From assembly GCA_964016885.1 (NCBI GenBank), contig OZ024756.1:11470001-11534000 (forward strand): DNA of 64,000 nt, written 5' to 3'. The translations under genes were made by a program, and so were the position numbers. Below are positions 1 through 64,000 of this stretch, one piece after another; the stretch's first letter is position 1, and the number at the start of each line of letters is the position of its first letter. A model generated the notes under the pieces. That model searched no databases and was not told the origin of the DNA. It saw only the letters and a program-made list of their open reading frames with translations. The DNA is from Eledone cirrhosa (taxonomy: Eukaryota).

Positions 1-2958
1 TGTTCCCAGTAGACATGTCTTCTGGAGTGGTTCAATCCCTGGTGTTCCCAGTAGACATGACTTCTGGAGTGGTTCAATCCCTGGTGTTCCCAGTAGACAT
101 GTCTTCTGGAGTGGTTCAATCCCTGGTGTTCCCAGTAGACATGACTTCTGGAGTGGTTCAATCCCTGGTGTTCCCAGTAGACATGACTTCTGGAGTGGTT
201 CAATCCCTGGTGTTCCCAGTAGACATGACTTCTGGAGTGGTTCAATCCCTGGTGTTCCCAGTAGACATGACTTCTGGAGTGGTTCAATCTCTGGTGTTCC
301 CAGTAGACATGTCTTCTGGAGTGGTTCAATCCCTGGTGTTCCCAGTAGAGATGACTTCTGGAGTGGTTCAATCCCTGGTGTTCCCAGTAGACATGACTTC
401 TGGAGTGGTTCAATCCCTGGTGTTCCCAGTAGACATGACTTCTGGAGTGGTTCAATCTCTGGTGTTCCCAGTAGACATGTCTTCTGGAGTGGTTCAATCC
501 CTGGTGTTCCCAGTAGAGATGACTTCTGGAGTGGTTCAATCCCTGGTGTTCCCAGTAGACATGTCTTCTGGAGTGGTTCAATCTCTGGTGTTCCCAGTAG
601 ACATGTCTTCTGGAGTGGTTCAATCTCTGGTGTTCCCAGTAGACATGTCTTCTGGAGTGGTTCAATCTCTGGTGTTCCCAGTAGACATGTCTTCTGGAGT
701 GGTTCAATCCCTGGTGTTCCCAGTAGACATGACTTCTGGAGTGGTTCAATCTCTGGTGTTCCCAGTAGACATGTCTTCTGGAGTGGTTCAATCTCTGGTG
801 TTCCCAGTAGACATGTCTTCTGGAGTGGTTCAATCTCTGGTGTTCCCAGTAGACATGTCTTCTGGAGTGGTTCAATCTCTGGTGTTCCCAGTAGACATGT
901 CTTCTGGAGTGGTTCAATCTCTGGTGTTCCCAGTAGACATGACTTCTGGAGTGGTTCAATCTCTGGTGTTCCCAGTAGACATGTCTTCTGGAGTGGTTCA
1001 ATCCCTGGTGTTCCCAGTAGACATGACTTCTGGAGTGGTTCAATCTCTGGTGTTCCCAGTAGACATGTCTTCTGGAGTGGTTCAATCCCTGGTGTTCCCA
1101 GTAGACATGTCTTCTGGAGTGGTTCAATCTCTGGTGTTCCCAGTAGACATGTCTTCTGGAGTGGTTCAATCTCTGGTGTTCCCAGTAGACATGTCTTCTG
1201 GAGTGGTTCAATCTCTGGTGTTCCCAGTAGACATGACTTCTGGAGTGGTTCAATCTCTGGTGTTCCCAGTAGACATATCTTCTGGAGTGGTTCAATCCCT
1301 GGTGTTCCCAGTAGACATGACTTCTGGAGTGGTTCAATCTCTGGTGTTCCCAGTAGACATGTCTTCTGGAGTGGTTCAATCTCTGGTGTTCCCAGTAGAC
1401 ATGTCTTCTGGAGTGGTTCAATCTCTGGTGTTCCCAGTAGACATGTCTTCTGGAGTGGTTCAATCTCTGGTGTTCCCAGTAGACATGTCTTCTGGAGTGG
1501 TTCAATCTCTGGTGTTCCCAGTAGACATGTCTTCTGGAGTGGTTCAATCTCTGGTGTTCCCAGTAGACATGACTTCTGGAGTGGTTCAATCTCTGGTGTT
1601 CCCAGTAGACATGTCTTCTGGAGTGGTTCAATCCCTGGTGTTCCCAGTAGACACTCCTTCTGGAGTGGTTCAATCTCTGGTGTTCCCAGTAGACATGTCT
1701 TCTGGAGTGGTTCAATCTCTGGTGTTCCCAGTAGACATGTCTTCTGGAGTGGTTCAATCTCTGGTGTTCCCAGTAGACATGTCTTCTGGAGTGGTTCAAT
1801 CTCTGGTGTTCCCAGTAGACATGTCTTCTGGAGTGGTTCAATCTCTGGTGTTCCCAGTAGACATGTCTTCTGGAGTGGTTCAATCTCTGGTGTTCCCAGT
1901 AGACATGTCTTCTGGAGTGGTTCAATCTCTGGTGTTCCCAGTAGACATGACTTCTGTAGTGGTTCAATCCCTGGTGTTCCCAGTAGACATGACTTCTGGA
2001 GTGGTTCAATCTCTGGTGTTCCCAGTAGACATGACTTCTGTAGTGGTTCAATCCCTGGTGTTCCCAGTAGACATGACTTCTGGAGTGGTTCAATCTCTGG
2101 TGTTCCCAGTAGACATGACTTCTGGAGTGGTTCAATCCCTGGTGTTCCCAGTAGACATGACTTCTGGAGTGGTTCAATCTCTGGTGTTCCCAGTAGACAT
2201 GTCTTCTGGAGTGGTTCAATCTCTGGTGTTCCCAGTAGACATGTCTTCTGGAGTGGTTCAATCCCTGGTGTTCCCAGTAGACATGACTTCTGGAGTGGTT
2301 CAATCCCTGGTGTTCCCAGTAGACATGACTTCTGTAGTGGTTCAATCCCTGGTGTTCCCAGTAGACATGTCTTCTGGAGTGGTTCAATCTCTGGTGTTCC
2401 CAGTAGACATGTCTTCTGGAGTGGTTCAATCTCTGGTGTTCCCAGTAGACATGTCTTCTGGAGTGGTTCAATCTCTGGTGTTCCCAGTAGACATGTCTTC
2501 TGGAGTGGTTCAATCTCTGGTGTTCCCAGTAGACATGTCTTCTGGAGTGGTTCAATCTCTGGTGTTCCCAGTAGACATGTCTTCTGGAGTGGTTCAATCT
2601 CTGGTGTTCCCAGTAGACATGACTTCTGGAGTGGTTCAATCTCTGGTGTTCCCAGTAGACATGACTTCTGGAGTGGTTCAATCTCTGGTGTTCCCAGTAG
2701 ACATGACTTCTGGAGTGGTTCAATCTCTGGTGTTCCCAGTAGACATGACTTCTGGAGTGGTTCAATCTCTGGTGTTCCCAGTAGACATGACTTCTGGAGT
2801 GGTTCAATCCCTGGTGTTCCCAGTAGACATGTCTTCTGTAATGGTTCAATCGCTGGTGTTCCCAGTAGACATGACTTCTGGAGTGGTTCAATCTCTGGTG
2901 TTCCCAGTAGACATGACTTCTGGAGTGGTTCAATCCCTGGTGTTCCCAGTAGACATGA
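1..2958. repeat. 42-bp minisatellite array (~70 copies, continues past the left edge)
   Basis: Unit TGTTCCCAGTAGACATG(T/A)CTTCTGGAGTGGTTCAATC(C/T)CTGG repeated head-to-tail; 14-aa periodic ORF. Confidence 0.97.
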
Positions 2959-3097
2959 CATTCAGTCCTTTGTGTAAAGTCTATTTTTGGCAGGTAGTTT
3001 TCAAGGTCCTTTGTCTCCATGCCAAGAGCACCAATCACTCCTGGGACAATGATGACTGTCCTCACTTCATTACTCCAGCATTTCAAGATCTCATGTG
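2959..3097 (-). mobile_element. C-terminal fragment of a restriction-like-endonuclease non-LTR retrotransposon (R4/Dong-like)
   Basis: Minus strand translates EILKCWSNEVRTVIIVPGVIGALGMETKDLENYLPKIDF, matching the 'EI..LW...V.VVP.VIGALG...KDL..YL..I' end of REL-type LINE ORFs; the expected next motif LQK.CLLGT is in the adjacent 42-bp unit. Confidence 0.75.
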
Positions 3098-3184
3098 CTT
3101 ATTATTATTATTATTCACGTAATTGACATTAGCTTGACCAACATTTTGCAAAAGATCGATAATTGTAATTGCAATTCCTTATTA

Positions 3185-3225
<41 letters not shown>

Positions 3226-4450
3226 TGTAGTATTACCAGCTATTTTCTTTTTTCTTCCTTTCTTTCTCGTTACCTTTATTATTGTAATTCTATTGTAATA
3301 GCCACATCGTTATTGAACTCGTTATTCAAGACAGTTCCACACATATACACACACACACATACATATACAAACACCTACACAAACACACGTACAAACACCT
3401 ACTCACACACATACATATACAAACACTTACACACACACATATACAAACACCTACACACACGCATGCATATACAAACACCTACACACACACACATACATAT
3501 ACAAACACTTACACACACACACATATAGAAACACCTACACACACGCATGCATATACAAACACCTACACACACACATACACATACAAACACCTACACACAC
3601 ACACATACATATGCAAACACCAACACACTCATTAGATAGCATTCCCATATTTTCGTGTGCTTCTGTTTTGCAACATTTTGTTGCTGTTGTTGTTGCTGGT
3701 GTTGTTGCTGTTGTCGCTGTTGTTGATGTTGTTGATGTTGTTGATGTTGTTGTTGCTGTTGTTGCTGTTAGGATCATTAGCACCAGCCATTGTCCTCACT
3801 CATTCCTTATTATTAGAAGAAACAAAAGATAACTGTTATATAGGCTTTAACCTTTTTCTTTTCTTTATTATCGGTTATCACCACCACCCCCACCACCACT
3901 ACTTCCACGACGACGACCACCACCACCACCACCACCACTATCATCACCACTGCCACCACCACCACCACCACCATTGCCACTGCCACCACCACCACCACCA
4001 CCACCACCACCATTGCCACCACTGCCACTGCCACCGCCACTGCTACTGCCACCACCACCACCATCAGTCTATTGTCTCATGTATCAATTACCGTTAGTTT
4101 AACATCAAACCTTCATCTTCTTATTGTGTGTTATATCACAGCTACTTATGGTGTTGGTGGTGTGGTAGTGTTGATGGTAGTGGTGGTGTGATGTTTGTGG
4201 TGATGGTGGTGGTGTTGATGGTAGTGGTGGTGTGATGTTGGTGGTTTGATGTTTGTGGTGGTGGTGGTGGTGTTCATGGTAGTGGTGGTGTTGTGTTGGT
4301 GTTGGTGATGTTTGTGGTGGTGTTGGTGTTGTTTAACTCGCCCCACCCCGTCAACAGACATAATAATCAGAGGTGTTCCAGCTGCGATAATGTGACTTGG
4401 AATTTGGTAGGTGAAAACTGGAATCCATGGTATGTCTCTGTGTGTATATA

Positions 4451-4535
<85 letters not shown>
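3098..4535. repeat. Microsatellite cluster: (ATT)n, (CA)n-rich, (GTT)n, (CAC)n, (GGT)n, (TA)n
   Basis: Simple repeats read directly. Confidence 0.95.
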
Positions 4536-4538
<3 letters not shown>

Positions 4539-4594
4539 CAAGTATTGCACCAAGAAAAATAAAACATCGGTATGAAGAGATTATGAATTTATTT

Positions 4595-4707
4595 GCTTTA
4601 ACATATGTTTCTGTGTCTTTTATAATTGTCTACATATGCTGACTACAATATATATATTGTTCAATCAGATGTAATACTTAATTATTTAGTACACTTCCTC
4701 AGAAAGC
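4595..4707 (-). ncRNA. Type-I hammerhead-ribozyme-like motif in the probable pLTR of the Penelope-like element
   Basis: Minus strand: GCTTT-CTGAGGA-aGTGT[long loop]ACACa-GAAA-CATAT-GTT-AAAGC; 5-bp stem I (GCTTT/AAAGC), palindromic stem III ACATATGT. Confidence 0.6.
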
Positions 4708-5089
4708 CTATAGTAGTGGAATTCAACTGATCACAAAGTAGGATTCTGTAATGAGATTTTCCTTTAAGAGAATGTAAATAAGTTAAAAATAGCTTGAAAC
4801 ACAGTCAGTTAGTGTTATAGTAGAGAGAGGGAGTGGGAGTAAAGAGTTTCACACTATCAATCTGTGTGCTGTAATGTGGACACATTATGTTTTGACCATT
4901 GTTATAGGTGAAGGTTTTGATGTTTACCATATATGGGCACAGGGAAGGTATAAGGAGAGGGACAGAAAGATAAGGTAGAGATTAAGAGTTGGATGTGAAA
5001 AGTTCAAATGCCACAGGAAATGTACCAACTAGGATGTAGTAAAACCTAGGTATTAGGGATCGAATCTTGTTCTAGTTCAGTCTTTTTTT

Positions 5090-6545
5090 ATCTCATTATT
5101 ATTATCTCACCACTGTGAGGCTTTGAGTTGGTATTTAAATTTGCAAATTTTGTGTGGTATGTTTGTGTTTTTTTCCATTGGGGTGTTTGGATTTTCCCCG
5201 TGCATGGTGTATCTGGAAGAAATTTTAGTGGTTCATCAGAACTGGCCTTAAGTAGAGCAGCATTGAATGTTGAAAGAGGATTCAGAGGCAGACAATCTGG
5301 AGATCCTAAGGGATACATTTTTAACAATAGAGCTAGTGATAGTCCTAGGATGGTTAGACCATCGATTAACATAGTTTAAGTTATCGTTAGATTTATGGAA
5401 TGCTTCATATATGTCGGAGTTAAGGTCAAGAGTCACATCTAAAAAGTTGATGCATTTAAGGTTATGGTCAAAAGATATTTTAAGGCCCATATATTGAAAG
5501 AAGGATCTAATAGCTTTCCTTTCTAATTGCTGACCATTGAAATTATTAATGAGTAGGAGAGCATCATCTCTATATATACCTCCTTTGAGGTCAGGAATTC
5601 TAGATGTAATGTGTGAATGAGATATGTTCCTACATGATGCGTAACTTGGGCTGAGTCGCTAGAACCCATAGTTATATCGAAGTCGTTTTGTCTATACTTA
5701 CATGTCCAGTACTCATTGTCAAACATTATGATCAAACGTCTATGTGGATTGGCAGTATTGGTAGAGGGTCGGACGCCATGCTTTGACGTATAGAGTTACG
5801 GCCCTTGCCTTTCTGAGTTCAAATCCCGCCAAGGTTCACTTTGCCTTTCATCCTTACGGGGTCGATAAAATAAAGTACCAGTAATGCACTGGATAATTGC
5901 TGGCCTTGTGCCTAACGTAGAAACAATTATGATCAAACGTCTAGCAGTTAAAATTATATCGACTTCATTTCTAGTTAATTTGGTATTGTGCATTGCGAAT
6001 ATAAGGGCTTTATTGAGGACTTGAGGAATAAATGAATAATAGTCATCTATGTCAAATTGAATCAAATTATAAGTGGATTTATCTTCTAAATTAGTGAACC
6101 AGTTGATCGTGTCTCCGGTATTGCCTCAGAGTTTTAAAGACAGTCTGTTTTTTATTTGTATTCGTTCCCTATCTAGAATGTGCTTACTTATGCGTCCTAT
6201 GTCAGATTTAGAAGGGCATATTAGTCTAATAGAGGGGTTAGATTCAAAGTTGTCCTTGTGGTCTTTCAAGTTAAAAGTTGGAAGTCGGGGTACAAATGGT
6301 TCTGTTCTGTCGGCTATGACTAAGTGATTGACTATCTTAAGGCCTTCCCTATTAATGTTATCAATGGTAGACTTATCCATTTCTCTATATTCCTTGTTCA
6401 GTTCCTTAACTATAGAGTTTCTATAGGTTATGTCTATGGAGTTTATATTGCCTGTTTTATCAGCGCGGATCAGTATTCCTTCCGTTTTTGCTAGTTCATC
6501 CATAGTTATTTTTAGGCTCCGTTGGAATTTGTTGTGGCATCAATG
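5090..6545 (-). mobile_element. Decayed Penelope-like element reverse transcriptase (Naiad/Chlamys-like RT signature), frameshifted
   Basis: Collinear minus-strand fragments ADKTGN, LKDHKDNFESNPSIRLICPSKSDIGRISK, QFDIDDYY, FDITMGSSDSAQV, GGIYRDDALL, INFLDVTLDL, SNHPRTI...RISRLS are PLE RT/thumb motifs. Confidence 0.85.
5743..5925 (+). mobile_element. tRNA-derived SINE family A, inserted in the PLE RT
   Basis: A-box-like TGGCAGTATTGG, B box GAGTTCAAATCC, core GCCTTTCATCCTTACGGGGTCGATAAA; 18-bp TSD ATTATGATCAAACGTCTA at 5725-5742 and 5926-5943. Confidence 0.9.
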
Positions 6546-7160
6546 TTTTTTTTAAAGTGGTGAGTCCTGCTTCTCTGGAGTTTCACATGTGTACTAGCAG
6601 GATCACCAGACACAGGAAGAAAAGAACCAGAGATGTTGTTACATTAATTGGTCCTTATATTTCAGATGTATCATCCATTTTTAGCAATTAACTGTAGTTA
6701 CAGTTATTTTCTGGGTTTGGGATTTTTACATTTTCTATGAATCGCAAATTACTATTTTAGACATATACCGCTGATATTGGCTATATCTGACTACTTTAGA
6801 CATATACCAGCTATCTTAGATGTTTTTACTCTAGCTATATAAAATTCCAAACGATAACAATATATTTTATATTTTATTTTCACCTTTTGGGATTTTGTTT
6901 GTCATCTGCTTAAATGGAGAAACTTAAAAAATTTATTTCCAAATCATTTGAGAACTTTAAAATATTGTTTTTTATTCCTATAATTTCTTTTTCTGATACT
7001 GACCCCCCCCCCCCCTCTCTTTCTCTCTACATGACAAGACAGTTTGATATGAGCCCCAGAAAGAGGTTTAGATAAATCTTGAGATAAGACTTTTTTCAGA
7101 TCAGATTTCATTGTTGGGTTCTTTTATGTTTTATCTCTAAAATTCACTTTTATTTTATTG

Positions 7161-7207
<47 letters not shown>

Positions 7208-7708
7208 GTGGTTCAGTATATTTGTGTGTGTATATATATCCTCATCATCATTTTACGTCCGCTTTACCCTGCTTGCAGGGATATATATATATATATATAT
7301 GTATATTTGGTAAGTGACTGTGGATGAGCTTCTCAGCATGTGTGTGGGTGGACGTGTATACATATGTGTGTGTGTGTGTGTGTGGTTGTGTGTATGTTGA
7401 TTGGTCCATACCCATAAATGGGTGTGTATACATCATTTGGGACAGGATGCCATCAGATGAGATTTGAGTTTTTCTTGATAAACAAGTCTGATAAGTAGAT
7501 TTGGGCTGGAGTGGGGCTCTAACATGGATCCTGAGTCAGCCATCTGTGAAACTGGGCATAAACAATAAAGACCTGAATGTGAAGCCTAGTTTGTCACAGC
7601 TATATTAAGAGCATTAACTCTGACATAGCTTTCTATATGAAATATGTTAAGTTGTATATCTGGTGACATACGGTATGTTTATAAATAAACATTTTGAAAA
7701 CTGACAGC

Positions 7709-7726
7709 ATAGCGCCATCTAGTGTG
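7709..7726 (-). promoter_or_regulatory. Candidate CTCF-binding motif
   Basis: Minus strand CACTAGATGGCGCTA, a close match to the bilaterian CTCF core, in non-repetitive sequence. Confidence 0.4.
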
Positions 7727-7831
7727 TTCAACAGAAACTAAGTGGTGATGTTGGAACACAGTTTTCAAATTCATAGTGGAAGGCTTTCAAAATGTTTATT
7801 TTTATATATGCACACACACACATACACACAC

Positions 7832-7892
<61 letters not shown>

Positions 7893-8022
7893 AAAAGGGA
7901 ATGTACCCTTATCTTAAGGACACATCAGGTAATGTAGTCCAAGATAGACTGTGCGAAATAAAGACTAGATTGTCTGAATGGGAGTTCTTTGATCCTATAT
8001 GTCTGCCTGCTTCATCAAGGTT

Positions 8023-11000
8023 GAACTGGTGTGAATCAAATACAGTTGTCAGTCACTCTACCAGTCTTACCTGGAACTGGTGTGAAACAAGTACAGTTGT
8101 CAGTCACTCTACCAGTCTTACCTGGAACTGGTGTGAAACAAGTACAGTTGTCAGTCACTCTACCAGTCTTTCCTGGAACTGGTGTGAAACAAGTACAGTT
8201 GTCAGTCACTCTACCAGTCTTACCTGGAACTGGTGTGAAACAAGTACAGTTGTCGGTCACTCTACCAGTCTTTCCTGGAACTGGTGTGAAACAAGTACAG
8301 TTGTCAGTCACTCTACCAGTCTTTCCTGGAACTGGTGTGAAACAAATACAGTTGTCGGTCATTCTACCAGTCTTTCCTGGAACTGGTGTGAAACAAGTAC
8401 AGTTGTCGGTCACTCTACCAGTCTTACCTGGAACTGGTGTGAAACAAGTACAGTTGTCAGTCACTCTACCAGTCTTACCTGGAACTGGTGTGAAACAAGT
8501 ACAGTTGTCAGTCACTCTACCAGTCTTACCTGGAACTGGTGTGAAACAAGTACAGTTGTCGGTCACTCTACCAGTCTTTCCTGGAACTGGTGTGAAACAA
8601 ATACAGTTGTCGGTCACTCTACCAGTCTTACCTGGAACTGGTGTGAAACAAATACAGTTGTCAGTCACTCTACCAGTCTTACCTGGAACTGGTGTGAAAC
8701 AAGTACAGTTGTCAGTCACTCTACCAGTCTTACCTGGAACTGGTGTGAAACAAGTACAGTTGTCGGTCACTCTACCAGTCTTTCCTGGAACTGGTGTGAA
8801 ACAAATACAGTTTTCAGTCACTCTACCAGTCTTACCTGGAACTGGTGTGAAACAAGTACAGTTGTCAGTCACTCTACCAGTCTTACCTGGAACTGGTGTG
8901 AAACAAGTACAGTTGTCAGTCACTCTACCAGTCTTTCCTGGAACTGGTGTGAAACAAATACAGTTGTCAGTCACTCTACCAGTCTTTCCTGGAACTGGTG
9001 TGAAACAAATACAGTTGTCAGTCACTCTACCAGTCTTTCCTGGAACTGGTGTGAAACAAGTACAGTTGTCAGTCACTCTACCAGTCTTTCCTGGAACTGG
9101 TGTGAAACAAATACAGTTGTCAGTCACTCTACCAGTCTTACCTGGAACTGGTGTGAAACAAATACAGTTGTCGGTCATTCTACCAGTCTTTCCTGGAACT
9201 GGTGTGAAACAAGTACAGTTGTCGGTCACTCTACCAGTCTTACCTGGAACTGGTGTGAAACAAGTACAGTTGTCAGTCACTCTACCAGTCTTACCTGGAA
9301 CTGGTGTGAAACAAGTACAGTTGTCGGTCACTCTACCAGTCTTACCTGGAACTGGTGTGAAACAAATACAGTTGTCGGTCATTCTACCAGTCTTTCCTGG
9401 AACTGGTGTGAAACAAGTACAGTTGTCGGTCACTCTACCAGTCTTTCCTGGAACTGGTGTGAAACAAGTACAGTTGTCAGTCACTCTACCAGTCTTTCCT
9501 GGAACTGGTGTGAAACAAGTACAGTTGTCGGTCACTCTACCAGTCTTACCTGGAACTGGTGTGAAACAAGTACAGTTGTCAGTCACTCTACCAGTCTTAC
9601 CTGGAACTGGTGTGAAACAAATACAGTTGTCGGTCACTCTACCAGTCTTTCCTGGAACTGGTGTGAAACAAATACAGTTGTCAGTCACTCTACCAGTCTT
9701 TCCTGGAACTGGTGTGAAACAAGTACAGTTGTCAGTCACTCTACCAGTCTTACCTGGAACTGGTGTGAAACAAATACAGTTGTCAGTCACTCTACCAGTC
9801 TTACCTGGAACTGGTGTGGAACAAATACAGTTGTCGGTCACTCTACCAGTCTTACCTGGAACTGGTGTGAAACAAATACAGTTGTCAGTCACTCTACCAG
9901 TCTTACCTGGAACTGGTGTGAAACAAGTACAGTTGTCAGTCACTCTACCAGTCTTACCTGGAACTGGTGTGAAACAAGTACAGTTGTCGGTCACTCTACC
10001 AGTCTTTCCTGGAACTGGTGTGAAACAAGTACAGTTGTCAGTCACTCTACCAGTCTTACCTGGAAGTGGTGTGAAACAAATACAGTTGTCAGTCACTCTA
10101 CCAGTCTTTCCTGGAACTGGTGTGAAACAAATACAGTTGTCAGTCACTCTACCAGTCTTTCCTGGAACTGGTGTGAAACAAGTACAGTTGTCAGTCACTC
10201 TACCAGTCTTTCCTGGAACTGGTGTGAAACAAATACAGTTGTCAGTCACTCTACCAGTCTTACCTGGAACTGGTGTGAAACAAATACAGTTGTCGGTCAT
10301 TCTACCAGTCTTTCCTGGAACTGGTGTGAAACAAATACAGTTGTCAGTCACTCTACCAGTCTTTCCTGGAACTGGTGTGAAACAAATACAGTTGTCAGTC
10401 ACTCTACCAGTCTTTCCTGGAACTGGTGTGAAACAAGTACAGTTGTCAGTCACTCTACCAGTCTTTCCTGGAACTGGTGTGAAACAAATACAGTTGTCAG
10501 TCACTCTACCAGTCTTACCTGGAACTGGTGTGAAACAAATACAGTTGTCGGTCATTCTACCAGTCTTTCCTGGAACTGGTGTGAAACAAGTACAGTTGTC
10601 AGTCACTCTACCAGTCTTACCTGGAAGTGGTGTGAAACAAGTACAGTTGTCAGTCACTCTACCAGTCTTTCCTGGAACTGGTGTGAAACAAATACAGTTG
10701 TCAGTCACTCTACCAGTCTTTCCTGGAACTGGTGTGAAACAAATACAGTTGTCAGTCACTCTACCAGTCTTTCCTGGAACTGGTGTGAAACAAGTACAGT
10801 TGTCAGTCACTCTACCAGTCTTTCCTGGAACTGGTGTGAAACAAATACAGTTGTCAGTCACTCTACCAGTCTTACCTGGAACTGGTGTGAAACAAATACA
10901 GTTGTCGGTCATTCTACCAGTCTTTCCTGGAACTGGTGTGAAACAAGTACAGTTGTCGGTCACTCTACCAGTCTTACCTGGAACTGGTGTGAAACAAGTA

Positions 11001-13790
11001 CAGTTGTCAGTCACTCTACCAGTCTTACCTGGAACTGGTGTGAAACAAGTACAGTTGTCAGTCACTCTACCAGTCTTTCCTGGAACTGGTGTGAAACAAA
11101 TACAGTTGTCGGTCACTCTACCAGTCTTACCTGGAACTGGTGTGAAACAAATACAGTTGTCAGTCACTCTACCAGTCTTACCTGGAACTGGTGTGAAACA
11201 AGTACAGTTGTCAGTCACTCTACCAGTCTTACCTGGAACTGGTGTGAAACAAGTACAGTTGTCGGTCACTCTACCAGTCTTTCCTGGAACTGGTGTGAAA
11301 CAAATACAGTTTTCAGTCACTCTACCAGTCTTACCTGGAACTGGTGTGAAACAAGTACAGTTGTCAGTCACTCTACCAGTCTTACCTGGAACTGGTGTGA
11401 AACAAGTACAGTTGTCAGTCACTCTACCAGTCTTTCCTGGAACTGGTGTGAAACAAATACAGTTGTCAGTCACTCTACCAGTCTTTCCTGGAACTGGTGT
11501 GAAACAAATACAGTTGTCAGTCACTCTACCAGTCTTTCCTGGAACTGGTGTGAAACAAGTACAGTTGTCAGTCACTCTACCAGTCTTTCCTGGAACTGGT
11601 GTGAAACAAATACAGTTGTCAGTCACTCTACCAGTCTTACCTGGAACTGGTGTGAAACAAATACAGTTGTCAGTCACTCTACCAGTCTTTCCTGGAACTG
11701 GTGTGAAACAAGTACAGTTGTCAGTCACTCTACCAGTCTTACCTGGAACTGGTGTGAAACAAATACAGTTGTCAGTCACTCTACCAGTCTTACCTGGAAC
11801 TGGTGTGAAACAAATACAGTTGTCAGTCACTCTACCAGTCTTACCTGGAACTGGTGTGAAACAAGTACAGTTGTCAGTCACTCTACCAGTCTTACCTGGA
11901 ACTGGTGTGAAACAAATACAGTTGTCAGTCACTCTACCAGTCTTACCTGGAACTGGTGTGAAACAAGTACAGTTGTCAGTCACTCTACCAGTCTTTCCTG
12001 GAACTGGTGTGAAACAAGTACAGTTGTCAGTCACTCTACCAGTCTTTCCTGGAACTGGTGTGAAACAAATACAGTTGTCAGTCACTCTACCAGTCTTACC
12101 TGGAACTGGTGTGAAACAAGTACAGTTGTCAGTCACTCTACCAGTCTTACCTGGAACTGGTGTGAAACAAATACAGTTGTCAGTCACTCTACCAGTCTTA
12201 CCTGGAACTGGTGTGAAACAAATACAGTTGTCAGTCACTCTACCAGTCTTACCTGGAACTGGTGTGAAACAAGTACAGTTGTCAGTCACTCTACCAGTCT
12301 TACCTGGAACTGGTGTGAAACAAATACAGTTGTCAGTCACTCTACCAGTCTTACCTGGAACTGGTGTGAAACAAGTACAGTTGTCAGTCACTCTACCAGT
12401 CTTACCTGGAACTGGTGTGAAACAAGTACAGTTGTCAGTCACTCTACCAGTCTTTCCTGGAACTGGTGTGAAACAAATACAGTTGTCAGTCACTCTACCA
12501 GTCTTACCTGGAACTGGTGTGAAACAAGTACAGTTGTCAGTCACTCTACCAGTCTTACCTGGAACTGGTGTGAAACAAATACAGTTGTCAGTCACTCTAC
12601 CAGTCTTACCTGGAACTGGTGTGAAACAAATACAGTTGTCAGTCACTCTACCAGTCTTACCTGGAACTGGTGTGAAACAAGTACAGTTGTCAGTCACTCT
12701 ACCAGTCTTACCTGGAACTGGTGTGAAACAAGTACAGTTGTCAGTCACTCTACCAGTCTTTCCTGGAACTGGTGTGAAACAAATACAGTTGTCAGTCACT
12801 CTACCAGTCTTACCTGGAACTGGTGTGAAACAAGTACAGTTGTCAGTCACTCTACCAGTCTTACCTGGAACTGGTGTGAAACAAATACAGTTGTCAGTCA
12901 CTCTACCAGTCTTACCTGGAACTGGTGTGAAACAAATACAGTTGTCAGTCACTCTACCAGTCTTACCTGGAACTGGTGTGAAACAAGTACAGTTGTCAGT
13001 CACTCTACCAGTCTTACCTGGAACTGGTGTGAAACAAATACAGTTGTCAGTCACTCTACCAGTCTTACCTGGAACTGGTGTGAAACAAATACAGTTGTCA
13101 GTCACTCTACCAGTCCTTCCTGGAACTGGTGTGAAACAAATACAGTTGTCAGTCACTCTACCAGTCTTACCTGGAACTGGTGTGAAACAAGTACAGTTGT
13201 CAGTCACTCTACCAGTCTTACCTGGAACTGGTGTGAAACAAGTACAGTTGTCAGTCACTCTACCAGTCTTTCCTGGAACTGGTGTGAAACAAATACAGTT
13301 GTCAGTCACTCTACCAGTCTTTCCTGGAACTGGTGTGAAACAAGTACAGTTGTCAGTCACTCTACCAGTCTTTCCTGGAACTGGTGTGAAACAAATACAG
13401 TTGTCAGTCACTCTACCAGTCTTACCTGGAACTGGTGTGAAACAAATACTGTTGTCGGTCATTCTACCAGTCTTTCCTGGAACTGGTGTGAAACAAGTAC
13501 AGTTGTCAGTCACTCTACCAGTCTTACCTGGAACTGGTGTGAAACAAGTACAGTTGTCAGTCACTCTACCAGTCTTACCTGGAACTGGTGTGAAACAAAT
13601 ACAGTTGTCGGTCATTCTACCAGTCTTTCCTGGAACTGGTGTGAAACAAGTACAGTTGTCAGTCACTCTACCAGTCTTACCTGGAACTGGTGTGAAACAA
13701 GTACAGTTGTCAGTCACTCTACCAGTCTTACCTGGAACTGGTGTGAAACAAGTACAGTTGTCAGTCACTCTACCAGTCTTAACTGGAAAC
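8023..13790. repeat. 51-bp minisatellite array (~113 copies)
   Basis: Unit CTGGAACTGGTGTGAAACAA(G/A)TACAGTTGTC(A/G)GTCACTCTACCAGTCTT(A/T)C; 17-aa periodic ORFs. Confidence 0.97.
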
Positions 13791-13851
13791 CTAGTGTTCC
13801 GTGAGAGGTAGCTAGGGGTTCTGTGAGAAACAGAAAAACGGATAGATATTG

Positions 13852-13925
13852 ATAATTGTTTCTAGTTTTGGCATAAGACCAGCAATTACCCCAGTGCATT
13901 ACTGGTGCTTTATTTCATCAACCCA
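13852..13925 (-). mobile_element. SINE family A 3' fragment
   Basis: Reverse complement of the 3' end of the 5743-5925 SINE. Confidence 0.75.
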
Positions 13926-14066
13926 TGCTAAATATCTACTCACATTATATATATATATAATATAATGTATATGTGTACATATATATACAAATTTATATAT
14001 ATATATATATATAATGTATGTGTACATATATATACAAATTTATATATATATATATATATATATATA

Positions 14067-14898
14067 CAGGGTGCGGACGATATCTGTTCGCAAGATTATT
14101 GTCTAGGAAAAAATAACACAGTAGTTTTATTTTTTAAGATATATTTATCAAACTTGGGTCAGTTTGTCTTCATGACTTGTTCTTTCGATCTCACTTGATA
14201 AACCTGCCATTGGTTTTGATGACGGCCTCAAGGCAGCCTCGGAACTGGCTACAGACCTTCGTCACTGTCCCCGACTTAGGCCCCTAAAGGCACTTGTGAT
14301 CCTGGCCTTTAGATCGTTTTCGTATTGCAGCTAGATCTGTTGGTGTCTCATTCCACTGCGCCTCACACAAAGAAGTCGAGGGGGTTGATGTCAGGTGAAG
14401 TGTGGTCGACGAAGTTCTCTGACTGGCAGGGCGCTGAGTCTTGCTGCCACACGTACGGCCTACCTGCAGCTACCTGGTCGATACAGGGCTTCACTACCTT
14501 GCTGAGAACGCAGATGGAGCCATCGGTGTTCAGCTTGAGACTCTCAGAAGTGAGGTGGCATGACGTCACCTTGAATGCTGACGACACCTAAGACCAATGT
14601 TGTTGCTGGAAACTTTGTCTGCATGACTCTGGGCACGTCTTTGGATGAGACAGCGAGCCACCTGTTGTTCTGGGAGTTGATCTTCTAGTCTTATTTGTCC
14701 TCCCGGTGCGGATTCCCAGAAGAACTCCGTGTCTCTTCCACAAATTTCGAAGTTCAAAATTATTCATAATCAATTATTCTGAAAATAAATAATGGAAATA
14801 TAGTCAGTTTTTATGAAAACAAGAGTGACAACGGAAGTAAAAAAAATTTGCATAAAATTAGCAGTTGAAAATTGCGAACAAATATTGTCCGCACCCTG
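14067..14898 (-). mobile_element. Internally deleted Tc1/mariner-superfamily (maT/DD37D-like) transposon
   Basis: TIRs CAGGGTGCGGAC(G/A)ATAT(C/T)TGTTCGCAA, TA TSDs; minus-strand transposase remnants VLSKVVKPCIDQVAAGRPYVWQQDSAPC and SPDINPLDFFV. Confidence 0.9.
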
Positions 14899-15441
14899 TA
14901 CATACATACGCACATATCCGGCTGTAAAAATTCCAGCTAGTTCTGTTTGAGCTAGTTTGAGCTAGTTCTGTCCAACTGGCCAGACCTCTCTCATGACGTG
15001 GATGGCCTAGCTCATGCATGCTTGGAGAAATAGCCATTAAACGGCGATGATGATGACATGTACACAAATAAAGCATGCCAAATATCTACACACATACACA
15101 TTATATGATATATATGTATATACACACACACGCCCACACATATACCCACACCCACAGTATCAGTTTCATTTTTAACTTCACCATAAGAATCAGCTAGATA
15201 TTTGCTCTATCACTTTTGAAAAAAAATACATTTTTCAATTTTATTTTCCTCTTTATTGAGACTTTTAGAGAATAAAGGGAACAGCAACATTGTTTAATTA
15301 ATCTAAAATTTTAATTAAAGATCAAAGCAACTGCTAATGTGTTTTTCCATTAAGTAACTCTCTCATACAAAATTACATAATATGAAACTTTCTATCTATC
15401 TATCTTTCTGTGTATATATCTATCTGTGTGTCTATATATCA

Positions 15442-15476
<35 letters not shown>

Positions 15477-15526
15477 AGTTGTAATAAAATGAAAATGAAA
15501 TTTCATTTCTCACTCTTAGTACGGCA

Positions 15527-15607
<81 letters not shown>

Positions 15608-15923
15608 CTCTATATATCTCTCTCCCTTTCTCTGTATATATATTTATCTATGTCTGTGTATCTATCTTTCTGTGTGTGTGGGAGGGGGGGGAGCAGTGAC
15701 GAGTGGAGAGATGCTGTGCTGAAGAGGACCTGTGCCACCCTTGCAAGCAGGGAAAAGCGGATGTATGATGATGATGATGTATATATGTATATTGGGTCGT
15801 CAAGTATGAAATTTGTAGAAATTACTTTTTCTACAAATTTCATACTTATATCTATTATTATAGATATACAAGCAGGGAAAAGCGGACATAAAATGATGAT
15901 GATGTATGTATATATATTTATAT

Positions 15924-16111
15924 AATTGTTTCTACTTTTGGCACAAGGCCTGCAATTAATCCAGTGCATTACTGGTACTTTATTTTATCGACCCCGTAAG
16001 GATGAAAGGCAAAGTCAACCTCGGCGGGATTTGAACTCAGATCGTAAAGGGATGTGACTATGCTGGAAAGCATGGCGTCCGACCCTTACCGTAACTGCCA
16101 ATCCACTGCCC
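15924..16111 (-). mobile_element. SINE family A, full length
   Basis: Reverse complement of the GGGCAGTGGATTGGCAG...GTAGAAACAATTA element also seen at 5743 and 31671. Confidence 0.9.
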
Positions 16112-16138
16112 TATATATATATATATATATATATATAT

Positions 16139-16789
16139 TTTAGAGATAAGAGGGATCAGATGTTGTTTACTCGAGAGAAGGCTACGTTGGTATGGACACG
16201 TGATGCGCATGAAAGTCGATAGCTGTATAACAAAGTGCAGGGCAATAAAGATAGACGGTAGTCACGGAATAGGCAGACCTAGAAAAACCTGGGACGAGCT
16301 GATAAACTCCGACATCACACACTTACACCTCTCCAAGACAATGTCACTGGACCGAGACCTTTGGCGGTACTCAGTAACAGAGAAGACCCGCCTTACCTAA
16401 ATATATAGTAAAACCTACTCCAGCCAGTAGGCATCTCTAACAAAATACCCCCCCCCCCCACACACCCCATCCACACCACCCCGTTCTATGTAAAGTTATG
16501 TTGGTGCCGCGCCATCCAGGCCGAAACAAATGGGATCGTGTAGGTGTCACGACAAAAAAAAAACACACAGTCCACGCTGTAATGTGGCCGTGTAGGCAAC
16601 ACGGTAAAAACCTCCCAGACCCACACTGTAAATGTGGTTGGTGTTAGGAAGGGCATCCAACTGTAGAAAACCTGCCAGACAGTCCTATGCGAGCAAGACA
16701 ATCACTCTTGCCTCAAGTGGGACTACCCCCGTCCAAACCCATGCAAGCGTGGAACACGGACGTTAAACGTTGATGATGATGATGATGAT
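16139..16789 (+). mobile_element. 5'-truncated RTE-clade LINE: RT C-terminus plus 3'UTR with (TGA)n tail
   Basis: ERRLRWYGHVMRM...GRPRKTWDELI...DRDLWR is the typical RTE ORF end; UTR ends GGACGTTAAAC(GAT)n. Confidence 0.88.
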
Positions 16790-17241
16790 TTATTTATATA
16801 ATGGCGATGAATTAGTTTTGCGAGGTTTTTGATATGAAATCGTGTGTCGAAACGAATATTGTTATACACATCAAACAAAACACTATATACACACGCAAAC
16901 GCATGCGCAGAGAAGACAAAAAAATAAACAAATAAATAAACATTATATAAAGATGGCGTAGGCATACAATACAACGGGAGGAAACATAATAGTACCACTG
17001 ACGATGTTGCAGATGTGCAACGAAAGAACTTTGTTAGACTATATATATGTGTTTGTGTCTATATTGTATCTGTATTTTTGACCGTTGGTCAGTCAATGGT
17101 AACACTGAGGACCGAATAAATTAAATTAACCGATATAAAAGACACAGAAGCGAAAACCAACCAAACAGTGAGTGTGTTCTGTTATTAATTCTGGCAATAA
17201 TATTACACAAATATGACCCTCTCCAAGTATATATATATATG

Positions 17242-17286
<45 letters not shown>

Positions 17287-17289
17287 GTA

Positions 17290-19052
17290 TCTTCCGCTGC
17301 ACCTCCTCCAACCTAGTCTACGGACTTCGTTGCACGAGGTGCAGTGCGACTTATGTCGGACAGACGGGACGCCGCCTGGCGGACCGAGTCACGGAGCACC
17401 TCCGGGACATTCGTCTCGGGGGCAGTTCCCCCATCGCCCGCCACTTTGGTGGCCCTGGACACTCCGCACACCATCTCACAGTCTGTGGCCTACTCCAGTG
17501 CCACGGAACACCCGCCCATCGCCTCACGGTCGAACAACGTACTATCTTCATCTTACAGACCCACACTCCCCCCGGCCTGAACTCCCCACCCTTATTCCTT
17601 TAGCGTTCGACCCCCCCCCCCCCCCCCACACACTTATCCCCCACTAACACCACTAACACACCCCTCCTTTTCACCGCCCACCCCACACTAACAATACTAA
17701 CACCTCCACTCCACCCCTCATCTGACCACCCTTCCCCAACTAACATACTAACATCCCTTCCCTCCCCTCTTCTCCTCCGCCTCCTTATCACACGCACACA
17801 CGCACCCACTTACACCACCCACCCCACACGCAACTAACATCACTAACACCCTCCAACCCCACGCACACGTACCCACACACCCTCGTACACCACCAACTCT
17901 ACACACCCTACCCCCACTAACCCCCACTCACACCTGCATTCCACCCCTCCCCACGTCCCGTATATTAACACCCACTAACACCTCTTCACCAAACTACACA
18001 CACACCAGTACACCACACTCCCTCCATAGAACCACACACACTCTTCTCTCCCCACTCCACACTCACTCATCCCACTAACACCCCACTAATACACACACAC
18101 ATACACACACACACACACCCTCCTCACTCCAACTCTCACACCTACCCATCCTCGCCTCCCTACCATTCCGCCGACTGTTGCTATGCCCTTCCGACCACTG
18201 TCTCAGCACCAACTGACCACAGCACTTCCACTGCTGACCACTTCCTGTTGCGCGCGCACCCCACATCTCTCCTCTTCCGACCACCGCTTCTTGGATTACC
18301 CACACGCGTTTTGACTTCTCACCAAAATCTCCATACATCCGTGTAACTTACCACTTTTCAACCACCCTCTTACACCACCACCTATATAACTCACCCACAC
18401 ACACACCCCAAAACAATTTTTTTATCCACACGCCACCCACACCCACAACACGCTTAAACCACACACACGTGCTTCCCACCACATATTTACACCCTCAGCC
18501 CCCTGATTCCTCTCCCCCCACCCCCCTATCCACACACGCACAGACCCTCCGACCCACAAAAACACCCCCCACACACACCTTCCTGAACATGCAACCCCGT
18601 TCTTCCCCAACCCTCACTTTCACATACACACACACGCACACACCACCTTCAGCCCTCCCCGCTCGGACACCCCGTCTCCCTCTCCCCACTCCACCCGCCT
18701 CCACCTCTACTCACCCCACACCCTTCCACCACCTGTTTACCCCCCTTTTAATTTCAGTTTATTTTGATCATGCCTTTATTTTTAAATGTTCTCATTCCTT
18801 GTATTTTGATCATGCTTTATTTTTATTTATTATTTATTATATTTTTGTCTTTATTTGTTAATTTTTCATTCGCACCGTTTCCTTTCGCTATATGTCTCTC
18901 CACCACTCCCCTACACACCTTTTGAACTCTCACCTGAAGAAGGGCTTATGCCCGAAACGTCGTCCCCCACCTACCCCCCACTCTCCTGAGCGTGAATCTA
19001 ATAAACATTTGTCGTACTGCCTCTCTGTTCTGTCCCTGTTCAATTTTTCATT
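17290..19052 (+). mobile_element. 5'-truncated Penelope-like element: GIY-YIG endonuclease (17290-17603), C-rich 3'UTR and pLTR
   Basis: FRCTSSNLVYGLRCTRCSATYVGQTGRRLADRVTEH...HF...H...EQRTIFILQT..P.GLN matches the PLE GIY-YIG domain; hammerhead-bearing terminal repeat downstream. Confidence 0.88.
18930..18965 (+). ncRNA. Minimal type-I hammerhead ribozyme (PLE pLTR)
   Basis: CTGAAGA-A-GGGC-TTAT-GCCC-GAAAC-GTC: intact catalytic core, stem II GGGC/GCCC, palindromic ACGT stem III, GUC triplet. Confidence 0.8.
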
Positions 19053-19161
19053 GTATATGTATATATATGTATATGTATATATATGTATATGTATATATAT
19101 GTATGTATATGTATATATGTGTATATGTATGTATATGTATATGTATATATGTGTATATGTA

Positions 19162-19204
<43 letters not shown>

Positions 19205-19209
19205 GTATG

Positions 19210-19244
<35 letters not shown>

Positions 19245-20539
19245 GTATGTATATATGTATGTATGTATATATATATATATGTATGTGTATATATATATAT
19301 ATGTATGTATATATATATATATATGTATGTATGTATATATATATATGTATGTATGTATATATATATATATATATGTATGTATATATATATATGTATGTAT
19401 GTATATATATATATATGTATGTATATATATATATATATGTATGTATATATATATGCATATATGTATGTATATATATATGTATATATGTATGTATATATAT
19501 ATGTATATATGTATGTATATATATATGTATATATGTATGTATATATGTATGTATATATATATGTATATATGTATGTATATATATATGTATATATGTATGT
19601 ATATATATATGTATATATGTATGTATATATATATATGTATGTATATATATATGTATATATGTATGTATATATATATATGTATATATGTATGTATATATAT
19701 ATATGTATATATGTATGTATATATATATATGTATGTATATATATATATGTATATATGTATGTATATATATATATGTATATATGTATGTATATATATATAT
19801 GTATATATGTATGTATATATATATATGTATATATGTATGTATATATATATATGTATATATGTATGTATATATATATATGTATATATGTATGTATATATAT
19901 ATATGTATATATGTATGTATATATATATATGTATATATGTATGTATATATATATATGTATATATGTATGTATATATATATGTATATATGTATGTATATAT
20001 ATATGTATATATATATATGTATATATATATGTATATATATATGTATATATATATGTATGTATGTATGTATATATATGTATATATGTATGTATATATATGT
20101 ATATATGTATGTATATATATATGTATATATGTATGTATATATATATATGTATATATGTATGTATATATGTATGTATATATATATATGTATGTATATATAT
20201 ATGTATATATGTATGTATATATATATGTATATATGTATGTATATATATATGTATATATGTATATATATATATGTATGTATATATATATGTATATATGTAT
20301 ATATATATGTATGTATATATATATGTATATATGTATATATATATGTATATGTATATATGTATATGTATATATATATGTATATATGTATATGTATATATAT
20401 GTATGTATATATGTATATGTATATATGTATATATGTATATGTATATATATATGTATATATGTATATGTATATATATATATGTATGTATATATATATATGT
20501 GTATATGTATATGTATATATATGTATGTATATATATATG

Positions 20540-20602
<63 letters not shown>

Positions 20603-20613
20603 GTATATATATG

Positions 20614-20750
20614 CACCTTTTGAACTCTCACCTGAAGAAGGGCTTATGCCCAAAATGTCGTTTCCCACCTACCCCCCACTCTCCTGAGCGTGAATCTAAT
20701 AAACAGTTGTCGTACTGCCTCTCTGTTCTGTCCCTGTTCAATTTTTCATT
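20614..20750 (+). mobile_element. Second direct copy of the PLE pLTR (of 18916-19052) with a mutated hammerhead core
   Basis: Near-identical sequence; CCCGAAACGTC has become CCCAAAATGTC. Confidence 0.9.
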
Positions 20751-20875
20751 GTATATGTATATATATGTATATGTATATGTATGTATATGTATATATGTGT
20801 ATATGTATGTATATGTATATATGTGTATATGTATGTATATGTATATGTATATATGTGTATATGTATATATATATG

Positions 20876-20920
<45 letters not shown>

Positions 20921-21139
20921 GTATGTGTATATATGTATGTATGTATATGTATATGTATGTATATATATGTATATGTATATATATGTATATATGTATATAT
21001 ATGTATATGTATATATATGTATATGTATATATGTGTATATGTGTATATGTGTGTATATATATATATGTATATATATATATAAATGCACATGTATATATAT
21101 ATATATATATAAATGCATATATGTATATATATATATATA

Positions 21140-21232
21140 TATCATCATTATCGTTTAACGTCCATCTTCCACGCTTGCATGGGTTTGGACGGGAGTTTTC
21201 TCACTTGAGGCAAGATTGGTTGTCCTGCTCAT
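21140..21232 (-). mobile_element. RTE 3'-tail fragment
   Basis: Reverse complement of about 16690-16789. Confidence 0.75.
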
Positions 21233-21297
21233 AAATGTATATATATATATATAAATGCATATATATATATATATGCATATGTATATATATATATAAA

Positions 21298-21365
<68 letters not shown>

Positions 21366-21719
21366 AATATGTATATACATATATTAATGCATATATGTAT
21401 ATACATATATTAATGCATATATGTATATATATATATTAATGTATATATATATATTAATGCATATATGTATATATATACATATATGCATATATGTATATAT
21501 ATATATTAATGCATATATGTATATATATACATATATGCATATATGTATATATATATATTAATGCATATATGTATATATATACATATTTGCATATATGTAT
21601 ATATATACATATATGTATATATATACATATATACATATATGCATTTATTTATATATATATATACATATATGCATTTATATATATATATCTATACATACAT
21701 ATATTCATATATGCATTTA

Positions 21720-21750
<31 letters not shown>

Positions 21751-21900
21751 TAATGCATATATGTATATATATTAATGCATATATGTATATATATTAATGC
21801 ATATATGTATATATATTAATGCATATATGCATATATATATTAATGTAGATATGTATGTATGTATATATATATATATATATATATATTAATGTAGATATGT

Positions 21901-22195
<295 letters not shown>

Positions 22196-22235
22196 TGTAG
22201 ATGTGTGTGTGTATATATATATATATTAATGTAGA

Positions 22236-22277
<42 letters not shown>

Positions 22278-22283
22278 TGTAGA

Positions 22284-22320
<37 letters not shown>

Positions 22321-22328
22321 TAATGTAG

Positions 22329-22376
<48 letters not shown>

Positions 22377-22377
22377 T

Positions 22378-22610
22378 GTAACAATTCCTAGTTTTAGGCA
22401 TATGGCCAACAATTAGTGTGAGAGAGGGGGGGGGGTGAATCACACTGACCCCTAGTATGTAACTGATACCCTGTTTTATTGGACCTGGAACAATGAAAGG
22501 CAGTATTAACTTCTGCCATATTTCAACCCACAATAGAAAAAAGCCTCTAACTTAATGCTGCCAAAATATTGTTTGTTGCTCTACTGATTCTGCTAATACA
22601 CTTTTTCCTT
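22378..22610 (-). mobile_element. Diverged SINE related to family A
   Basis: Degenerate reverse match (CTAGTTTTAGGCATATGGCCAACAATT...TGAAAGGCAGTATTAACTTCTGCCATATTTCAACCCA). Confidence 0.6.
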
Positions 22611-22791
22611 TGTAATAATCCAATGCACTATTCTGCACATCAATGCTGCTGATAAACTACAAAGTGGCATATAGGTGGTACCAGATGCACAATGTGTGCT
22701 GTAAGTGACAGCAGTTTCCAACAGTAATATGTAGCAAAGTTGCTTTGGTGTAAAAGTGATAAGGTAAAACCTGAAATTTATTCTTATAAAA

Positions 22792-23058
22792 CCCTTTAGG
22801 ATTCACATCCTTTTATATATACTATTATATTTTCATGGTAAAGGCCTTACCTCACATAACATTCACATTACTCTATATATACTATCATATTTTCATGGTA
22901 AAAGCTTTATCTCACATAATATCGAATCTATGAGATTTTGAAAGTATTTATTTTGAGAACAATACCTTCACATCAGTTTGAGCGACCAGTTACAGCCAGT
23001 TTCAACAGAAAGTGGTAGAGAATTCTGGCCGGTTTTGGTCGGTTTGAACACTAAAGGG
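22792..23058. mobile_element. piggyBac-like MITE family P1 (with an internal 60-bp duplication)
   Basis: Ends CCCTTTAG.../...CTAAAGGG-TTAA; homologous to 31620, 32905 and 39637 copies. Confidence 0.8.
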
Positions 23059-23300
23059 TTAAGAACATCTTCAAATTGCACCCTTTGTAGGCCATCTGCT
23101 CCATGTTGGGAATCACTAAGAGCTATATAAACATAAAATCTTTCCATTTGGGAATTAAATCTTTCTGCAATCACTTCTTACTCTCGTTTGGACATTTAGA
23201 GCAAGCTTTTTTCTGTCTGTCTGTCTCTCTCTCTCTCTCTCCCTCTCCCCCCTCCCCCCCCCCCCCTCCTCCCCCCTCTCTCTCCCTCTCCCCCCTCCTC

Positions 23301-23354
<54 letters not shown>

Positions 23355-23627
23355 ATCATTCGCTGTACATTTTCCTAGTTAGCAATGGTTCAGACAAGTT
23401 GTTATTGATCAAGTCATTACCTAATCAATGCCATAGCAGACCTCTCAGATGAGCTGCATCTTGCAGAGTCCACTGGGTGGATTTTATTGTGGCAGCAACA
23501 GCAGATAGGTTGTCACGTCTTTGACATAACTGGAAAGTCCTTTTGACGCTAAAGTGGTCTCATATCAGTGGCTGCTGAGGGTCTGTGGCTGGTTTAAAAG
23601 TATCTGACTGTTTTGTTTATAAGTATT

Positions 23628-23687
<60 letters not shown>

Positions 23688-23697
23688 TACATATACA

Positions 23698-23810
23698 TCA
23701 TCATCATCATCGTTTACCATCTATCTTCCACGCTAACATGAGTTAGACGGGAATTGTCCCACTTGAGGCAAGATTGGTCGTGTGACCGTGTTTCGCTCGT
23801 ATAGGACTAT
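23698..23810 (-). mobile_element. RTE 3'-tail fragment
   Basis: Reverse match to about 57670-57777. Confidence 0.7.
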
Positions 23811-23840
23811 CTGACTATCTATCTATATATATATATATAT

Positions 23841-24185
23841 ATCATCATCATCATCATTTCATTTTACGTCCGCTTTTTCCCTGCTTGCAAGGGTGGGACG
23901 GGAACTGATTCTGGCTTGATTTCTACAGCTGGATGCCCTTCCTAACACCAACCTCATTTACAGTGAGTGCTGGGTGCTTTTTTGCCGTGGCACCTACACG
24001 ACCACTTTGCAGTGGAATGATAGGGACCTCAGTCCCTATCATCTCATTTCTACAGCTGAGTAAACTGGAGCAATGTGAAATAAAGTGTCTTGCTCAAGGA
24101 AACAACACACCACCCGGTCTGAGAATTGAACTCACAACCTTTCGATTGCAAGGCCAATGCTCTAACCACTAAGCCATGTGCCTCC
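23841..24185 (-). mobile_element. tRNA-derived SINE family B with RTE-related tail
   Basis: Reverse complement of 58375-58765; head TGGCTTAGTGG...GAGTTCAATTC, CCTTGAGCAAGACACT core, tail shared with the RTE 3'UTR. Confidence 0.88.
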
Positions 24186-24294
24186 ATGTATATATATATG
24201 CATGTGTGCATACACTCATGTGTGCATACACTCATCGATAGTACTATTTATGTATATCAAACTAAAGAGTTTAGTGGTTATAAGCTAAATCTAT

Positions 24295-24585
24295 GTGGAG
24301 GTGCGTAGCCTAGTGGTAAGTGGTAAGGGTGTTGTTCTTAGGATCATAATGTCGATGGGTCGATCCCTGGACTGGGTTGTGTGTTGTGTTCTTGAGCAAA
24401 ATACTTCATTTCCCGTTGCTCCAGTATAGTCAGCTGAAAATGAGTACCAACAATAGCTGGGGGTTTAACCCTGCAATGGACTGGCGTCCTATCCAGGTGC
24501 GAGTCTTGTACTCTTAGTCGCTTCCCGCCATGAAACTGGGATAAGTACCAGCCTAACAAGCCTTCTGACTTAGGACAGACTTTAG
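24295..24585 (+). mobile_element. tRNA-derived SINE family C
   Basis: A box TAGCCTAGTGG, B box GGTTCGATCC-like, CTTGAGCAAA core, AACCCTGCAATGGACTGGCGTCC segment. Confidence 0.75.
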
Positions 24586-25384
24586 ATAAGCTATATCCAG
24601 GCGAAGGTGAATGTATTGGTCTTTCAAGGATGGGAACCAGGTCAGGTTAAACCCCTCTGCTGTCTCTCTCTTTTTCCCTATCTCTGACTCTCCTCTCTCT
24701 CCTTCACCCTCTTTGTCTCTCTCTCTCAGAGAGATGAAAAAAAAAAAAGGATTAATTTACCTTTATTCAATTAGACCCACACACAACACTGGCTAAAATC
24801 TTGTTCATTGACTTAGAGAACATATCCAGTTCTTTCATTACAGCAATGAATGACATGCCAGAAACTCATTTTTGGCTGAGCAAAGGATCGATGCATTTTA
24901 ATAATGAAAGAACTCAATTTAGTTGCAATTTTATTTCTGTCAGGGTTTCTTTTGAATCTCTTAAAACATGCTTGAAACATCTTTAAAACATTAAATGTAG
25001 TAACACAATGTGCGGTGACTTCTAAATTAAATTAAATTAGAGAGGAAAGAACATTGTTTAATTTTTTATGTAAACGCCTAATGAATTGGTGTGAAATTTG
25101 ATTATGATTGTTATTTGACGTTCTTCAATATTGCATGTGAATGCATGAGGTGGTTAGTGTGGTCATGATAATGATAAAGTCGTGGGTTCGATTCCTGGAC
25201 TGGGTACCCGCATATTTGTGAAAGTTGGTTATATTTGTTATTTGAAATTCCCCAATATTTGGTGTGAATGCAGATGGTGGCCTAGTGGATGTTCGAGTCA
25301 TGATAAAGTCGTGGGTTTGATTTCTGGATTGGGTAGCAACGTTATAGTTGTGAAAGCAAACTTCTTCATTTTATGTTTCTTTTC

Positions 25385-26057
25385 ATGGTAGGACCTGAAG
25401 CTCCTCTTATTAAAACATCTGAGATGTTACCTTGTAGGTGTCCAGCTAAACCTGCATAGGTGTGATTTGTAACAACATGGTAGGAGGACTGGAGCTCCTG
25501 TTATTAAAACATCTGAGAAATCTATGAGATGTTACCAACTAAACCTACTACATAGGTGTGATTTGTAACAACATGGTAGGAGGACTGGAGCTCCTGTTAT
25601 TAAAACATCTGAGAAATCTATGAGATGTTACCAACTAAACCTACTACATAGGTGTGATTTGTAACAACATGGTAGGAGGACTGGAGCTCCTGTTATTAAA
25701 ACATCTGAGAAACCTATGAGATGTTACCAACTAAACCTACTACATAGGTGTGATTTGTAACAACATGGTAGGAGGACTGGAGCTCCTGTTATTAAAACAT
25801 CTGAGAAACCTATGAGATGTTACCAACTAAACCTACTACATAGGTGTGATTTGTAACAACATGGTAGGAGGACTGGAGCTCCTGTTATTAAAACATCTGA
25901 GAAATCTATGAGATGTTACCAACTAAACCTACTACATAGGTGTGATTTGTAACAACATGGTAGGAGGACTGGAGCTCCTGTTATTAAAACATCTGAGAAA
26001 CCTATGAGATGTTACCAACTAAACCTACTACATAGGTGTGAGATGTAACAACATGGT
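25385..26057. repeat. 96-bp tandem array (~6 homogeneous copies plus 1 degenerate)
   Basis: CATGGTAGGAGG recurs at 25476, 25572, 25668 and onward. Confidence 0.95.
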
Positions 26058-26198
26058 CGGATGAGAAACCTCCTATGAGAAGCAACCTTCTATGAGGTCA
26101 GCTAAACTTGCATTGCTGTGTGCTGTTACAACAATATGATAGGCCTGAAGTCCTTATTGAAACTTGCATGAAATCTATGAAATGCAACTTTGTAGGAA

Positions 26199-29100
26199 GT
26201 CAGCTAAACCAGTATAACTGTGAGCTGTAGCAGCATAAGACAGGAGCCCCTATCATTAAAACATGAGACACCTCCTATAAAATACAACACTGTAGGTCAG
26301 CTAAAACTGTACAGGTGTGAGCTGTAGCAGCATAAGACAGGAGCCCCTATCATTAAAACATGAGACACCTCCTATAAAATGTAACACTGTAGGTCAGCTA
26401 AAACTGTACAGGTGTGAGCTGTAGCAGCATAAGACAGGAGCCCCTATCATTAAAACATGAGACACCTCCTATAAAATGTAACACTGTAGGTCAGCTAAAA
26501 CTGTACAGGTGTGAGCTGTAGCAGCATAAGACAGGAGCCCCTATCATTAAAACATGAGACACCTCCTATAAAATGTAACACTGTAGGTCAGCTAAAACTG
26601 TACAGGTGTGAGCTGTAGCAGCATAAGACAGGAGCCCCTATCATTAAAACATGAGACACCTCCTATAAAATGTAACACTGTAGGTCAGCTAAAACTGTAC
26701 AGGTGTGAGCTGTAGCAGCATAAGACAGGAGCCCCTATCATTAAAACATGAGACACCTCCTATAAAATACAACCCTGTAGGTCAGCTAAAACTGTACAGG
26801 TGTGAGCTGTAGCAACATAAGACAGGAGCCCCTATCATTAAAACATGAGACACCTCCTATAAAATACAACACTGTAGAAGGTCAGCTAAAACTGTACAGG
26901 TGTGAGCTGTAGCAACATAAGACAGGAGCCCCTATCATTAAAACATGAGACACCTCCTATAAAATGTAACACTGTAGGTCAGCTAAAACTGTACAGGTGT
27001 GAGCTGTAGCAGCATAAGACAGGAGCCCCTATCATTAAAACATGAGACACCTCCTATAAAATACAACCCTGTAGGTCAGCTAAAACTGTACAGGTGTGAG
27101 CTGTAGCAGCATAAGACAGGAGCCCCTATCATTAAAACATGAGACACCTCCTATAAAATACAACATGTCGAAGGTCAGCTAAAACTGTACAGGTGTGAGC
27201 TGTAGCAGCATAAGACAGGAGCCCCTATCATTAAAACATGAGACACCTCCTATAAAATACAACACTGTAGGTCAGCTAAAACTGTACAGGTGTGAGCTGT
27301 AGCAACATAAGACAGGAGCCCCTATCATTAAAACATGAGACACCTCCTATAAAATACAACACTGTAGAAGGTCAGCTAAAACTGTACAGGTGTGAGCTGT
27401 AGCAGCATAAGACAGGAGCCCCTATCATTAAAACATGAGACACCTCCTATAAAATACAACACTGTAGGTCAGCTAAAACTGTACAGGTGTGAGCTGTAGC
27501 AACATAAGACAGGAGCCCCTATCATTAAAACATGAGACACCTCCTATAAAATACAACACTGTAGAAGGTCAGCTAAAACTGTACAGGTGTGAGCTGTAGC
27601 AACATAAGACAGGAGCCCCTATCATTAAAACATGAGACACCTCCTATAAAATGTAACACCATAGAGGGTCAGCTAAAACTGTACAGGTGTGAGCTGTAGC
27701 AACATAAGACAGGAGCCCCTATCATTAAAACATGAGACACCTCCTATAAAATACAACATGTCGAAGGTCAGCTAAAACTGTACAGGTGTGAGCTGTAGCA
27801 ACATAAGACAGGAGCCCCTATCATTAAAACATGAGACACCTCCTATAAAATACAACACTGTAGAAGGTCAGCTAAAACTGTACAGGTGTGAGCTGTAGCA
27901 ACATAAGACAGGAGCCCCTATCATTAAAACATGAGACACCTCCTATAAAATGTAACACCATAGAGGGTCAGCTAAAACTGTACAGGTGTGAGCTGTAGCA
28001 ACATAAGACAGGAGCCCCTATCATTAAAACATGAGACACCTCCTATAAAATACAACATGTCGAAGGTCAGCTAAAACTGTACAGGTGTGAGCTGTAGCAA
28101 CATAAGACAGGAGCCCCTATCATTAAAACATGAGACACCTCCTATAAAATACAACATGTCGAAGGTCAGCTAAAACTGTACAGGTGTGAGCTGTAGCAAC
28201 ATAAGACAGGAGCCCCTATCATTAAAACATGAGACACCTCCTATAAAATGTAACACTGTAGGTCAGCTAAAACTGTACAGGTGTGAGCTGTAGCAACATA
28301 AGATAGGAGCCCCTATCATTAAAACATGAGACACCTCCTATAAAATGTAACACTGTAGGTCAGCTAAAACTGTACAGGTGTGAGCTGTAGCAACATAAGA
28401 CAGGAGCCCCTATCATTAAAACATGAGACACCTCCTATAAAATACAACACTGTAGGTCAGCTAAAACTGTACAGGTGTGAGCTGTAGCAGCATAAGACAG
28501 GAGCCCCTATCATTAAAACATGAGACACCTCCTATAAAATGTAACACCATAGAAGGTCAGCTAAAACTGTACAGGTGTGAGCTGTATCAACATAAGACAG
28601 GAGCCCCTATCATTAAAACATGAGACACCTCCTATAAAATACAACACTGTAGAAGGTCAGCTAAAACTGTACAGGTGTGAGCTGTAGCAGCATAAGACAG
28701 GAGCCCCTATCATTAAAACATGAGACACCTCCTATAAAATGTAACACTGTAGGTCAGCTAAAACTGTACAGGTGTGAGCTGTAGCAACATAAGACAGGAG
28801 CCCCTATCATTAAAACATGAGACACCTCCTATAAAATGTAACACCATAGAAGGTCAGCTAAAACTGTACAGGTGTGAGCTGTAGCAACATAAGACAGGAG
28901 CCCCTATCATTAAAACATGAGACACCTCCTATAAAATGTAACACTGTAGGTCAGCTAAAACTGTACAGGTGTGAGCTGTATCAACATAAGACAGGAGCCC
29001 CTATCATTAAAACATGAGACACCTCCTATAAAATGTAACACTGTAGGTCAGCTAAAACTGTACAGGTGTGAGCTGTAGCAACATAAGACAGGAGCCCCTA

Positions 29101-29375
29101 TCATTAAAACATGAGACACCTCCTATAAAATACAACACTGTAGGTCAGCTAAAACTGTACAGGTGTGAGCTGTAGCAACATAAGACAGGAGCCCCTATCA
29201 TTAAAACATGAGACACCTCCTATAAAATGTAACACCATAGAAGGTCAGCTAAAACTGTACAGGTGTGAGCTGTAGCAACATAAGACAAGAGTCTCTATCA
29301 TTAAAACACACAAGAAACCTCCTATGAGACCTTGTAGGAGGTCAGCTAAACCTATATACTTAGCTGTGAGCTGTA
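26199..29375. repeat. 97(-100)-bp tandem array (~32 copies)
   Basis: GTCAGCTAAAACTGTACAGG recurs at 26296, 26393 and onward. Confidence 0.95.
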
Positions 29376-29499
29376 AAAAGATAAATAAGAATTGAATGGT
29401 GGTAAATTATGTAAACTAAGAAAGGAGTGTTATTTAATTAAAAAACATTTTTAATGCAAATAACTGCTGAATCAATGTAAAACTTGATTGAGTTTTCTT

Positions 29500-29655
29500 T
29501 ATCTGTAACCTCTTCAGTATTGGGTGTCTTGATGTCTGATGAACAAGATTTTATCCAGTTTGGCATCAGTCAATTTTGTTCTCAAATGGTTCTTCATATG
29601 CTTCAATTTAAAAAAAAAATTGTCTACACAGATAAGTGCTGACATACAATGATAC
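29500..29655 (-). pseudogene. hAT transposase C-terminal dimerisation-domain remnant
   Basis: Minus strand VST/(frameshift)CVDNFFFKLKHMKNHLRTKLTDAKLDKILFI resembles hATC 'ST..ER.FS.LK.IK..LR..L....L..L'. Confidence 0.5.
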
Positions 29656-30155
29656 TATCTTTTTTTCTTCATATTTTCATTTATATATATATATATAAAT
29701 TTATAATTTTCTTGCATGGCTAAACTAAGTTAGGATGTTTTCACACTTTGGTGAATATATTTTCTATAAAAGTCAAGCACTGTCACAGACAGCATTTTGA
29801 GGAGAATGAAACTTCAAACTCAATATGTTGTTGTACTGCATCTCAATCAAATTCCATTTGATAATTTTCTGATGTAGTGGCTGCCTGTCCACTCTTCCAC
29901 ATCAAATTAGAAGTGAAGAAAACAACTGAAACTACTCATTTGAATGCAAATAAAAATCGGAGCAAAACGAAATGAAAGCCTTTTTTTTTTTTTTTTTTTT
30001 TTTTTCCTTCAACCATATTGACTAAGGTTTCCTGGTTTATGGTTTATATATATATATATAATTGGGGTGGGTGGGTGTGTGTGTGTGTGTGATAAAATAA
30101 AATATATGAGATTTCCTTTTTCAATTATTTCAACAATTGCTGCTTCCCTTAAAAT

Positions 30156-30980
30156 GTCACAATATGGCCGTACATCCCATTAGCTGGCCACAATATGGCA
30201 GAATATCTCAGCTGGCCACAATATGGCTGCCGTACATCTCAGCTGTCCACAATATGGCTGCCGTACATCTCAGCTGGCCACAATATGGCTGCCGTACATC
30301 TCAGCTGTCCACAATATGGCTGCCGTACATCTCAGCTGGCCACAATATGGCTGCCGTACATCTCAGCTGTCCACAATATGGCTGCCGTACATCTCAGCTG
30401 TCCACAATATGGCTGCCGTACATCTCAGCTGGCCACAATATGGCTGCCGTACATCTCACCTGTCCACAATATGGCTGCCGTACATCTCAGCTGTCCACAA
30501 TATGGCTGCCGTACATCTCAGCTGGCCACAATATGGCTGCCGTACATCTCAGCTGTCCACAATATGGCTGCCGTACATCTCAGCTGTCCACAATATGGCT
30601 GCCGTACATCTCAGCCGGCCACAATATGGCTGCCGTACATCTCAGCCGGCCACAATATGGCTGCCGTACATCTCAGCCGGCCACAATATGGCTGCCGTAC
30701 ATCTCACCTGGCCACAATATGGCTGCCGTACATCTCAGCTGGCCACAGTATGGCTGCCGTACATCTCAGCTGGCCACAATATGGCTGTATATCTCAGCTG
30801 GCCACAATATGGCTGTATATCTCATTAGCTGGCCACAATATGGCTGTACATCTCATTAGCTGGCCACAATATGGCTGTACATCTCATTAGCTGGCCACGA
30901 TATGGTTGTACATCTCATTAGCTGGCCACGATATGGTTGTACATCTCATTAGCTGGCCACGATATGGTTGTACATCTCGT
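30156..30980. repeat. 31-bp minisatellite (~26 copies)
   Basis: Unit CCACAATATGGCTGCCGTACATCTCAGCTG(G/T), with variant units at both ends. Confidence 0.95.
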
Positions 30981-31204
30981 GCTAACCCATTTGTTACTGT
31001 TTGTTATTGATAACATAATTTTGACAGGAGTGGGTTTGGCTGGATACCCTTCCACTTTACAGCAGGTACTGGCTGTATTATTTGTGCCACCAGCACTAGA
31101 GAGGTTGTCTCACTGAACTGAACAGTCCTCTCCATCCTATATTAGTTTTTATTTGGAGTGTCTATTCTCCTAGATGGGTTGCTTTCACTATTCAGAACAA
31201 TTAA

Positions 31205-31402
31205 CTCTTAACATCATTTACTACATTAACGAGAGATTCTTGGAAAGTACCAAACAGTACTGAGACTGCATCACATTCAAAATTAAATTTTCATTTGAGC
31301 TTACTGCAAATTTTCACCTCACTAGTAAAGATACTATAAGCCTTTGAATTAACAATCCTATTTTTAGATATTTTCTGCTGAATCATTGTAGGATGTTAAG
31401 AG
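31205..31402. mobile_element. piggyBac-like MITE family P2
   Basis: TTAA-CTCTTAACATC ... GATGTTAAGAG-TTAA: perfect 11-bp TIR with TTAA TSDs. Confidence 0.75.
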
Positions 31403-31619
31403 TTAAAATGAAGTATTTAAAAATAAACTTAATAATGTAAGGTCTCCCTCTGCGGTAGCAACTTCAACAGAGTATCTTAAGTTTGAGTCTCTTATGAAGC
31501 TACAGTGAAGTACTAACAGTCACTATAACCAACCACAACCATGTCCTACCTCCCCACAAAGTACCAGTGAAGTACTAACAGTCATTATAACCCCCCCCCC
31601 CCAAGGCTTTCATTTTCAA

Positions 31620-32037
31620 CCCTTTAGCATTTACAATACTTTATATTTACTATTATATTTTCACCATAAAGGGCAGTGGATTGGCAGTATCGGTAGAGGG
31701 TCGGTTGCCATGCTTTGCAGCACAGAGTTGCGCCCCTTTACGGACTGAGTTCAAATCCCGCCGAGTTTAACTTTGCCTTTCATCCTTACGGGGTCGATAA
31801 AATAAAGTAGCAGTAATGTACTGGGTAATTAATTGCTGGCCTTGTGCCAAAAGTAGAAACAATTATATTTTCCCCATAAAGACTTTACCTCACATAATAT
31901 CGAATCTATGAGATTTTGATGTTATTTATTTTGAGAACAATACCTTAACATAAGTATGAGTGGCCACTTACGGTCAGTTTGAACAGAAAGAGGTGAGAGA
32001 ATTCTGGCCGGATACAGCCAGTTTAAATGCTAAAGGG
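31620..32037. mobile_element. piggyBac-like MITE P1 interrupted by a SINE
   Basis: TIR CCCTTTAGCATTTA/TAAATGCTAAAGGG, right TTAA. Confidence 0.85.
31671..31861 (+). mobile_element. SINE family A, full length, nested in the MITE
   Basis: Family match; ~20-bp TSD ATTATATTTTC(A/C)CCATAAAG. Confidence 0.9.
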
Positions 32038-32399
32038 TTAAAGTAATATAGTCATAGTGATGTTTTTACTTTTCATGAATGTGGTTTGTTAATTCAAATG
32101 TTTATAGTCTTTTTACTAGTGGACAGATTGTTGTGAAAATTTGGAATATTAGCATAACGACTTTAATGTTTAATATGTGCAAGTATATCTTGTTAATGTG
32201 GTGTCATAGGGTACAGGATATTAAAGAGTTAAGTATGTTCACACTAATTTAACTTTTAATTATTCTCTATTCTGTTATTTGAAATACCACTGAGACTAGA
32301 ATTTGACTTTCAACATTCTGGAAGTTGATAAAATAAATACCATTTATTTAATTTCTCTTTGCAACGGCCTAGAAGTTAAACAACAGAAAACCAGGTATG

Positions 32400-32635
32400 A
32401 TAATGGTGGTGGTGGTGGGGTGGGGTGGGGGGGATTGTGATACTGATGGAGGTGGTGCTGTTGGTGGTGATGATGATGGTGGTGGTGATGACGGTAGTGT
32501 TGGTGATGGTGGTAGTGGTGGTGATGGTGCTGAGATGACGGTGGTGGTGGTGGTGATGACGGTAGTATTGGTGATGGTGCTGAGATGACGATGATGGTGG
32601 TGGTGGTGATGGTGGTGGTGGTGAGATGATGATAA
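32400..32635. repeat. (GGT/GAT)n microsatellite
   Basis: Read directly. Confidence 0.9.
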
Positions 32636-32904
32636 TTTCTTTTGCAATGACTAGAGGTTAAATAACAGAAAATGGAGACGGGGACATAAGAGAAATTATT
32701 TAATTTTAAAAACAATTTCTATTATTTTACCTCCGGGCATTACAAAAAATAGAAAAAAATAAATAAAAGATCTCATTTCGCCTTTGGCCATGAGAAATAG
32801 TTGAATAATTCCTTCCACTTAACCTCTTACCCCAGTCAATTTTGATTCTCTTTTTATATAATAGTTTCTTTTTAATTGAAATTGGTTAGTTTTTATCAAA
32901 TTAA

Positions 32905-33678
32905 CCCTTTAATGTTCAAACCGGCCAAAACCGGCCAGAATTCTCTACCTCTTTCTGTTGAAACTGGCTGTAACTGGTCGCTCAAACTGATGTTAAGGTA
33001 TTGTTCTCAAAATAAATACTTTCAAAATCTCATAGATTTGATATTATGTGAGATAATTATGAGGTAAAGCCTTTACCATGAAAATACAATAGTATATATA
33101 GAGTAATGTAAATGTTATGTGAGATATTATGTAAGGTAAAGCCTTTACTGTGAAAATACAATTGTAAATATAGAGTAATGTAAATGTTATGTGAGATATT
33201 ATGTAAGGTAAAGCCTTTACTGTGAAAATACAATAGTAAATATAGAGTAATGTAAATGTTATGTGAGATAATTATGAGGTAAAGCCTTTACCATGAAAAT
33301 ACAATAGTATATATAGAGTAATGTAAATGTTATGTGAGATATTATGTAAGGTAAAGCCTTTACTGTGAAAATACAATAGTATATATAGAGTAATGTAAAT
33401 GTTATGTGAGATATTATGTAAGGTAAAGCCTTTACTGTGAAAATACAATTGTAAATATAGAGTAATGTAAATGTTATGTGAGATATTATGTAAGGTAAAG
33501 CCTTTACTGTGAAAATACAATAGTATATATAGAGTAATGTAAATGTTATGTGAGATATTATGTGAGGTAAAGCCTTTACTGTGAAAATACAATAGTATAT
33601 ATAGAGTAATGTAAATGTTATGTGAGATATTATGTGAGGTAAAGCCTTTACTGTGAAAATACAATAGTATATATAGAG
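32905..33678. mobile_element. MITE P1 copy whose distal part is expanded into a 72-bp tandem array (~8.5 copies, ~33060-33678); right TIR absent
   Basis: TTAA-CCCTTTAATG start; the unit matches 39770-39825 of the intact MITE. Confidence 0.85.
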
Positions 33679-34504
33679 AAACACCGCCTCTCCTTCATTT
33701 TTGAAGGGGGGGGGGGGGGCGGCTTAATCGTTACAATGGCCTCGGTGTCAACCGGATCGGTCCCACTCGTGACATTAGTCGTTCGACATAGCCCCACAGA
33801 TCGGCTACGCCCAAGATTGATAGATAGATATGTAGATAGACAGGTAGATAGATAGATTTTACAGATAGACAAGTTAAATAGCTAGATAATGAACTACTGT
33901 TTGTGTGTGTGTGTGGAGGGGGTGGTGGGTATATTTATTTGTGAATATTTAACTGAAACAGCAAATATAGGAATTTAAAGCAGACCAAGGTAAACAATTC
34001 CTGAGAACATGTATAAAAGAAAATAAAAATATTCTTAAAATCAATAAAAGTTTTATGTTTGGCTGTTGAAATTCAAAGCAAAAATAGAAAAAAGAAAAAA
34101 AGACATATTCCCTAGTTACATTTATAAAAAATAATGTATGTTTTATTTATTTTTTAGCAAATTGACCAATCCTAAAGGCAACCCCAGTTTTAGTAAATAA
34201 ATATCTTAGAATTTCTAATAGTATCATGCATGACTGACTTACTAATAGCTTCTTGCATGACTGATTTTCTTACAACAGATGAATGGATTCAAAAGCAAAG
34301 AATGGTATATTTGACCTCTACAAAACTATTGACAACAATATACATATTAAAAAAACACACACACATATATAACAGTTAAATGATGGTGTGTGTATATATA
34401 TATATATATACATACACACACACACATCCATACTTGTGTATTTTCCCATAAAAAGACTCCAACAAGCATGTGACCTAGAATACCACAATTCAAAATATAT
34501 AGTA

Positions 34505-34766
34505 CACTAACTTTATCATAACCATATTTCTAATGAAAGACATTGCCTATAATTTTCATATAATTTTGAAAACTATCAAGATTTTTGAGCGATTTAGAAA
34601 TATAACTAAGTTTCTCATTATCAAACCTGGTGTTTGGAACATAACTTAACAAAGGTTCTTTCAGAAAATTATGATGGAAGGTTTTAAAGTTAATTACAGT
34701 CATTTTAAAACAATAGGGTTTATATCATAGAGGTAGTTTTAGGTAGTTTGGTATCAAAAGAGTTAC
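34505..34766. mobile_element. Dispersed AT-rich MITE-like repeat (family P3); related copy 35753-36016 and fragments 36210-36930
   Basis: Shared TATTTCTAATGAAAGACA...GGAACATAACTTAACAAAGGTTC; TTAACTCTTT/AAAGAGTTA-type ends. Confidence 0.6.
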
Positions 34767-34789
34767 TTTTAATGAAATACATTTTTACG

Positions 34790-35085
34790 TCCATTTTCCA
34801 TATACTCTTGCACCTGTCGGATGGGTTTTTCTCAGCACACCATCTCTTTACTTGGCGTGTTCCTTCATCTCCTCTGTGAGTCTCAGCAATTTGAGATCAA
34901 TTCTCACCACCTCTGCCCAGGTCTTTCTTGGTCTACCTCTACTGCAGCTTCCTTCCTCTGGCATTTCTTGGCACTGCTTCACCCAGCAATCATTATCCAT
35001 GTGCATCACATGTCCACGGCAATGCAGCTTTCTCTCGTGTACACCACCTCAGATTCCTCTTAAACCCAGCTTCACCCCAGCTCGT
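34790..35085 (-). mobile_element. Older RTE LINE RT C-terminal fragment
   Basis: Minus strand ERKLHCRGHVMHMDNDCWVKQC...RGRPRKTWAEVVRIDL. Confidence 0.8.
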
Positions 35086-36298
35086 CCAAGTTCTGCCTTT
35101 CTCTCACATTACACATCCATGTACGTGTATGTGCGTGTGTGTACATGTATGTGTATGCGTGTGTGTGTACGTGCCTGTGTAAGTGTGTGTGTGCATGTAT
35201 GTGTGTGTGTGTACATGTAGGTGTGTGTGTACGTGTGTATTTGTGTACTTGTACGTGTGTGTGTGTGTGTGTATGTGTGTGTGTGTATGTATGTGTATGT
35301 ACGTGTGTGTGTATGTGCATGTATGTGTGTGTGTAACTGTGTGAAATAAAGCATACATGATAATACGTATGTAGTAACGACATTGTCATATAAATACATT
35401 GATACCGAATGAGCCGTGTGTCCACACACAGTAGTCACAATAGTGTCTAAATACCTTGATTTGTCTGGTTTTTAACACACCTGTAGTACCTCCCAAAAGC
35501 CAACTGACAATCATTAGAATGTTTTACAGTATTTGGTTCAAACCCTGCTGAGGTCAACTTTGTTTTCATCAATTCAAGGTCAATAAAAAAAGTACCAGTC
35601 AAATACTGGGTTCAAATTCTTCCTTAATATCTCTTTCTCACTTCCACACTCATTCACGATCTTTCTCTGGAAGAAATCTGCTGTATTCCGACCGGGAACA
35701 AAAGTTCTTATATAAAACTGTGATGGAAAGTTTTTAGATAAATATAAACACTTTAACTCTTTCATTACTGTATTTCTAATGAAAGACACTGCCTATGGTT
35801 TTAAATAATTTTGAAAATAATCAAGAATTTCGAGAGATTTAGTAATATAATTGACTTTCTCATTATTAAGATGATTGGAACATAACTTAACAAAGGTTCT
35901 TACATAAATTTCTGATGGAAATTTTTTTTAGAGAAATATAAACACTTTAAAATAAACAGTACTGTATCATAACTCCAGTTGGGGGTGGGGCCAGGTGTTT
36001 TGGTATGAAAAATTTAACACCAGCAATCAAAAGCTACACACCTCCTCCTTAATATCCCTTTAATGTTCTTTAAAGAACATTCCCCCATTCCATAACATTC
36101 TTTCATTTTCCCATTCCATTCAACTCCACTCCATTCTCCTATTCCATAGTATTCTCCCATTCCATAAGTTTTTTTTCTACTGTACAAACCAGAGGTAGTT
36201 TACTAAAATATATTTTCTCAGTATTTATCTGGTGTTTGGGACTTAACAAAGATTCTTACATAAAATTAAAATTATGATAAAGATTTGTAGATAATCAT

Positions 36299-36559
36299 CT
36301 TCTCTTCTCTTGCTTGATGTGACTGGGTGGGGATTATCCAAGGTCAGTGATCCCTTGCTTGATGTGACTGGGGGTCATCCTAGGTCAGTTGTCCCTTGCT
36401 AGATGAGACTGGGAGGTCATCCTAGGTCAGTTGTCCCTTGCTTGAAGTGACAGGGTGGGAGGGGGGGGGGTCATCCTAGGTCAGTGATCCCTTGCTTGAT
36501 GTGACTGGGAGGTCATCCTAGGTCAGTTGTCCCAGGGACATCATCGTGTGTAGAGCTAA
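36299..36559. repeat. Insert of ~5 degenerate 41-50-bp tandem units flanked by a 13-bp direct repeat
   Basis: Unit CCCTTGCTTGATGTGACTGGG(A)GGTCATCCTAGGTCAGTTGT; TGTAGATAATCAT at 36286 and 36560. Confidence 0.7.
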
Positions 36560-36605
36560 TGTAGATAATCATACACACTTTAAAATAAAATAAGTCCTCT
36601 TATAT

Positions 36606-36885
36606 CAGGGGACCCCAACCTTTTGGCTCCGCGGGCCGGGTGCGCAATTAATACTACTTATATACAAATAAGTAACCATTTATTTATCCCTTATGTTAGA
36701 TTTGAAACAAAATTCAATATTGATACTTAGAGCTGTTCCAAGCAGAAAAATACATTTAAACATTGTTTTATTCGGCAATATCGATAGATTGGGTGCAAAC
36801 TGTACCCTTTTTAGAACCCTTGTGGGTAGGATAAAGGCCTTCGCGGGCCGGATGTGGCCAACGGGCCGGGGGTTGAGGACCCCTG
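36606..36885. mobile_element. hAT (Charlie-like) MITE
   Basis: TIRs CAGGGGACCCCAACC/GGTTGAGGACCCCTG, subterminal GCGGGCCGG motifs, 8-bp TSD T(C/A)TTATAT. Confidence 0.88.
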
Positions 36886-37009
36886 TATTATATCATAGAA
36901 AAGTAGTATTTAGGTGTCTGAAGAATTAATATATATTTCAATAATTTTGAAATATTAGTAAAACTTCAATGTAGTAGAAGATACTTTGTCAATGTAGCCG
37001 TGGGTTTGA

Positions 37010-37780
37010 TGTTGGAACCATCCAGTGGTATTGTAGACCTCTTAACCACACAGCCATGTCTACACCAGTGTTGGAACCATCCAGTGGTATTGTAGACCTC
37101 TTAACCACACAGCCATGTCTACACCAGTGTTGGAACCATCCAGTGGTATTGTAGACCTCTTAACCACACAGCCATGTCTACACCAGTGTTGGAACCATCC
37201 AGTGGTATTGTAGACCTCTTAACCACACAGCCATGTCTACACCAATGTTGGAACCATCCAGTGGTATTGTAGACCTCTTAACCACACAGCCATGTCTACA
37301 CCAGTGTTGGAACCATCCAGTGGTATTGTAGACCTCTTAACCACACAGCCATGTCTACACCAGTGTTGGAACCATCCAGTGGTATTGTAGACCTCTTAAC
37401 CACACAGCCATGTCTACACCAGTGTTGGAACCATCCAGTGGTATTGTAGACCTCTTAACCACACAGCCATGTCTACACCAGTGTTGGAACCATCCAGTGG
37501 TATTGTAGACCTCTTAACCACACAGCCATGTCTACACCAGTGTTGGAACCATCCAGTGGTATTGTAAACCTCTTAACCACACAGCCATGTCTACACCAGT
37601 GTTGGAACCATCCAGTGGTATTGTAGACCTCTTAACCACACAGCCATGTCTACACCAATGTTGGAACCATCCAGTGGTATTGTAGACCTCTTAACCACAC
37701 AGCCATGTCTACACCAATGTTGGAACCATCCAGTGGTATTGTAGACCTCTTAACCACACAGCCATGTCTACACCAGTGTT
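37010..37780. repeat. 59-bp minisatellite (~13 copies)
   Basis: Unit TGTTGGAACCATCCAGTGGTATTGTAGACCTCTTAACCACACAGCCATGTCTACACCAG. Confidence 0.96.
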
Positions 37781-38271
37781 GATGTTCTGGATAAAATAAA
37801 GTTGAGCTTTTTAATAAAATCAACTTTGATCTTTCTCTCTCTCCCCCTCCCCACTTCTCTATCTCCCGTCTCTTTCTTTCTCTCTCTACCCCTCTCTCCC
37901 TCTCCACTTCTCTCTACCTCCCACCTCTCTCTCAACAGGAAACCACTGATTCAGCATAGTTTTCTTTTAATTTATATTTTACACAGAAAAGCCACCAGTG
38001 GCTGCAAGTGGTATTATATGTTCCAATATTTAGATTACAACAAAGTAGCTTCTATGTAGTTTGTTAGTTTTGAGAAAGAAAAAAAAAGGGAGGAACAAAT
38101 TAAAATTATAATATGTAACTAAATACATAATGATTGTGTTATGTTTAAATTTTTATTTTAGCCACAGTTTAAAGTGTTTTAAAATCAACCTTACCTTACA
38201 GGTTTTATTTAATTTTCAACTGGATTATTTTTCAACCTCCTTCAATGTATTGTTTCACATATACTTGTAGA

Positions 38272-38490
38272 TTATCATCATCATCATCATCATCATTATA
38301 TGTCTATTTTCCTTGCCTAGGTTAGTTAGGCTGTCATGTTTTGGGACTAGACTGGACAAGTGACCACGTCTTGTTCATGCATTCCATTTTTTTGGCGTTG
38401 TTTCAATGACTGGATGTCCTTCCTAATGCCAACTACTTTACAATATTTACTGGGAGAGAATTTTATCATGGTACCAGCACCAACAGAGTG
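38272..38490 (-). mobile_element. Degenerate RTE-type 3' tail
   Basis: (ATC)n tail and CTGGATGTCCTTCCTAATGCCAAC, reverse of the RTE/SINE-B tail motif. Confidence 0.7.
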
Positions 38491-39420
38491 GACTGGGTGC
38501 TTTTTATCATTGCACCAGCACTACCCCCTTGCAGGTAGGACAGGGTGCTTTTTATCATTGCACCAGCACTACCCCCTTACATGTAGGACTGGGTGCTTTT
38601 TATCATTGCACCAGCACTACCCCCTTGCAGGTAGGACAGGGTGCTTTTTATCATTGCACCAGCACTACCCCCTTACATGTAGGACTGGGTGCTTTTTATC
38701 ATTGCACCAGCACTACCCCCTTACAGGTAGGACTGGGTGCTTTTTATCATTGCACCAGCACTACCCCTTACATGTAGGACTGGGTGCTTTTTATCATTGC
38801 ACCAGCACTACCCCCTTACAGGTAGGAATGGGTGCTTTTTATCATTGCACCAGCACTATCCCCTTACATGTAGGACTGGGTGCTTTTTATCATTGCACCA
38901 GCACTATCCCCTTACAGGTAGGACTGGGTGCTTTTTATCATTGCACCAGCACTATCCCCTTACATGTAGGACTGGGTGCTTCTTATCATTGCACCAGCAC
39001 TATCCCCTTACAGGTAGGACTGGGTGCTTTTTATCATTGCACCAGCACTATCCCCTTACAGGTAGGACTGGGTGCTTTTTATCATTGCACCAGCACTACC
39101 CCTTACATGTAGGACTGGATGCTTTTTATCATTGCACCAGCACTACCTCCTTACAGGTAGGAATGGGTGCTTTTTATCATTGCACCAGCACTACCCCCTT
39201 ACAGGTAGGAATGGGTGCTTTTTATCATTGCACCAGCACTACCCCCTTACAGGTAGGAATGGGTGCTTTTCATCATTGCACCAGCACTATCCCCTTACAG
39301 GTAGGACTGGGTGCTTTTTATCATTGCACCAGCACTATCCCCTTACAGGTAGGACTGGGTGCTTTTTATCATTGCACCAGCACTACCCCTTTACAGGTAG
39401 GACTGGGTGCTTTTTATCCT
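38491..39420. repeat. 48-bp minisatellite (~19 copies)
   Basis: Unit GACTGGGTGCTTTTTATCATTGCACCAGCACTACCCCCTTACAGGTAG. Confidence 0.95.
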
Positions 39421-39636
39421 TGAGTGCCAAAAAATCTACAGGTATAAATTTTACTCCCCACAGCTTGTGTGCAGAAGACATATTGGTATGATTTAGTTTT
39501 AGTTTGTGAATCACTGGGCTAAACAAAAGTAATCAAACAAAATTGGATGAAAATCTCTCTGATATTTATTTTATTACAAACAACTCTGACCAAACCAATA
39601 AATGACAAATGTTGAATAAAGTGAATAATCTTGTAA

Positions 39637-39834
39637 CCCTTTAGCATTTAAACCAGCCATATCAGACCAGAATACTCTCACCTTTTTCTGTTCCAACTGG
39701 CTGTAACTGTCCACTCATTCTGATGTTAAGGTATTGTTCTCAAAATAGATATCAAAATCTCATAGATTTGATATTATAAAGCCTTTACCACAAAAATACA
39801 ATAGTATATATAGAGTAATGTAAATGCTAAAGGG
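39637..39834. mobile_element. piggyBac-like MITE P1, compact copy
   Basis: Perfect 14-bp TIR CCCTTTAGCATTTA; GTAA/TTAA flanks. Confidence 0.88.
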
Positions 39835-39869
39835 TTAATGTTTTTGAAGGGCTTTAGTCTCAACACACA

Positions 39870-42800
39870 ATCTCAGATCAAGTCACTTGCCAAACATGTA
39901 CAACTGTGGCAACAGTCTCAGATCAAGTCACCTGTCAGACATGTACAACTGTGGCAACAGTCTCAGATCAAGTCAGTTGCCAGACATGTACAACTGTGGC
40001 AACAGTCTCAAATCAAGTCACTTGCCAAACATGTACAACTGTGGCAACAGTCTCAAATCAAGTCATCTGCCAGAAATGTACAACTGTGGCAACAGTCTCA
40101 GATCAAGTCACTTGCCAAACATGTACAACTGTGGCAACAGTCTCAAATCAAGTCACTTGCCAAACATGTACAACTGTGGCAACAGTCTCAAATCAAGTCA
40201 TCTGCCAGAAATGTACAACTGTGGCAACAGTCTCAGATCAAGTCACTTGCCAAACATGTACAACTGTGGCAACAGTCTCAAATCAAGTCACTTGCCAAAC
40301 ATGTACAACTGTGGCAACAGTCTCAGATCAAGTCACTTGCCAAACATGTACAACTGTGGCAACAGTCTCAAATCAAGTCACTTGCCAAACATGTACAACT
40401 GTGGCAACAGTCTCAGATCAAGTCATCTGCCAAACATGTACAACTGTGGCAACAGTCTCAGATCAAGTTACTTGCCAAACATGTACAACTGTGGCAACAG
40501 TCTCAGATCAAGTCACCTGCCAAACATGTACAACTGTGGCAACAGTCTCAGATCAAGTCACTTGCCAAACATGTACAACTGTGGCAACAGTCTCAGATCA
40601 AGTCACTTGCCAAACATGTACAACTGTGGCAACAGTCTCAGATCAAGTCATCTGCCAGAAATGTACAACTGTGGCAACAGTCTCAGATCAAGTCAGTTGC
40701 CAGACATGTACAACTGTGGCAACAGTCTCAGATCAAGTCAGTTGCCAAACATGTACAACTGTGGCAACAGTCTCAGATCAAGTCACTTGCCAAACATGTA
40801 CAACTGTGGCAACAGTCTCAGATCAAGTCACTTGCCAAACATGTACAACTGTGGCAACAGTCTCAGATCAAGTCATCTGCCAGAAATGTACAACTGTGGC
40901 AACAGTCTCAGATCAAGTCACTTGCCAAACATGTACAACTGTGGCAACAGTCTCAGATCAAGTCACTTGCCAGACATGTACAACTGTGGCAACAGTCTCA
41001 GATCAAGTCAGTTGCCAAACATGTACAACTGTGGCAACAGTCTCAGATCAAGTCACTTACCAGACATGTACAACTGTGGCAACAGTCTCAGATCAAGTCA
41101 GTTGCCAAACATGTACAACTGTGGCAACAGTCTCAGATCAAGTCACTTGCCAAACATGTACAACTGTGGCAACAGTCTCAGATCAAGTCAGTTGCCAAAC
41201 ATGTACAACTGTGGCAACAGTCTCAGATCAAGTCATCTGCCAGAAATGTACAACTGTGGCAACAGTCTCAGATCAAGTCACTTGCCAAACATGTACAACT
41301 GTGGCAACAGTCTCAGATCAAGTCACTTGCCAGACATGTACAACTGTGGCAACAGTCTCAGATCAAGTCAGTTGCCAAACATGTACAACTGTGGCAACAG
41401 TCTCAGATCAAGTCACTTGCCAGACATGTACAACTGTGGCAACAGTCTCAGATCAAGTCAGTTGCCAAACATGTACAACTGTGGCAACAGTCTCAGATCA
41501 AGTCATCTGCCAGAAATGTACAACTGTGGCAACAGTCTCAGATCAAGTCAGTTGCCAGAAATGTACAACTGTGGCAACAGTCTCAGATCAAGTCAGTTGC
41601 CAAACATGTACAACTGTGGCAACAGTCTCAGATCAAGTCACTTGCCAGACATGTACAACTGTGGCAACAGTCTCAGATCAAGTCATCTGCCAGACATGTA
41701 CAACTGTGGCAACAGTCTCAGATCAAGTCACTTGCCAGAAATGTACAACTGTGGCAACAGTCTCAGATCAAGTCAGTTGCCAAACATGTACAACTGTGGC
41801 AACAGTCTCAGATCAAGTCAGTTGCCAGACATGTACAACTGTGGCAACAGTCTCAGATCAAGTCAGTTGCCAGAAATGTACAACTGTGGCAACAGTCTCA
41901 GATCAAGTCAGTTGCCAGAAATGTACAACTGTGGCAACAGTCTCAGATCAAGTCAGTTGCCAAACATGTACAACTGTGGCAACAGTCTCAGATCAAGTCA
42001 CTTGCCAGACATGTACAACTGTGGCAACAGTCTCAGATCAAGTCATCTGCCAGACATGTACAACTGTGGCAACAGTCTCAGATCAAGTCAGTTGCCAAAC
42101 ATGTACAACTGTGGCAACAGTCTCAGATCAAGTCACTTGCCAGACATGTACAACTGTGGCAACAGTCTCAGATCAAGTCACTTGCCAAACATGTACAACT
42201 GTGGCAACAGTCTCAGATCAAGTCACTTGCCAGACATGTACAACTGTGGCAACAGTCTCAGATCAAGTCACTTGCCAGACATGTACAACTGTGGCAACAG
42301 TCTCAGATCAAGTCACTTGCCAAACATGTACAACTGTGGCAACAGTCTCAGATCAAGTCACTTGCCAGAAATGTACAACTGTGGCAACAGTCTCAGATCA
42401 AGTCACTTGCCAGAAATGTACAACTGTGGCAACAGTCTCAGATCAAGTCACTTGCCAAACATGTACAACTGTGGCAACAGTCTCAGATCAAGTCACTTGC
42501 CAGAAATGTACAACTGTGGCAACAGTCTCAGATCAAGTCACTTGCCAGAAATGTACAACTGTGGCAACAGTCTCAGATCAAGTCACTTGCCAGAAATGTA
42601 CAACTGTGGCAACAGTCTCAGATCAAGTCACTTGCCAAACATGTACAACTGTGGCAACAGTCTCAGATCAAGTCACTTGCCAGAAATGTACAACTGTGGC
42701 AACAGTCTCAGATCAAGTCACTTGCCAGAAATGTACAACTGTGGCAACAGTCTCAGATCAAGTCACTTGCCAGAAATGTACAACTGTGGCAACAGTCTCA

Positions 42801-45715
42801 GATCAAGTCACTTGCCAAACATGTACAACTGTGGCAACAGTCTCAGATCAAGTCACTTGCCAAACATGTACAACTGTGGCAACAGTCTCAGATCAAGTCA
42901 CTTGCCAGAAATGTACAACTGTGGCAACAGTCTCAGATCAAGTCACTTGCCAGAAATGTACAACTGTGGCAACAGTCTCAGATCAAGTCACTTGCCAAAC
43001 ATGTACAACTGTGGCAACAGTCTCAGATCAAGTCACTTGCCAGAAATGTACAACTGTGGCAACAGTCTCAGATCAAGTCACTTGCCAGAAATGTACAACT
43101 GTGGCAACAGTCTCAGATCAAGTCACTTGCCAGAAATGTACAACTGTGGCAACAGTCTCAGATCAAGTCATCTGCCAGACATGTACAACTGTGGCAACAG
43201 TCTCAGATCAAGTCAGTTGCCAAACATGTACAACTGTGGCAACAGTCTCAGATCAAGTCACTTGCCAGACATGTACAACTGTGGCAACAGTCTCAGATCA
43301 AGTCAGTTGCCAAACATGTACAACTGTGGCAACAGTCTCAGATCAAGTCACTTGCCAGACATGTACAACTGTGGCAACAGTCTCAGATCAAGTCAGTTGC
43401 CAGACATGTACAACTGTGGCAACAGTCTCAGATCAAGTCAGTTGCCAAACATGTACAACTGTGGCAACAGTCTCAGATCAAGTCACTTGCCAGACATGTA
43501 CAACTGTGGCAACAGTCTCAGATCAAGTCAGTTGCCAAACATGTACAACTGTGGCAACAGTCTCAGATCAAGTCATCTGTCAGACATGTACAACTGTGGC
43601 AACAGTCTCAGATCAAGTCAGTTGCCAGAAATGTACAACTGTGGCAACAGTCTCAGATCAAGTCAGTTGCCAGACATGTACAACTGTGGCAACAGTCTCA
43701 GATCAAGTCAGTTGCCAGAAATGTACAACTGTGGCAACAGTCTCAGATCAAGTCACTTGCCAAACATGTACAACTGTGGCAACAGTCTCAGATCAAGTCA
43801 CTTGCCAAACATGTACAACTGTGGCAACAGTCTCAGATCAAGTCACTTGCCAAACATGTACAACTGTGGAAACAGTCTCAGATCAAGTCAGTTGCCAGAC
43901 ATGTACAACTGTGGCAACAGTCTCAGATCAAGTCAGTTGCCAAACATGTACAACTGTGGCAACAGTCTCAGATCAAGTCACTTGCCAGACATGTACAACT
44001 GTGGCAACAGTCTCAGATCAAGTCAGTTGCCAAACATGTACAACTGTGGCAACAGTCTCAGATCAAGTCATCTGTCAGACATGTACAACTGTGGCAACAG
44101 TCTCAGATCAAGTCAGTTGCCAGAAATGTACAACTGTGGCAACAGTCTCAGATCAAGTCAGTTGCCAGACATGTACAACTGTGGCAACAGTCTCAGATCA
44201 AGTCAGTTGCCAGAAATGTACAACTGTGGCAACAGTCTCAGATCAAGTCACTTGCCAAACATGTACAACTGTGGCAACAGTCTCAGATCAAGTCACTTGC
44301 CAAACATGTACAACTGTGGCAACAGTCTCAGATCAAGTCACTTGCCAAACATGTACAACTGTGGCAACAGTCTCAGATCAAGTCAGTTGCCAAACATGTA
44401 CAACTGTGGCAACAGTCTCAGATCAAGTCACTTGCCAGAAATGTACAACTGTGGCAACAGTCTCAGATCAAGTCACTTGCCAAACATGTACAACTGTGGC
44501 AACAGTCTCAGATCAAGTCATCTGCCAGAAATGTACAACTGTGGCAACAGTCTCAGATCAAGTCACTTGCCAAACATGTACAACTGTGGCAACAGTCTCA
44601 GATCAAGTCAGTTGCCAGACATGTACAACTGTGGCAACAGTCTCAGATCAAGTCAGTTGCCAAACATGTACAACTGTGGAAACAGTCTCAGATCAAGTCA
44701 CTTGCCAAACATGTACAACTGTGGCAACAGTCTCAGATCAAGTCACTTGCCAAACATGTACAACTGTGGCAACAGTCTCAGATCAAGTCACTTGCCAGAC
44801 ATGTACAACTGTGGCAACAGTCTCAGATCAAGTCACTTGCCAAACATGTACAACTGTGGCAACAGTCTCAGATCAAGTCATCTGCCAGAAATGTACAACT
44901 GTGGCAACAGTCTCAGATCAAGTCACTTGCCAGAAATGTACAACTGTGGCAACAGTCTCAGATCAAGTCACTTGCCAGAAATGTACAACTGTGGCAACAG
45001 TCTCAGATCAAGTCACTTGCCAAACATGTACAACTGTGGCAACAGTCTCAGATCAAGTCACTTGCCAAACATGTACAACTGTGGCAACAGTCTCAGATCA
45101 AGTCACTTGCCAAACATGTACAACTGTGGCAACAGTCTCAGATCAAGTCAGTTGCCAAACATGTACAACTGTGGCAACAGTCTCAGATCAAGTCACTTGC
45201 CAGAAATGTACAACTGTGGCAACAGTCTCAGATCAAGTCATCTGCCAGAAATGTACAACTGTGGCAACAGTCTCAGATCAAGTCATCTGTCAGACATGTA
45301 CAACTGTGGCAACAGTCTCAGATCAAGTCAGTTGCCAGACATGTACAACCGTGGCAACAGTTTTAGATCAAGTCATCTGTCAGACATGTACAACTGTGGC
45401 AACAGTCTCAGATCAAGTCAGTTGCCAGACATGTACAACTGTGGCAACAGTTTTAGATCAAGTCATCTGTCAGACATGTACAACTGTGGCAACAGTTTTA
45501 GATCAAGTCATCTGTCAGACATGTACAACTGTGGCAACAGTCTCAGATCAAGTCATATGGTAGACATGTACAACTGTGGCAGCAGTCTTAGATGAAGTCA
45601 TCTGCCAGCCATGTACAACTGTGGCAACAGTCTCAAATCAAGTCATCTGCTAGACATGTACAACTGTGGCTAAAATGGCAGTCTCAGTCTCAGTCTAAGT
45701 CACTTGCCAGACAAG
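39870..45715. repeat. 45-bp minisatellite array (~129 copies)
   Basis: Unit TCTCAGATCAAGTCA(CT/GT/TC)TGCCA(A/G)A(C/A)ATGTACAACTGTGGCAACAG. Confidence 0.97.
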
Positions 45716-46047
45716 TCAACCTCTGAAATATTTATTTACAGATGTTGAAGTACAGAATAGAGACTGATTGGTTTATTTTTGATAGAATTGACCACTGTGT
45801 ATCTGTGTGCGTGTCTGTCTGTCTGTGTGTATCTGTGTGTGTGTGCCTGTTCAGTAGCTCTTGTTAGAAGCAAAGCAAGATATCTTTCTCTAATATTTGT
45901 CTTGTCTGTATTTATGTCCCAGTAAAGCTTTTTACTCCACAAAGAAACAACAAATTAAAACTATGTGTAGACATATTAATCATATGTTTGTTTAAACCCA
46001 ATAGCTCTGGGAAGATGAAGATGAAAACACTTTTCTTTTTCAGTTTC

Positions 46048-46181
<134 letters not shown>

Positions 46182-46469
46182 CTACTAAATTCCTCTCTTT
46201 AAGTATTGTTATATCAGTTGTAAATTTGTTTAAACTCAAGTTGAAATGATCCAAAGTCAAGGAGGCATGTTCATATTGGATACAAACCAACCATCTTTGA
46301 TAAACTATTCATTTGAGAATCTGCAAAAAAGAATCTCTCTTCCACCCTCACCCCTTTGGTTTTTGATGAGAGATAGACAGATAGGTAGATAGATAGATAG
46401 ATATGTTTCTTTATTAGCTACAGGGGCACAAAAGAAGGGGACAAATACAAAGGGGGAAGATAGGCAGAT

Positions 46470-46500
<31 letters not shown>

Positions 46501-46799
46501 GTAGATAAGTAGATATAGTGATAGTAAAGATAAGACACAAACAAACACAGAATGAGAGGGTTAGACAGACTGAGAGAATGTGTGGTGGTGTTGGGACAGG
46601 ATGGAGGGGCTGGGGAAGAGTAGGAAGTGTTTGGTAATTTATGATGTTCACTTCAGTAATATTGAATGAAGAAATTCTGGAATTGATGGCAGATTAATTG
46701 TATGGATCGGAATTATTTTGATTCTTATTTTTCTTCAGCCAACTCCACAGAACCAACATTCTTCCAAAACAGCTTCACTTTCACATTCATTACATTATT

Positions 46800-47364
46800 G
46801 GTAGATTGGCAGTATCAGTAGAGGGTCGGATGCCATGCTTTGATGCATAGAGTTACGGCCCTTGCCATTCTGAGTTCAAATCCAGCTGAGGTTAACTTTG
46901 CCTTTCATCCTTACAGGGTCGATAAAAGAAAGTACCAGTAATGCACTGGGGTGATTGCTGGCCTTGTGCCTAAAGTAGAAACAATTATTACGGACTGAGT
47001 TCAAATCCAGCTGAGGTTAACTTTGCCTTTCATCCTTACGGGGTCGATAAAAGAAAGTACCAGTAATGCACTGGGGTGATTGCTGGCCTTGTGCCTAAAG
47101 TAGAAACAATTATTACGGACTGAGTTCAAATCCAGCCGAGGTTAACTTTGCCTTTCATCCTTACAGGGTCGATAAAAGAAAGTACCAGTAATGCACTGGG
47201 GTGATTGCTGGCCTTGTGCCTAAAGTAGAAACAATTATTACGGACTGAGTTCAAATCCAGCCGAGGTTAACTTTGCCTTTCATCCTTACAGGGTCGATAA
47301 AATAAAATACCAGTAATGCACTGGGGGTCATTGCTGGCCTTGTGCCTAAAGTAGAAACAATTAT
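46800..47364 (+). mobile_element. SINE family A with its 3' 125 bp tandemly repeated four times
   Basis: TGAGTTCAAATCC at 46871, 46996, 47121 and 47246. Confidence 0.92.
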
Positions 47365-47669
47365 TATTTAATATTTTTCTCTATAATATAGTTTCTACTT
47401 GTATCTGTACTTCAGTTACGTCATATTTTGTAAAGTACTCTTAGTTTGCTTGTGAATCAGAGGAGAGACATGTTAGATTCTGCTTTTTTTTTTCCTTTAT
47501 AAATAATGGTTAAGAGGTTTCAAATAGAATTTGTTAGAACTGGACAAGGATTCTTTTCAACTTTTTTTCTCTTTCTCTTTTTTTTTCTTTTTTTTTTTAT
47601 TTGTTTTTAATTTATAGAATTTTTTAGTTTTCATTTTCATTAGTTTATCCATCATAAGCATTAAGTTTT

Positions 47670-50600
47670 TCCTCCTCCTCCAGTAGATATGTCTAGTATA
47701 TCTTAACCTAGAGTATGGTGCCAGTGTCCTGGAGTTTCCTCCTCCAGTAGATATGTCTAGTATATCTTAACCTAGAGTATGGTGCCAGTGTCCTAGAGTT
47801 TCCTCCTCCAGTAGATATGTCTAGTATATCTTAACCTAGAGTATGGTGCCAGTGTCCTAGAGTTTCCTCCTCCAGTAGATATGTCTAGTATATCTTAACC
47901 TAGAGTATGGTGCCAGTGTCCTGGAGTTTCCTCCCCCAGTAGATATGTCTAGTATATCTTAACCTAGAGTATGGTGCCAGTGTCCTGGAGTTTCCTCATC
48001 CAGTAGATATGTCTAGTATATCTTAACCTAGAGTATGGTGCCAGTGTCCTGGAGTTTCCTCCTCCAGTAGATATGTCTAGTATATCTTAACCTAGAGTAT
48101 GGTGCCAGTGTCCTAGAGTTTCGTCCTCCAGTAGATATGTCTAGTATATCTTAACCTAGAGTATGGTGCCAGTGTCCTAGAGTTTCCTCCTCCAGTAGAT
48201 ATGTCTAGTATATCTTAACCTAGAGTATGGTGCCAGTGTCCTAGAGTTTCCTCCTCCAGTAGATATGTCTAGTATATCTTAACCTAGAGTATGGTGCCAG
48301 TGTCCTGGAGTTTCCTCCTCCAGTAGATATGTCTAGTATATCTTAACCTAGAGTATGGTGCCAGTGTCCTGGAGTTTCCTCCCCAGTAAATATGTCTAGT
48401 ATATCTTAACCTAGAGTATGGTCCCAATGTCCTGGAGTTTCCTCCTCCAGTAGATATGTCTAGTATATCTTAACCTAGAGTATGGTGCCAGTGTCCTGGA
48501 GTTTCCTCCTCCAGTAGAAATGTCTAGTATATCTTAACCTAGAGTATGGTGCCAGTGTCCTGGAGTTTCCTCCTCCAGTAGATATGTCTAGTATATCTTA
48601 ACCTAGAGTATGGTGCCAGTGTCCTAGAGTTTCCTCCCCCAGTAGATATGTCTAGTATATCTTAACCTAGAGTATGGTGCCAGTGTCCTGGAGTTTCCTC
48701 CTCCAGTAGATATGTCTAGTATATCTTAACCTAGAGTATGGTGCCAGTGTCCTGGAGTTTCCTCCTCCAGTAGATATGTCTAGTATATCTTAACCTAGAG
48801 TATGGTGCCAGTGTCCTGGAGTTTCCTCCTCCAGTAGAAATGTCTAGTATATCTTAACCTAGAGTATGGTGCCAGTGTCCTGGAGTTTCCTCCTCCAGTA
48901 GATATGTCTAGTATATCTTAACCTAGAGTATGGTGCCAGTGTCCTGGAGTTTCCTCCTCCAGTAGATATGTCTAGTATATCTTAACCTAGAGTATGGTGC
49001 CAGTGTCCTGGAGTTTCCTCCTCCAGTAGATATGTCTAGTATATCTTAACCTAGAGTATGGTGCCAGTGTCCTGGAGTTTCCTCCTCCAGTAGAAATGTC
49101 TAGTATATCTTAACCTAGAGTATGGTGCCAGTGTCCTGGAGTTTCCTCCTCCAGTAGATATGTCTAGTATATCTTAACCTAGAGTATGGTGCCAGTGTCC
49201 TAGAGTTTCCTCCTCCAGTAGAAATGTCTAGTATATCTTAACCTAGAGTATGGTGCCAGTGTCCTAGAGTTTCCTCCCCCAGTAGATATGTCTAGTATAT
49301 CTTAACCTAGAGTATGGTGCCAGTGTCCTGGAGTTTCCTCCTCCAGTAGATATGTCTAGTATATCTTAACCTAGAGTATGGTGCCAGTGTCCTGGAGTTT
49401 CCTCCTCCAGTAGATATGTCTAGTATATCTTAACCTAGAGTATGGTGCCAGTGTCCTGGAGTTTCCTCCTCCAGTAGAAATGTCTAGTATATCTTAACCT
49501 AGAGTATGGTGCCAGTGTCCTGGAGTTTCCTCCTCCAGTAGATATGTCTAGTATATCTTAACCTAGAGTATGGTGCCAGTGTCCTGGAGTTTCCTCCTCC
49601 AGTAGAAATGTCTAGTATATCTTAACCTAGAGTATGGTGCCAGTGTCCTGGAGTTTCCTCCTCCAGTAGATATGTCTAGTATATCTTAACCTAGAGTATG
49701 GTGCCAGTGTCCTGGAGTTTCCTCCTCCAGTAGATATGTCTAGTATATCTTAACCTAGAGTATGGTGCCAGTGTCCTGGAGTTTCCTCCTCCAGTAGATA
49801 TGTCTAGTATATCTTAACCTAGAGTATGGTGCCAGTGTCCTGGAGTTTCCTCCTCCAGTAGATATGTCTAGTATATCTTAACCTAGAGTATGGTGCCAGT
49901 GTCCTGGAGTTTCCTCCTCCAGTAGAAATGTCTAGTATATCTTAACCTAGAGTATGGTGCCAGTGTCCTGGAGTTTCCTCCTCCAGTAGATATGTCTAGT
50001 ATATCTTAACCTAGAGTATGGTGCCAGTGTCCTAGAGTTTCCTCCTCCAGTAGAAATGTCTAGTATATCTTAACCTAGAGTATGGTGCCAGTGTCCTAGA
50101 GTTTCCTCCCCCAGTAGATATGTCTAGTATATCTTAACCTAGAGTATGGTGCCAGTGTCCTGGAGTTTCCTCCTCCAGTAGATATGTCTAGTATATCTTA
50201 ACCTAGAGTATGGTGCCAGTGTCCTGGAGTTTCCTCCTCCAGTAGATATGTCTAGTATATCTTAACCTAGAGTATGGTGCCAGTGTCCTGGAGTTTCCTC
50301 CTCCAGTAGAAATGTCTAGTATATCTTAACCTAGAGTATGGTGCCAGTGTCCTGGAGTTTCCTCCTCCAGTAGATATGTCTAGTATATCTTAACCTAGAG
50401 TATGGTGCCAGTGTCCTGGAGTTTCCTCCTCCAGTAGAAATGTCTAGTATATCTTAACCTAGAGTATGGTGCCAGTGTCCTGGAGTTTCCTCCTCCAGTA
50501 GATATGTCTAGTATATCTTAACCTAGAGTATGGTGCCAGTGTCCTGGAGTTTCCTCCTCCAGTAGAAATGTCTAGTATATCTTAACCTAGAGTATGGTGC

Positions 50601-52265
50601 CAGTGTCCTGGAGTTTCCTCCTCCAGTAGATATGTCTAGTATATCTTAACCTAGAGTATGGTGCCAGTGTCCTGGAGTTTCCTCCTCCAGTAGAAATGTC
50701 TAGTATATCTTAACCTAGAGTATGGTGCCAGTGTCCTGGAGTTTCCTCCTCCAGTAGATATGTCTAGTATATCTTAACCTAGAGTATGGTGCCAGTGTCC
50801 TGGAGTTTCCTCCCCCAGTAGATATGTCTAGTATATCTTAACCTAGAGTATGGTGCCAGTGTCCTGGAGTTTCCTCCTCCAGTAGATATGTCTAGTATAT
50901 CTTAACCTAGAGTATGGTGCCAGTGTCCTGGAGTTTCCTCCTCCAGTAGAAATGTCTAGTATATCTTAACCTAGAGTATGGTGCCAGTGTCCTGGAGTTT
51001 CCTCCTCCAGTAGATATGTCTAGTATATCTTAACCTAGAGTATGGTGCCAGTGTCCTGGAGTTTCCTCCTCCAGTAGATATGTCTAGTATATCTTAACCT
51101 AGAGTATGGTGCCAGTGTCCTAGAGTTTCCTCCTCCAGTAGATATGTCTAGTATATCTTAACCTAGAGTATGGTGCCAGTGTCCTGGAGTTTCCTCCTCC
51201 AGTAGATATGTCTAGTATATCTTAACCTAGAGTATGGTGCCAGTGTCCTGGAGTTTCCTCCCCCAGTAGATATGTCTAGTATATCTTAACCTAGAGTATG
51301 GTGCCAGTGTCCTAGAGTTTCCTCCTCCAGTAGATATGTCTAGTATATCTTAACCTAGAGTATGGTGCCAGTGTCCTGGAGTTTCCTCCTCCAGTAGATA
51401 TGTCTAGTATATCTTAACCTAGAGTATGGTGCCAGTGTCCTGGAGTTTCCTCCTCCAGTAGATATGTCTAGTATATCTTAACCTAGAGTATGGTGCCAGT
51501 GTCCTGGAGTTTCCTCCCCCAGTAGATATGTCTAGTATATCTTAACCTAGAGTATGGTGCCAGTGTCCTGGAGTTTCCTCCCCCAGTAGATATGTCTAGT
51601 ATATCTTAACCTAGAGTATGGTGCCAGTGTCCTGGAGTTTCCTCCTCCAGTAGATATGTCTAGTATATCTTAACCTAGAGTATGGTGCCAGTGTCCTGGA
51701 GTTTCCTCCTCCAGTAGATATGTCTAGTATATCTTAACCTAGAGTATGGTGCCAGTGTCCTAGAGTTTCCTCCTCCAGTAGATATGTCTAGTATATCTTA
51801 ACCTAGAGTATGGTGCCAGTGTCCTGGAGTTTCCTCCTCCAGTAGATATGTCTAGTATATCTTAACCTAGAGTATGGTGCCAGTGTCCTAGAGTTTCCTC
51901 CCCCAGTAGATATGTCTAGTATATCTTAACCTAGAGTATGGTGCCAGTGTCCTGGAGTTTCCTCCTCCAGTAGATATGTCTAGTATATCTTAACCTAGAG
52001 TATGGTGCCAGTGTCCTAGAGTTTCCTCCCCCAGTAGATATGTCTAGTATATCTTAACCTAGAGTATGGTGCCAGTGTCCTAGAGTTTCCTCCTCCAGTA
52101 GATATGTCTAGTATATCTTAACCTAGAGTATGGTGCCAGTGTCCTGGAGTTTCCTCCTCCAGTAGATATGTCTAGTATATCTTAACCTAGAGTATGGTGC
52201 CAGTGTCCTGGAGTTTCCTCCTCCAGTAGATATGTCTAGTATATCTTAACCTAGAGTTCCTGGAG
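47670..52265. repeat. 64-bp minisatellite array (~72 copies)
   Basis: Unit CCAGTAGATATGTCTAGTATATCTTAACCTAGAGTATGGTGCCAGTGTCCT(G/A)GAGTTTCCTCCT. Confidence 0.97.
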
Positions 52266-52364
52266 TTTTATGACGACTGGAAAGAATGAAAATTAAACCT
52301 ACATAACACAACAAAACTAAACTATGTAATACTGTACTATATGACCTGAGTGGTTGGACTGTTC

Positions 52365-55300
52365 TAGACTATATGATCTCAGCTGTACTATACTATATGA
52401 TCTCAGCTGTACTATACTATATGATCTCAGTTGTACTATACTATATGATCTCAGTTGTACTATACTATATGATCTCAGTTGTACTATACTATATGATCTC
52501 AGCTGTACTATACTATATGATCTCAGTTGTACTATACTATATGATCTCAGCTGTACTATACTATATGATCTCAGTTGTACTATACTATATGATCTCAGCT
52601 GTACTATACTATATGATCTCAGTTGTACTATACTATATGATCTCAGCTGTACTATACTATATGATCTCAGTTGTGCTATACTATATGATCTCAGTTGTAC
52701 TATACTATATGATCTCAGCTGTACTATACTATATGATCTCAGTTGTACTATACTATATGATCTCAGCTGTACTATACTATATGATCTCAGTTGTACTATA
52801 CTATATGATTTCAGTTGTACTATACTATATGATCTCAGCTGTACTATACTATATGATCACAGTTGTACTATACTATATGATCTCAGCTGTACTATACTAT
52901 ATGATCTCAGTTGTACTATACTATATGATTTCAGTTGTACTATACTATATGATCTCAGCTGTACTATACTATATGATCTCAGCTGTACTATACTATATGA
53001 TCTCAGCTGTACTATACAATATGATCTCAGTTGTACTATACTATATGATCTCAGCTGTACTATACTATATGTTCTCAGCTGTACTATACTATATGATCTC
53101 AGCTGTACTATACTATATGATCTCAGTTGTACTATACTATATGATCTCAGTTGTGCTATACTATACTATATGATCTCAGCTGTACTATACTATATGATCT
53201 CAGTTGTACTATACTATATGATCTCAGCTGTACTATACAATATGATCTCAGTTGTACTATACTATATGATCTCAGCTGTACTATACTATATGATCTCAGC
53301 TGTACTATACAGTATGATCTCAGCTGTACTATACTATATGATCTCAGTTGTACTATACTATATGATCTCAGTTGTACTATACTATATGATTTCAGTTGTA
53401 CTATACTATATGATCACAGTTGTACTATACTATATGATCACAGTTGTACTATACTATATGATCACAGTTGTACTATACTATATGATCACAGTTGTACTAT
53501 ACTATATGATCACAGCTGTACTATACTATATGATCTCAGTTGTACTATACTATATGATCTCAGATGTACTATACAATATGATCTCAGCTGTACTATACTA
53601 TATGATTTCAGTTGTACTATACTATATGATCTCAGTTGTACTATACTATATGATCTCAGTTGTACTATACTATATGATCTCAGTTGTACTATACTATATG
53701 ATCTCAGCTGTACTATACTATATGATCTCAGTTGTACTATACTATATGTTCTCAGCTGTACTATACTATATGATCTCAGCTGTACTATACTATATGATCT
53801 CAGCTGTACTATACTATATGATCTCAGTTGTACTATACTATATGATCCCAGTTGTACTATACTATATGATCTCAGTTGTACTATACTATATGATCTCAGT
53901 TGTACTATACTATATGATCTCAGTTGTGCTATACTATACTATATGATCTCAGCTGTACTATACTGTATGATTTCAGTTGTACTATACTATATGATCTCAG
54001 TTGTACTATACTATATGATCACAGTTGTACTATACTATATGATCTCAGCTGTACTATACAATATGATCTCAGCTGCACTATACTATATGATTTCAGTTGT
54101 ACTATACTATATGATCACAGTTATACTATACTATAGGATTTCAGTTGTATTATACTAAATGATCTCAGTTGTACTATACTATATGATCTCAGCTGTACTA
54201 TACTATATGATCTCAGCTGTACTATACTATATGATCTCAGCTGTACTATACTATATGATCTCAGTTGTACTATACTATATGATCTCAGTTGTACTATACT
54301 ATATGATCTCAGTTGTACTATACTATATGATCTCAGCTGTACTATACTATATGATCTCAGCTGTACTATACTAAATGATCTCAGTTGTACTATACTATAT
54401 GATCTCAGCTGTACTATACTATATGATCTCAGCTGTACTATACTATATGATCTCAGCTGTACTACACTATATGATCTCAGCTGTACTATACTATATGATC
54501 TCAGCTGTACTATACTATATGATTTCAGTTGTACTATACTATATGATCTCAGTTGTACTATACTATATGATTTCAGTTGTACTATACAATATGATCTCAG
54601 TTGTACTATACTATATGATCTCAGTTGTACTATACTATATGATCTCAGTTGTACTATACTATATGATCTCAGTTGTACTATACTATACTATATGATCTCA
54701 GCTGTACTATACTATATGATTTCAGTTGTACTATACTATATGATCACAGTTGTACTATACTATATGATCTCAGCTGTACTATACTATATGATCGCAGTTG
54801 TACTATACTATATGATCTCAGTTGTACTATACTATATGATCTCAGCTGTACTATACTATATGATCTCAGTTGTACTATACTATATGATCTCAGCTGTACT
54901 ATACTATATGATCTCAGTTGTACTATACTATATGATCTCAGTTGTACTATACTATATGATCTCAGTTGTACTATACTATACTATATGATCTCAGTTGTAC
55001 TATACTATACTATATGATCTCAGCTGTACTATACTATATGATCACAGTTGTACTATACTATATGATCTCAGCTGTACTATACTATATGATCTCAGTTGTA
55101 CTATACTATACTATATGATCTCAGCTGTACTATACTATATGATCTCAGTTGTACTATACTATATGATCAGCTGTACTATACTATATGATCTCAGTTGTAC
55201 TATACTATATGATCTCAGCTGTACTATACTATATGATCTCAGTTGTACTATACTATACTATATGATCTCAGCTATACTATACTATATGATCTCAGCTGTA

Positions 55301-56378
55301 CTATACTATATGATCTCAGTTGTACTATACTATATGATCTCAGTTGAACTATACTATATGATCACAGCTGCACTATACAATATGATCTCAGCTGTACTAT
55401 ACTATATGATCTCAGCTGTACTATACTATATGATCTCAGTTGTACTATACTATATGATCTCAGCTGTACTATACTATATGATCTCAGTTGTACTATACTA
55501 TATGATCTCAGCTGTACTATACTATATGATCTCAGCTGTACTATACTATATGATCTCAGTTGTACTATACTATATGACCTCAGCTGTACTATACTATATG
55601 ATCTCAGTTGTACTATACTATATGATCTCAGTTGTACTATACTATATGATCTCAGTTGTACTATACTATATGATCTCAGCTGTACTATACTATATGATCT
55701 CAGCTGTACTATACAATATGATCTCAGTTGTACTATACTATATGATCTCAGTTGTACTATACTATATGATCTCAGCTGTACTATACTATATGATCTCAGC
55801 TGTACTATACTATATGATCTCAGCTGTACTATACAATATGATCTCAGTTGTACTATACTATATGATCTCAGCTGTACTATACTATATGATCTCAGCTGTA
55901 CTATACTATATGATCTCAGCTGTACTATACTATATGATCTCAGCTGTACTATACTATATGATCTCAGCTGTACTATACAATATGATCTCAGTTGTACTAT
56001 ACTATATGATCACAGCTGTACTATACAATATGATCTCAGTTGTACTATACTATATGATCTCAGTTGTACTATACTATATGATCTCAGCTGTACTATACTA
56101 TATGATCTCAGCTGTACTATACTATATGATCTCAGTTGTACTATACTATACTATATGATCTCAGTTGTACTATACTATATGATCTCAGTTGTACTATACT
56201 ATATGATCTCAGTTGTACTATAGTATACTATATGATCTCAGCTGTAATATACTATATGATCTCAGTTGTACTATACTATATGATCTCAGCTGTACTATAC
56301 TATATGATCTCAGTTGTACTATACTATATGATCTCAGTTGTACTATACTATATCATCTCAGTTGTACTATACTATATA
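52365..56378. repeat. 24-bp minisatellite array (~165 copies, occasional +CTATA 29-mers)
   Basis: Unit ATGATCTCAG(C/T)TGTACTATACTAT. Confidence 0.97.
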
Positions 56379-56504
56379 ATTAGAAGTTGCAGGCTTTTAC
56401 CTCCTACATCAAACAAGGTAGATTACAGTTTGTTTATATACATGTATGTTTGTGTGTATATATATATTTATACACATGTATGTATGTATTGTGTATATAT
56501 TTGC

Positions 56505-56546
<42 letters not shown>

Positions 56547-56572
56547 AAAGGGATATTTAATTTGTTGGTAAT

Positions 56573-57280
56573 TCAACAAATATATATATTTATAACTGAT
56601 TCAAAGCACTCAACAGATTTTCTGGAGTATAATATCAATGATATTAATAAATATCCAGGTAAAACTTCAACTTGAACTGTTAAGATCTCGTTCCTAGATA
56701 TGTCAATATTTATAAAACAAATTTTGAATTTTATCTGAAGAGAGCGTACCAAAGTTTTGGTACCCTTGAAATATATATAATAGAATAAATATGGTTTTAT
56801 AAATATAGTTTCCATTTATTAATATCATTGATATATATATATATATACGATATTAAATAAATGGAAACTATATTTATAAAACCATATTTATTCCACTATA
56901 TATATTTCAGGGATATCATATTAAAAATATGGTATGCCTTCTTCAGACAAAATACAATATAAACAGTCTTATAAATAGATAGATTTGATATACCTTACAA
57001 CTTCAACTTCCATTTAAAAAGTTGATTTGGTATCAAATCAACTTTTTAAATGGAAGTTGAAGTTGTAAGGTATGTCAAATCTATCTATTTATAAGACTGT
57101 TTATATTGTATTTTGTCTGAAGAAGGCATACCATATTTTTAATATGATATCCCTGAAATATATATATAGTGGAATAAATATGGTTTTATAAATATAGTTT
57201 CCATTTATTTAATATCGTAAATATACTCCAAATACTTGTTGAGTGCTTTTATATCAGTTATAAATATTTACTCGTTGTAA
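56573..57280. mobile_element. Cluster of inverted PLE-type terminal repeats carrying three hammerhead-like cores
   Basis: Near-perfect palindrome 56846-57029/57034-57219; related copies at 56660-56835 (+) and 56573-56651 (-); CTGAAGA-stem-GAAATATATA cores. Confidence 0.7.
56731..56783 (+). ncRNA. Type-I hammerhead-like motif
   Basis: TTAT-CTGAAGA-GAGCGTACC(AAAGTTTT)GGTACCCTT-GAAA-TATAT-ATA-ATAG. Confidence 0.6.
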
Positions 57281-57305
57281 CCCAACAATTTAAATAAAAC
57301 TTTGC

Positions 57306-57386
<81 letters not shown>

Positions 57387-57393
<7 letters not shown>

Positions 57394-57777
57394 CCCGCCT
57401 TGCCTAAGTACAAAGCGAAACCTACAGTCAATATACAGTCAACAAAAATACACCCCCGTCCCACTACCCCCACCCCTTTCAATGTAAAGTTATGTTGGTA
57501 CCACAACATCCAGTCCTAAACAAATGAGGTCGTGTAGGTGTCACGACAAAAAAAACACACAGTCCACGCTGTAATGTGGCCGTGTAGGTAACACAGTAAA
57601 AACCTCCCAGTCCACACTGTAAACGTGGTTGGTGTTAGGAAGGGCATCCAGCCGTAGAAAACCTGCCAGACAGTCCCATACGAGCGAGACAACCACTCTT
57701 GCCTTAAGTGGGACAATTCCCATCTAAACCGATGCTAGCGTGGAAGATAGACGTTAAACGATGATGATGATGATGAT
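57387..57777 (+). mobile_element. RTE LINE 3'UTR copy (same family as 16380-16789)
   Basis: Collinear similarity from GAGAAGACCCGCCTT to the (GAT)n tail. Confidence 0.88.
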
Positions 57778-58374
57778 ATATATATATATGAAACACAAAT
57801 CCAAATTTTGAAGACCAACACAATGTGTTTGAAGAATTTTAAATTGCTAAGATAACAATTTATCTTGGCAATTTAACATTCTGTGTGAATATATATACAC
57901 ACGTTTACATATATATACATACACACATACAAACAATAATGTAGTAGTCCTGGTGCCATAACTAACCGCACCTTACAATATTCCTATATCCATGACCCTT
58001 TTATTTTGAAATTAAATATATTATTTTCATTTTATTCCTCCAATCAATATTTTATTTCGTTTTATTCTACCAATCAATATTTTATATACATCTGATTTTA
58101 TTTTTTTAAATATTTTACATTTCATTTATTTTTTTGTTTACTTCAAAATATTTATAATTAAGATTGATTAGTGTTTCAATTCCCGTTTGTCAGGAAATCA
58201 TTCCTAGTTAAAACACAAACTTGCAAAACCATTTCTGATTAAAATCAACACTAGTTATATATATATATAGTTATGTAATTCATACATATATATATATATA
58301 TATAAATTCAGCGAGAATCGTATTTCAGCGGGTAGAAGTAAGCGAAACGCAATTACCGCAATATATATATATAT

Positions 58375-58765
58375 GGAGGCACATGGCTTAGTGGTTAGAG
58401 CATTGGCCTTGCAATCGAAAGGCTGTGAGTTAAATTCTCAGACCAGGTGATGTGTTGTTTCCTTGAGCAAGACACTTTATTTCACATTGCTCCAGTTTAC
58501 TCAGCTGTAGAAATGAGATGATAGGACTGGGGTCCCTATCATTTCACTGCAAAGTGGTCGTGGAGTGCCACGGCAAAAAAGCACTCAGCACTCACTGTAA
58601 AGTGGACGTGTAGGCGCCACAGAAAGAAAAGCACCCAGCACTCACTGCAAATGAGGTTGGTGTTAGAAGGGCATCCAGCTGTAGAAATCAAGCCAGAATC
58701 AGTTCCCGTCCCACCCTAGCAAGCAGGGAAAAGCGGATGTAAAAAAAATGAAATGAAATGAAAAA
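58375..58765 (+). mobile_element. SINE family B, full length, with an internal ~48-bp duplication
   Basis: Matches 23841-24185; G(T/C)GCCAC...AAAAGCA(CT/CC)CAGCACTCACTG occurs twice. Confidence 0.9.
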
Positions 58766-59124
58766 AGAAATATATATATATATACACACACACACACATA
58801 CATACTCACACACATGATATATATATATATATATATACACAAATATAATATATGTATACATAGACACACATGTATATATATATATATATATCTTTGTGTG
58901 TGTGTGTGTATGTATATATATACATACACAGTGTATTTGGTAATTTGATTAGTTTATTAGCTTAGTTGACAATCTGCTTATTATATTATAGTGAGGCAAA
59001 GTTGAACTCAATACCACAAATATTGCACGGGACTTTATGATGTAGGATTAAAATAAAAAGTTAATTGTTGTTGATTAGATTTCCATTGCATGCAAGGTTT
59101 CATTTAACTGTAGTCTGGGGGTCA

Positions 59125-60666
59125 GCATCATCACCATCATCATCACTGCCACCATCACCATCATCTTCACTGCCACCACCACCATCATCATCACTGCCAC
59201 CACCACCATCATCACTGCCACCACCACCACCATCATCACTGCCATCACCACCACCATCATCACTGCCACCACCACCATCATCATCACTGCCACCATCACC
59301 ATCATCTTCACTGCCACCACCACCATCATCATCACTGCCACCACCACCATCATCACTGCCACCACCACCATCATCACTGCCATCATCACCACCATCATCA
59401 CTGCCACCACCACCATCATCATCACTGCCACCACCACCATCATCACTGCCACCACCACCACCATCATCACTGCCACCACCACCATCATCATCACTGCCAC
59501 CATCACCATCATCTTCACTGCCACCACCACCATCATCATCACTGCCACCACCATCATCATCACTGCCACCACCACCATCATCACTGCCACCACCACCATC
59601 ATCACTGCCATCATCACCACCATCATCACTGCCACCACCACCATCATCATCACTGCCACCACCACCATCATCACTGCCATCACCACCACCATCATCACTG
59701 CCACCACCACCATCATCACTGCCACCACCACCATCATCATCACTGCCACCACCACCATCATCATCACTGCCACCACCACCATCATCACTGCCACCACCAC
59801 CATCATCACTGCCACCACCACCATCATCACTGCCACCACCACCATCATCACTGCCACCATCACCATCATCTTCACTGCCACCACCACCATCATCATCACT
59901 GCCACCACCACCATCATCACTGCCACCACCACCATCATCACTGCCATCACCACCACCATCATCACTGCCACCACCACCATCATCATCACTGCCACCATCA
60001 CCATCATCTTCACTGCCACCACCACCATCATCATCACTGCCACCACCACCATCATCACTGCCACCACCACCATCATCACTGCCATCATCACCACCATCAT
60101 CACTGCCATCACCACCATCATCATCACTGCCACCACCACCATCATCATCACTGCCACCATCACCATCATCTTCACTGCCACCACCACCATCATCATCACT
60201 GCCACCACCACCATCATCACTGCCACCACCACCATCATCACTGCCACCACCACCATCATCACTGCCACCACCACCATCATCATCACTGCCACCACCACCA
60301 TCATCATCACTGCCACCACCACCATCATCACTGCCACCATCATCATCACTGCCACCACCACCACCATCATCACTGCCACCACCACCACTATCACTGCCAC
60401 CACCATCATCATCACTGCCACTACCACCACCATCATCACTGCCACTGCCACCACCACCATCATCATCACCGCCATCACCACCATCATCTTCACTGCCACC
60501 ACCATCATCATCACTGCCACCACCACCACCACCATCATCACTGCCACCACCACCACCATCATCACTGCCCCCACCACCACCATCATCACTGCCACCACCA
60601 CCATCATCATCACCGCCATCATCTTCACTGCCATCACCACCATCATCTTCACTGCCACCACCACCA
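59125..60666. repeat. Compound (CCA)n(TCA)nCTG trinucleotide array
   Basis: Read directly; abuts the assembly gap. Confidence 0.93.
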
Positions 60667-60866
60667 NNNNNNNNNNNNNNNNNNNNNNNNNNNNNNNNNN
60701 NNNNNNNNNNNNNNNNNNNNNNNNNNNNNNNNNNNNNNNNNNNNNNNNNNNNNNNNNNNNNNNNNNNNNNNNNNNNNNNNNNNNNNNNNNNNNNNNNNNN
60801 NNNNNNNNNNNNNNNNNNNNNNNNNNNNNNNNNNNNNNNNNNNNNNNNNNNNNNNNNNNNNNNNNN
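60667..60866. other. Assembly gap (200 N)
   Basis: Run of N. Confidence 1.
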
Positions 60867-61003
60867 ATATATAATATGTATATGTATATATATGTATATA
60901 TATATGTATATATATATATATGTGTATATATATGTATATATATATGTATATATATATATATGGTGTATATATATGTATATATATATGTATATATATATAT
61001 ATG

Positions 61004-61057
<54 letters not shown>

Positions 61058-61138
61058 AATATATTATATACATATATATGTATATATATATATATATACA
61101 TATATATAATATATATATATATACATATATATATATAC

Positions 61139-61213
<75 letters not shown>

Positions 61214-61257
61214 ATATATATATATACATATGATATATATATGTAAATATATATATG

Positions 61258-61288
<31 letters not shown>

Positions 61289-61337
61289 GTATATATATAT
61301 GTATATATATATGTATATATATATGTATATATATATG

Positions 61338-61370
<33 letters not shown>

Positions 61371-61658
61371 GTATATATATAATATATATATGTATATATA
61401 TGTATATATACATATATGTATAACAATATATATATATATATACATATACATATATGTATACATATATATATATATATACATATACATATATGTATACATT
61501 ATATATATATATATATACATATATATATACATATATATATATATATAAATATATATAAATATATACATATATATATATATATACATATATATATAATATA
61601 AATATATATATATATATATATAAATATATTATAAATATATATATATATATATATAAAT

Positions 61659-61706
<48 letters not shown>

Positions 61707-61756
61707 AATATATATATATATATATATAAATATATATATAATATAAATATATATAT

Positions 61757-61802
<46 letters not shown>

Positions 61803-61803
61803 T

Positions 61804-61863
<60 letters not shown>

Positions 61864-61873
61864 AATATATATA

Positions 61874-61905
<32 letters not shown>
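60867..61905. repeat. (TA)n-rich microsatellite
   Basis: Read directly. Confidence 0.95.
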
Positions 61906-61906
<1 letters not shown>

Positions 61907-62405
61907 TAATAAAAGGAATTCCAACTTTGTCTTGATTTACTCATTTTATTTACAATCCTTTAAAATTTATAATGGTATTAGAATGAAATAGTATGGTAGA
62001 ATATTAAATGTTAAGTGTTAATTGAACAAGTACTTTTATGCTTTCGCAATCTTCAGGTTCAAATTGTGTGGTGACAGTCAAGTTTGCAATTTTCAACAGT
62101 TGAAAATTGCAAACTTGACTGTCACGACATTATGAACCTGAAGATTGCAAAAGCATGAAAAGTACTTGTTCAATTAACACTTAACATTTAATATTCTACC
62201 ATACTATTTCATTCTAATACCATTATAAATTTTAAAGGATTGTAAATAAATGTTTTCTACTTTAGGCACAAGGGCCAGGCAATTACCAGTGCATTACAGG
62301 TACTTTATTTTATCGACCCCGTAAGGATGGAAAGGCAAAGTCAACCTAGGCGGGATAAATAAAACGAGTAAATCAGGCAAAGTTGGAATTCCTTTTATTA
62401 ATATA
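61903..62405. mobile_element. Inverted-repeat (palindromic) PLE-type terminal-repeat cassette with a hammerhead-like core in each arm
   Basis: Arms of ~195 bp centred on 62098; GAAC-CTGAAGA-TTGC(G/A)AAAGCAT-(G)AAAAGTACTT-GTTC at 62134-62171 (+) and 62024-62060 (-). Confidence 0.72.
62251..62355 (-). mobile_element. 5'-truncated SINE family A inside the right arm of the palindrome
   Basis: Family match; TSD TAAATAAA. Confidence 0.85.
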
Positions 62406-62445
62406 ATCTTCTATACACCATCATACATACCCATGTCTCTCTCTC

Positions 62446-62529
<84 letters not shown>

Positions 62530-62982
62530 TGAGAGAGTGAGGGATCATATGTAAATGAGATGACCTTTTCCCTCAACTTATCTGAGAGATCAGTACTTCT
62601 GATTAGATTAAGTACTGACTTACAAACAACCCCTGCTTAGAGGGAGGCCCCCACCCCATCCCGGATGTTTAATGATGGTGATGATGATGTCTTTGTACAT
62701 GACCTACATGTTTATTATGATACCTAAAATATGAAACAAAAACAATGTTCCTTGACCTACTGGAGAGACCCTACTGACAGAACCTGTTGGGGGTGGGGTT
62801 TGATTCGGAACAAAGATGAGGGGGGGGGGTGCAGGAACATATTACTGATGTGTGTGGGACGAGGAGGGGTGGGGGGTGGGGTTTAACAGCACCAGATGTC
62901 ACTACATAATAGAATAACCAGATAGAAATTAGATGGTTCCTTTCTAATATTTCCACCTGGCTCTTAGTCTCTCGCACGCACG

Positions 62983-63158
<176 letters not shown>

Positions 63159-63469
63159 TGTGTGTGTGGTGCACACACACACGGTATCAGTTTCCCTCTT
63201 GTTTATTTGTCCATACACACACATTCACTCTCACACACACTCTTGGTTTTTGTCTACACACACACACACACAATCACACACACACACACACTCTCTCTCT
63301 ATCTCTCGTGTGTGTGTGCACCACACACACACACGGTATCAGTTTCCTTCTTGTTTATTTGTCCATACACACACTCTTGGTTTTTGTCTGCACACACAAT
63401 CACACACACACCTCCCGTCCTCCCCTCATTCTCAAACACACACTCTTGGTTTTTCTCCACATATCACAC

Positions 63470-63915
63470 ACACATCTACACATGTTCACTACACACACAC
63501 ATCTACACATGTTCACTACACACACACATCTACACATGTTCACTACACACACATCTACACATGTTCACTACACACACACATCTACACATGTTCACTACAC
63601 ACACACATCTACACATGTTCACTACACACACATAGACACATGTTCACTACACACACACACATCTACACATGTTCACTACACACACACACATAGACACATG
63701 TTCACTACACACACATCTACACATGTTCACTACACACACACACATAGACACATGTTCACTACACACACGCACATCTACACATGTTCACTACACACACACA
63801 TCTACACATGTTCACTACACACACAGACAAATGTTCACTACACACACACATCTACACATGTTCACTACACACACACACATAGACACATGTTCACTACACA
63901 CACACATCTACACAT
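63470..63915. repeat. ~25-29-bp CA-derived minisatellite
   Basis: Unit CAT(CT/AG)ACACATGTTCACTA(CA)n. Confidence 0.9.
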
Positions 63916-63942
63916 CCTATATATACAAATATCCGAAAATAT

Positions 63943-64000
63943 AATTGTTTCTACTTTAGCACAAGGCCAGCAATTACCCAGTACATTACTGGTACTTTAT
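63943..64000 (-). mobile_element. SINE family A 3' end (runs off the window)
   Basis: AATTGTTTCTACTTTAGCACAAGGCCAGCAATTACCCAGT. Confidence 0.8.

What the first reader, a model, noticed from the sequence alone, without database searches (positions are those of the whole stretch)
56573..57280. ORF-less double-palindrome cassette carrying three hammerhead ribozyme cores on both strands
Seen: a near-perfect inverted repeat with ~185-bp arms and a 4-nt spacer (one substitution and a 2-nt TA-run difference between arms). Each arm contains CTGAAGA-stem II-GAAA-TATATA-TA. A diverged third copy with a different but still pairing stem II lies at 56731-56783, and an inverted 3' piece at 56573-56651, giving the order <- -> <- ->. 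Established: minimal type-I hammerheads with palindromic stem III mark Penelope-like pLTRs and retrozymes, and PLE insertions often carry inverted pLTRs. Inference: a non-autonomous fold-back, ribozyme-bearing retroelement (a mini-PLE/retrozyme-like unit). Transcription from either side would give one sense ribozyme inside a long dsRNA hairpin, a potential ADAR/Dicer substrate. Stem I of the palindromic pair is only G-U wobbles, so those two copies may be inactive.
Basis: partly seen in the sequence, partly recalled or inferred. Interest (0 to 1): 0.75.

Follow-up and report, generated by a model that had tools for sequence, protein, structure and literature searches.

The report
Penelope stubs copied twice from mRNA
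This mirror-image DNA is two neighbouring stubs of common Penelope-type jumping genes, each carrying a ribozyme-shaped motif; it is a known kind of insertion, but its very regular ends suggest that the element's enzyme likely copied the front of one RNA molecule twice, once onto each side of a DNA break.

Summary
The sequence is as described, but it is not one cassette and not shown to be a retrozyme. It is two independent, ORF-less insertions of two sister families (A, B) of autonomous Hydra-clade Penelope-like retroelements sharing one (TA)n run. Each is a head-to-head pair of pseudo-LTR arms, one tailed and one tail-less: a published layout, recurring hundreds of times here. The hammerheads are real by covariation across families, but these copies are probably dead. 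What I add: 45 of 94 family-A arms (23 of 30 in B) stop within about 30 nt of an initiator-like site. Paired arms agree on stopping there (p=5e-7) and on a polymorphism (55 of 56), junctions differ (20 of 22), and rare variants shared by both arms are enriched for A>G. None of 90 copies starts at the ribozyme cut site. Likely mechanism: one uncut mRNA is copied from two hairpin-marked sites onto both ends of a break and runs off its 5' end. No RNA data were available. The scan found the twin hairpins and two-ended priming before, on other DNA of this genome and in other genomes.

The parts
57034..57300 (+). Family A long (tailed) arm: pLTR positions 4-270 of a Hydra-clade Penelope-like element; ends in (TA)n
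   Evidence: 98% to 3' ends of ORF-bearing copies such as L033, L035
56840..57032 (-). Family A short (tail-less) arm: pLTR positions 1-193; last unambiguous base at 56846, then (TA)n; starts at the initiator-like site
57030..57033 (.). Spacer: three bases of the short arm (pLTR 1-3) plus one extra base; head-to-head joint of the two arms
57109..57176 (+). Type I hammerhead of the long arm: core from 57117, stem II 57124-57154, GAAA 57155-57158, self-complementary stem III segment, predicted cut after 57168; stem I weakened by two A>G changes
   Evidence: family covariation
56889..56954 (-). Type I hammerhead of the short arm: core from 56946, predicted cut between 56897 and 56896; the same two A>G changes
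57225..57247 (+). Hairpin 1 (ACTC-loop-GAGTGCT), about 6 nt beyond the short-arm end; its twin lies just beyond position 270 in full elements and is absent here
56652..56834 (+). Family B short arm: B pLTR positions 1-177 with a 6-nt duplication; starts at the B initiator-like site
56728..56786 (+). Type I hammerhead of family B: core from 56735, stem II 56742-56767, predicted cut after 56779
56545..56652 (-). Family B long (tailed) arm, 5'-truncated at B position 157; holds hairpin 1 (56628-56606) and no hammerhead
56831..56847 (.). (TA)n run shared by the two insertions; likely the target into which the family A copy landed
   Evidence: the order is inferred from divergence (A about 98%, B 93-98% to relatives)
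56512..56543 (.). Left flanking (TA)n target run
57301..57328 (.). Right flanking (TA)n target run

Best explanation
The stretch is two adjacent ORF-less insertions of two Hydra-clade Penelope-like retrotransposon families in a TA repeat, and each was likely made when the element's protein copied the front end of one uncut mRNA twice, once from each side of a DNA break. Shown: family identity; the head-to-head short-arm plus long-arm layout; two fixed 3' ends a few bases before two conserved hairpins; the pile-up of 5' ends at an initiator-like motif; and agreement between paired arms. Inferred: the endonuclease cuts both strands of (TA)n. A protein dimer bound at the twin hairpins primes one cDNA at position ~190 and one at ~270. 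Both run to or near the RNA 5' end (the transcription start) and are joined there. Long insertions would come from read-through or circular RNA. The stub lacks hairpin 2 and the ORF, so it is probably a dead end. Its hammerheads would need a partner RNA to cut and would be buried in a long duplex if the palindrome were transcribed. Confidence: identity about 0.97, one-RNA run-off mechanism about 0.6.
For: Arms continue upstream into a ~3.8-kb RT+GIY-YIG element in many loci, with Hydra motifs matched by eye. 3' ends: 54 short, 34 long, 6 other of 94. 5' ends: 45 of 94 within -9..+23, against 3.5% expected from the upstream truncation rate; family B 23 of 30 within -4..+12. A YYACTAY initiator-like motif marks that point in several families. 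Of 41 pairs: both arms stop there 16, both run upstream 14, mixed 2 (p=5e-7), 9 uninformative. Polymorphic site 91 agrees between arms in 48 of 48 and 55 of 56 pairs, including 25 of 26 long-span pairs. Rare variants shared by both arms are A>G in 8 of 15, against 9 of 63 one-arm substitutions (p=0.003), as expected if both arms copied one edited RNA. Either arm can reach further 5' (by >30 nt: short 14, long 9), which a fold-back of one sense cDNA cannot give. The hairpin-2 pattern matches 1,077 times against 3 for the control; copy ends lie 1-12 nt before a hairpin in most cases. In vitro, a related element extends both strands, starts at two internal sites and uses uncut RNA (PMC11167929).
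Against: No RNA was seen, so the start site, expression and cleavage are all inferred. The 5'-end window was chosen after seeing the data. It includes a hairpin at positions 8-30 that could stall RT, and 14 of the 45 ends lie in +10..+23. Only 3 of 15 long read-through copies stop there (p=0.053 against terminal arms). Allele agreement would also follow from one active source per cell or epoch, or from conversion between arms. The A>G result rests on 15 variants (6 of 11 after dropping four subfamily variants, p=0.007). There are exceptions to short+long pairing (L152 short+short; solo arms L112, L122, L132, L160, L166). No cap-derived G is evident at 5' ends (4 of 11, by eye). PMC11167929 saw no strand preference between its two start sites. 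Clade placement is by motifs, not by a tree; Pfam gave only a weak unrelated hit.
Confidence: 0.75

Rival explanations
1. Same elements and two-ended priming, but two separate RNAs are used, and the pile-up is an RT stall or template-switch hotspot at the hairpin at pLTR 8-30 rather than a transcript end.
For: A hairpin lies at 8-30 and 14 of 45 ends fall in +10..+23. Many junctions show microhomology at TTTAAA. One source per cell would give allele agreement.
Against: Independent stalling predicts many mixed pairs; 2 of 32 informative pairs are mixed. 20 of 22 compact insertions have their furthest 5' end within -7..+5, upstream of or at the hairpin's edge. Family B piles up at the homologous motif with a different downstream sequence.
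Confidence: 0.2
2. Compact stubs are non-autonomous sources: a stub is transcribed from its own internal promoter and recopied in trans, forming a new junction each time.
For: Stubs keep the presumed promoter and both end positions. Allele 91T is commoner among compact than long contig-C1 pairs (about 13 of 17 against 5 of 16, counted by eye). pLTRs can act in trans (PMC3846280 passage).
Against: Stubs lack hairpin 2, which lies beyond position 270. The window's 137G variant also occurs in long, coding-sequence-bearing insertions. No head-to-tail monomers are present.
Confidence: 0.12
3. The palindrome arose by self-priming fold-back of one cDNA, or on an antisense template (model in PMC3846280), with later conversion between arms.
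For: Perfect palindromic joints, and near-identical arms (1.0% own-pair against 1.8% cross-pair difference).
Against: The tail-less arm often reaches far further 5' than the tailed arm (14 pairs by >30 nt, up to the whole ORF in L044). Both outer ends are fixed and abut (TA)n. Shared variants are skewed to A>G on the sense strand, not T>C (8 against 1).
Confidence: 0.05
4. Assembly or library fold-back artefact.
For: Perfect hairpins in AT-rich DNA are a known artefact; no read spanning this locus was seen.
Against: The arms differ at two sites and are asymmetric in the same stereotyped way at dozens of unlinked loci. Raw reads of other individuals show about 5,000 reads per run leaving the pLTR at position 193 into (TA)n.
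Confidence: 0.02

Closest known systems
Hydra clade of C-terminal EN+ Penelope-like elements, e.g. Hydra-1_Obim (Craig et al. 2021, PMC8557442; passages, section 11 and supplement hits read)
   Same: RT then GIY-YIG; RW(K/R), DKT and CxCx5C motifs; no CCHH; (TA)n target; hammerhead in the pLTR; 5' truncation, inverted partner and tail.
   Different: Different families (the protein differs visibly from Hydra-1_Obim); about 3.8 kb with a 1.3-kb 3'UTR against <3 kb; a 75-85-nt tail against 30-40; very high copy number. A pile-up of 5' ends and arm concordance are not described in the parts I read.
Minimal hammerheads of metazoan PLEs (Cervera and de la Pena 2014, PMC4209133; parts 1-2 of 4 read)
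   Same: Type I core, long stem II, short palindromic stem III suited to dimers; opposite-strand pairs 100-700 bp apart, read there as truncated PLEs.
   Different: No bulged base before stem II, and the first stem II pair is A-U or G-U rather than the conserved G-C; stem I of about 8 bp.
Poseidon PAc in vitro system (Frangieh et al. 2024, PMC11167929; parts 1-2 of 4 read)
   Same: Two internal RT start sites bounding the tail; both strands cut and extended; AT-rich target; uncut RNA as template; no reads at the ribozyme site.
   Different: Another clade. Its start sites lie inside the ORF in one stem-loop; here they lie before the ATG, each ahead of its own hairpin. Strict short+long pairing was not reported there.
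Metazoan non-LTR retrozymes (PMC7229834, passages read; bioRxiv 10.64898/2026.07.22.740005, part 1 of 5 read)
   Same: Non-coding, type I hammerhead, PLE-related.
   Different: Retrozymes are head-to-tail tandem monomers giving circular RNA; this is one hammerhead per arm, head to head, contiguous with an autonomous element.

Membership tests
Hydra-clade Penelope-like element | Single ORF with RT and C-terminal GIY-YIG endonuclease, attached to this pLTR | tested here: met
   (family A); one search shows the endonuclease end upstream of family B pLTRs L068 and L370; the window's own copies lack the ORF
Hydra-clade Penelope-like element | RWK-like, DKT and CxCx5C motifs, CxxC/CxH around E and N, no CCHH | tested here: met
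   (RWR, SDKTNN, CNCRDRSKC, CVLC, CRH) compared by eye
Hydra-clade Penelope-like element | Insertion into (TA)n; 5' truncation, inverted partner and tail | tested here: met
Hydra-clade Penelope-like element | Length generally under 3 kb | tested here: not met
   about 3.8 kb owing to a long 3'UTR; a tendency in the paper, not a diagnostic
Hydra-clade Penelope-like element | RT phylogeny groups with Hydra references | not tested
   reference proteins were only seen as supplement text
Type I hammerhead ribozyme | Core CUGANGA/GAAA/UH with three stems supported by covariation | tested here: met
   91.4% of cells paired, 13 of 19 pairs change on both sides, 0 of 500 shuffles reach the covariation score, slid controls 34-55%; cores also appear in families picked by the hairpin alone
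Type I hammerhead ribozyme | Match to an Rfam hammerhead model | tested here: not met
Type I hammerhead ribozyme | Active fold favoured in the window's copies | tested here: not met
   constrained hammerhead folds -4.2, -3.1 and -6.5 kcal/mol against free minima -12.3, -12.5 and -10.9
Type I hammerhead ribozyme | Self-cleavage | not testable with these tools
   needs an in vitro assay; indirect: 0 of 60 and 0 of 30 copies begin at the cut site
Non-LTR retrozyme | Head-to-tail tandem monomers each with a hammerhead | tested here: not met
Non-LTR retrozyme | Propagates as a unit, apart from an ORF-bearing element | tested here: not met
   20 distinct junctions among 22 compact copies; variants shared with long copies
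Non-LTR retrozyme | Circular RNA | not testable with these tools
   no RNA holder listed

The most novel reading that the evidence does not exclude
Compact Penelope palindromes are fossils of single mRNA 5' ends: a dimeric telomerase-like RT docks on twin hairpins, copies the same uncut, sometimes A-to-I edited RNA twice from the two ends of one break, and runs off the cap. Thousands of such stubs would then map each family's promoter and record its RNA editing in DNA, and the two size classes of insertion would reflect two template pools (capped mRNA against read-through or ribozyme-made circles).
Probability: 0.5. Interest if true: 0.65.

Novelty: new member of a known kind. Interest (0 to 1): 0.42.

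Why it matters
How Penelope-like elements, the closest relatives of telomerase RT, make their inverted pLTR and tail is still open (stated in PMC8557442 and PMC3846280). This genome holds tens of thousands of recent copies. Their ends favour two-ended priming on one RNA over fold-back, and give exact predictions (start site, two hairpins, barcode concordance) for the existing in vitro system. The locus itself is an ordinary dead stub.

Tried and rejected
Rfam scans found only sub-threshold microRNA-hairpin hits and no hammerhead. Pfam gave one weak unrelated hit for the ORF. No RNA holder listed. Reads across the window's own junction were not seen, so that locus-level check stays open. laid contigs and RAD-seq reads on a sister copy; its opposite-strand joints rest on 1-3 start points each and may be library chimeras, so I do not count them. 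Hammerhead core better conserved than flanks among young copies: no (15 of 1,297 against 80 of 15,443 rare changes), as expected for unselected dead copies; conservation shows only across families. Exact-match counts along the element (2,624 tail, 813 at position 35, 318 at -27, 484 at -290) are confounded by subfamily polymorphism and were not used as a truncation curve. Apparent ends at position 72 are alignment breaks of diverged subfamilies. A first hand count of pairs (17/2/0/15) was superseded. Cap-derived G: not evident. Splice-donor reading of GGTATGT: not conserved in family B, dropped. Target-site duplications cannot be read in (TA)n. Literature searches found no paper on a 5'-end pile-up, twin priming in PLEs or cephalopod hammerheads; subscription journals are not covered, and the supplements of PMC11167929, PMC4209133 and the bioRxiv preprint were not seen and may bear on this.

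Full report
Observation. A self-comparison shows a fold-back of 56840-57225 at 97.4%, whose arms differ by one substitution and a 2-nt TA insertion. Three hammerhead cores begin at 57117 (+), 56946 (-) and 56735 (+). Two corrections: the right arm runs 75 nt past the palindrome to about 57300, and stem I has four Watson-Crick pairs beyond four wobbles. Rfam does not detect these ribozymes.

What it belongs to. The arm is a young, abundant repeat in this 3-Gb animal genome (1,151 first-look candidates, the best at 98%). In about half of the best loci it continues upstream. Twenty longer stretches show a ~3.8-kb element: pLTR, an ORF with RT and C-terminal GIY-YIG, a 1.3-kb 3'UTR, and pLTR. The protein has RWR, SDKTNN, YRDD, CxCx5C and CxxC/CxH motifs and no CCHH, which match the Hydra clade as defined in PMC8557442 (section 11; supplement alignment compared by eye). 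Its 38 database relatives are 31-42% identical; the two named ones come from an octopus and a coral, so the host is likely a cephalopod (inference). The third core and the inverted 3' piece belong to a sister family, B, with its own copies and an endonuclease end upstream of its pLTR. The locus therefore reads (TA)n, B long arm, B short arm, (TA)n, A short arm, A long arm, (TA)n: two insertions sharing one TA run.

The layout recurs. A 21-mer at pLTR position 35 matches 813 times. I examined all 99 listed hits on contig C1, dropped 5 local duplicates, and re-binned 4 by hand where BLAST showed continuation. 3' ends are fixed: 54 short (about 190), 34 long (270) and 6 other of 94, abutting (TA)n. 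Paired arms are head to head, one short and one long, in 41 pairs; exceptions are one short+short pair and five solo arms. Family B does the same at 177 and 262. An inverted truncated partner with a tail is published (PMC8557442, PMC3846280 passages), as are opposite-strand hammerhead pairs (PMC4209133). Raw RAD-seq reads of other individuals show about 5,000 reads per run leaving the pLTR at position 193 into (TA)n.

The 5' ends pile up. 45 of 94 arms end within -9..+23 of the palindrome centre seen in the window, 15 end in the next 340 nt, and 34 run further; 3.5% would be expected at the upstream rate (the window was chosen after seeing the data). In family B, 23 of 30 fetched hits (of 40) end within -4..+12, one at -10, and six run upstream (two rows may be duplicates). 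The point carries a YYACTAY motif in several families whose upstream sequence differs, like the TCACT initiator-like sequence noted in PMC3846280; Penelope has an internal promoter (PMC2377424 passages). All three window arms that reach this far start at +1, +4 and +1. Of 30 fetched ORF-bearing copies (of 37), 3 start there, 15 start inside the pLTR, and 12 run upstream as partial tandems.

Paired arms behave as if from one template. Among the 41 pairs, both arms stop at the site in 16, both run upstream in 14, 2 are mixed, and 9 have an arm that ends earlier (p=5e-7). The polymorphic N7 base agrees in 48 of 48 pairs and 55 of 56 in a wider set, including 25 of 26 long-span pairs. Rare variants shared by both arms are A>G in 8 of 15 and T>C in 1; among one-arm substitutions A>G is 9 of 63 and T>C 10 (p=0.003). 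The window's own 140A>G is in both its arms and recurs in both arms of two other insertions on other haplotypes. This fits A-to-I editing of one RNA copied twice, but the numbers are small, and a single active source or conversion could explain part of it. Either arm can reach further 5', which excludes fold-back of one sense cDNA. Junctions are diverse (20 among 22 compact insertions), so the palindrome is not copied as a unit.

What sets the 3' ends. Earlier scan notes pointed to twin hairpins; I tested this. Full copies carry ACTC-loop-GAGTGC after the short end and GCTC-loop-GAGCGC after the long end. The second pattern matches 1,077 times against 3 for the control. Of 30 loci, most are leaders of several PLE families with hairpin 1 at -74 to -99 and a hammerhead upstream, two belong to another sequence, and several are truncated. 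TA-joined ends fall mostly 1-12 nt before a hairpin. The window's stub has hairpin 1 only. In PMC11167929 a related protein extends both strands from two internal sites on uncut RNA.

The ribozymes. The motif pattern matches 60,649 times against 5 for the control; an axolotl count of up to 120,000 appears in a section title of PMC7229834, so this is high but no record. Across 18 family representatives (21 found, 3 dropped, 1 replaced), 13 of 19 pairs change on both sides and 91.4% of cells pair (the rows are related and were picked by the core). Stem III is self-complementary, as for dimer-type hammerheads. In the window's copies the active fold is 4-9 kcal/mol above the free minimum, and the whole palindrome folds at -282 kcal/mol. 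No copy begins at the cut site: 0 of 60 tail-selected loci of mixed subfamilies and 0 of 30 ORF-bearing loci. Cut linear RNA is therefore not a main template. Among young copies the core is not better conserved than its flanks.

Verdict. A new member of a known kind: two dead stubs of Hydra-clade Penelope-like elements, not a retrozyme. The interest lies in the population evidence for two-ended copying of one mRNA with run-off at its start, which is inferred from DNA only. Interest 0.42.

Noticed in passing
window 5248-6539 (-): Broken Hydra-type RT fragment of another family, 45-56% identical to the family A protein.
   Followed up: partly
window 17217-17603 (+): 128-aa frame with a CxxC and a YVGQT motif resembling the GIY-YIG end of another Penelope-like clade (resemblance recalled).
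   Followed up: no
window about 8000-13800, 39800-45600, 52300-56380: Long homogeneous minisatellites with units of 45, 33 and 24 nt; the 24-nt array ends about 150 nt left of the finding.
   Followed up: no
window 58384-58441 (+): tRNA-like head of a probable SINE, 25.9 bits, below Rfam's threshold.
   Followed up: no
G000 genome-wide: 60,649 matches to one hammerhead pattern from many families, often as divergent pairs.
   Followed up: partly
L314:2109-2183, L045:7303-7377: Stem III palindrome changed from AUAUAUAU to AUGCGCAU, keeping self-complementarity, which supports dimer pairing.
   Followed up: partly
pLTR position about 42-47 (window 57072-57077): ATGTCA/ACGTCA conserved 35-45 nt before the hammerhead in most families; possible promoter element.
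   Followed up: partly
L157 (C1:373049300-373056700): One compact palindrome present three times within 6 kb, likely a local duplication.
   Followed up: no
L040, L043, L163, L165, L025: Extra internal inversions inside long arms, suggesting template switches during copying.
   Followed up: no
L112, L122, L132, L166: Solo tail-less arms running from the initiator-like site to position 193.
   Followed up: no
window about 60650-60870: Assembly gap (run of N) about 3.4 kb right of the finding.
   Followed up: no
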